64,000 nucleotides of DNA, taken from positions 85,684,001 to 85,748,000 of the forward strand of contig OX597814.1 in NCBI GenBank assembly GCA_951406725.2, given 5' to 3'. A program made the translations under genes and the position numbers. This DNA comes from Octopus vulgaris. Taxonomy: Eukaryota. The notes below the pieces were generated by a model. It did no database searches. It worked only from the letters and a program-made list of their open reading frames with translations, and was not told where the DNA came from. Of the stretch, positions 1 through 64,000 are shown in pieces (position 1 is the first letter of the stretch; each line of letters starts with the position of its first letter).

Positions 1-386
1 ATCAAAGGATGTAGACAATATATTTAGATGTGATTACACTTGTACTCATTCACACACACACACACACAAGCGCTCGCTCATATTCTGCACATTTTAACAA
101 ATACATTATGTGCATTGAGGATGTCAAGACGAGGCGTATGTATGTGTATGCTCCTATGCGTAAACAATTATTCTTCAAATGCATACGTATATATATATAT
201 ATGTGTGTGCAAAGGATTCGTGTATATAAGTCTGTCTGTCTGTATGAGTGTGTGTGTGTTTGTAATCAAGGATATATTACAATCAATATCGCTTTGTAAT
301 TATAAACCTACCAATCTACATATTTACATGAACGATACACATAATCATATAAATAATATAATAGATATTATATTTAGTCAAGAACA

Positions 387-387
<1 letters not shown>

Positions 388-462
<75 letters not shown>

Positions 463-549
463 TATATGTGTGTATATATGTATGTATATATATATATATA
501 CACATACATATATATACTTACATATGTATTCATAAATGTATATAAACCT

Positions 550-638
<89 letters not shown>
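388..638. repeat. (TA)n microsatellite cluster, representative of many TA/CA/CATA tracts across the window
   Basis: Long uninterrupted TA runs read directly; source of the spurious YIYI ORFs. Confidence 0.95.
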
Positions 639-642
<4 letters not shown>

Positions 643-777
643 TGTACACATATGTTTATGCACACAAATAAATTCTTATGAACATAAATATATTTATATG
701 CACACGACCACACACATGTACATACACTCACATATATATAGATGTGGCTACACATATCCATGTACATAATAATTTAG

Positions 778-909
778 GTTCCTAGTAACCAATTTCTTGG
801 ATGTGGAATGGCAAGGAAGTTTCCTGAAGAACAAATTAAATCTTTCGTAAAGCGTTTACTGACACCTATATGGAACGTTCTTAAAGAAATTCTGTTCGGA
901 ATGGTTGAG
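778..909 (+). CDS. Candidate isolated internal coding exon (44 codons, phase 0/0), product unknown
   Basis: tttag|GTT acceptor and GAG|gttaat donor flank 132 bp open as VPSNQFLGCGMARKFPEEQIKSFVKRLLTPIWNVLKEILFGMVE; non-repetitive composition; no recognised homolog. Confidence 0.4.
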
Positions 910-977
910 GTTAATACGTACATTAAATATGTTACCTTTTTTGATATTCTTTTTTCTTTCAATATCTTTGTTTAATA

Positions 978-1210
978 GGCGGTGAGCTGGCAGAAACGTT
1001 ACCACGCCGGGCGAAATGCGTAGCCGTATTTCGTCTGCCGTTACGTTCTGAGTTCAAATTCCGCCGAGGTCGACTTTGCCTTTCATCCTTTCGGGGTCGA
1101 TTAAATAAGTACCAGTTACGCACTGGGGTCGATATAATCGACTTAATCCGTGTATCTGTCCTTCTTTGTCCCCTCTGTGTGTAGCCCCTTGTGGGCAGTA
1201 AAGAAATAGG
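978..1210 (+). mobile_element. tRNA-derived SINE family A (Meta-domain-like core), followed by a partial second copy to ~1490
   Basis: A-box-like GGTGAGCTGGCAGAAACGTT, B-box GAGTTCAAATTCC, core GGTCGACTTTGCCTTTCATCCTTTCGGGGTCGAT...AAGTACCAG; about 15 copies in the window. Confidence 0.85.
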
Positions 1211-1614
1211 AATAATCGACTTAATCATTTTTTTGTTCTTGTTTGTCTCCTCTGTATTTAGCCCCTTGTGGGCAATAAAGAAATAAGAAACGTTATTACG
1301 CTGAGCGAAATGCTTAGCAGTATTTCGGCTGTCTTTATCTTCTGAGTTCAAATTCCCCCGAAGTCGACTTTGCCTTTCATCCTTCCGGGGTCGATAAATT
1401 AAGTACCAGTTGCGTACAGGAGTCGATCTAATCTATTGGCACCCCCTCCTCAAAAATTTCGGGCCTTGTGCCTAGAGTACAAAAGAATATTTTTGTTTAA
1501 TCAAAATATAGGATTTAGTCTGTAAGGTATTAATGTTTTTATAGTTTGAACACGCTAAGGTACTCTGTAGTAATTTATTTAAAAGATCTGGTATTATAAA
1601 CTGTCTTTTAGCCT

Positions 1615-1861
1615 TTATCTTTTACATGTTTCAGTCATTAGACTGCGGCCATGCTAGGGCACCGCCTTCATAAATTTTAATCGAACTTACCGACGCCATT
1701 ATTTAATATTATTATTATTAATGTTTTTTTGTAAAGCCTTGTACTTATTCTATCGTTCTCTTTTTTGCTGAGCCGCTAAGTTACGGGGACGTAAATACAT
1801 CAACGGCGGTTGTGAAGGGGTGATAGGGGACAAACACATACACAAAGACACACACATACAC

Positions 1862-1943
<82 letters not shown>

Positions 1944-2100
1944 GTACATGCGACAGGCTTCTTTCAGCTTCTGTCTACCAAATCCACTCGCAAGACTTTG
2001 GTCACCCTGAGGGTGTAGTAGAACATACATGTCCACGGTATGATTGAACCTGGGACCATGTAGTTGGGAAACAAACTTCTTACCTCACAGCCACGCTTAC
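1615..2100 (-). mobile_element. SINE family B (tRNA-derived, internal (TA)n/(TG)n microsatellite)
   Basis: Aligns by eye to family B copies at 5140, 41330 and 51378; diverged. Confidence 0.75.
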
Positions 2101-3519
2101 ACCAGCACACAAATTACGATTTTGTCCTTCAAGTAGGAATTACAGCGGATTGAACTGATTCATTTACTTATTCATACAAAATCCTCGAGATAGACAACAT
2201 ACTTGGTTTTGCGCTGTGGGGCTACGACGAAATACAGATTTCCTATCTCATGAAGTATTAATACAAAACTGACCATGAAAAATAAAAGACATGGTGTGCC
2301 CGGTTCACTTCAATAATACTCAGTGATTGCTTTTAAGATTTATTAATGGTCTTAGCAATATGTCTTATGATATTTAATTACAAAATAGCAAACCAATTGG
2401 CTTCGATGGTATTTTGCGAATAAAACAATTACGGCCTGCAGCTTTTCCTGACATGATTGTAAGCAGCAGGACATGAGGCATCATATATATATATATATAT
2501 ATACTGGACGTAGTTTTGTTTTATTTCTCTCTTCCATATTTTCCTTTTTCAAAAATATTTCTCCCAGCGTTCACTATTTTCCTTTCGTTCTGGTCTAACG
2601 CCCCTCCACCATGTTTGTTTTCGTTCAGTTTCTTTGTATCTCTCCACTGTCCTGTTTTTGTTCCCAACTTTGACCCTCCATAAATCATAAATTTTATTTT
2701 AGAATTTATGGAAGCAACAGTCTTTGAAGACTCCTATTATCGTTGAATACTCGAAATGACGAGTAGATAGATAGCCGACAAATTATGAAGGGTCCTTTCT
2801 CTGCGTTTACTTGTCCTGTTTTCCATTTTTTTCTCTCATTGTTTACGTATTTAACTCGTTTGTCTACGTATTTCATGTTTTTTACACAGTTGGTGACGTC
2901 CTGTATCCATAAATGCATATGCATATATATATAAAATCCGTTCTGACAGTTTGTGCGCTTATAACTCGAGTATTGTTCATCCAATCGCGTTGAAATTTTA
3001 AATATGGATACATGAGAGAGTGGGGCGTTCCATAATCTAAAAAAAATTTCAAAATAGTTAGTTTCAAGGTGAGAATCGCTATTTTTGTAATCATTTTGTC
3101 CTGTTTGTTCCGTCATTAAAATCAACCAATCACAAAATATTCTAATGATGATTCAGTTAGATTCGGCAAAAACATTCTTCAGAGAACCCGGCCTGCTACC
3201 AATTCTGCTAGCCGCCTTAAGTGATTATGTAATATTACGACATATTGTACAGGTTGAGTACTACGGTCGATGTTATCAACTTATTCCTTCCCCGAAATTG
3301 CTGGCCTTGTATCAAAATTTGAAATCAATATTACAACGTACAAAATGGGATTCATGTTCATCTTGTTATTCCCCAGAATGTTGCCTAGAAATCTCAGATT
3401 TCTAAAACACCTTTAACCTAATAAACATAATACATACATACATACATACATACATACATACATACATACATACATACATACATACGCACATACATACATG
3501 TATATATATATATATCTTT

Positions 3520-3965
3520 TATCTTTTACTTTATACCTATTTCAGGGATTAGACCGTGGCATTGCTGGAGCACCGCTTTGAAGTTTTAGTCGAAGGAATC
3601 AACCGCAGTACTTACTTTTAAGCCTGGTACTCACTCAACCAGTCTCTTTTGCCAAACAGCTAAGTTACGGGGACGTAAAGACACTAACACCAGTTGTCAA
3701 GTGGTGATGGGGAGACAAACACACACACGCACACATACACGCAGACACACACATGAACACACACACGCGCACACACACACACATATATATATATATATAC
3801 GTACATACATACGTACATATATGTGTGTGTGTGTATGTGTGTGTACGACATATTCTTTCAGTTTCCGGCTACCAAGTCCAGTCACAAGGCTTTGGTCGGC
3901 CCGAAGCTATAGTAGAAAACACTTGGTCAAGGTGCTACGCAGTGGGATTGAACCCGGAATCATGT
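3520..3965 (-). mobile_element. SINE family B, 5'-truncated
   Basis: TTCTTTCAGTTTCCG..CACAAGGCTTTGGTCGGCCCG..CGCAGTGGGATTGAACCCGG with internal CA/TA tract. Confidence 0.75.
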
Positions 3966-4087
3966 GTGTGTGTACACACACACACACATATATATATACA
4001 TATATGTATTAATATCATTAATAAAAATATGCATATACTGATCTTTGAGTTCTATTTTTCCTGTTTGCAACGACATACATATATGTA

Positions 4088-4330
4088 CAGAAATCAATCT
4101 GTAAGTGGAACGCTAAAAATATGCAAGACTTTTCTCAAGTTTAAAATGTGACGTTGTGTTTGTTATCTATATTCCAAAGATGGATCAGTGTTTCTTTATT
4201 GGAAATCAACTGCTTCCTCAGAGGAAGAATTTCAATAAGTAAAAATAGAACTTACATACCTACAGGCATACTAGAAACCGGCTTTTTCTCTATTGGAAAG
4301 AAATCTTGAAATAAAACTGAATAATGGCAT
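4088..4330 (+). mobile_element. 3' end of RLE-clade non-LTR retrotransposon followed by (CATA)n
   Basis: NQSVSGTLKICKTFLKFKM* C-terminus; 3' UTR TTCTCTATTGGAAAGAAATCTTGAAATAAAACTGAATAATGG shared with the next copy. Confidence 0.6.
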
Positions 4331-4452
4331 ACATACATACATACATACATACATACATACATACATACATACATACATACATACGTACGTACATACATAC
4401 ATACATACATACATACATACATACATAAATACATACATACATACATACATAC

Positions 4453-4797
4453 ATATTGGGGCACTGACTAAATACTAATACACACTGCCTAAATACTAAT
4501 CTTGAGAAATTAGGCTCCTCAAACCAGAAAGAAGAAAGCTGATTCGAAGACTACAAATCCAGGACATCACTGGAACTGTAAAAATCTGTAAAACTTTCCA
4601 AAAGTTATATGAGCATGTTTATATGAGCATGTTTAGACATGCAACTATATTCATAAAACTAAACATACAAACCTGTAAATATACACACAAAAATATCCTG
4701 TTGATGTTAAATTTCCAATGAAGGAGACTAAAATCTAGGTTAGAAACCAATCCTTTCTCTATTGGCAAAAAATCTCGAAATAAAACGGACTAATGAC
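4453..4797 (+). mobile_element. Second 3' end of the same RLE non-LTR family, flanked by (CATA)n on both sides
   Basis: IGAL...NTNLEKLG...RKLIRRLQIQDITGTVKICKTFQK, resembling the PIIIGALG end of RLE endonucleases; same 3' UTR. Confidence 0.65.
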
Positions 4798-4839
4798 ATA
4801 CATACATACATACATACATACATACATACATACATACAT

Positions 4840-4872
<33 letters not shown>

Positions 4873-4902
4873 TACATACATACACATACATACATACATA
4901 CA

Positions 4903-4934
<32 letters not shown>

Positions 4935-5139
4935 CGCTAGCTGTTCATTGGTACACTGCTTTTTGACGAAAAGTAAGTCTATTGACTTTGAACAATTTAC
5001 CCTCTATGTGTTTTTTCTTATATATTGTTTTTTATTGGACTACGGCCATACTAGTGTATGCATGTATGCATACGAGTGTATGTATGTAAGCATGTATGTA
5101 TGTGTATGTATGTATGCATGTATTTATGCATGTATACTC

Positions 5140-5346
5140 TTTTACTCTTTTACTTGTTTCAGTCATTTGACTGCGGCCATGCTGGAGCACCGCCTTTAAT
5201 CGAGCAACTCGACCCCGGGACTTATTCTTTTGTAAGCCCAGTACTTATTCTATCGGTCTCTTTTGCCGAACCGCTAAGTAACGGAGACATAAACACACCA
5301 GCATCGGTTGTCAAGCAATGCTAGGGGGACAAACACAGACACACAA

Positions 5347-5389
<43 letters not shown>

Positions 5390-5543
5390 CGACAGGCTTC
5401 TCTCAGTTTCCGTCTAACAAATCCACTCACAAGGCTTTGGTCGGCCCGAGGCTATAGTAGAAGATACTTGCCCAAGGTGCCACGCAGTGGGACTGAACCC
5501 AGAACAATGTGGTTGGTAAACAAGCTACTTACCACATAGCCAC
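5140..5543 (-). mobile_element. SINE family B, near full length
   Basis: Head GTGGCTATGTGGTAAGTAGCTTG...GGGTTCAGTCCCACTGCGTGGCACCTTGGGCAAG, internal microsatellite, tail GCTCCAGCATGGCCGCAGTCAAATGACTGAAACAAGTAAAAGAG. Confidence 0.85.
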
Positions 5544-5696
5544 ATGTGTATGTATATATTTTTGTATGTACGCATGTATGTTTTTTGTGTATGCAGGTAT
5601 TCATGTAGTTATTAGGGCGTCCAACAAAACATCATGCGGAGTTTGTCACGCCTCTTTATGTTCTGAGTTCAAATCTTACCAAAGTCAATTTTTAAG

Positions 5697-5900
5697 GCGG
5701 CGAGCTGGTAGAATCGTTAGCACACTGGACGAAATGCTGGTAAGTCCGTCCTTATCGTTCTGAGTTCAAATTCCATCGAGGTCGACTTTGCCTTTCATCC
5801 TCTCGAGATCGATGAAGTAAATACCAGTTACGCACTGGAGTTGATGTAATCGACTTACCCCATTCGAATTAGAGGTCCTGTGCCTATAGTAGACAGGATT

Positions 5901-5992
<92 letters not shown>

Positions 5993-5995
5993 TAC

Positions 5996-6043
<48 letters not shown>

Positions 6044-6054
6044 CATCACCATCA

Positions 6055-6137
<83 letters not shown>

Positions 6138-6360
6138 TTATATTAAGGACGGCAAGGTGGCAGGATCGTTAGCAAGACAGGTAAAATGATTAGCGGAATT
6201 TCATCCGTCTTCACGTTCTGGGTTCGAATTCCGCCGGTGTCGAAGTTGCTTTTCATCTTTTCGGGGTCTAAAATAAGTACCAGTCGAGCACTGTGGTCGA
6301 TATAATAGACTTAGCCCCTCCACCAAAACTGTTGGCCTTTTGTCAAAAATTGAGACCATT
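5697..6360 (+). mobile_element. Two SINE family A copies separated by a (CTT)n(ATT)n tract
   Basis: Family A heads at ~5697 and ~6147; triplet tract 5899-6136. Confidence 0.75.
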
Positions 6361-6905
6361 ATTATCATCATTCGAAACCACACCGTATTCATCCATAGCT
6401 GGACTAATACTTCTATATATGAACGTGTAGCATGCTCAGTACAGATAAATATATATCGATAACTTTGTCTCTCCTCCTGCATGCGTTTGTGTTAGTATGA
6501 GACTGAATGCGTACAAGAAAGTTTTTGTGTTCGCTATTATTTTTGTGTACGAGTGTAGTCAAGATATTTCTAATGTACTTCAGATATGAAATATGTGTAT
6601 ATAATATATCGTCTGAATGTATACGTATTTCACGGCGGATATGTATGTATGCTCGTGTTTGTGTGTGTGTGAATGTTCATATACATATATACATGCATAG
6701 ATACATACATACATATATACAAACATACATACATACATACATGCATACATATATGCGTGTATGCCTGAATAAGTATATAAACACATTTATACAGGCATAC
6801 GCTTGAACGCACAGTCATACACACTCACACACAAAATGATAGATAATATAATAGTCAATTCCTACACACTGGAATATATATATATATATATATACTTCAT
6901 TTTTT

Positions 6906-6950
<45 letters not shown>

Positions 6951-6998
6951 TATATATACATATATATACACACACATATATATATGTATATATATATA

Positions 6999-7031
<33 letters not shown>

Positions 7032-7064
7032 GCATATGCATATAGACATACATATATACATATA

Positions 7065-7104
<40 letters not shown>

Positions 7105-7527
7105 CATATATGTATATATATAAATATACATATACATGTGTGTTTATATGTGTGTATGTGTGTTTGTGGGGCGTGGTGAAGATAAGAGTGGGAAACTTTG
7201 CGGATGTTTGCTGCGATTCTTCTCATATTGAATCGGATTCCTGTCAATTGTCGATCTTAACTTTCCACGAAGCAGCGACAAATCTGATTTTGAACTCGGC
7301 ACCATTTCAATAGAAAACTAATAAAATAAAAATTAATAAAAACAAAATGTAAATGGATAAAAAAGCTATCGATATAAAAGAAAAACTAGCCAGGAAAATT
7401 CTTGCAATAAGAAAAAAATATATAGTTATAATGTGATAATAATAGCACAAGAAAAGGAATAACAGTAATATTATTAGTGATAATGATGATAATGGGAATA
7501 ATAGTAATAATAATAATAATAATAATC

Positions 7528-7581
<54 letters not shown>

Positions 7582-7638
7582 GTAATAGTGCTGATGATGA
7601 TGATGACGACGACTACCATCACAATGGTGATGAAAGTG

Positions 7639-7694
<56 letters not shown>

Positions 7695-7933
7695 GAAAAA
7701 GCGATAACGGTGACGACGACGAAGAGGATGATGATGATGATGATGATGATGAGGTAGAGGAGGAGGAGGAAGAAGAAGAAAAGAAAGAGGAGTGCAGACG
7801 GAAGGAAAAGTACAAAAAAAAAAATGATTGACAAATATGGCGAAATTTGAAAAAATGAAAAAAACTTTAAATTCTTACGTCATTTCATTTATTTACTTCG
7901 ATGAAAATTAAGTCTACATAGGCATGTTTAAAG

Positions 7934-7965
<32 letters not shown>

Positions 7966-8489
7966 TCATATGTATGTATGTATGTATGTATGTATGCATA
8001 TATCTATATACGGATATATATATATATATACACATACTTATATATATACATATATATATGTATATATATATGTTTGTATCTATATGCATATATATATCTG
8101 TCTCTATATCTATCTATCATCTATATATCTGTTTATGAGTATGCGTATGTGTGTGTGTGACTATACACCTATACACATATTGAGCGATACAAATGCATAT
8201 ACATATATATACACTTATATATAATATATACATGTGCGTATAAATGCATGCATATACATATATGTATATATATGCATGCATATACATATATGTATATATA
8301 TGTGCATATGTATACATATATGTATATATATGTATATATATGCATGGATATACGTATATGTATATATATATGTATAAATGTATGTCTTAATATATATATA
8401 TATATATTATATATATATATATATTTATGTATGTATATGTATATATGTATAGATGTATGCACTTATATATATTTATATGTATATGTATG

Positions 8490-8529
<40 letters not shown>

Positions 8530-8649
8530 TTTATGCGCGTCTTTCTCTGTCTGTCTGTATATATATATGTATATGCATATATATATATACATATACATTT
8601 ATATGCACATATCTATCTATCTATCTTTATATATATATATATATATATT

Positions 8650-8688
<39 letters not shown>

Positions 8689-9031
8689 CACACACACACA
8701 TATATATATATGCATGCATATGATATAAATGTGTGTGTATTTGTGTGTGTGTTTGTGTGTGTGTGTGTATGTTTGTAAGTATGTATGTATTGAATGTATA
8801 TTTATGTACACATATTTATAGTGAGAGGAAGAATGATGCCAGCTAGAGACATCCCAACCACAGTCTACCTTTCTAGTATGGTTGAGAGTATTGTACAGCG
8901 CTTCTTTTTAATACATTTAGTACATTTTTTCTATCAATATGGCATCTATAAATTTATCTCACCTCTTCCAGTGCCAAGCTCCGTCAGGACTTATAGAATT
9001 ATAGAATAGAAATCCAATTGCTATTATTGTA

Positions 9032-9120
<89 letters not shown>

Positions 9121-9129
9121 TGTTATTAT

Positions 9130-11024
9130 TGCCTTTGCACATCTTCTAACGCTGGAGATGTTCTATGGTGCCAGCTGTTCACTACCAGTGAACTAAGGTA
9201 GCACCTCTTATATTTCGAGCACCCTTCCGGAGTATTCGAGCGGATCCAAGCAGTGCTGTTTTCTGCAAGTGGTTCACCCTTATCGCAGCCCCTATTTGTT
9301 CTACGTACTTCTCGAGATTTTTGCTCACTGTTCCCAGGGATCCGACAATTATTGGTACTATTGTTATCTTTTTCATCGAGCACTTAACTTCCCAAGAAAG
9401 AAATGTCTCTCAACTTTTCTTTCTTCCTTATCGTATACCTTATTGTCAGCTAGGCATGCTATGTGTATGATCCAGCTTAGTTTGTTTTCTTTCTCATTTA
9501 AGTCCTGCTTCCTATTCTCAATCTCATGGTCGCACTGAATCATAGGATCTTTGCATTTCTATTTTCAACAATGCCTTCAGGTTTGTGGTCGTACAAATTT
9601 TTTGCTCTGTCAAGACCATATTTGTTGCAAAGTGTCCAATAATCCAAGAACGTGGGATCATATCATACGCCTTACGATAGTCGATCCATGACATGGCTAA
9701 GTTACTATTCCTCCTCTTGCAGTCTCTGAGTACAGTTTTATCAATCAGGAGTTGATCCTTGGTACCTCTGCACTTTCGCTCGCAACTCTTCTGCTCATGT
9801 AGCAGGACTTCCTTTTTTTTACCAGATGATCGTACATTGACTCTGCGTTTCGATGTTTTTCAGGCACAGCACTGATCTACCCAATGTCAACCACACTGAT
9901 GTTGCTTGGTCGGCATTTAACAAGGTGTTGAGTTGCGCAGCTATTCGTGCATGACATTCACCAAATATTTTGATCCAGTAGCCTTGAACTCCATCTGGTC
10001 CCGGGGCCTTCCAGTTGCTCATTTTTTGCTGATTTCCTTCACTTCCCTAACTGAAATGACTAGTTCTGCCTGTTTTTGGACAGACTACTGTTTGTTTCAG
10101 TTCTTGCAACCATTCAGCATCCTTCTTGTGCTTTTGTCTTTGCTCCAGATGTCACTCCAAAACCTTTGACTTTCAATGTTATCTGGTATCAATTTTTCAT
10201 CTGTACACCCTTATTATTTCTTTATAAGATCTCTTCTGATCTACTTTGAATAACCTATTCCGGTGGTAACCCTTCATTCTTTGGTCGTATCTTAACATCT
10301 TTGTTTTCTTTGCAACGAGGCGCTGTTTCAGTTCCTCCACTACTACTTTCAGACCCTTTCTTTTAATATTATACTTCCTTTTCAGCGCACTGTATTTTTG
10401 TTCGCTTTTAAGTTCCCCTTTCTATTTTCGGTCTAACACAGAGATTTCCTTCGAGAGCATGTCTAACCCTGCTTGGATTCTTCTTTTTCACCATGGATCT
10501 TTTCTTTTGTCACTCCCATTGTGTTTCCATTTCTTGACATCGACGCCCACTTTTTCTACTACAACAGCACTTGCTGCCTAGATCAAATTATTTGTTTCTG
10601 TGATGTTGTTTGTTCTGATGTATTTCAGAATTTCCTTGACATTTTTCGTTTCTTGGTTCAATTTCCATCGATCAACCTTTTTGAGGTTGCAAATAATGTC
10701 GCTATCGTTCTCCTGTAGTCTTACCTTTATTCTGTCGTAGATTGCCTTATTGTCTTCTTTTAGATCATCTATATGTCTATTATCAGGTAAGCTACCACTG
10801 CTCCTTTCCTGTGCTATGAGATTACTCTTATTAGTAAGAACTGTATTTTCATTCTTATCTATGCTGCTATTGTGCATGACCCGTCTTTTGATAGCTTCTG
10901 TAAACCAACAATTTTTTTCTTATTGCTCTAGCTTTATCACATAGTATCTGTTCCGTGAGTTGAAACAATCCATTTTCTCTCCAACGATCATACATACGTT
11001 GTCGGTAACCCCTAATTTGAGCAC

Positions 11025-11025
<1 letters not shown>
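9130..11025 (-). mobile_element. Decayed R4/Dong-clade non-LTR retrotransposon (RT + restriction-like endonuclease), internally deleted
   Basis: [45 protein letters not shown] (RT); [37 protein letters not shown] (RLE); frameshifts and stops; (TTA)n on both sides. Confidence 0.88.
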
Positions 11026-11090
<65 letters not shown>

Positions 11091-11218
11091 CGTTGTTGTT
11101 GTTGTTATCATTATTAATGTTGTTTTTCTTTTGCTTCTTTTAAAAAATATTAATCGATTTAACGCTCCTCAAGAGTTACCATTCATCAGCATCACATAGT
11201 AGAAGCATCAACAATAAT

Positions 11219-11272
<54 letters not shown>

Positions 11273-11422
11273 CACCACCACCACCACTTCCACCAACGCC
11301 ATCCCCACCAACTACAACTACATTAACAGCAACATGAGTATCTACAGGGCTGGCCACCTTAATAGTGCCCTTCATGGCTGTGGCAAATATTTAAGAGCAT
11401 ATCTATGGTACATGTATATTAT

Positions 11423-12272
11423 ATTACATGGAAAAATGCAAGCAAGAGAAATAATATTCTTAAGATTATAAACCTGGAAAAGTACAGGACAAATTATTAC
11501 ATCTGGTAAAGTACAGAGCAGGAAAATTTTTACTTAAAATTTTGCAGCTAAGGATAAAATTTCAAATAAAATATTTAAAATTAGAAAATATTAACTTTTA
11601 TTAAAACTAAATATTTTATTGCAAGTTATTTGTTATTTGTTATTACTTACTAATTCTATCAAAAATAAGAAAGATATAACTCAAAATATTTTTTGCACTT
11701 TAAAAAAAATTCATTTTTTTAATTATTAATTATTAATTAGAAATTTGGAAATAGGTTATAAAAAATAATAGTAGTACATAATTAGTTAGTACAATAAATA
11801 GAATAATACAAAAATTAGTTATATATTACAGTAAAATCTACCTATAACAACAAATTCATAGTAAAATCTGCTTGAGTTATTGTCTAAGTTATTGCCATGT
11901 CTTCACATTTTTCGTCTTGAACAATGCCTATTTTTTTACATAATGAATTTGCCTACCATATATACTATTCTTGTTTGCATTAAACTTTAACTTACATTGG
12001 TACTTCGGGCTCTCGTTTTTTAAGTACTCTAGTGTGTCAACATATTAACAAAATGATATCTTTTTTAATCATAATGTTACTTTGTAAATTAAAATTAAAT
12101 ATTTTTTAATATTCAAATTTTATCCTTAGCTGCAATATTTTAAGTAAAAATTTTCTTGTTCTCTTCTTTACCAGATGTCCTGAACTTTTCCATATGTAAT
12201 ATCTTGTCCTGTACTTTTCCAGATTTATAATTTTAAGAATATTTTTTCTCTTGCTCGCATTTTCCATGTAAT
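11423..12272. repeat. Diverged inverted repeat (arms ~11423-11575 and ~12097-12272) in AT-rich DNA-transposon-like relic
   Basis: ATTACATGGAAAAATGCAAGCAAGAGAAA...TGCAGCTAAGGATAAAATTT matches the reverse complement of the right arm. Confidence 0.75.
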
Positions 12273-13486
12273 CCATGCTTTTCACAGGTTATGCTATTAT
12301 GCTAATTAATAATGTGTCAATTAATAATTTAAGATTTTACCTCATTGAAAATTGAATAATAAATTTAATAAATGTCTAAATATTTTAATTTTTTCTTTTT
12401 TTGATTCAATTATTATTATTATTGAATTAAAATAAAAAGTTTTAATCTAAAAAATAAAAATAAGATTAGTTAAACTAAATGCAAATTAACGATATTGTTG
12501 ATAATTTTTTCTTACCTCAGTGATGCCGGTGACATATATTAAAGGGCCCCTTATAAATCTGTATTCATCAAAAAATATAGAACTATATTATCACCCTCAA
12601 ATTTGGGAAACAAACACATGTTTTTTTCTTTTAAGACTTCATTGCATGAGATTGATATCAGGAGATTCCTCCAATTGAGATCTATCATTTAAGCCTAATT
12701 AAAATTTGCTTGATTTAAAATAAAAAAGTTAATAATACTTAAATCCAATTTTTGCCTTACTCATTTTTTCATGATATTTTACCTCACAACGTTTTTGATA
12801 CAAATTTTTGTTGTATGGGATCAAAACTATGAAATTCCTCATGCTTTTATGTATCATTGAAGCTAAGATGAATATATATTTAAAATAAAAAAATATTAAG
12901 ATCTAAACTTGATTGGAGGCATTATTTACTCTCCCATAATGTTGCTAGAAATTTTGATATAACATTTTCCTACTGGACCAAATCTCAATTTGTTTATGCC
13001 AAAATGTAGCTAGGGGCCAGTCCTCTTCAAAAATGTCAATAGTTTTCTATTTCGTTAACAGAATTTGCGACAAAGCTCTGAAAGATGCTGTGTGTGACTC
13101 AATTGTGACATTAAGAATACCATTCAACTACTACTGCAGTTAATTGGTAATATATAGTTTATACTTATATATATATATTCTTTTATTTGTTTCAGTCATT
13201 TGACTGCGGCCATACCGGAGCACCGCCTTTTAGTCGAATCAATCGACCCCAGGACTTATTCTTTGTAAGCCTAGTATATATTTTATCGGTCTCATTTGCC
13301 GAACCGCTAGGTTACGGGGACATACACTCACCAGCACCGGTTGTCAATCGATGTTGGGAGAACAAAGACAGATACACAAGCATATACAAACACACACACA
13401 CACATATATATATATACATACATACATACACATACATATATACATGCATATATGTGCATATATAGAGATATAGCTAGATACATGCG

Positions 13487-13514
<28 letters not shown>

Positions 13515-13517
<3 letters not shown>

Positions 13518-14640
13518 GAAATTTACAGGTGTATAAACAAGCAAGTGTATTAGTTTGACGCTTGGGAAGGTGAGAAAGTCTTTTACGTTATGCGCCTACG
13601 CTCTTCAACAAAAAGGAACACGAGGAAATAAACAGTGAAAGGATTTTTTAAATCTTGTGGATTTAGCAGCGAGTCATGGCGACAGGTTAGATACAGGTAG
13701 TTGAACAGGAGAGCTAAGAAGAAGGGAAAATAATAAAGTACTGGTGATCCCAAAACGAAGGTGCGCGTGCGTGTGCGTGTGTGGGAATGTGTAAGTGTGT
13801 GCGTCTGGTTAGGGGCTGGTGACTTTGACGTGTGGATGTGTGTGTGTAAGTGTGTGCGTCTGTAATGTGTAGGTGTGTGGATGATGGTGTGGTTGCTAGG
13901 AAGTGGTTAGTACTAGTGTGGGAAGTGGTCAGTTCTAGAGGAGTGGTGTGGAGTGGTTTGAAGTGGTGATTACGGAGAGGTATCAATGAAGGAAGAAGGT
14001 GGATAGGAGCGAATAGAGGAGGGGAGTCAGATGAAGAGGGGAGGGGAGTTGAGCCCATGTGACGCAAAGGAGCGAAGAGAGAAGATTAATTTCTATTCAC
14101 GGTGAAGTCGGGAATCCGGATGGCCCCTGTGCAAAGACGATCCGAACACAGGTGTTGTAATGAATGACAGGTAGAGCGAAAATGGCGCGAGACCGGGGTG
14201 TCATTGCCGAGGCTAATGTCTCGGAGGTGCTCCGCGAACCGGTCAGCCAAGCGGGATCCCGTTTGACCGATGTACAGAGAAGGGCAGAAGGAGCAGGAGA
14301 TGTAGTAAATGACGTGGCTAGAAGTGCAGATAAAGGAATCAGTGATATGATAGGGACGATGATCGGTGCCTGTGAGATGGTGGTGTTGGAGAGTTAGAGG
14401 CAAGCTCGGCAGCGTGGGCGATATATTCATATAGGCAAATCGAAAATTAAAAATAACAAAAAAACAAAGTCAGAAGACCACACAAATGGAATTATGAAGT
14501 TCACGCTGAGTATATAAGATGAGCAGAAAAAAGGACCGGGTGTATAACGTTTCAGGCATGGCTCTTCATCAAAGACAGGAGAGAGGAAAGATCCGGAGAG
14601 AAAAAATGCCCAAGAAAAGCACGTGAGTGGTCACATCTAT
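13515..14640 (-). mobile_element. Penelope-like element 3' fragment (Neptune-like GIY-YIG endonuclease) between two pLTR-type segments
   Basis: FICTSSHVIYYISCSFCPSLYIGQTGSRLADRFAEH...VSRHF, then frameshifted LHRE*KLIFSLRSFASHGLN; degenerate minimal HHR motifs at ~14545-14578 and ~13578-13616. Confidence 0.85.
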
Positions 14641-14899
14641 ATGTATATATATAAAAGTGTATTTTTTGTTCCTTAGTCCTACGTTTAGTAGTGGTAGTTA
14701 GCATCAGCAGTAGCTGCAGTAGTAGTAGTATTAGTAGTAGTAGTAGTAGTAGTAGTAGTGTTTATTGTGGTGGTGATGGTGGTGGTAATGGTGGTAGTAG
14801 TGATGCACGTAAGTGTGGTGGTGGTTGAGGTGGTAGCTCGAAATAGGAGAGAAAAAGATAAAGAAAACAACAGCAACAGCAACAACAATGCTTGTAACA

Positions 14900-15058
14900 A
14901 TGATACTATTAATAACTATGACTTTGTGACGATGTTAATGGTCCATAAGGTTGATTATAGTAGTGATGACGCCAATGATAACGAAGATGATGATCCTCAT
15001 CATCATAATCATGACGACTAGAACGATGACGACGACGACGACGACGATGACGACGAAC

Positions 15059-15104
<46 letters not shown>

Positions 15105-15280
15105 GTGATGCTGTTGATGATAATGGTGGCGAGGACGACGACGATGATGCTGCTGATGATGATGATGGTCATGATAATGGCGACAACGACGACAATGACG
15201 ATGATGATAATGATGATGGCGACGACGACGAGAACTACGATGAGGATTATGATGGTAACGAGGACGACGACGACGACGAC

Positions 15281-15322
<42 letters not shown>

Positions 15323-15351
15323 GATGATGACGATGATGACGACGATGGTGT

Positions 15352-15382
<31 letters not shown>

Positions 15383-15625
15383 AACGACAACGAGGATGAT
15401 GAGGGTGATGACGATGATGGTGTTGATGATGATGATGATTATGATTATAATGAGTATGATGATGATGATGATAATGACGTCGACGATGATGATGATGACG
15501 ATGATGGCGACGACGACAACGACAATGATGTTGATGATGAGTGGGACGATGATTATGATGATGACTGAAATGATGATGATGATCATGATGATAATGATGA
15601 TCACGATGACGATGACGATGATGAT
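14900..15625. repeat. Long degenerate (GAT/GAC)n trinucleotide tract
   Basis: Read directly; gives poly-D, poly-M, poly-H and poly-I translations. Confidence 0.9.
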
Positions 15626-15754
15626 ACAAGGTGCGTAAACATGGCGAAAATTAATTCACTGTGCATTCCACTGATTCACAAATTGGCTTGTAATTCAATA
15701 TTTTACCTACATCACATGTCTATGTATAGCGTACCGTTACTTGTGCGTGTGTAC

Positions 15755-15794
<40 letters not shown>

Positions 15795-16296
15795 TGTATA
15801 TGTGCGTGTATGTGTGCGTGTGTGCGTGTATGTGTGTGTGTGTGTGTATTTCTATGTTGATGAGCGTACGTATGTATATGTATGTATGTGCGTGTGCGGC
15901 AACTGTGTAGTATGTGAATGCAGAGTATGTACGTTATGTATGTAATGAAATTTATGTAATGTAATATATGTAATATGTGTATGGTGTGCAATGTATGTAT
16001 TTATGTATGTAACGCACGTAATGGAGATAATGTAGTGTGTGAGGCATCACTGTATGTATACATTTATGTATATGCATACATGTTTGTGTGAATGTGTGTG
16101 TATATACACGCGTGCGAGTAGGAGTGTATGCTTGTATCAACGTTGTATATATGTATATATATAAATATGAAAATATATAAATATATAGATAGATATATAT
16201 GTATGTATGCATGCATGTATATATGTATGTAAGCATATATCAATGTATATACAAATATACATACATATATATATATACATATATATATATATACAT

Positions 16297-16355
<59 letters not shown>

Positions 16356-17001
16356 CGTACACGCACATCTGTATATATGTATGTATGCCTATCCGTGTAG
16401 ATATGTATCAAGGCTTGTATATATTCATATATATAAAGTGAAAGTGCGTGGCTCAGTGGTAAGGGTATCAGCTCATGATCATAAGGACATGAGTTCGATT
16501 CCCGGGTGCACGTGGCGTCCTAGACCAAGAAACTTTATTTCACAATGCTGCAGTCCATTCAGCTAGCAAAATGAGTTGTACCTGTAATTGAAAGGGCCAG
16601 TCTTGTCATATTCAGTGTCACGTTGAATCTCCCTGAAAACTACGTTAAGAGTATGCGTGTCTGTGAATAACCACGTTAACGGTTCCTGTGTCTGTGGAGT
16701 GCTTAATCTTAATGTAAGGTAAGACTTGTGCGTATATATATATATATATATTCTTATTCTTTTTTTCTTTTATTCGTTTCAGCCATGCAGCTGCAGTCAC
16801 GCTGGAGCACCACCGTAGTTTTGCTGATTTCCTCTGGTTGGGATTTTTACATCACCACTCCTGTATTTGCCTTTGTCCCAGCTGTGTATGAGGGAGTTTG
16901 TTTCCAGTGCCCTCGTCTGTTCCTCATGTTAGGCCGTTGGTGCATCCGGTATTGTGGAGAGGAAACTGTCTAGTTCATTGTTTTTTTTCTTCTCTAGGCA
17001 C

Positions 17002-17062
<61 letters not shown>

Positions 17063-17176
17063 TGATTGATAGATCATTTTTAAGTAAGTGAAACCGATTA
17101 AGTTAATAAATACTTTTAAAAGACTCCTGCATTTTCAGATTCTTTTCCTTATTTAGGGCATACATACATACATACA

Positions 17177-17287
<111 letters not shown>

Positions 17288-17450
17288 TGTTATTTTAAAT
17301 CTCTGAGCGAGATATAAACAGTAGCAGTACTCCCCAACTAAAAGATAAATTTCGAAACATTGAGAATATAGAACATGTATTTATTCGTGAAACAGTACAT
17401 CATATTTATCTAAATTATGCACGACGAGAAGAAATTATGTGGTGTGTGTA

Positions 17451-17660
17451 AGGCGACAAGCTGGTAGAATCGTTAGAACGCCGGAGAAAATGCATAGCGA
17501 CATTTCGTCCGTTTTATGTTTTGAGTTCAAATTTTGCCGAGCCCGACTTTACGTTTCAGCCTTTCGACGGCGATAAAATACGTATCAGTTGAGCACTGGC
17601 GTCGGTGTAATTGACTTATCCCCTCCCCCAAAATTGCTGGCCTTGTGCCAAAATAAGAAT
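17451..17660 (+). mobile_element. SINE family A, diverged
   Basis: AGGCGACAAGCTGGTAGAATCGTTAG...GAGTTCAAATTTTGCCGAG. Confidence 0.7.
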
Positions 17661-17680
17661 CAATGTGTGTGTGTGTGTGT

Positions 17681-17725
<45 letters not shown>

Positions 17726-19190
17726 CGTGTGTGTGTGTAAGTTGGTAGCAGACAGGCCAAGGCAACATTCGGCAGCCTGTATAAAAGAGTATGAAGAAAA
17801 ATACCAAGAGCCATCTTGCTAACCACCCTCATATACGGCTCAGAGTCGAGGGTCATCTATCTATACCACCTATAACTCCTTGAGCGATTTCATTTGCGCT
17901 GCCTTCGCATCATTCCTAGCATCCAGTTGAGTTACTTTGTCGCTAACGTTGAGGTCCAAGAGCAGGAGGCGTTCACCAGCACTGAAGCAACTTGACCGAA
18001 GATAGCTACGTTGGTTAGGACACATCAAGTTCGAGAATCATAGATTTCCCAAGATCACGCTGCATGTGGAACTCTCCTCTTGTCAGCGTGATAGAGCAGC
18101 ACCAAAATAAAGGTACAATGCCTCCTTAAAGAAACCCCTCGGTATAATGTCTCATTGATCACAACTAGCAGTCTGTTCTTGTCGGAGACCGTGATGCCTG
18201 GCGTTTCACAGTCCACCGGACAACAGAATTCTTTGAATACAACCGCAGCCCGTCTTTGCAGACAAGAGAAAAGCGAGGAAAAAAACAATTATACTACTAC
18301 AAGTTTTCATTAATCACCTTCCAATTCTTGTTCGTCCTAAATCGAACTCTCTGGCATCAGCAACGATTTAACATCCCACTCTGTAAACCTTCGCTCGCAA
18401 AGCCAAACCAAGCCAAGCCAACAAGAAGATACATGTAGCTATGACTGTCATCAACATGCTCTTATGTAACAAGAAACTGTAATACATCACCTTATGCTTC
18501 TGCACCGTGGGATGCACCGTAATTTGTTACACAGTTTCTCACCCGCAAGGGAGTGATCCAGGACCTGTAGAAACGATCATTGTGACAAATAAAGTTACCA
18601 GTGTACTCTGACTTCCGTATCCATTGTTTCTGTTATACTCAGCATACACTGAGGAATCCCTAATGTAGATCCAGCGACGATTCTGCAATAAGCGTGGATG
18701 ACGCCAGGTAACCATAAGCAGTGAACGTGGTTTATCGGCATACTATTAGGTACATACCCAGCACGTATGCTTTTCTGACTGACTGTCTGTCTGTCAATCC
18801 CTCTCTCCCTCTCTCCTTTTCTCTCCCTCTCTCCTTTTCTCTCTCTCTCCACACAAACAGACTTCTATACAAGTAAAGATAATGCATATGTGCTCATATA
18901 CATGTGCTTAAATACATTTATGAAGTCCTTCTGTATGAACTGTTATAAGTATTATCTTAGTATACGCTTCCCTCCGACTGTATATATATTTCAATATCTC
19001 TCTATGTGTCTGTGTATATCTATGTATATATGAATATATACACATATATATATATATGTGTGCGAGTGTGTATGTGTGTGTGTGCATGTGTGTGTATGTG
19101 TGTGTGCGCGCGTGTGTGTTTGTGTCTAATTCAATATCTATGTAATTGTGTCTAATCTGTTGCTGTGTTTTTAAATATTTATTACAGACA

Positions 19191-19223
<33 letters not shown>

Positions 19224-19413
19224 GCAAACACACACATACACGCACACAAGTGTACAATCACAGATACACACTTGCAACTGCAAACACACTCGCAACTGCC
19301 AACATATACAAACATACACACATAAATACATATACAAGTATATGTACGCATAAATATAAATACACGCAAACACATAAGCGTAAAAGGTTGTATAAGCAGA
19401 TATGTGTATATGC

Positions 19414-19474
<61 letters not shown>

Positions 19475-19844
19475 AATCCGTAAGTGAGTTTGTATTTGCG
19501 TATATTTGTGTCTTCATATATGTACTCAAATAGTTTCGAGGATCGATATTACAGCTCAAATTTAAGCGAACACAGTCACAAATACACAAACATATACATT
19601 ATTTAAGCAGACATCTATAAATATGAATATATGTCTCCAAGCACATATGTACGTATGTATATATGCACGGATGTATGTGTTACTTTATTAAGAGCTCATT
19701 AATGTAATTATAACTTGAACTTGAAAGCAGTGGGTCCGACGACAGTCACATTACAAAAGTCTTATACAAAGGAGTTCTTTCTTACATCTATGAGTGTGTG
19801 TTGTGTGTGTTCTATGTATACGCACGCATCTTTTACTTTTTATC

Positions 19845-20290
19845 TTCTATTTGTTTTAGTCACTCGACTGCGGCCATGCTGGAGAACAACATTGAAGAGT
19901 TTATTTTAGTCGGTCGAATCAAGCCCAGTACTTTTTTTTTTTTTAAGCCAGGATTCTTACTCTATCTATTACTTTTGCCGAACCGCTATGTTACGGTCAT
20001 ATAAACACACCAAAACCGGTTATCAAGAGGTCGTAGGCGACAGATACACAGACACACATACACACACAAACGCATGCATGCACACACACACACATTCACA
20101 CACACGCCTACATACATACATATATATATACATACGACGGGCTTCTTTCAGTTTCCGTCTACCAAATCCACTCACATGCCTCAGGTCGGTCCGAGTCTAT
20201 AGTAGAAAGCACTTGCCAAAAGTAGCCCGCCGTGTGGCTGAACCCGGAACCTTGTGGTTAGGAAGTAAGCTTCTTACAATACAGTCACAT
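19845..20290 (-). mobile_element. SINE family B
   Basis: Family B head and tail motifs with internal CA/TA tract. Confidence 0.75.
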
Positions 20291-20598
20291 GTGTGTATGT
20301 GTGTGTGTGTGTATTAGTATATCGTTCAAAATGTTTCCTTTATAATGCATTATAATTAGAGTGGAATCATATTTTATTTTGGGTCTGATATAAATCAGAA
20401 AATAATGATAGTAATGCTAAGACGGGATCTCGAGATTTTGGAAGCTTGCATCAAACTCTTCTGCTTTTTGAATACTGGAGAAGGCAAAATTGAAAGTATG
20501 TATGTATGTATGTATGTATGTATGTATGTATGTATGTATGTATGTATGTATGTATGTATGTATGTATGTATGTACTTATGTATGTATATATGTACGTG

Positions 20599-20982
20599 TG
20601 GAGGCGCAATGGCCCAGTGGTTAGGGCAGCGGACTCGCGGTCATAGGATCGCGGTTTCGATTCCCAGACCGGGCGTTGTGAGTGTTTATTGAGCGAAAAC
20701 ACCTAAAGCTCCACGAGGCTCCGGCAGGGGATGGTGGTGATCCCTGCTGTACTCTTTCACCACAACTTTCTCTCACTCTTACTTCCTGTTTCTGTTGTAC
20801 CTGTATTTCAAAGGGCCGGCCTTGTCACTCTCTGTGTCACGCTGAATATCCCCGAGAACTACGTTAAGGGTACACGTGTCTATGGAGTGCTCAGCCACTT
20901 ACACGTTAATTTCACGAGCAGGCTGTTCCGTTGATTCGGATCAACCGGAACCCTCGTCGTCGTAACCGACGGAGTGCTTCCA
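20599..20982 (+). mobile_element. SINE family C (tRNA-like head, CORE-like centre); related copies ~16437-16705(+), 43007-43329(-), 50361-50678(+), 51130-51325(-), 55185-55370(-), 59434-59740(+)
   Basis: GGCGCAATGGCCCAGTGGTTAGGGCAGCGGACTCGCGG...GGTTTCGATTCC head; tail GAACCCTCGTCGTCGTAACCGACGGAGTGC. Confidence 0.8.
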
Positions 20983-21070
20983 TCCATATATGTACGTATG
21001 TATGTATGTATATATGAATGTATGTATGTACGTATGTATAAATGTGAATATCTATCTATCTATCTATACA

Positions 21071-21131
<61 letters not shown>

Positions 21132-21144
21132 GTTTATTCTTTTA

Positions 21145-21535
21145 TTTACTTTAGTCATTTGACTGCGGCCATGCTGGAGCACCGCCTTTAATTGAACGAA
21201 TCGACCCCAGGACTTATTCTTTCTAAGTTTAGTACTTAAACTATCGATACCTTGTGCTGAACTGCTATGTTACGGGGACATAAACACACTAACATAAGTG
21301 GTAAATCGATGGTGGGGGGGGGGCAAACTCAGAGCCACAAGCATATATATATATACGACGAGCTTCTTTCAGTTTCCGTCTACCAAATTCATCACAAGGC
21401 TTTGGTCAGCTCGAGCTGACCAAAGCCTTGTGATGAATTTGGTATAGTAGAAGACACTTGCCCAAGATGCCCCGCAGTGGGATTTAATCCGGAGCCATGT
21501 GGCTAATAAACAAGCAACTTACCACCCAGCCACCC
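21145..21535 (-). mobile_element. SINE family B containing a 64-bp perfect palindrome
   Basis: Family B motifs; fold-back duplication at 21381-21444. Confidence 0.8.
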
Positions 21536-21727
21536 TTGTATATAAAACGTGATCCATAACACTATTGGAGGTTATTATACATTACTGGTCACAATGCACT
21601 TGGCATCGTTTTAACTTTCGAATGATGCCACTCCGCTGATTAGGTGAGTCGGCCAACATTCATCCTGATCGGAAGGCAAGTCTATTGCGGGGTTACTCAA
21701 CTACAGGTGGATGGACTGGAATATATG

Positions 21728-21770
<43 letters not shown>

Positions 21771-21906
21771 TCAAATTCAAAATGGCTGACGACTAGCATC
21801 ACGCTTGAAACTCAGGGCACCAAGTAGTTTCAATCACAGTTTTGATCCCGACATGTGACTCCCAAATATGTGTTGAGTGCCCTTCTTTCGTTTGTCGACT
21901 CACTCG

Positions 21907-22008
<102 letters not shown>

Positions 22009-22288
22009 TGTCTGTGAGTGTGTGTGTCTGTGTTTGTCCACCCAACATCGCTTGGCATCCGACGCTGGTGTGTTTACGTCACCGTAATTTAGCGGTTCGA
22101 CAAAAAGAGACCGATGATATAAGCACTAGGCTTACAAAGAATAAGTCCTGGAGTTGATATATAATATATATCGCGTCTCATGTTTGATCTTTGATCTCTG
22201 CCCGAAATCAGATCGCCATGTTGATTCGTTAGTTACTGCACGCATTTTTTTTCTCTCCTTCTTTCTGTGTTTTTTTTCTCTCTGTGTA

Positions 22289-22326
22289 TCTTTCTGTTGA
22301 AGAGCGTAGGCTCGAAACGTTAAAGA
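22289..22326 (+). ncRNA. Minimal type I hammerhead-like motif in PLE pLTR tail (22170-22426)
   Basis: TCTTT-CTGTTGA-A-GAGC(GTAG)GCTC-GAAAC-GTT-AAAGA; stems I and II pair; palindromic AACGTT stem III; A6>U core deviation. Confidence 0.65.
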
Positions 22327-22424
22327 CTTGTTTTATTTATATTTCCTGAGCGCCATACTAATACAATTGTTTGTTTGTTTCCCACCTGCCTTCGTCTTTT
22401 GTCTATTTTCATAAAGCTTCCCGT

Positions 22425-22456
<32 letters not shown>

Positions 22457-22682
22457 TTAATCAATATAGGGTGGCAAAAAAAATTTTGTAGAATTTTTTT
22501 GCCACCAGCGGCCTAGTGGGAAAAAATTAAATAGTCATAGACTATTTTTAAGTTCAACATCAACAATCAAGGAACGGCCATAATAGGCCATTCACCCACT
22601 AGAAATAACAGCCAAAGCTTCAACCGCAAATAAAAATTAATTCCGTAAACCAGGAGAAAATTTAAAAAACATTTAACCTGTA

Positions 22683-22789
22683 ATTTCTTATACGATGCAC
22701 CGTTTCATCTGCTGATTAATGGTAAACTAACCTGATTAAATTAAATCAAGCCAATCTTCCATAGGCCCTCAGATTCTTCAGTAAGAAAT
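22683..22789 (-). ncRNA. Type I hammerhead ribozyme, copy 1
   Basis: Reverse complement of 23267-23373. Confidence 0.88.
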
Positions 22790-23266
22790 AGCCCAAGTCG
22801 GAACAGATATTTTCACGAGGCATTTCCGACCTTGCCAAGGTTATATCTGACCTAAAATTTTCAAATCGTCGCACTCGCGCCAAATTTATCGGCAGCAAAT
22901 AAATATAAGCCGTCGATTCCATTACGGAATTAACCAGAAAATTCATAATTAATCAATATAGGGTGGCAAAAAAAATTTTGTAGAATTTTTTTGCCACTAG
23001 CGGCCTAGTGGGAAAAAATTAAATAGTCATAGACTATTTTTAAGTTCAACATCAGCAATCAAGGAACGGCCATATATTGATTAATTATGCCACCCTATAT
23101 TGATTAATTATGAATTTTCTGGTTAATTCCGTAATGGAATCGACGGCTTATATTTATTTGCTGCCGATAAATTTGGCGCGAGTGCGACGATTTGAAAATT
23201 TTAGGTCAGATATAACCTTGGCAAGGTCGGAAATGCCTCGTGAAAATATCTGTTCCGACTTGGGCT

Positions 23267-23373
23267 ATTTCTTACTGAAGAATCTGAGGGCCTATGGAAG
23301 ATTGGCTTGATTTAATTTAATCAGGTTAGTTTACCATTAATCAGCAGATGAAACGGTGCATCGTATAAGAAAT
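23267..23373 (+). ncRNA. Type I hammerhead ribozyme, copy 2; predicted cleavage after GUA at 23365
   Basis: Stem I ATTTCTTA/TAAGAAAT, core CTGAAGA, stem II ATCTG/CAGAT with internal hairpin, GAAA, stem III ACGG(TGCA)TCGT, GTA site. Confidence 0.9.
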
Positions 23374-23756
23374 TACAGGGTAAATGTTTTTTAAATTTTC
23401 TCCTGGTTTACGGAATTAATTTTTATTTGCGGTTGAAGCTTTGGCTGTTATTTCTAGTGGGTGAATGGCCTATTATGGCCGTTCCTTGATTGTTGATGTT
23501 GAACTTAAAAATAGTCTATGACTATTTAATTTTTTCCCACTAGGCCGCTGGTGGCAAAAAATTCTACAAAATTTTTTTGCCACCCTATATTGATTAATTA
23601 TGAATTTTCTGGTTAATTCCGTAATGGAATCGACGGCTTATATTTATTTGCTGCCGATAAATTTGGCGCGAGTGCGACGATTTGAAAATTTTAGGTCAGA
23701 TATAACCTTGGCAAGGTCGGAAATGCCTCGTGAAAATATCTGTTCCGACTTGGGCT

Positions 23757-23863
23757 ATTTCTTACTGAAGAATCTGAGGGCCTATGGAAGATTGGCTTGA
23801 TTTAATTTAATCAGGTTAGTTTACCATTAATCAGCAGATGAAACGGTGCATCGTATAAGAAAT
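23757..23863 (+). ncRNA. Type I hammerhead ribozyme, copy 3; predicted cleavage after 23855
   Basis: Identical to copy 2, shifted by 490 bp. Confidence 0.9.
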
Positions 23864-23983
23864 TACAGGGTAAATGTTTTTTAAATTTTCTCCTGGTTTA
23901 CGGAATTAATTTTTATTTGCGGTTGAAGCTTTGGCTGTTATTTCTAGTGGGTGAATGGCCTATTATGGCCGTTCCTTGATTGT

Positions 23984-24033
<50 letters not shown>

Positions 24034-24198
24034 GTGTGAGTTAGCGGTTGGGAAACCAACCAACTAAGGGACCGTATCTATCCATTATACTGCTAGTAGT
24101 GTGCCCAATTATTCATACCCAACTGCTAGTTATTGTGTGGCAATCTCGCATTTGAGTGTTATATATGGGTGTGGGGTAAATAGTGGTTTACCCTTATT

Positions 24199-25693
24199 TT
24201 ATACGGCAAATAAAAAAATGGAGAGGATACAAAACTAACATACATCAGCCGGTAGGCATTCGAGTATGTTTATTTATTCCAAAGTATTAGAAAGTATTAG
24301 AAGAATACATACACATATGATAATTATGTGTTACACACACATGTACTAATATTACAGACAAGAGCAAAAGATGAGATTGACAGTAGGTTCTAGTTCCTTA
24401 CGGCTGTTTCCGCCAAGAGGCGACGAAATCTTCCATGCTATCTCCATCAATTCAGTGCTTTTCAGGGATGAGCAGATAAAGTTTGGATGATGGATGTGCC
24501 TCTAGAGGGTCTAAAGTGGTTGAGAGGGTTAATACATATAAGAAACAATTAACAGTAGGTACAGTGTGTTTGTCTTTTTGAAAGGGCAGAAAAAGAATAG
24601 GAGCAAATATGAGGATGTTAGTGAAGCACAACTTATTAAAATTATTTGGGTGCATGAAAGGGAATAAGCTACACACTTCCCGTGACATATTCCAAGATCC
24701 ATGATATTTCGTCCAATTGTGGATAGGTGAATATAGTCGTTCTCTGGAGTTTTTTCAGGAAGGGTGAATTTAGGCAGTATTTCGCATTATGTTTACATAG
24801 AAATTCACATTATGTTTACATAGAAATACGGTGTTTGATTTGAAGGTATGGTCCGTGTTACGGAGGTGAAAAGGTGCAACGTTGCGGATGGCGAGCTAGC
24901 AGAAACGTAAGCACGTCGGGCGAAATGCTTTGTGGTATTTCGTCCGCCGCTGCGTTCTGAGTTCAAATTCCACCGAGGTCGACTTTACCTTTCATCCTTT
25001 CGGGGTCGATAAATTGAGTACCAGTGACGCACTGGGGTCGATGTAATCGACTTAATCCGTTCGTCTGTCCTTGTTTGTCCTCTCTGTGTTTAGCCCCTTG
25101 TGGGTAGTAAAGAAACAGGTATGCCATAAGCAGCCTATGATGGTGAACCCATCATGGGAAAATTTGGTATATGAGTGTACTAATGAGAGTGGGACCAAAG
25201 TGCGGTGTTAGTGTTCGTTATTTTTTGCCGATCAACAAGGCTCGGAATCTCTGTGTCTAGTGGGGTGGGGGTCATGGTCAGTCCTACAACCTAATTGGTC
25301 AGTTATTTTTTTGAAAACCATGGCGTGATTACGGTTCGCTGATGGTTAACCGATAAAACAAAACAAATCAAATAAATAAAAAAGCCATGGCCATTATGGG
25401 CAAGTAAATGAGCAAAATACAATTAAAAACAAGTAAGTAAGTGCGATTACTAAAACAATAGGACTAAGGGAAGAGGATCCTAAAGGACAACATAAGAGAG
25501 ATAAAAGAGTAGTAATCACACTTACATGTTTACTTGTTTTTAATATTATTTTGCTCATTTACTTACTATAATGGCCATGGTTTATTCATTTATTTATTTC
25601 ATTTGTTTCTAATACTTTGGAAAAATTAGACATACTAGAATGTCTACCGGCTGATGTATGTCGTTTTTGTATCTCTCCATTTTCTTATTTGCC

Positions 25694-25697
<4 letters not shown>
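24199..25697. repeat. PLE-tail-like inverted repeats (24199-~24295 vs ~25607-25697; inner pair 25361-25450 vs 25512-25608)
   Basis: TATACGGCAAATAA...CATACATCAGCCGGTAG matches the reverse complement; degenerate HHR on minus at ~24395-24468. Confidence 0.7.
24886..25120 (+). mobile_element. SINE family A
   Basis: Full family A consensus motifs. Confidence 0.85.
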
Positions 25698-25754
<57 letters not shown>

Positions 25755-26269
25755 TATAAATACATACATAAGCATACATATGCATACATATATATGTAAA
25801 TAAATATATATACATATGTATGTATGTATACATACACGTACAGATGTTTATGTACGTTATTAAAAACCATAACGTTAATACTGCCCATATAGGTTTTGTC
25901 TACTTATCGACGTAAACATATATACTTTCAAAGTAGTCTTACTGCAGCGAACTACCTATTTTCCCACGTTCACACATAGAACTGCTATTGTGTAATATCA
26001 CAGCGTCCATCCAGTACAGCATAGCACGTTGTCTTGTGGAAAAAGTTAGTTTTACTACGTATAATATCGACGGGTGTACGTAGCATTAGAACCTTTATAC
26101 CTGATAGAGGTGGCCTTACAATAGTGTGAGCTATACGTAATAGAGCGATCTACACATACCTATTTCTATGCACACACATACACACACACACAAACACACA
26201 CACACTCAAACACACACACACATTTGTGTACATATACACGGGCACACGCTAATCTATATAAATATAAAG

Positions 26270-26753
26270 GCGAATAACGTGTGACAGTGTGGTAAGGAGC
26301 TTGCTTCCCAACCACATGGCTCCCGGTTCTCTCCTACTGCGTGGCACCTTGGGCAAATGCCTTCTATTGTCGCCTCAGGTCGACCAAAGCCTTGTTAGTG
26401 TATCTTCTAGAAGGAAACTAAAAGAATCCTGTCATATATATATATATATATATATATAAAGACGCAGAAATGGCAGGTGCAGGAGGGGCTGTGTGCAGCT
26501 GCAAGAGGGGCTGTGTGCAGGTGCAGGAATGGCTGTGTGGTAAGTGTCTTGCTTAATAACCACATGGTTCTGGGTTCAGTCCCTCTGCGTGACACCTTGG
26601 GCAAGTGTCTTCTACTATAGCCTCGTTTTGTGAGTGGATTTGGTAGACGGAAACTGAAAGAATCCTTTCTTGTATATATATAAACACACTAACATCGGTT
26701 GTCAAGTGATGGTGGGAGGAAAAACACAGACGCAAAGATACACACATAGATAA

Positions 26754-26846
<93 letters not shown>

Positions 26847-27010
26847 ACGAGCTTATTTCAGTTTCCGTCTACCAAATCCACTCACAGAGCTTTGGTCGGC
26901 CCGTGGCTGTATTAGAAGACTCTTGCCCAAGGTACCACGCAGTGGGACGGAACCCGGACGGAACCATGTGTTTGGGAAGCAAACTTCTTACCACACAGCC
27001 ACGCCTGTGC
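26270..27010. mobile_element. Cluster of SINE family B copies (two 5' halves on plus, one copy on minus)
   Basis: Heads at ~26270(+) and ~26515(+); copy 26683-27010(-). Confidence 0.7.
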
Positions 27011-27040
27011 TTATGTGTGTGTATATATATAAATATGTAC

Positions 27041-27076
<36 letters not shown>

Positions 27077-27085
27077 CAAAATAAT

Positions 27086-27536
27086 ATATAACAAAATAAT
27101 ATATACAACATATGCATATATACATACATATATGTACATACCTACATATATATGTATATATACATGCATATATGGGTACAGGACATCAAAAAACGTTGAA
27201 CACAATGAGAAACGAAAACATAAAAACAAAAACATGGAAACTGACATTTTTTTCAAACAACGAAAGTTCGAAGGTATTCGAAACGCGGAGTAGCCGAAAC
27301 AGGGGCAACTGAAGAAGTGGAATATTCCTTGTGTTTTTTGTCTTGTACTCTGTTTTTTCGTTGTTTGAAACAAAATGTCCGTTTCCATGTTTTTGTTTTT
27401 ATGTTTTCATTTCTCATTGTGTTCAACGTTTTTTGGTGTCCGGTACCAATATATGCATGTATATATACATACAGATGTAGGTATGTACATATATGTATGT
27501 ATATATGCATACGTTTTATATATTATTTTGTTATAT
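27086..27536. repeat. Fold-back (~180-bp arms, ~90-bp spacer) of a PLE-tail-like element in (TA)n
   Basis: Arms ~27086-27265 and ~27355-27536 are reverse complements; this explains the mirror ORFs 27112+ and 27253-. Confidence 0.85.
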
Positions 27537-27566
27537 AATCGAACGCCACGCATCCACTTCCAAGTA

Positions 27567-27607
<41 letters not shown>

Positions 27608-27845
27608 CACCCACACATACACATACTCATGCAGGCACATACACGCGCATATATATTCTTTTGTCGGGAAGGGAAAACTCGAAGCAGATAGTGTTATAAA
27701 TATCAATAACAGCCGGTGAATATTACGTTAAAAAGCTGCCCGTGGAACACGAACCCACATCTCCAGGAAACAAGATATTCGTTCTATCATTAAATGATTT
27801 TTAACCTAATATTTATACCTTTTTGTATATATAACTTTATATCTA

Positions 27846-27947
<102 letters not shown>

Positions 27948-28160
27948 TACATACACACATACATACATACATACATACATACATACATACACACACATAC
28001 ATTCATAAATACATATATGTATATATACATACAAACATACATACACATACATACATGCATCATTTAAATATAGATGAGGGATCTATTCCATCTCAATCAC
28101 AGATTTTTTAATTAATTTTTTTTTAACTAAACAGTTTGAAACTTCGAATACTGGTAGAAT

Positions 28161-28977
28161 TTCTCACGTAGAATACGGTTTACTCAGAACAAAGTTTCAT
28201 ATTTTAGAAATTATTTCGTGTTAAAGTTGTATTTGGTTAATTTCAACTAATCCACGACGTGTATTCGATTGAAGAAAGCTACTGCTGTTTGCGATAGTAA
28301 TCGAAGAGGAACAACTTCCAGGTCATCTCTACTAAACGTCACCACTCGATTCTATTCGCTTGGCGAGCGAAGAGGATGCTACCTTTATTCTTTCATCCTT
28401 TCTCGTCAGCACCGTGCATTCCTTACTCTTTCCCTCTCTCCTTCTACACCATCAACTAGCAACCAGCGAGCGAACTTGTCACTGCCACTGCAATTACCGT
28501 ATTTTTCGGTGTATAAGCCGCTATTTGTTTTGTTTTACCTTCATGTTTTGATAATGATATTTTTTATCTAATAAAGACTTTTATATTGACGAAATATGTT
28601 TGTTGTTGTTTATAGTAAGATAAGATCATGACAAATTACAATACATCTCATAGCTGTAAAATAAGGTATTTTGAAACTACATACACGTCAACAACAAAAA
28701 AGCTAGCTGCGGACTCGTTGCTCTATAGATCTTTTAAACACCGATGTTGATTCTTCGATGGTGTTGATTCTTCGAACAGATTGGTGACATGTAGTAGAGA
28801 TGAGCCGGAAGTTGTTCCTCTTCGATTACTATCACAAACAGCAGTAGCTGTCTTTAACTGAATATACGCCGTTGATTGGGTGAAATTGCCCAGATACGAC
28901 AACTATAACACGAAATAACTTCTAAAATACGAAATTTCATCAAAAACGTTCAGAGTAAACCGTGTTCTGCGTGAGAA
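28161..28977. mobile_element. MITE-like element with ~175-bp diverged inverted arms
   Basis: AGCTACTGCTGTTTGCGATAGTAATCGAAGAGGAACAACTTCC vs GGAAGTTGTTCCTCTTCGATTACTATCACAAACAGCAGTAGCT. Confidence 0.7.
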
Positions 28978-29299
28978 AGGATCAAAGAGAGTCCTTCCCA
29001 AGTCATAGACTCATAAGGTCGAAGCATTTCCGCACCCTAATTCCATTCACAATTCTGGGTTGATCCGAATCTATTTACTAATAAATATATAAAATAATAA
29101 AAATTAAATAATCATAACGATGTGTAAATTAATAAATAATTTAATAATTAATAAATGAAATTACAAAATAGATATAAAAAGGTGATTATAAATGAACATA
29201 ATAATGAGAATTTACAAAGGAATAAAAAATCTCTTATGGTATTTATTATCCTTAATAAATATATTATCCTTAATTATATGAATGAAAAATATTTCCGTC

Positions 29300-29750
29300 T
29301 CAAAAAGCATAACACTGCATCTACAATTAAAGTTAGTAAATTGTTATATCATGCCAATCGTCCTCTACGGAGCAGAAACTTGGACAATGTACAGAGAAAT
29401 GAAAAGTAGAGGCCTTTGAGATGTGGATTTTTCGTAGACTGAATAGATTAAGAAAGATAGGTATCAAATGCTACAGCACAAGTAAAACTGAAAATTCAAG
29501 AACACCAACTGTCGAAAATTAAGTCCACAAAGCAATCATATTTTGGATATACGTTACAGCACGAGTCATTACCGAAGACCTTCCTGACAGGAAGTGTGGA
29601 AGGAAATAGAGCAAGAGACTGTCAATGACGTTTTTGAACTGATGACATCAAAGAATGAACCGGAAGCAAGTTCCTGGCATGGTGCATGTATGCAGCACAA
29701 CACAGTGGCAATGAGAATAGGGTGCGACCTGGCTAGTGACCGATGACGAA
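29300..29750 (+). mobile_element. RTE-clade LINE 3' fragment
   Basis: LYGAETWTM...FEMWIFRRL...SYFGY...LTGSVEGNRAR across frameshifts. Confidence 0.75.
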
Positions 29751-30293
29751 GATGATATTTATTATGCTCATCACAAAGTGTCTTCATGAGACACAGTCTC
29801 AGCAATCCTAAATTATGGTATGACATCGAATATATATTCGAATCTTTAGCTCAATAAATGACATCCGAGAATTATACTTTCCACAATGTTAACTATGGAA
29901 TGACATCGAAAGCACAATCGAAATTTTTACCATGAAGGTTCGTATGACACGTTTTTAAATAATTTTAAACTATGGAATGAGAATGACATCGAAAACATAA
30001 TTAAAACCTTCAAACGAAATAAAGCAATAATTATGAAGATCTATGGATTTACGCAACAAAATAGAAATATTTATAAAATGTGAAATGATAAAAAATTAAA
30101 ATAAAATAAATGATAAAAAATGAAAACCCATATGTTTTGTAAATTACAATACTCAAAATGATCATTTTGCTGTTTGCGTTTTGCTTGATCAACTATGCAT
30201 CTATGACCTAACATACCTATGACCAAAGGCGTTCTAAATGTGACCAACCGATTTTCTCTCAGAAATAATATGTATATACACACACACACACAC

Positions 30294-30355
<62 letters not shown>

Positions 30356-30358
<3 letters not shown>

Positions 30359-31214
30359 GGTGCGGTGAATAAACAGTCGTCTAAATTACGCAAAAATGAA
30401 AATAACACTGGCATCTCATTTTAACAGATACATTTTAACAAAATTTCATTGAAATATCTATAAAACTAAAGAGTAAATTTATTCAATAAAATCGCTGTTG
30501 GCTTCAACCACAGCCTCGAGACGACTTCGGAATCCCCTGCAACTCTTTTTGATGGTCTTCTTATTTAAGTTGGTGAATGCTATCATAATCTTTGCCTTCA
30601 GTTCATCTTTAGTGTTACAAGGAGTTTTGTTCGTCTCTCACTCAACTGCACCTCATATATAATAATCAAGGGGGTTGCAGTCTGGAGAGTTAGGTGACCA
30701 GATGTAAGGAGTGATATGGTCGCAGAAATTGTCTGACAGCCATAACTGGGTCTTCCTGCTTGTGTGGCATGGTTTAGAGTCCAGTTGCTAAACATAGGAT
30801 CTTCCAGCAGCCACCCTCTTCACCGTCGGTGGCACTACCTCCTCCAGGCACTTGATGTCGGTCTCCGTGTTGAGTGTGAGAGTGTGTGGGAAGATGAATG
30901 GAGCAATAACCTCGCTATCACTAGTGATTACCATGATGTTGACTGGATGTTTGATTTTTATCACTCACAGTACATATCCTCAGATTGACGCCCAGACAAT
31001 CTGAAATGTTCGTACTGGAGCTTCTGGCGCAAATGCTAAGCAAGCTGTACAGCATGTCATTTTCAAATTTCTGGCAGGGTTAATTGCAACATGGTGTTAT
31101 TTTTCTTGCAGAGGGTTCCCAACTGACGTTACTATAATGTGTAACCGACAAAAAACAATGCGCATGCGCGAAATTAAGAATATAAAATGGTGACAATTTA
31201 CCCATCGCACCCTG
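30356..31214 (-). mobile_element. Tc1/mariner DD37D (maT-type) transposon, internally deleted
   Basis: TA-CAGGGTGCG TIRs with TA at both ends; QLDSKPCH...WSPNSPDCNPLDY with 37 residues between the last two Asp. Confidence 0.85.
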
Positions 31215-31441
31215 TATGTATGTGTGCGTTTGTGAGTGTGTGTATGTGTGTGCATGAATATGGACATATATACACACATACATATATACATTATGCATAT
31301 ATACAAATATATGTGTATATGTTTGTATATATACATACACACATATATATATATACACATATATATATATACACACACATATATATGCATATATATACAT
31401 ATGATATACATATATATACATACACATATACATATATACAT

Positions 31442-31509
<68 letters not shown>

Positions 31510-31670
31510 CAAGGTGGCTCCCCAAGGTCGATCGGTTGCGTAGAAGCAAACCACGTCGGCTACCGTTATGTATTCTTTTACTGTATTCACTTAACACTTA
31601 TAGAAGATAAAATCATATTTTAATGACTAAATGTTGTGTGTCAACTGCTCTACTTTAGTAACATGGTTTT

Positions 31671-32004
31671 ACCGTATTTACTCGTGAATAATCACACTTT
31701 CTGTACCAAACATTTCCCTGAAGTAAGTACATTTGTCAAAGAAACATGTGGACAAAAAGGTTGCAAATAACTTGAAAAGTTTCTGCAAATCATTCAAAAA
31801 TTTTAAAATGAAAAATTTGCCTTTTTTGTTGGCTAATTTTTATCACTAACTACAAGCTGTGATTTTGAATTTCTCTCACACTTGTCAGATTGAAAAGAAA
31901 TAGATTAGTATTCAGTTACTAATACACTTGACTAAGAAACCTTGCATTATACTTGTTTTGAACCAATTTTCCATGCAAGTTATGGGGTGCGTCTTATACA
32001 AGAG
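31671..32004. mobile_element. Possible pogo/Tigger-type MITE remnant
   Basis: CCGTATTTACTCGTGAATAA at left and GGTGCGTCTTATACAAGAG at right resemble pogo-like TIR motifs. Confidence 0.3.
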
Positions 32005-32456
32005 CAAAGTGTATCTATCTGCCATCAAATTGTTAAAACATCATAACTATAAAAAGGAACACGGTAATTAATTGTGTTATGCAAATCAGTTTTAAGACAA
32101 AGGGCTAAATAAAACAATGATACGCTTAATAAAAAAAGCCAGTAATCTTACGTAGGAGTGGTGTGGATATTACGATATATTCTATTACATTATGGCATAT
32201 CATATTATATACTGCTATATTATATTATGAACTATATTATGTTAAGTCTTGACATATATTATATCAAGACATATATCATATTATTTTATATCATATATTA
32301 AAACTGTATTAGATTATATATATATTAAATTATATTATATTACGTTATGTTATGTTTTACACACACGCCTAGACACACACAGGCACACACATGTATGTAT
32401 TATGTATGCATGTATGCGTATATGTATATATATGCATGTATATATATATGCATGAT

Positions 32457-32499
<43 letters not shown>

Positions 32500-32501
32500 A
32501 G

Positions 32502-32612
<111 letters not shown>

Positions 32613-32766
32613 TAGATATATATACACACACCAGGGATGATTTACACTCATATCTTTACGCGCTGGTGTGGCTGTGTGGTAAGAAGCTTCGTTCCCAACC
32701 TCATGGTTCCGGGTTCAGTCTCACTGCGTAGCACCTTGGGTTGACCAAAGCCTTGTCGGTGGATTT

Positions 32767-35700
32767 ATCTTTTTTCAAACAACTTAATATTTTTTCTCTT
32801 GGCATTTATTTTCAGAAACTCTGTATGTTTTCTTTTGCTTTCACTTGTACACCTAGGTTCACTTGTACACCTGAAGTGGCGTTGGTACTTGTAACGTATC
32901 GTACACCCATTCCATGGCTTCCTCCAGATTCTTTGGTTCATTTTCCACGAATCTCTTTTTCAATTGGTTCCTGCGTGTCTTTTGTATGCCTTTCCTACTT
33001 TTTACCCAGTACATCATTTTACCTCTGTTTTTGGTAATTTCTCCCTCTTCCCAGTCTGCTTTCCATTTTTGTAAGTCCTCAAATACACCTTATCACCAAC
33101 TTTAAAACATCTTGCTATTTCTTCCCTGGTACTTTTTTTTCCTTTCTTGCCATGCAGCAATTTATCATAAACTGATTTCACTTTCCTTGCAAATATCAGC
33201 CCCTCTGGTGAGCTACCTGCAGGTGTATTCGGATTTGGTGTTCCATGGTACACTCTTAAAAATTGTTGAAGAGCTTTCCTTAAAACTCTTTTGAAGGTTC
33301 CAACAAAGTGTTCTACCTGTCCATTAGATCTGAAATGGTTTGGCGCCGTAGTTATATGTTCTACCGCGAACATTTCATAAAATTTTTAAAATCGATAGAC
33401 ACAAATTGCGTTCCATTGTTAGACACTATCGCGTCTGGGATGCCAAATCTTGCAAGCAATTCGTGTAAAAAACTTATCACAGTTAAGGAGGTTGGTTTCT
33501 TTACACTTAACAATTTCAGGCCATTTCTAAAAACTATCCACAATCACTAAGTAGTAAGAACCACTTAAAAGACCAGCGAAATCGATGTGTAGTCTCGACA
33601 ACGGAACATTTACTTTTGGCTAAGGTTCTCATATTATATTAGGTAATTTTGCTGCTAGACCACATCTTCTACAGTCTTTCACCAAATTTTCGATTTCTTT
33701 ATCCACTTTTGGCTAATATAAGTAACTGTGCATTAACGCTTTCATCCTTGAAATACCCGGACGTCCGACGTGAAATTCTTGCAACATTCTCTTTTGTTAT
33801 TTTTTCGGTATAACTACTCTCTGTGCATACATCAGTACGCCATCACATTTTGTGTATATATTCCCGTCTTGTTTTTTTTTTTGTACCATAGTGTTCTTTT
33901 GTTTCATTTATAATATCCTCCAGGGTTACCGGTAACTCTTGCTCAACGCTCCACATTATATTTTTTATTTCCCCTTCAGCTCTTAGAGCTGCGATTACTG
34001 TGTCCTCGAATGACTCGCAGTGTTTGAGTATCAATCTGGACAAGCCATCCGCATGTCTTACAGCACATTTAGGGGAACTCTTACATTATATATGTTTGGA
34101 ATGTAAACTTGATGATAGTTCACCAAACCTAAAAACACTTGTAATATTGTAATGTTTGTTGGGGTAGGCATATTTTTTATTGCGCTCGCCCTTGACGGGT
34201 CTGGTCTGCTTCCATTTTCATAAATTACTTGTCCTAAGTATTTGAGCAAAAATTCACACATTTCCTCTCTTAATCTGAACCAGTATTCGCTTATTTTGCC
34301 GAATACTCTTTTAATATGTTCGAAGTGTTGCTCCTGTGACTCATCCTTCATCAAAATATCGTCCAGATAGGCGATAGCGAAATCACAGTCACTCGGCGTT
34401 GCATCCATCACTTGCTGAAATATGGCAGGAGCCACTTTTATTCCGAAGGGAAGCTGCTTAAATTTAAATAAAACCACAGTGTGTGTTTATTGTGCGCATT
34501 CTTCCTCTACTTGTATTTCTAGATATGACTTTGAGAGGTCTAATTTAGATACTTTCCCTCGATTTAATTTTGTAAACACTTCTTCCGGACTGGGCAATGG
34601 ATAGTTATGTTCAACTAGACAATCATTCAACCCTGTCGGAAAATCTGCACAGATCTTAGTTGTAAACAGTCGGTGCTGCCCAGTCTGCGTGGTCAGATTT
34701 TTCGATTATACCAAGACATTCCAGTCTTTCAAGTTCCTTGTTAACCTGGTCTATTGCCGCAAACGGCACATTCTGTTTGGGCCTAAAGCCCAATGTTGTA
34801 TCTTGCTTTACTACGATCTTAACTTTTGTTTTTTTACAGCTACCCAGTTCTTCAAAAAAAAAAAAGCATGTGGAAATAATTTTTTTATTTTTTGCCTCAG
34901 TCGTTCGGCCTCATTTGAACTCTTAACTGACCCAACTACATTTCCACACAGAACACTTATGGGTGTATCCCACAATTTAAATAGATCCATCCGTTCTGTA
35001 CCGAATATGTTTAAGTGAATCTTTCAACACATAAATCTTTGACTTTTTCATTTGACCTCGGAAAGTTAGATTGCATTCAATTTCACCGAAAATTTGGCTT
35101 AACGACATATTCCCTCGTTTTTTTTTTGTTTTTTTTTTTTTTTAATAATAGTAATATCACTACCCATTTTAACAGTTGTATTTCTGATTTTCACCTTCAC
35201 GAATTTTCTCATCGTTATTTTTCTAATTTCTTCCGATGACATACTATTTATTCTCTTACCTTTTTTCTGACCGTTTTATCATCTTCGTTTTACAGTGAGT
35301 CTTTACATGTGCTATATTTCCACAACGAAAACACTCCGCTTTTTTAATGGACAATTTTTCCTCAGGTGCATACCACCACATGTTTCTCTTGTTTTTTAGA
35401 AAACACTTTATCTCTATTCAGACTATTCCGCACTGGTTTTACTTGGAAACAATACTTGGAAACAATCTTTGCATTCAATTTCCTCTGTGTTGAGTCTTAA
35501 TTTAAGTATTCTTTCGCATTCTTCAGACACTTTTTGCAGTGTTACATCTTGGTTTTACTCCAGTTTCGCAAAAATTCTCGTTCTGATATTTGTGTCCTTT
35601 TCGGCAGTTAGTCCCTGTGTAAAAATGAGGCATCTGAACATATCTGGAGTTAACTTCTCGCGCTCCCTGTTTACTCTACCAGCATATGTGATAAAATCTT

Positions 35701-36619
35701 CGTCGTTGTTTTTCTCTATGTTCAGACACTTCCAACGCGTGTTGAACAAAGAGCTTTTACCACTGAAACTTTTACACAATATATCTATTGTGTCATTAAA
35801 ATTTATGTACGAAGGTTTTCTTGGAAGTACATAATTATTGTATCGTTCATGTTCTGTTGGCGTCAGTTTTCTCAAGATTAAACGAGTTTTCATGTCGTCG
35901 TCCCACTCTCGAAGATTCTTCTGTAGTATGCTTCGAAGGTAACTCATTCGTCAAGTTTGTATTTGAATTCAGTTATTTAATTCTCGACATTGTCTGGCGA
36001 AGACACTTTTTCTGACTTTCCTGATGACTTCAGTTATTGAAGTATTTGTTGCTGTAATATTATTTGTTGTTGTTGTTGCTTCCATTGTTGCTCTTGCAGT
36101 TGTACCTTCTGTTGTTGTTCTTTCATTTGTTGTTGTTGATGTCTTTGCCACTCGAGCAAACCTGCCCACAAATTTTCCATACTTTTACATTTTTTCGTAA
36201 ACTTCGTACACCAACTTTGTGAGATTATTAACTCATCTTCGAGTTTCTATAAATTCCACGGGAATTGGTTTATCCTCGTCGCTACTATTATAAATCGGTC
36301 TTCTGCCGTTGTTATATCTATCTTTATAAGACGGTTGTCGCTCTGACAGATATTGTTATAAATCCGAAGTCGTCGATAGGATGTTTCTATCAGGCACTGT
36401 ACGGCTCCCAGTCGTACAGTGTTATTATTCTCAAAGGGTCGGATCGTTATAAACGTCAACTCAGTATCACAGTAAAATTACTGCACCAGCACAGACACGA
36501 TTATCAACACAGTCTACACGTACTCTCGCGATACTGGCCGGCGTCACCTTACTTAGTGCTAGCGTCATTCCATTAGTCACACGGGAGGGGTGTACCGTTA
36601 TTACTAATTCCCTACAACA
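32767..36619 (-). mobile_element. Decayed Gypsy/Ty3 (Mag-like) LTR retrotransposon: 5' LTR ~36287-36619, PBS, gag, RT, integrase; RNase H and 3' LTR missing
   Basis: LTR starts TGTTGTAGGG; PBS-like TAGCGACGAGGAT; gag KTRLILRKL..SLFNTRWKC; Zn-knuckle remnants; LPFGIKVAPAIFQ, YLDD; RLHIDFAG, HFRSNGQVEHFVGTFK. Confidence 0.92.
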
Positions 36620-36655
36620 AATTGGATTGACAGAAACTGGAAGAAGACCGTTGTA

Positions 36656-36693
<38 letters not shown>

Positions 36694-36789
36694 AAGAGGC
36701 TTCCAAATAGGGAAGCGTTGTGCTAGAACACAAAAAGGGATAAATTCATGGAAGGAATGAAAATTAAAAACATTTACCATCTCAACTAT

Positions 36790-36867
36790 ATCCCAGACCG
36801 ACGGTTTCTAACTTTTTTCAGCAAACAAACAAAATATATTTGCCAAGGCCAGTTTCTTCAGTGGGAC
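36790..36867 (-). ncRNA. Type I hammerhead ribozyme (left arm)
   Basis: Mirror of 36999-37076. Confidence 0.75.
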
Positions 36868-36998
36868 AGCCTTAAAAAAAAAGTGGGACTTTTCAAACCT
36901 CTGCGCAGACGCAAATCATACCCGGCGACAGTTAGGATTTACAAACCGTTAGATCTACATGTGGATCTAACAGTCTGTGCATCAGGATTATTAAGGCT

Positions 36999-37076
36999 GT
37001 CCCACTGAAGAAACTGGCCTTGGCAAATATATTTTGTTTGTTTGCTGAAAAAAGTTAGAAACCGTCGGTCTGGGAT
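36999..37076 (+). ncRNA. Type I hammerhead ribozyme (right arm); predicted cleavage after GUC at 37070
   Basis: GTCCCA/TGGGAT stem I, CTGAAGA, AACT/AGTT stem II with an extra A, GAAAC-CGTCG-GTC. Confidence 0.75.
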
Positions 37077-37264
37077 ATAGTTCAGATGGTAAATGTTTTT
37101 AATTTTCATTCCTTCCATGAATTTATCCCTTTTTGCGTTCTAGCACAACGCTTCCCTATTTGGAAGCCTCTTATTGTATTTCTATATGAATAATATATAG
37201 TCTAATGACTAATTCGTTTTTTGTGCTAGGGTACTGGTAATAATAATTTATTATTACCCTATTT

Positions 37265-37338
<74 letters not shown>

Positions 37339-37699
37339 ATGTGTAGGAGCACTCCGTCGGTTTCGCCGACGAGGATCCCAGCCGATACGATCAACGGAAC
37401 AGCTTCCTCGTGAAATTAACGAAACTTAGAGCAACGAAACTGTTCTGCACGCACTACCCGACCACAGTGATTTTATCTCGAACACCTGCCGTCGCGTGCC
37501 GGATGGATCCGGCTATCGGTTGAGTCCATTTTGAAAATTGTTCCACCGTTATTCTTTGGTCTGAAAGGACAGGCAGTTTTGATGTCTATAGTTGGCAATA
37601 GCGAAGAGCCCTCATGAACTTTTTCAAGCTTAACTTTTAAAGGAAACTGAACGTAAGGAAGAAAGTGCTTCCGTCCAGTGAATTCGTAATAAAGTAGGT

Positions 37700-38038
37700 A
37701 AGAATGGCCAGAATGATCCAGTGTCTCCTGGAAGAGTCATACAACAAACACCGACTTATACTAGGGACTACCTAAGTAACATTGAAGATACAGCATAGAA
37801 GGATGAGGCTAGCTGGAGACTGCATCAGACACACTGATGAAATTGCTAACAAGCTAGTGCTCTGACAACCAACGGAAGGAAGAACCAGAGGAGGAAGGGG
37901 AAAGACGACCTATATCGACAACTTCCGGGAGGATACTGGTATGGAACGGGTACAGGAGCTGAGACCATTGTGGAAGATCGAGATGAATGGGGGGGGGGGA
38001 CATGTAGAAACTCTCTTGGGGCGTCCTTTGGGACGACC

Positions 38039-38040
<2 letters not shown>
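37700..38040 (+). mobile_element. RTE/RTE-X LINE 3' fragment ending in (TAGA)n
   Basis: KIQHRRMRLAGDCIRH...KLVL*QPTEGRTRGGRGKTTYIDNFREDTG. Confidence 0.75.
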
Positions 38041-38073
<33 letters not shown>

Positions 38074-38116
38074 GTAGATAGATAGGTAGATAGATAGATA
38101 GATAGATAGATAGAAA

Positions 38117-38346
38117 GGTTGCGAGCTGGCAGAAACGTTAGCACGCTGGGCGAAATGCTTAGCGGTATTTCGCCCGTCGCTACGTTCTCAGTTCAAATTC
38201 CGCCAAGATCGACTTTGCCTTTCATCCTTTCGGGGTCGATAAATTAAGTACCAATTACGCACTGGGGTCGATGTAATCAACTTAATCTCTTTGTCTGTCC
38301 TTGTTTGTCCCCTCTATGTTTAGCCCCTTGTGGGCAATAAAGAAAT

Positions 38347-38423
<77 letters not shown>

Positions 38424-39712
38424 GATCCAAGCTAACTATTCTGCTCTGAGCATGGGCCTATAGATTGAAGAATGAGAAAAGGGAATTAATTGCCCTAGAG
38501 GTCAGAACGATCGTAATTTCTACTCTCATTCTTTCGGGGTAAAATAACTACTAGTTGAGAACTAGGATTGATGTAATCGACTAATACCCTTTTCCATGAA
38601 ATTTAAAACATTCTACGTATAATACGATTTAAAATTTCGGGGAAAAGGCCCTACTTTTAGACCTTCTACGTATTGCTGGAAGAATCGTTAGAGAGCCGGG
38701 CAAAATGCTTAACGGTATTTCGCTCGTCTTTACGTTCTGTGTTCAAATTCTGCTGAGGTTGACTTTGCATTTCATCATTTCGGATTCGATAAAATAAGTA
38801 TCAGTGGAGCACTGGGGTCGATGTAATCAAGTTACACCCTCCTGCAAACCTGCAGGCCTTCTACCTAAATTTGAAATCATTATCATTACTATCATTACTG
38901 CTGTTGTTGTTTTTATGTTGTTGTTGCTGGTAGTGGTGGTGGTACAAAGGCGGCGAGCTGGCAGTAACGTTAGCATGCCGGGCGAAGTGCCTGGCGGTAT
39001 TTCGTCTGCCGTTACATTCTAAGTTCAAATTTCGTCGAGGTCAACTTTGCCTTTCATCCTTTCGGAGTCTATAAATTAAGTACCAGTTACGCACTGGGGT
39101 TGATGTAATCGACTTAATCCGTTCGTATGTCCTTGTTTGTCCTCTCTATGTTCAGCTCTATGTGGGCAATAAAGAAATAAGAATCGTTAGGACTAAATTA
39201 ACCATTAGCCATTGTGTCTCTTAACTTCAGAGTTTAAAGTGAAGAAGATTTGGCTGCTATTTATACTAAGTTAAGTAATCACGTAAAGACATTAATAGCA
39301 TTTCGTCCGTCTTTACGTTCTGAGTTCAAATTTTACCGAGGTCGACTTTGCCTTTCTTCATTTCGGGGTCGATAATACAAGTATCAGTCAAATACTGATT
39401 TCGGTGGAATTGACTATCCTCTTCCCCACCAAATTTCAAGCCTTGTACCTATAATAGAAAAGATTATTATTATTATTATTATCACTAATATTATTATTAA
39501 GGTGGCGAACTGGCAGAATCGTTAGTACTCGGACAAAATAATTAGTGGCATTTCGTACATCTTTACGTTCTGAGTTCAAATTCTGCCGAGGCCGACTTTG
39601 CCCTTCATCCTTTCGGGGTTGATAATTTAAGTACTATTTGAATACTGGGATCGATGAAATCAAGTTAACTCCTTCCCTAAATTGGTGACCTTGCACCAAA
39701 GTTTGAAACCAT
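38117..39712 (+). mobile_element. Cluster of five to six same-orientation SINE family A copies
   Basis: Copies at ~38117, ~38500 (fragment), ~38680, ~38948, ~39297 and ~39500. Confidence 0.85.
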
Positions 39713-40285
39713 TATTATTATTATCACAAATACACACATACAAAGTATACTCAAGAGTTTCCGTACCCGTACATGTGCGCATGCGTATGTAAGTATGTTG
39801 CTCATTATAAGTGTGTATGTTTACAATTTCATCCGAATGCATTCCTATTTGTAGATATTTGCGTATAGGCATGAAGATATGTCGTTAAATGTTTATACGC
39901 GAGTAAGCCTTCTGTATTACAACTATAAAGTTTCCATTGGTAAAATATCTGTACGTGCGTGTGTTTGTGAATGAGTCTACCGGAAAATGCTCGTTTAAAG
40001 ATGTATTCTGTGCATATACTGTATACCTACATACAAGCAGTATGTGTGTATATGTATGAAAGTATATTGTAATTTGTTTGTACACATGTGTGGATGTATG
40101 AATGTATGTGTGCGTGTGTGAACATGCATCCGTATGTGTTCGTGTGTTCGTTAGTTATATGTACATATACGTGTTCGTGTTGATTTCTGAACGTCTGCAT
40201 GTGAATGAGACTAAATGTGAATAAGTTTCTATGTATGGTGTGTGTGTGTGCGTGCGCGCGCGCGTGTGTGTTTGTGTGTGTGCGT

Positions 40286-40335
<50 letters not shown>

Positions 40336-40515
40336 ATTAATATATGTATTTTTGTGCGCATAAACATACACAAACATATATCAATTTGTATTCAGAGGGG
40401 CAGTATATTTATATATATTTATTCTCACATCCGTATATACATATATATATTCATCTATATGTGTGAATACATACATACATATATACATGCATACGTATAT
40501 ACATATGAATGTATG

Positions 40516-40552
<37 letters not shown>

Positions 40553-40599
40553 CATTATACATATAGATGAATGTATATACATGTACGCGTGTATGTATA

Positions 40600-40689
<90 letters not shown>

Positions 40690-40924
40690 AATACATGTAC
40701 ATATATGTGTGTGTATGTGTGTATGTATATATATATAAAATATACATAGGCGCAAGCATGGCTGTGTGTTAAACACCTTGCTTCCCAACCACAAGATTTC
40801 GGGTTCAGTTCCACTGCGTGGCACCTTTTTCTACTGTCTTCTACTATAAGCCTTGGGCCGACAAAAGCCTTGTGATGGAATTTGGTAGACGGAAACTGAA
40901 AGTATCCCCCATACACACACACAC

Positions 40925-40975
<51 letters not shown>

Positions 40976-41219
40976 TATTTCGGATTGGTCACTTTTAATT
41001 TTACCAAATAGACATACGCACGCTATATTCGTTTTCACTTCAGGTTGATTTTGTTATTTATTTTATGTCCTATTTCTGGAAATCTTTTGTCATATGTCCT
41101 GTGAACAATATTAAAATAAATCCGAAATGAAAAACCAGCATAGTGCGTGTGTTTATTTGGTATTAAAAAAAAACGATCATCCCGATGTATAACAACTTGC
41201 AAAACAAATACATAAACGT

Positions 41220-41250
<31 letters not shown>

Positions 41251-41329
41251 ATATATATATATATATATATATCTACATGCATATGCTTATACATATATAT
41301 GTGTATATACATACAAATCTAAGCGTATA

Positions 41330-41700
41330 TGGTTCCGGGTTCAGGCCCACTGCGTGGCATCTTGGGCAAGTGTCTTCTACTATAGCCTCGGGCCGACCAA
41401 AGCCTTGTGAGTGGATTTGGTAGACGGAAACTGAAAGAAGCCCGTCGTATATATGTATATATATATATATATATGTGTGTGCGTGTATGTTTGTGTGTCT
41501 GTATGTGTCCCCCTAGCATTGCTAGACAACCGATGCTGGTGTGTTTATGTCCCCGTTACTTAGCGGTTCGGCAAAAGAGACCGATAGAATAAGTACTGGG
41601 CTTACAAAAGAATAAGTCCCGGGGTCGAGTTGCACGATTAAAGGCGGTGCTCCAGCATGGCCGCAGTCAAATGACTGAAACAAGTAAAAGAGTAAAGAGA
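41330..41700 (+). mobile_element. SINE family B, young copy
   Basis: Close match to the reverse complement of 5140-5543. Confidence 0.85.
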
Positions 41701-41814
41701 GTATGTATATATATTCTTCCCATGTCTTTTTGTAAGCACTACATACTTGTAATCACACACACACACACGCTCACGCACAGACACACACACATGCATGCAC
41801 GCACACACATACAC

Positions 41815-41870
<56 letters not shown>

Positions 41871-42070
41871 GCAAACGAAGCCCGTAGTAAAAGACGCTCT
41901 CCTTGTGTGCCATGAGTGGCCAGAGGTTTCTAAGAACACTATTTTTCAACGAAATACCCATACATGAGGCAATGTGTATTTATTGACGGATGGATATTTG
42001 GATGTATTACCGAATTGTAGAGTGACTTCGTATATATTGTACACGTGAAGTGTATGTGTAAGCGTGCATC

Positions 42071-42162
<92 letters not shown>

Positions 42163-42163
42163 C

Positions 42164-42203
<40 letters not shown>

Positions 42204-42811
42204 CTAGATATTTACGGTAACGTGGTGTCTGCTACTAGACAGATTACATAGGAAAACAACGTTTACGCAACGAACAAGGAGTAACGTAAATTGACGTGTC
42301 TGTTAGACTTACGCATTACAACACATCAAAATGGCCACACAAACACACTCTAACTATTGTGATCAACGCAGAAACATGGCCTTCTAGACATACTAGCCAA
42401 AATTCCATTAATATATGAGGTACATTATTATACATCCATACATCCATTTATATATACACTCACACATTCACACATGCACTCGACCACATATATCTATATC
42501 TATATTTATCTATCTATATACATATGTATGTTTGTGTATATATGTATGTGTACACGTACACACACACACAAACACACATTTATATATATATTTGTATATA
42601 TATATATTTCTATATATATATATAAATATGTATATATATAAATATATATATATATATATTATATATGCATGTATGTATAATTTATATCTATGTATACGTA
42701 TGCATGTTGTATGTATATGTATGTATAAATGGTCTCTCACACTCATTCTTTCTTTCTTTCTTTCTTTCTCTCTCTCTCTCCATATATATATCTATATATA
42801 TATACTTGTAT

Positions 42812-42889
<78 letters not shown>

Positions 42890-43672
42890 CTTATAATATA
42901 TATATATATGTAGAGAGAGAGAGAACATATATGTGTGTGTGTGTTTATGCATGTATTAATATGGGTATTTATATTTATGTATATGTATAAATTTATATAT
43001 ATATAAAGGAGCATTCCGTCGATTACGACGACGAGGGTCCCAGCTGATACGATCAACTGAACAGCTTGCTCGTGAAATGAACGTGCAAGTGACTGAGTAC
43101 TCCACAGACACGTGTACCTTTATCGTAGTTCTCAGGGAGATTCAGCATGACACAGAATGTGACAAGGTTGACTTTTGAAATACAGGTACTACTCATTTTT
43201 GCCAGCTGAGTGGACTGGAGCAACGTGAAATAAAGTGTCTTGTTCAAGGATAACGCGTAGCTGGGAATTGAACTCTCGACCGTACGATCGCCAGCTGAAT
43301 ACCCTAACCACTAAGCCACGCGCCTTCACTATGTATATATAAATATGTGTGTGTTTGTGTGTGTGTGTGTGTGCGTGTGTGTGGTGTGGTGTGTGTGTGG
43401 TGTATGTGTGGTGTGTGCATGCATATATATATATATATGTTTGTATTTATGCATATTTTCCTCACAAGTTATGAGCCGTTTATAGACAATTGCCAAACCT
43501 ACCACGCAGTGGATTAGAACTCGGGATATCGTGCTTATGAAAGCAAAATCCTCAACCATTCGACCATACTGTGCTTTAAGTATGTACATGTTTGTGTGTG
43601 TGCGGGGATACATACATACATGAATACATACATACATACATGAATACATACATACATACATACATACATACA

Positions 43673-43707
<35 letters not shown>

Positions 43708-43729
43708 TCATTTATTCTTTTATTCTTTT

Positions 43730-44119
43730 ATCTTTTCAGTCATTTGACTGCGGCTGTGCTTGAGCACAGCACTTAGTCGAACAATCGACCCCAGGATTTG
43801 TACTTTGTAAGCCTAGTACTTATCCTATCGAACACTTTTGCCGAACCGCTAGGTTACGGGGACGTAAACACACCAACATCGGTTGTCAAGCGATAATGAG
43901 CAGACAAACACAGACATAGAAACATACACACAAACACACACACACACACATATATATATATATGTATTTACGACGGGCTTCTTTCAGCTTCCGTCTACCA
44001 AATGCACTTACAACGCCTTGGTCGGCCCGAAGACAGTGGCCTAAGGTGCCACGCAGTGGGACTGAACCCGGAACCATGTGGTTGGGAAGCAAGCTTCTTA
44101 CTACACAGCCATGCGTGCG

Positions 44120-44122
<3 letters not shown>
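43730..44122 (-). mobile_element. SINE family B
   Basis: Family motifs with internal microsatellite. Confidence 0.8.
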
Positions 44123-44165
<43 letters not shown>

Positions 44166-45303
44166 TATATGTGTGTGTGTGTATATTTATCTCTCTATAT
44201 ATATATGATACATATATGTATATATAAAAACATACAAATATATGAATGTATATATAAACATATGCAGATACGAGTATGTATACACATGCTCGTGTGTTTG
44301 CGTGTGTGAGTGTGTGTATGTAATAGTAAGCGCTGTGACAGAGGGACGATGACGGAACACGTTAAATTGGGAAAAAAGACGAAGGACGTGGATAACCCTC
44401 ATCAGTTATCCACCAAAAATCATCACAATTTCGACGCTTTACCGATAAAATAATTCACTTTTGCGGTGTCAGCAGCAAAAGATGCCGTGGAAAAAATGAG
44501 AGAATTTGAGGGCAAAATAAGACAAATACAAGATAAAAAAAGATACAGACGGGATATTTTAGGTGATCGGTAAAAGAGGCGAGTTTAAACGTATAATAGA
44601 CGCGCGCACGCACACACATAAACACACACACACTTATATATATCCGTATACATATAGGCAGAGGAAGAATTACGGCAGGATTCTGCACAGTTTTCGCATA
44701 CCAATTAATCTATACACTAATATTCACATAATACTATATTAGAAAACAGTAAACTGTTACGTATTTTGCAGAATGTTTTCCACGATAATTACAATGTCAT
44801 ATATTATATATTTAATGTTATAGACATACATCAAATCTCAATCACATACGTATGCAAAAATTACAAATTAATCCAGTCTTCATATATGTATATCTTTGTA
44901 AATATGTTTTGTAAATTTCGTATATTGAAAATGTAAAATATTGACTTCAATAGTTTGTAAATATATGTGTATGTGTGTGTGTGTATACATATATGTATGA
45001 GTGTATATATATATATATTTATTATATATATATATAACAGAGTTGCATCAAATATGTAACGCTAGATATATCAGGGAATACTCTTACATACGTATACATT
45101 TATGTATATGCATTTATGTATATACTTAAATTCCTGTATATATTTATGCATACATACACAACTAAATATATAAATGTATACACAAATATATACATATATA
45201 CATATACACATATATACATATATATACACATGTATGTTATAATTAAAATACAATTGCCTGTGTATACTAACGATATATGGATTACGTACAAGTAGACACA
45301 CTT

Positions 45304-45338
<35 letters not shown>

Positions 45339-45430
45339 CGTATCTCTCTATCTCTATCTTTCTTGCTCTCTGGGTCTCTGTTTCTCTCTCCCTCTCTCTG
45401 TGTATACACAAACATATATATATACATACA

Positions 45431-45554
<124 letters not shown>

Positions 45555-45601
45555 ATTGATTGATTCTAGTTTCAGCTCACGAGCTGTGGCCATGCTAGGG
45601 C

Positions 45602-45662
<61 letters not shown>

Positions 45663-45970
45663 AATAGAAACATCATTATTTCTAAATATCTCAAAGAGAG
45701 ATGTTCAGTGACAGTACTTTAAAGACATGCTGGTAAACAGCCTTTATTCTAATATATATATAAATATAATATTTAATTATATTATATTATATATATACAT
45801 ATAAATACATATATATAAATATATATATGTAAATTCACACACATATATATATATATTTACACACATACACACACGCATATATGCATATATATATACATAC
45901 ATACATATATATATATAATATTATATTATATATATATATATATATAATATAATATTATATTATATTATAT

Positions 45971-46011
<41 letters not shown>

Positions 46012-46448
46012 TATATATATGTAAATACACACACACATATATATATGTATGTATATGTATATGTATATATATATGTATATATATATATATATATGTATAT
46101 GTATATATATGTATATATATATATCTCTTATTATAATATATATATATACATGTATATGTATATATATATATATATGCACACTGAGTCACACATATTCAGA
46201 CATTCACAAGTGGAAATAGAGAGAGGGTCTATGTGTTTGTGTGTATGTTTGTAAGTTTGTGGGTGTGTATGTGTGTGTGACTGCGTGCGTATGCGCCTGC
46301 GTTTGTGTATGTGTCAGAAAGAGTAATACAATAGAAAGAAGGTGAATGACAAGAACATAAACACGCTGAGACATAAACAGATACAAGTGAGTTTGTGTGA
46401 ACGCCTTTTGTAAAACTTATACGTATACTCACACATACACACATGCAC

Positions 46449-46546
<98 letters not shown>

Positions 46547-46599
46547 CTACATGTTGATCCTGTTCATGCTAAGCTCTTGCTTTTGAATATTTATTTATT

Positions 46600-46935
46600 T
46601 TTACATGCATGCTGGAGCACCGACTTTTAATCGAGCAAAACAGACCTCAGGACTTATTCTTTGTAAGCCTAGTATTTATTCTATCCGTCACTTTTACGGA
46701 GACATAAACACACCAGGATCGGATGTCAAGCCACAGTGGGGGAAGACAAACGCAGACACTGAAACAGCAACTACACATTCTTTATTTTCTCTCCTTGTTT
46801 CTTTCTGTATTCCTTTCTGTGGAAGAGCGTAGGCTGGAAATATTACACACCTCTTCACTTCCCGAGCGCTAAACTAATACGTCTTTTGTCTATACTACCT
46901 GCCTTCGTCTTTGTTTGTTTTCTTTTGCAAATTCT

Positions 46936-46996
<61 letters not shown>

Positions 46997-47180
46997 TATA
47001 TATATACATATATATGTACGACGGGCTTCTTTTAGTTCCATCTACCCAATCCACTCACACACTGGGCTAGGTCAGCCCGGGGCTAGAAGACACTTACCCA
47101 ACGTGCCACGCAGTAGGACTGAACCTGGAACCATGTGATTGATAAGCAAGCTGCATACCACACAGCCACTCCTGCGCCTA
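46600..47180 (-). mobile_element. SINE family B interrupted in its internal microsatellite by a PLE tail fragment (~46778-46940, plus strand)
   Basis: Insert CTTTCTGTGGAAGAGCGTAGGCTGGAAA...ACCTGCCTTCGTCTTTG matches the 22250-22426 tail. Confidence 0.7.
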
Positions 47181-48593
47181 CAGATGTAGGAATCTCTTCT
47201 TCTTTATTTTATATGCTGTTTTACCTTGGTAGGGTCATTACACCAATGATGAATGTGCTCTATGTAATATGTGTTCAGTACCTAGCCACGTTATTTTCTA
47301 GATGCTATGTATATTTGTAAGTCCTAAAGTTTGGGTCGGGAATTTTGAGTGCATTTAGTTTTTATCTTTCCCAAAACATTTATTATAAGGATTGTTTGCA
47401 GACTCACAAATCTTAAATACTTTTTCTATTTCTTTTAGAAATGCATTATTATCCGTAGGGAATCATATGTAGATTAGGAGGCATTTATTTTTCCTGGTAT
47501 CCTTCAGAACAATACCTGGTCTATTAGTCTTTTATTTCCATGCAGATATATATTGATATATCCCAGAGTATAATTACTTTGCCATTCTCGGTGACCTTTC
47601 CTGAGAAATGCTCACGCTATCTGTGTGTGTGTTTTTTTTTCTTTTTACTATTTCATAATATGGCCATAATTTCCGTATATGTTACTCCAAACGCTATCAT
47701 ACCTGGCTAAAACTAGGCAGTCGGAAAATAACGAAGAGTCTCTAAACCAGTATTGGAATTTTCCCACTTCAACTTCGTTTAACTTTTTCCAGTTTTGGTT
47801 AAATAGGAGCAGCGATGGACAAAATGTGTTATGGAGTTTTTACGTTCTCAGTTCAAATCCAGCCGAGGTCAACTTTGCCTCTTATATTTTGGTGACCCAT
47901 AAAATACAGTACCAGTGAAGTACTGGGGTCAAAATTACTGGCCTTGTTCTTAAATTAGAAACTGAAGGAGACCAACACTGCACAGACAATTTATGACAGT
48001 GTTAAGGTTGTAAATGTCTATCGTCACCATTTTTTTTTTTTTTTTGCAAAAGTACACCCTTGAAAATTTAGACAAACATCGATCCCAGTATTTACAATAT
48101 TAAGTCTGACATATATTCTATCGGTTTCTTTCACCCAACTGCTAGGCTACGAGTATAACAAATCAACACCGTTGGTCAAGCGGTTGTAGGGGACGACCCA
48201 CACATGCGCGCGCGCATATATGTACATATACAGATCGATAGATAGACAGATAGATAGATAAAAAGATATGTACAGTATATACACGCACATACGCGCGCAC
48301 ACACACATCGCGTGTGCGCGCACATAAGGCCGATCATTTCCGTTATGGGGGTTTATGTACCGTAATAATACTAATATAGATACACACGCACACACACACA
48401 CACATACAAGTTCAACACCGACGTTCCGGATACAGAATCTCTTATAATTCACACTAATTTATTCAAAAACATAAAATTTCTGCGGCCGCCAGACTAGTTT
48501 AGAGATTTTAGACCATGATGAAAGAGAGCAATAACCCGGAATGACACTGCAAAACAAAATCCGAAAAATCCATGTTGTTCCTATATATAAACA

Positions 48594-48976
48594 CTAGCAG
48601 TATCGCCCGGCGTTGCTCAGGTTTGTAAGGGAAATAACTATAAAGCATTTTTAGAGAGTTATAGCCAAAAAATAGCAAAAAAATGGGAAAAAAATGATGG
48701 TAAATTTTTCTTGAGAGTTAAAAAGGTGGAGTTGCGTCCCCTAGACGGTCTGTGGTTTGGGTTTCTGATTCTCGACCCCATGTCGAATTTATCGATTTTT
48801 TTCAGAACTGGGGGAACTTTTCAAAATTTTCGCTGCGTTAGTTTTGAATTATGACATTGGGCTATGTGTGTGTCAAGTTTCATCAGAATCGGTTGAAAGC
48901 CGTGGTCAGAGTGAGGGTACGAGAAAACAGACACACAGAAAACGCACAGACAAACTGCCGTTTATATAGAGAGAGA
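48594..48976 (-). mobile_element. Non-autonomous Helitron-type element
   Basis: On minus: A|TC 5' end, 3' CTAG|T end, subterminal GC-rich imperfect hairpin (GCCCGGCGTTGCTCAGG), AAGTTTCATCAGAATCGG motif. Confidence 0.7.
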
Positions 48977-49023
48977 TATATATACATACATACATACATA
49001 CATACATACATACATACATACAT

Positions 49024-49108
<85 letters not shown>

Positions 49109-49311
49109 CATAAATTAATAATTAAGCTTACTAACAGACAGTACCGGCAAGCTAAATATAGCAGTCAAAATAACCAAACCAGAAGTTTTCAATTGAACAC
49201 AAAAGTGAAACGGTACTGCTTGTTAGTACACTTAATTATTAATTGAGTATTTTTTAACCTTTATGGATTTTTTATGCATTCTAAGCCACTGATATTATAA
49301 ACAATAATATC

Positions 49312-49355
<44 letters not shown>

Positions 49356-49604
49356 AACAATAATAAAGGGTAAAATTAATTAATTTTACTCTTTATTATT
49401 ATTGATAATATAAATCACTCCCTGATAGTAAACTGCAGTTTCTGCGGAATTGCTCGTGGCACACGTGGGTGATTGAGGAAGAATGTGAGATCTCATTTGT
49501 GTGTTTGAATTCGAAAGTACTGGTTTTTGGATATATGCTATTCGATGGCGCTTGGTCAAGTACGTATGTTAATTATCAGTACTCTCAAATTTAAAATTTG
49601 AAGT

Positions 49605-49682
49605 ACTGTACTGATGAAGGGAATTAAGTGAGTAGAAATTTGGTTTTACATCTTTTTACATCTCTCGTAAACGCGTATACAA
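49605..49682 (+). ncRNA. Degenerate type I hammerhead-like motif
   Basis: TGTA-CTGATGA-AGGGA...TCTCT-CGTAAAC-GC-GTA-TACA; palindromic ACGCGT; GAAA disrupted. Confidence 0.5.
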
Positions 49683-49894
49683 TTAATTAAAGCCGAGTGG
49701 ATTCGTTACTTTTCTCTTTACCTGCGTGAGTTGTAGAGTATTGCTGTCTAGGAGAGGAGATATCTTATGGTAGTAGAAAAGTATTTTGACTTGTATTTCT
49801 AAGTTTCGGAATGTGGTGAAGCAAATTTTGCTGAACCCTAATTATAATTATGCTCATAATTATAGAATTTTTGTATTTGTATATATATATTTAG

Positions 49895-50266
49895 TCGCGG
49901 TTGTGCGGTTAGAAGTTTGCTTCCCAACCACATGGTTCCAGGTTCAGTCTTACTGCGTGGCACCTTGGGCAAGCGTCTTCTACTACTGCCTCGGGCCGAC
50001 CAAAGCATCGTCAGTGGATTTGGTAGACGGAAACAGAAAGAAGCCCGTCGTATGTGTGTGTGTGTGTGTTTGTACCCGCGCCATCACTTGACAACCGATG
50101 CTGGTGTGTTTATGTCCCTATAACATAGCGGTTCGCAAAAAGAGACTTATAGATTAAGTACTAGGCTTACAAAAATAAATAAGTCCTGGGGTCGAATTTC
50201 TTGGATTAAAACCCTTTAAGGCAGTGCTCCAGCCTTGCTGCAATCAAATGAATGAAACGTGTAAAA

Positions 50267-50268
<2 letters not shown>
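49895..50268 (+). mobile_element. SINE family B
   Basis: Family motifs. Confidence 0.8.
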
Positions 50269-50326
<58 letters not shown>

Positions 50327-50790
50327 GTGCACACAAACACACACACACACACACACATATAGTGAAGGCACATGGCTCAGTGGTTAGAGCGTCGAGCTTA
50401 CGATCGTGAGGCTATGAGTTCGAATCCCGGACCGAGCTGCGTGTTGTGTTATTGAGCAAGACACTTTATTTCACGTTGCTCCAGTTCACTCAGCTGTAGA
50501 AATGACGTCACAGGTACCACACTGTATCGGCTTTTGCCTTTCCCTTGGATAACACTGATGGCGTGGAAAGAGGAGGCCGGTATGCATGGCCGACTGCTGG
50601 TCTTCCATAAACAACCTTGGTCGGAGGGTAACTTTCTAGGTGCAATCCCATGGTCAGTCATGACCAAAGGGGTCTCAGCATATATATATATATATATATA
50701 TATGTAAAAAGTTAAAAATATATACAAACTGGGACAAGAACATGAAACACCTAGAAGACGACACAAGAACCACAGGACGTGACATTCGAA

Positions 50791-50855
50791 GCCCTCAGTC
50801 ATCAGTCAAGAACCGGATCATCTTCGCAATTTTGGCTGATTAATCTTGAGATTGC
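50791..50855 (-). ncRNA. Hammerhead-like motif with non-circularly permuted strand order, in a PLE-tail-like repeat (~50705-51090)
   Basis: GCAATC-TCAAGA..AGCC-aAAATTGC..TCTTGA-CTGATGA-ctgag-GGC; stems I (6 bp), III (5 bp) and II pair; G12>A. Confidence 0.55.
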
Positions 50856-51377
50856 TCCGACCTGGGCAGCCCCCAAGGGAAATCTAAGCCAAGCGCATTA
50901 GATCCCTTGGAAGAAAGCTTCGAATGTATACTACACAAGGACGGAAAACGGACGATGTACACGAATAAAAATACAAAAATACGTGAAAACAATAAGGAAA
51001 GCACGAATAAGAATACAAAAACGTAAAAACAATAATGGTAAGGATAAAAACAAAACCAGGACGTAGGACAAGGGTCTTTCGACAGGACAAGTGGACTATT
51101 TATAGTGATCAAATGTAGGTGCCATACATTAGCTCACTCCCTTCATCAAATCGACGTTGTTTGAACAAATGCACGGTGTACCACACGTCAATTGTCGAAG
51201 TGATTGCAGAGCTACATGAGATGAAGTGTTTTGCTCAAGAATACAACGCACCACCCGGTCTCAGAGTTGATGCCACGATCTTGCGATCGTGAGTGCAACA
51301 TCCCAAACACCAAACCATGCGCCCTGACATACGCACTTATGCACATACACACACACACACACACGTATTTTTTAATT

Positions 51378-51781
51378 CTTTTTACTTGTTTCAGTCATTT
51401 GACTGCGGCCATGCTGGATCATCGCCTTTAGTCGAATCAAATCGACCCCAGGACTTATTCTTTGTAAGCCTAGTACTTATTCTATCGGCCTCTTTTGCGA
51501 ACCGCTAAGTTATGGGGACTCAAACACACCAGCATCAGTTGTCAAGCGATGTTGGGGTAGGGGACAAACACAGATACACAACATACACACACACATACAT
51601 ATATATATACTTATATACGACGGGTTTCTTTCAGTTTCCGTCCACCAAATCCACTCACAAAGCTTTGGTCCGCCCGAGGCTATAATAGAAGATATTTACC
51701 CCAGGTGCCATGCAGCGGGACTGAACCCGAAACCATGTGATTGGTAATCAAGCTACTTACCACACAGCCACTCCTGCGCCT
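51378..51781 (-). mobile_element. SINE family B, full length
   Basis: Ends in CACACAGCCACTCCTGCGCC (head on minus). Confidence 0.85.
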
Positions 51782-52119
51782 ATATACACACACACACATG
51801 TATATCAGGCTACCACACAATTTTAGTCTATCAGATTCACTTACAAGGCATTGGTTGCTCGAGAGTTACAGTTGAATATACTTACCCTGGTGCCGCACAG
51901 TTACACTGAACCTGAAACTACTTGGATGAAAAGTGAGCTCCTTAACCACACAGCTATTCTTTCGCTCTCATTACACATTATAACACAATGATGCAGTGTT
52001 GTGTTTTTATATATCTATTCGACACACCTGTGTTCTCGCTTAAAGTCAATAATTTCTATCACCTATTGACTGATATCGCTAATTTCAGATGGAAAATCCG
52101 CCCAATTGACTGTATACTT

Positions 52120-52452
52120 TGCTTATTATACTGGAGTGTGATAAATAAATCTTCGTTTATAATGCTTAACTCTACCACACTATGTGATCAATAAGTCGAA
52201 ACATTGTAAGCTTGATTCTGTTTATCACTCTTATGAGGAGTAAATAAGTTGTGTATGTAATTACGTTTATCACACTTTGCGTGAGATAAATGATTCTCGA
52301 CATTGTATATTTCTTGAAATTTATCCCACTTCTATGAGATAAATAAGTCCAGACATGTAATGTTTGAATATTCTTATCACACTTATCGTGGGATAATACA
52401 TATCAAGGTTTCCCATATTTGAATCCATTTATCACACTTGTGTGAGATAAAC
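52120..52452. repeat. Degenerate ~54-bp tandem repeat with a palindromic TTTATCACAC..GTGAGATAAA core
   Basis: Cores near 52221, 52266, 52320, 52373 and 52428, with weaker ones upstream. Confidence 0.7.
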
Positions 52453-53834
52453 AAACCATTACAATAATGCAGGCTACAATGTACCGTGAATTAAAAATTC
52501 ATGCAATATTTCCATCATATTACGGTTCCTGCTGCTACTACTGCTGCTTCTGTTGCTGCGGCCATTGTTGCTATTATTGTTCTTTAATCCCAGGTCGGCT
52601 CTGATTGAGTAAACTAATGTTGAAAAGGCATTCCAGCCACGACCGTCTTGTCATTAGAAATACATTAAATAAAGTTTTTTTTTTATGATTAAAGCGAGAA
52701 GTATTTCTTTTTTTGTTTTATTTTCAGAGTGCCTTAGTCGCTGTTTCTAGTAGAACGAGTGACCCCATAGATTCACCCTCATTGCCTCATTATTAGAGTG
52801 TCGTTGGTGGGGATGGACCAAGAGATAGTACAGCAGTTTAGATTATCCAACAGGTTTTGGGAGAGATGTTTGCGCAGTATTCAGTCTAGCTCTTCTAATG
52901 ACATTGCATCTCGATTGTGCTATTTGTTTACATTTCAGATCCCTCCTCAAAACGACCCTAGATCATCAAAGGAAGGGGCTTTCATAATCTTGATGGTATG
53001 TCCCTTCAAACTGTAATACAAACTGTGGGGTTATTGCAAACTTGTGACTGATAGATTTTCGTTCTACTAGGTGTCTTTTATTACAGTATCGCTCGCAGTT
53101 CGTGTTTTGGGGCAATTAATTTGCCCGGTAATGCCTCATGTCATCACTTTCCGTAGACATTGGATAATTTATCGCAAAGTTGCAACTGGTGGCTCGTGAA
53201 CTTATTATTAACCTTGCTCTTAATGATAATGTCTAGCTGTCCAAGAGAGGTAATCCATTTTGATTGTCTCTTCATACTATGATCCATCTCCGCTACTATC
53301 ATTTGTTCGCGATTGGTAATCGCAGCACAATATAGCAGAACATTCAATGTTCAAAAGATGGGATTGTTAATCTCTGCTAACTTTTCTTTAGCTATTTGAT
53401 CTATTGAGAATAACACTAGGTTGGTCCTTTTTGTATCGATTAGTGTAATGAGACAAATAACCAAGAAATCAAACAACTTTTTCGCATTTCAGCTTTATAG
53501 ATATTGATGCAAGCATTGATTCATTTCAAAAGTTCATCCAGTCATGATGTATATATTAGTAATCCTATGTGTTGAGTTTCAGTTAATTTTGACGCTTGGT
53601 TGCTACTATGATTCTGCATGAGAAAAATGTGCTTCTTCGCATTTATTCAAAGATAACCAATTTATTTGCTAGGCTTGCATTAATGGCAAAAATTCTAGGG
53701 GATAGTACTCAACGCAGAGAGATGTATGTTCCCCTTATACCGATGTGACTGACTTTGACGCCATTTTCTATTTATTATGCAAGAACGTCTACGTATATAA
53801 TATATATATATATATATATGCGTGTGTGCTGTGC

Positions 53835-53904
<70 letters not shown>

Positions 53905-55627
53905 GCATGTAGATATTGCATGAATTACCAAAATATGAAGATTTGAAAACAGATAACAAGAATACGGGAACTGAAATACATCCTCCACTTACTGTTTTGT
54001 TATGTTTATGGTCAAATATCTTTTGTGATATTACATCAGTGTCTCTACAGCTGGGAAATGTGTGCCAGTTATCATTTGGAAATGTTAAATGCGATAACCT
54101 TCAATGCTGGATACAGAGAGAAAAGAGAGAGAGGGAGAGACAGAGAGAGGAATAGATAGACACAGATTATCGCACAAACGCGCGAAACTTTGAGAACCGA
54201 ACGCTGGCTTTATGGCACCTTGTAGATTCCGAAAGAGGATTAGTTCTAAGATGTAACTCCAACCCCCAAACTCCCAAACATACCCACACACATAGCGCAT
54301 TTATAGGAATACATTTTTTTTATATATATATATTCCATGTGATGATGTATATTTTCCTTCCATTCCTCTTTCCAATCGGGTGACATGATTAAGGAAAACA
54401 GAATCGGCAGAGACACCAAATAAGAAAACTATATTTACATGAAAACACAGAGTTTCACAGAGTTCCCAGAAGAAAAAGCAAAAAACCAAAGAATTCGCAC
54501 ACAGACAAAAGCAACCATAAAAAGTAAATATAAAACGCAAATAAATATAAATATAAATATAAGAAGTAAAAAGAAATATTTATAAGAATGAAAACAAATT
54601 ATTTCGTTCTGTAGTCGATGTAAACATCAATCAATTTATATATTATATTTTGCTTCTTTTTTTTCCCGGTATTTTGTTTTCGCAAGTTCTTTCCGCATCA
54701 ACCCCACGACGCGCGCACATACACTCGCACTCATACATACACGCATGTAAAACGCAAGTACAAACAAAACTCATTCATATGATTATAAATGCATATACAC
54801 GCACTTGCAGACATATTCACGCACGCACATAACACGCACATACATATAAAGCGCATATAAAGTATATGTGTGTGTGCGTGCGTGTGTGTACTTGTGTATG
54901 TCTGTCTATATGTACATATGTATGTATATATGTATATATGTGTGTGGGTTTGTGTGCGTGTATGTGTTTATATATGTACGTATGAATATATACGGTGTAC
55001 ATATATTTATATATAGGTTTATATATGTAATGTGTGTTTGAGTGCGCATATATATATATACACACACATAATCATCATCATCATCATCATCATTATCATC
55101 ATCATCGCTACCGTCGTCGTCGTCATCATTGTCAGAACTGCCGTCGTCGTCATCGTCATCATTATCCAGTGAACGGTAGTCAACACGGGTCGTTGACTTT
55201 TGCAAGAGATGAGGGTGAGATAGAAGTTATCTTCAGCTGAGTGGCCCAGAGCAACGCGAAATGAAATACTGTTGCCTAAGAACTCAAAGCGCCACCCTGA
55301 CGTTGAATCGAACCCACAGACTTACGATGGTGAATCCAAGAATCCAATAGCTCAACCACTTGACCACACACATTTTCAAATACACACCAGAGCAAAGCTC
55401 GCACGCGCACGCACACACACGCACTTTTGTGAGATACGCGTGTGCATGTATGTGTGTATATATCTATGTACATGTATGCATATATACCCATATATATTTA
55501 TATATATATATGGGTACATATATGAGTATATATGTATATATATAACTACCCATATATATATATACATACATTCATTCATACATACATACATATATATATA
55601 TACATAAATACATACATACATGCATGC

Positions 55628-55658
<31 letters not shown>

Positions 55659-55664
55659 CATACA

Positions 55665-55698
<34 letters not shown>

Positions 55699-56278
55699 CA
55701 TACATGCATACATACATATAATATACATACACACTTGTTTACGCTTTTTTGAGAAAATGTAGTACTTCTAGAGTTGCTGTTACTGTTTTTCTTCTTGTGG
55801 TGGTGGTAGTAGTAGTAGTGGTGGTGGTGGTGGTGGTGGTTGGGGGGCTGTGGTTGTGGTTGTGGTTGTGGTGGTGGTGGTGGTGGTGGTGGTGATAGTG
55901 GTGTTAGTCGTCGTCGTCGTCGTCGTCATCGTCGTGCTAGTGATGGTAGTGGTGTTGGTGGTCGTAGTGGTGGTGGTTTTGATGATGTTCCTTGCGTGCT
56001 GCAGGTAATGTTTGTTGACATCGGTTTGTTGTTGATATTTTTCTCTCGCAAAATTAATTTCCGAAATGATGTTTTCCTACGCACGCACACACATACACAC
56101 ACAAACACACTTATAACACACACACACGTCTCTGTATGTCTTTAAACATAAATATATATATCTATCTGTATGTATGTGCGTAAATATGTATGTACGTGAG
56201 TGTGTCTGCGTATGTATGCGTTTACTATTCCTGAACTGAATGCGCAGGTACATTCGCATGCATGCATACATACATACA

Positions 56279-56311
<33 letters not shown>

Positions 56312-56672
56312 GCGTATATATATATATATATATACGCATATATGTATGTATGTATATATATATATATGTATATATGTGTGTATGTGTGTGTGTGTGTCTG
56401 TGTGTATACACACACTCACACGCACACACACATACAATATGCGAATGCGTACGTATGTGTATGAGTGTGTGTGAGTGCGTTTTTACAGTTATGTAAATAT
56501 ATTTGAAAATATTGATGCAGAAAATTTAAGAAAAAAATTTACTAACCGTTTGTGGTGTGAGTGTAAAAGTATACCAAAACATATCATATATATGTATACG
56601 TATATGTCTGTATATACATAAATACATACATATATATATGTGTGTGTGTGTGTGTAAATGTATGTATGTATG

Positions 56673-56705
<33 letters not shown>

Positions 56706-56982
56706 TTGTGTGTGTGTATATGTACGTATATGTACGGATGTATATGTGTGTATGTATGTGTTTACATAATATATTTGTTTGCACATGCCTAATTACGCAA
56801 GTGTATGCGTGCATGTATTTGTATAGATGTATGCAAATTTACAAAATAAGATTGCTATTTTTCGCATTAAAATACAATACAAAAGCCACGTGAAAGAAAC
56901 AAGCGAAGATATGAGAGAAAGAAAGATACATACATACATGCATACATACATACATACATACACACATACATATATATGTATG

Positions 56983-57035
<53 letters not shown>

Positions 57036-57752
57036 ATGTATATGTATGTATGCACGTATGTATGTATGTATGTATGTATGTTCGTACGTACGTACGTATG
57101 TATGTATGTATGTATGTATGTATGTATGTATAATTGAGGGAGTGGTGGGTCGGAAATGAATGAGAGAGAAGAAAAAACGGAATGGGAGAATGGAAAACAT
57201 AAAAAGAAATGCTGAAAATATTGAATAAAAAACTGTGATGATCGATGTTTTTCGTCTACCCTGACATTCTTTCAAACAGCAATGGCATATTCTCAGCCGC
57301 AAACCGTTCTTCAGGTCAAAAATACAATCGCAGGTGTGAAGTACACACGTCATGCATATTTTCTGACCAGGTTTTGTTCACACTTCTCTGCCATTACGAC
57401 CTGGTAGCTTCAGGTAAACGTAACCTGCTTACCAATACGTCTTAACATTCATCATTTACAAGTAGCAAGGGCTTCTTTTTTTATATTTTGTAAGAGAAAC
57501 AAACCGAAAGGAAAAATTTATAAATAAATAAAAAGAAATTGGGAAAGAAACGAACGAAAAAAAGCCTGAAAATATAGTATATCAAAGATGGCGGACTGGA
57601 TACTTCGAATTTGTAGAAAATATCGTCTGCTTGGATATTCCTCTGATGTATAAGGATACGTTTATATTTCATTAAAAAAATGAATTTGCAATGTCCAACT
57701 ATATTTTGTTTGATTGCTTGTGTATATATGAAGGCGTGCGTGCTTGGGCGTA

Positions 57753-57807
<55 letters not shown>

Positions 57808-58264
57808 ATGTGTGTGGGTGTGTGTGACTGAAAAATCACTGGCTTACCTAAGACAACCAATCTGTCAAGTGCAACAACATTCATCTTCCATTTTCAACGA
57901 TGTTCTGACATAAGTAGAGAGATGCGCTTGCACCCGGATAGTCATTTTTTGAAGGAAAAGCATACGTTAGACAATGATTTTCCAGATACACTATGTTTGT
58001 GTTGGTCATGGCTGGAATTCATTTGATCATTAGTGTTAATTTGGAACAAGACATTAACAATGCGCATACTCAAGCCATCTCTACACATCCCCCAGGCCCC
58101 TAACCCTGTACACACACACACACACGCACACGTATATGAGCATATGTCTGCATGTGTGTGTGTATATATATATGTATAATTATATATATATATATAATTA
58201 TATATATATATATATATAAAGATATATATATGTATATATATATATATATAAAGAAATATATATG

Positions 58265-58295
<31 letters not shown>

Positions 58296-59181
58296 ATGTA
58301 TGTATGTATGTATACACACACATATGTATATATACATATTATATACGTATACATTATATATATATTTAAGTGTATGTATGAGTGTGTATACGAATGTGTG
58401 CGCGCGCGCGTGTGTGTGTGTGTAGAAAAATGTAATGTTCACTCCGGTCACATCATTATTCACTACCTTTCTCTCAAAAAGTATCACATCAGCTCACAGT
58501 ATTCTTCCATTCGATTTCCCTATTTTTCTTCCCTTAAACAGGCATACAATCCGTAACAAGTTCTGAATCAACATAATTAAAATTCACTAATTTGAATATC
58601 GCGATTTATCTTCCTCTTCCTCCTCTTCCACCACCACCACCACCACCACCACCAACTCCTCCTCCTCCTCCTCCTCCTCCGCTTCCTCTTCCTCTTCCTC
58701 TCCTTCCCCCTCCTCCTCACACGTACTCACATCGTCTTAAAGGAATAGACCTTTTCCACATTGGATAATGTAATTCTGGTGTATATTATACCAGAAAAAT
58801 CACATCTCGAGTGGAATACTGACCAAACGGAGGCTGGTTGTCTTAGTTTCGTCGATCGGATCTGCTTATCAGAGGGCTAAAACATCGACGACAATAACAC
58901 CACAACCACAGTTTTCACCATTAATTCCACCACCACCATCACCACCACCACTCCCAACAACAACAACTACGACAACAACATTAATCACCAAGACGATGAT
59001 AAAATCAATAGTAAGTGACGGTGGCAGTGGTTGTAGTTGTGATCGTGATCGTGATTGTGGTTGCTGTCATGTTGTTAACGTTGGTGGCGGTAGTGTTAGT
59101 TGTCGTGGTCATCATTATAGCAGATGTCGTGATGCTGGTTGTGGTAGTGGCCGTTGTGATGGTGGTAATTCGATGGTGGAA

Positions 59182-59413
59182 GGCGGCGAGCTGGCAGAAA
59201 CGTTAGCACGCCGGGCGAAATGCGTAGCCGTATTTCGTCTGAAGTTACGTTCTGTGTTCAAATTCCGCCGAGGTCGACTTTGCCTTTCATCCTTTCAGGG
59301 TCGATAAATTAAGTACCAGTTACGCACTGGGGTCGATATAATCGACTTAATCCGTTTGTCTGTCCTTGTTTATCCTCTCAGTGATTAGCCCCTTGTGGGT
59401 AGTAAAGAAATAG
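59182..59413 (+). mobile_element. SINE family A, young copy
   Basis: Near-identical to 978-1210. Confidence 0.85.
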
Positions 59414-60640
59414 GTAATTCGATGGTGGTAACTAGTGAAGGCGCATGGCTTATTGGTTAGGGATATTCGGCTTGCGATCGTAAGGTAATTAGCTCGATTC
59501 TTGGCCGCACGCTGTTTCCTTGAGGAAAACACTTTATTTCTCGTTGCTCCAGTTCACTCACCTGATAAAAATGGGTTGTACCTGTAATTGAAAGGGCCAG
59601 CCTTGTCACATTTTGTATCACTGAATCTCCCAAAGAACTACGTTAAGGAGTACTCAGCCGCTTGCAGGTTAACTTTCACGAGCAGGCTCTTCCGTTGATC
59701 CTTTCATCTGGAACACTCGTCGTCGTAACTGACAGAATCCTGATTAACTCGACCTGTTAAAGTTAACTACCAAATCTCCCTCAAATAGTGCCCTAAATGA
59801 TGAAAAAATGGGGAAGGATACACTGGATGATGTAGGCCTAGATAACTGCTGAGAAGACAGAATGATCACAGCCAGAATATTTTTGATCATAAATCTGTTC
59901 GATCAGAGATGACAAAGGGTTAAACAAAAATAGTAATAATAACTGTCAGCAGCAGCGGCACTAATAATTCTACTAGTATCACCATGTCCACTACAACCAC
60001 CACCATTGCCACAACCGCTACCACTACCGCCATCGCAACCACAATCACCATACCACCACTTCTACCACCATTATTACTACAACCTTCGCCACCACTATAA
60101 CCACCATTACCATTACCACTATAATCACCTTCCCCACTATCACTACAATAGCGTCCACTATAACCACCATCACCGCCACCTCTATCACCAACACCACTAC
60201 AACCTCCTCCACCACAACCACAACCATCGCCACCATCATCACTACAACCTCAGCCATCACAACCATTGCCACCAACACCATCATCACCACTACCACCAAT
60301 ACGGACAGCAACAGTGCTAATGTGTCCAGACTGTCCCATTGTGTCACATACGAAAAAGTAAAACATGTCGGATTTTGATGTAAATGTTTGTGGATAAGAA
60401 AACCACCGATAACAGTATTTCCACTTGTAATGACACCAACTGCAACACCACGAACAATAGAAACAATAGCATCACCCACCTTAAAACATACTCTGGCAAC
60501 AAATAACAGAAACAACAGCAGCAACAGCAACAACAACAACAACAACAAAAAAAACAGCAGCAGCAACAGTAACAAATTTGAGGCTATTGCTAGTCTAAGG
60601 CCGGTTGCAGCCACGCTGCATTAATTGTTCTATGACAATA

Positions 60641-60856
60641 AGGCAGCGAGCTGGCAGAATCGTTAGCGCGCTGCACGAAATGCTTAGAGGCATTTCGTCC
60701 GTCGCTACATTCAGAGTTCAAATTCCACCGAGATCGACTTTGCCTTTCGTCCTCTCGGGATTGATAAATTAAGTACCAGTCAAGGACTTGGGTCGATGTG
60801 ATCGACTTACTCCCTCCCAACAAATTTCTAAACGTGTGCCTATATTAGAAAGGATT
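60641..60856 (+). mobile_element. SINE family A
   Basis: Family motifs. Confidence 0.8.
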
Positions 60857-61901
60857 AATTATTCTATGATAATCCATTCCAGCAGAATCCGACTGGAAGA
60901 CTTTAGAGTTTAAAGAGGAGGAAAACCATTTGAAAGTAACGGTTCGTTGTAACCATGCAGCGTTTTGGCAGCTCGCAAGTCATCCACGGCCAGATATGTT
61001 ATTGGTATTTATACACTGAAAGAGGTTGCTGTCGTCCGTGGTAAATGTTCTCTAAGGAGATTCCTTGAAAGTGGTTTGTAAATACTGAATGCCCTCATCT
61101 AAAATTAATATTAATGGCTGTCGGGAATGGTTGAAAGAAATAATGCTGGTTTCAGTTAAATATGCGTTTCTATGCGTCATGGAACTTTACGAACGCCTGG
61201 TAGAAGTGAGGAATTTAAACTCCATCATGGATTAAGTCGGTGAGGGGGATGAGGCGTGATGGAGGTGGTGATGGTGGTGTTGGTGGTGGGGGTAATGGTG
61301 GTAGAGGGGGTAATGGTGGTGGTGGTGGTCGTCGTCGTCGTCGTTCTCGTCTTTGTGGTCGTGGTAGTAGTTGTAGTCGTCGTCACGTGAAGGTCATAGT
61401 GGTGGTGATGATAGTGGTGATGGTGTCTAGTGATGTACAATATTGATAGTTGTGTTGAGACATATACAGAAAGGCAGACAACTAATCTCTACTAACGCCC
61501 ACTATGCTGTATTTTACGCTACAACACAAGCAAAAGTGCAAACAGGAAGCATAGCTTTGTATGCATGCCTAAACTTCGTATCAGGCAAATCTACACGTGT
61601 TGAGTAATTTTTTCCACTTATTTGTATTTCAAAACGTTTATGTAAATGTGTGTGTGCGTGTGTGTGTGTGTGTGCATGCGAGCGTGTGTGTGTGTGTGGT
61701 AAAGGCACAGGTTCTTTTCCAGGACTTTTCTTATCCTTTCCTCTTTCATCTTTTTGACGAATAGCCATACTCGAAAATTCACATCTCTTTTTTGCCATCT
61801 TAAGCTTCCTCTGAGCGTTAATCTAATAAATTCACTCTCTATGACCTTTGAGTTTTGTTGTTTTTCTTATTTTTGTTTTTATTTTTTTTGTTTTTACCTG
61901 T

Positions 61902-61937
<36 letters not shown>

Positions 61938-61941
<4 letters not shown>

Positions 61942-62463
61942 CATGCAGGAAGTAAATAGACACCTTTAATTTTCAAAATTTCTGATCTAAGCGTTTTCAG
62001 CAGTGTAGGAATTTACGATGTAATTATTCTTTTTCATTTCAGGTGCCATTTGCGAAGAGTAACCATTCCACGCACAAAAAATTCTGCACAACTGTCAGAT
62101 TTTCAAAGAGGTCGTATTGTTGGGCAATCTTAGGCAGCGAAAAATTGCCGAAAATCTTAAAATTCCTCTGGCTACTGTTAATAGAATTATAGTGCAATTC
62201 AAAAGCTAAGGAAAAGAATCAACAGATTCTCCTCCCAGCCGACCTGGGCCCTCGGAAAGGGAGCTTCGCTGTTTTAAGAGAATTGTGAAAAACGAACCCC
62301 GTTCGAAGGATTCTGACATGGCAAAACAGCTAGAAGTTAGTCCAAGAACGTGTGTTACATATCTGCATAAGCTTGGACGAGCATCTAGAAGAGAATCTCT
62401 CCTTCAACCAATTAAAATCAAATAAGAAATTTTTGAAAATTAAATTTCTTTCCTGCATGCCTG
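61938..62463 (+). mobile_element. Tc1-type transposon, internally deleted
   Basis: TA-CAGACATGCAGGAAG / TTCCTGCATGCCTG TIRs; AQLSDFQRGRIVGQ..RKIAENLKIPLATVNRII HTH remnant. Confidence 0.8.
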
Positions 62464-62689
62464 TGTATATGATGTTGATCATCGCCTCATCCTGTCAGAA
62501 GACAGCCGTTTCACATTCACCCTGGCTGTTCTGATTTACTTTCATCCTTACATGTGCGCGGATATCCCTTGCCATAGGACGTATGAAATACAAAACAGAT
62601 CAAGAAATGAAATGATGGTGAAACATCGGTACGTCATTGGACTTAAATGACAAAAGTTTGTGCAACACTCTTTCCACTCTCTCGGTTGC

Positions 62690-63060
62690 TGTAGCAGTAT
62701 AAGATACTGCTTGAAGAAACTTTAGTCGAATGAATCGACCCAGTACTATCGTTCTCTTTTTGCCGAACCGCTAGGTTACGGGGACGTGCACGCACCGACA
62801 CCGATTGCCAAGCGGTACTCGGGGTCAAACACAGACACAAGCACACATACGCGCACACACATACACACACACACATGTATGTGTATGTATATACGACAAG
62901 CTTCTTTCAGTTTCCGTCTACCAAATCTACTGACAAGGCTTTGGTCGGCTCCAGGCAATAGTAGAGGATACTTGTCCAAGGTGCCACGCAGTGAGACTGA
63001 ACTGCCAGAACCATGTGATCGGGAAGCAAGATTCTTTATCACACAGTCATGTCTGCGCCT
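62690..63060 (-). mobile_element. SINE family B
   Basis: Family motifs. Confidence 0.75.
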
Positions 63061-63163
63061 TTATATAAACTGCAAACAGCTTCTGCCTGCAGTCACGAAT
63101 TGTCCAGCGCGAAATGCAGCCTCGAGTGCAGCTCAGAGTAGACTGTCAATTTTTCCTATAATA

Positions 63164-64000
63164 GGAGGGGCGTTCAATAAGTAATGCCCCTGACCCACTT
63201 GCAGTTGTTTGATCTAGCTGAAATTTTGCATGTGCACTGAACTAATTGTGGTTTATGATTTACAGGTGTTTGAACTGAGTCAAGTGTGAAATGGAGCCTG
63301 TTGAGTGTCGAGCAGTGATCTGGTTTTTGTATTTGAAAGGACGCACACCACGGGAGACTTTTGATGAAATGAAAGTAACTTATGGTGATGATGCCCCATC
63401 ATATGACCTTGTAAAACGCTGGCATTGTGAATTCAAACATAGTCGGAACTCTGTGGAAACAGCTCCCAGATCTGGTCGCCCCCTTCTGCCATTGATGAGA
63501 CGTCTGTCCGTCAAGTTGAGGCTGACATTTTGGAAGGTCAACGCATAACTATTCGCCAAATAGCCCATAAGGTCAAGATTAGTACCGGGTCTGTGGAAAC
63601 TATCATTCATGACCATTTGCATATGCAAAAGGTGTCTGCCAGATGGATTTCCAGGTTGCTCACACCTTTCCAGAAGCAAGAACGCGTTGAGTGCTCGAGG
63701 ATGAATTTGGAGATGTGCCAAGAAGATGAGTCAAAATTTTTCAAAAGACTGATTACACAGGATAAAACCTGGGTCCATCACTATGATCCATAGACCAAAG
63801 CCCAGTCAATGCAGTGAAAGCACCTTGACTCACCTCCTCCAAAGAAGGCAAGGGTGCAGCCCTCCGCTGACAAGGTTATGCTCACAGTCTTCTGGGACCA
63901 GGACGGAGTAGTGATGACAGATTTCCTGGCAAAGGGTACCACAATTACAGGAGCCTATTATGCTTCACTTTTGAGGAAATTAAGAGAAGCTACCAAAATC
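63164..64000 (+). mobile_element. mariner transposon with pseudogenised transposase, running off the window end
   Basis: TA-GGAGGGGCGTTCAATAAG TIR; RAVIWFLYLKG..VKRW..PRSGRP, KVSARWISRLLT, ITQDKTWVHHYDP; frameshift and stops. Confidence 0.9.

What the first reader, a model, noticed from the sequence alone, without database searches (positions are those of the whole stretch)
23050..23987. Junction geometry fits twin-primed reverse transcription of a multimeric or circular template
Seen: the plus arm ends at ..TATGGCCGTTCCTTGATTGTTGAT|ATAT, and the minus arm begins at TATGGCCGTTCC (23074), so the arms join into a continuous ~3-mer with ~24-nt overlap. Both outer ends merge into (TA)n through AT microhomology, and a short templated piece TATTGATTAATTA sits at the inversion point. 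Established: twin priming gives this geometry for LINE-1. Inference: both cut (TA)n strands primed cDNA, each running more than one unit and through HHR cleavage sites, as expected for a circular RNA template.
Basis: partly seen in the sequence, partly recalled or inferred. Interest (0 to 1): 0.75.

Follow-up and report, generated by a model that had tools for sequence, protein, structure and literature searches.

The report
Two-armed retrozyme insertion, Penelope-type priming
This is one of hundreds of copies of a small non-coding jumping repeat with a predicted self-cutting RNA motif, which sits in TA microsatellites as two back-to-back arms ending at two fixed points; it was likely written by a Penelope-type enzyme from one RNA, often probably a circle, and not by LINE-1-style twin priming.

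Summary
Two head-to-head arms (900 and 621 nt) of a 490-nt hammerhead unit sit in (TA)n, with a 13-nt templated insert and a 23/24-nt overlap. In 100 of 140 family loci the arms are head-to-head, and their outer ends are fixed near unit positions 132 and 236. The inner ends scatter, and 'continuity' occurs in 11 of 92 simple loci against 9.6 expected, so the 24-nt overlap is chance-level. This is the Penelope footprint (inverted copy, 'tail', two internal start sites; PMC8557442, PMC11167929), not LINE-1 twin priming. Both arms usually share one haplotype (542 variant calls fixed in both arms, 4 in one). Arms either both stop at the first ribozyme cut or both cross it (64 of 73). Three loci show two-unit alternation. 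This favours one RNA per insertion: a cleaved linear monomer or a circle. A long linear multimer is not excluded, no partner element was found, and no RNA circle was observed. This scan noted the same picture before, apparently for this family (e1-8672458, e1-8672319).

The parts
22425..22453 (.). (TA)n target tract, left side
22454..23074 (-). Arm B: 621 nt, unit 109-490 then 1-235; outer (primed) end at the fixed 'long' site, about unit 236
   Evidence: long-end junction pattern has 681 exact matches in G000, control 0
22683..22789 (-). Type I hammerhead motif in arm B, predicted cut at 22691
23051..23074 (-).
23075..23087 (+). Locally templated insert at the inversion point (unit 223-235; 221-236 with flanking homology)
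   Evidence: 12 of 15 inserts of 10 nt or more in the family have an exact local template of 8 nt or more
23088..23987 (+). Arm A: 900 nt, unit 213-490, 1-490, 1-132; outer (primed) end at the fixed 'short' site, unit 132
   Evidence: short-end junction pattern has 238 exact matches in G000, control 0
23267..23373 (+). Type I hammerhead motif 1 (8-bp stem I, CUGAAGA core, long stem II, 3-bp stem III), predicted cut after 23365
23366..23855 (+). One full 490-nt unit, cut site to cut site (predicted RNA monomer or circle); longest reading frame 68 codons
23498..23601 (+). 104-nt 'tail' between the two fixed start sites; holds the hairpin 23550-23584
   Evidence: z -3.9; hairpin pair probabilities 0.65-1.0
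23757..23863 (+). Type I hammerhead motif 2, predicted cut after 23855
23988..24031 (.). (TA)n target tract, right side

Best explanation
The insert is a copy of a non-coding 490-nt hammerhead repeat (non-LTR retrozyme) whose two back-to-back arms end at two fixed unit positions, and it was likely made by a Penelope-type RT-endonuclease that nicked both strands of (TA)n and primed cDNA at two fixed internal sites of one RNA. Shown: geometry, fixed ends, (TA)n target, shared haplotype of the arms, concordant stopping or crossing at the ribozyme site. Inferred: (1) each nicked strand starts cDNA at one site (unit 132 or about 236); (2) the downstream cDNA displaces the upstream one, so both copy the same sequence; (3) on a ribozyme-cleaved linear monomer both run off its 5' end, giving short palindromes; (4) on a ligated circle (monomer, sometimes dimer) both roll on and fall off at random, giving multimer arms like this locus; (5) the two cDNA ends are joined by microhomology-type end joining with locally templated inserts (Pol theta-like; label recalled).
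For: Fixed ends: 75 of 75 TA-abutting ends in 40 loci not chosen by their ends fall at 112-132 or 229-240. One short plus one long end, head-to-head: 100 of 140 loci (30/40, 43/60, 27/40). The same geometry with a 35-40-nt tail appears in 3 of 20 autonomous RT + GIY-YIG loci of this genome (L205, L207, L212). An anole PLE cuts and extends both strands and starts at two internal RNA sites that define the tail (PMC11167929). One template: own arms differ at a mean of 1.2 sites against 5.0 for arms of other same-subfamily loci (51 loci); 542 variant calls fixed in both arms against 4 in one arm; 35 of the 542 occur in at most 2 loci. Two template classes: of 73 end-anchored simple loci, both arms cross the ribozyme site in 40, neither in 24, one in 9 (p 5e-11). 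Stops at the first site are 34 of 123 arms, at later sites 8 of 61, background 0.09 per window. Circle signs: 309 of 313 crossed junctions have no indel; two-unit alternation of rare variants in L159 (two sites, four passes), L033 (both arms in phase) and L043. Core ribozyme bases are nearly invariant in about 72-78 loci except the two positions known to be free (numbering recalled).
Against: No autonomous partner was found: no similarity to the unit in 48 distinct GIY-YIG places, apart from one separate insertion in L172. No circle was observed; contigs cannot show one. The tail is 104 nt, against 30-40 nt in described PLEs. Some loci have arm-specific alleles (L041, L043, L075, L145), which points to two templates or later conversion. 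At the fourth ribozyme site 3 of 6 arms stop, as linear cleaved multimers would. Two-unit alternation is seen in only 3 loci among 42 arms with three or more passes, and a DNA-level duplication could mimic it. Gene conversion inside a palindrome could also make arms alike. 40 of 140 loci were not scored as short+long pairs (single arms, very short or decayed partner arms, complex loci, one array longer than the stretch fetched).
Confidence: 0.7

Rival explanations
1. Same two-site Penelope-type priming, but the multimer arms are copied from long linear tandem transcripts of existing arrays, with no circle.
For: Uncleaved RNA was the main substrate in vitro for the anole PLE (PMC11167929). Multimeric RNAs exist in axolotl (PMC7229834). 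L126 has one 15-nt junction deletion in pass 0 of arm A and pass 3 of arm B, which needs a template of four or more units or conversion. 3 of 6 arms stop at the fourth site.
Against: Linear copying can only shorten arrays, yet arms reach 9 uniform units (L041). Rare variants are fixed in all passes of both arms in 11 loci, 10 of which also carry unhomogenised single-copy mutations. Second and third sites show no excess stops (5 of 42, 0 of 13). Two-unit alternation occurs in three loci.
Confidence: 0.17
2. Fold-back or self-priming: only one strand primes, and the cDNA then copies itself to make the inverted arm.
For: Self-priming was proposed for PLE inverted repeats (PMC3846280). Inner ends are symmetric (within 12 nt) in 11 of 52 loci outside the ribozyme-end class against 2.7 expected, p 5e-5.
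Against: The short-end arm is the longer arm in 27 of 92 loci, including this one (900 vs 621 nt), so it cannot be a copy of the other arm. Run-off from one RNA end explains most symmetric cases too. It may hold for a minority.
Confidence: 0.06
3. LINE-1-type twin priming on one continuous template, the second primer landing where the first cDNA had reached.
For: Orientation fits. The 24-nt overlap is real here. This locus, L141 and L159 are continuous in both directions (3 of 92 against about 1 expected, Fisher p 0.07).
Against: Continuity is 11 of 92 against 9.6 expected, and 6 of 60 against 6.2 among long-end arms that crossed the ribozyme site. The second priming site is fixed. In 22 of 24 non-crossing loci the long-end arm runs more than 30 nt past the short site. 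There is no poly(A) end.
Confidence: 0.04
4. Inversion at DNA level after insertion, or a long-read fold-back assembly artefact.
For: The junction was not bridged in four independent runs (uninformative). One locus (L032) looks rearranged after insertion.
Against: Neither process would put a fixed unit position next to (TA)n at both outer ends in 100 loci, each with its own junction. The arms here are unequal and differ at 3 substitutions and 4 one-base homopolymer gaps. Both (TA)n junction types also appear as loose ends in contigs of other runs.
Confidence: 0.03

Closest known systems
Metazoan non-LTR retrozymes (Cervera and de la Pena 2020, PMC7229834: passages and Discussion read; Li, Clavereau and Pollet 2026, 10.64898/2026.07.22.740005: part 1 of 5 and passages read)
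   Same: Non-coding tandem units with one type I hammerhead each. The authors propose circular RNA templates that give tandem cDNA, with PLEs as likely drivers.
   Different: Unit is 490 nt (about 300-390 in those examples). 'Inverted' and 'target site' had 0 hits in PMC7229834, so the two-armed, two-fixed-end insertion form and the genomic circle signs are not described in what I read. Its Supplementary Figure S9 was not seen.
Endonuclease-bearing Penelope-like elements (Craig 2021, PMC8557442, passages; Arkhipova 2013, PMC3846280, passages; Frangieh 2024, PMC11167929, parts 1-2 of 4)
   Same: Inverted 5'-truncated copy joined head-to-head, tail at one end only, microsatellite targets, two internal start sites, both strands cut and extended.
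   Different: No ORF here; tail is 104 nt rather than 30-40; both arms are multimers of a single unit; no sequence link to a specific autonomous family was found.
LINE-1 twin priming (as described in PMC12016303, passages; Ostertag and Kazazian 2001 seen only as a reference)
   Same: Two cDNAs from the two target strands, joined head-to-head with microhomology.
   Different: L1 uses poly(A) plus a variable internal site and gives near-contiguous arms in about a fifth of insertions. Here both sites are fixed, the arms overlap by hundreds of bases and about 70% of sampled loci are inverted.

Membership tests
Metazoan non-LTR retrozyme | Type I hammerhead motif in every unit | tested here: met
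   Three motifs in this locus; conserved core across about 72-78 loci; active fold costs 1.5 kcal/mol over the circle's minimum. Rfam gave no match at gathering score.
Metazoan non-LTR retrozyme | Dispersed tandem units, no protein, no LTR structure | tested here: met
   longest frame 68 codons.
Metazoan non-LTR retrozyme | Transcribed | tested here: inconclusive
   The unit is covered in 4 of 4 runs that are only guessed to be RNA, with no silent control laid.
Metazoan non-LTR retrozyme | Self-cleavage and circular RNA | not testable with these tools
   Only indirect genomic signs. The end-to-start joint in 3 of 4 runs also exists in tandem DNA.
Penelope-type insertion footprint | Inverted 5'-truncated copy, head-to-head | tested here: met
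   100 of 140 loci.
Penelope-type insertion footprint | Tail at one end only (two start sites) | tested here: met
   Partner ends: 45 of 47 long in short-anchored loci; 28 of 29 short-class in long-anchored loci. Tail is 104 nt, longer than the described 30-40.
Penelope-type insertion footprint | Microsatellite target | tested here: met
   238 and 681 exact end-to-(TA)n junctions.
Autonomous Penelope-like element | RT plus GIY-YIG ORF | tested here: not met
   None in the insert; such ORFs exist elsewhere in G000.
Non-autonomous derivative of a named PLE family | Sequence shared with that family's pLTR | tested here: inconclusive
   None in 48 distinct places, out of 6136 candidates of which 150 were scored.
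LINE-1 twin priming | One cDNA primed at a poly(A) 3' end, the other at a variable internal site | tested here: not met
   Both ends are fixed and internal; no poly(A).
LINE-1 twin priming | Arms nearly contiguous on the template | tested here: not met
   11 of 92 vs 9.6 expected; median 280 positions shared.
LINE-1 twin priming | Target-site duplication | not testable with these tools
   Hidden in (TA)n; no empty allele obtained.

The most novel reading that the evidence does not exclude
A Penelope-type RT performs double-primed rolling-circle reverse transcription of ribozyme-made RNA circles (monomers and dimers) straight into germline chromosomes. The genome records the state of each template: short palindromes from cleaved linear RNA, multimer arms from circles, two-unit alternation from dimer circles. 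This would be genomic evidence for the proposed but unshown circle-to-genome step of animal retrozymes, and a model for how PLE inversions and tails arise.
Probability: 0.6. Interest if true: 0.75.

Novelty: new member of a known kind. Interest (0 to 1): 0.5.

Why it matters
How animal retrozymes get back into the genome, and how Penelope elements make their inverted, tailed insertions, are both stated as open in the papers read (PMC7229834 Discussion; PMC8557442). This family gives hundreds of young insertions with two mapped start sites and a built-in split between linear and likely circular templates, so a direct in vitro test can be designed. The element class, the footprint and the circle hypothesis are all published, and this scan reached a similar reading on other windows. 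The added value here is the set of quantitative tests and the correction of the LINE-1 analogy.

Tried and rejected
Continuity of the arms as a family rule: rejected. I first suspected stop hot spots just upstream of both start sites; among 122 arms that crossed the ribozyme site the inner ends are roughly even over the unit. Pairing of the two start sites into one stem: seen only in a local fold (probability about 0.3) and absent in the full circle and monomer; dropped. L153 looked like two-unit alternation, but its two variant passes carry different alleles; dropped. RNA-editing signature in locus-private fixed variants (lead from e1-8662707): A>G 10 vs T>C 6 and A>T 7 vs T>A 1 among 41 variants, too few to call. 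Parent-daughter sign (single-copy variant in one locus, fixed in another): 1 case, uninformative. Autonomous partner: not found; one family look-up failed. Independent check of the junction: no piece spanned it, and the one raw-read run laid nothing. No RNA holder was listed on record. The empty allele was not tested. Rfam: no match. Paper searches: 'Penelope + twin priming + hammerhead' gave 0 papers; 'retrozyme + cephalopod' gave only PMC8557442; searches listed no paper on this insertion form. Subscription journals are mostly not covered, and the supplements of PMC11167929, PMC7229834 and the 2026 preprint were not seen and may bear on novelty.

Full report
Observation. The insert spans 22454-23987 between two (TA)n tracts. 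It is built from a 490-nt unit. I number the unit from the base after the predicted hammerhead cut (window 23366 = unit 1). The plus arm (23088-23987, 900 nt) runs unit 213 to 490, 1 to 490, 1 to 132. The minus arm (23074 down to 22454, 621 nt) runs unit 109 to 490, 1 to 235. The end of the plus arm and the start of the minus arm match at 23 of 24 bases, so they can be written as 3.05 continuous units. The 13-nt insert at the centre copies unit 223-235 from 10 nt into the plus arm.

The ribozyme. Each unit has one type I hammerhead motif: an 8-bp stem I, a CUGAAGA core, a long stem II, GAAA, a 3-bp stem III and a GUA cut triplet. It is on the strand that reads outward in both arms. Across about 72-78 loci the core is nearly invariant, except the variable core position and the base at the cut, which is A or C and never G. 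That suggests selection for activity (inference). Rfam has no match at its threshold. The unit codes for nothing longer than 68 codons.

The family. G000 holds 238 exact junctions of unit 132 to (TA)n and 681 of unit 236 to (TA)n, with 0 for the reversed controls. I examined 140 loci. Set 1 is the 40 best-scoring places, including the window, and is biased to long arrays. Set 2 is 60 of the 61 not yet held short-end matches on C1-C5. Set 3 is 40 of the 43 not yet held long-end matches on C1. One short and one long end, head-to-head, occur in 30 of 40, 43 of 60 and 27 of 40 loci. Eight complex loci were set aside, leaving 92 simple ones. Adding back the 12 set-1 loci that belong to the end-anchored census gives 112 loci, 80 paired and 73 simple.

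The ends are fixed and the continuity is chance. In set 1, which was not chosen by its ends, all 75 TA-abutting ends fall in two classes, 39 near unit 132 and 36 near 236. The inner ends scatter. The long-end arm starts within -20 to +30 nt of the short end in 11 of 92 loci, against 9.6 expected. The arms share a median of 280 unit positions. In L1 twin priming the second site is variable and overlaps have a median of 12 bp (PMC12016303). So the 24-nt overlap carries no weight. One residue remains: this locus, L141 and L159 are continuous in both directions (p 0.07).

This is the Penelope footprint. PLE insertions have an inverted 5'-truncated copy, a 30-40-bp tail at one end and a microsatellite bias (PMC8557442; PMC3846280). 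A purified anole PLE cuts and extends both strands and starts at two internal RNA sites that define the tail (PMC11167929). G000 has many RT + GIY-YIG ORFs. Three of 20 such loci show an inverted piece with one short and one tailed end in (TA)n. The 781-aa family has a cysteine motif before the endonuclease, as described for Neptune elements; I built no tree. None of 48 distinct GIY-YIG places shares sequence with the unit, apart from one separate insertion. The driver is therefore inferred from geometry only.

One RNA per insertion. Divergence is 0.32% between passes within an arm, 0.37% between the arms of a locus and 2.0% (median) between loci. 542 variant calls are fixed in both arms and 4 in one arm only; 15 are mosaic. 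In 51 loci with 200 or more shared sites, own arms differ at a mean of 1.2 sites and foreign same-subfamily arms at 5.0; 8% of foreign arms are as close. L041, L043, L075 and L145 are exceptions. Conversion within palindromes cannot be excluded, but single-copy mutations persist in 10 of the 11 loci that have rare variants fixed in both arms.

Linear or circular. In the 73-locus census both arms cross the ribozyme site in 40 loci, neither in 24 and one in 9 (p 5e-11). Arms stop at the first site in 34 of 123 cases. At later sites they stop in 5 of 42, 0 of 13 and 3 of 6, against a background of 0.09; first versus later p 0.04. So one class ran off a cleaved 5' end, which also implies cleavage in vivo, and another class met no end. 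309 of 313 crossed junctions have no indel. Rare variants alternate with a two-unit period in L159 (two sites), L033 (in phase in both arms) and L043, as a dimer circle would give. Against this: these are 3 loci among 42 arms with three or more passes, the 3 of 6 stops at the fourth site, and L126, which needs a template of four or more units or conversion. This locus has both arms across the site and longer than a unit (20 of 73 are so), which places it in the likely circular class. Its own few differences are private and say nothing more.

Junction. Of 92 centres, 42 have microhomology, 7 are blunt and 43 have inserts; 12 of 15 inserts of 10 nt or more have a local template. This fits polymerase-theta-type joining (recalled, not tested). 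Inner ends are symmetric in 11 of 52 loci outside the ribozyme-end class, against 2.7 expected; run-off from one RNA end or fold-back could both give that. Fold-back cannot explain this locus, where the short-end arm is the longer one.

Independent data. The family is present in contigs of several public runs, with both kinds of (TA)n end in runs guessed to be RNA. No piece bridged this junction, so the locus itself rests on the assembly.

Verdict. A real, young retrozyme insertion with the Penelope two-site footprint. The class, the footprint and the circle idea are published (PMC7229834; 10.64898/2026.07.22.740005). I found no paper that describes this insertion form for retrozymes. Earlier notes of this scan reach the same reading; my reading was recorded before I saw them, and they are not independent support.

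Noticed in passing
window 22171-22424: The left flank is the end of another repeated element (matches in L055, L111, L120, L124, L208) with a hammerhead-like motif near 22290-22330. It ends in the (TA)n that took this insertion.
   Followed up: partly
L058, about 2375-2432: The retrozyme sits in the (TA)n directly behind the 40-nt tail of the 781-aa PLE family.
   Followed up: no
G000; L200-L211: A young PLE family with many open 781-aa RT + GIY-YIG frames and a degenerate hammerhead-like motif in its pLTR; a candidate driver, but no sequence link to the unit.
   Followed up: partly
L126: The same 15-nt deletion at the ribozyme cut occurs in one pass of each arm, suggesting an imprecisely joined multimer template.
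   Followed up: partly
L032: A 4.8-kb complex locus with internal (TA)n pieces and three short ends; it looks duplicated after insertion.
   Followed up: no
L047; G000:C7:21996345-21997029: Rare exceptions to the short+long rule: a long+long pair (L047) and an apparent short+short pair (seen only in the listing).
   Followed up: no
L084, L087, L090, L098, L099, L104, L106, L116: Long-end arms stop repeatedly at unit 22-23, at a T-run just inside the ribozyme cut, followed by iterated A/T templated inserts.
   Followed up: no
41 locus-private fixed variants: A>T outnumbers T>A 7 to 1 on the RNA strand, possibly misreading of a modified adenosine; small numbers.
   Followed up: partly
window 22041-22158 and at least 8 other places in the window: A very common short repeat of about 118 nt, probably a SINE.
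   Followed up: no
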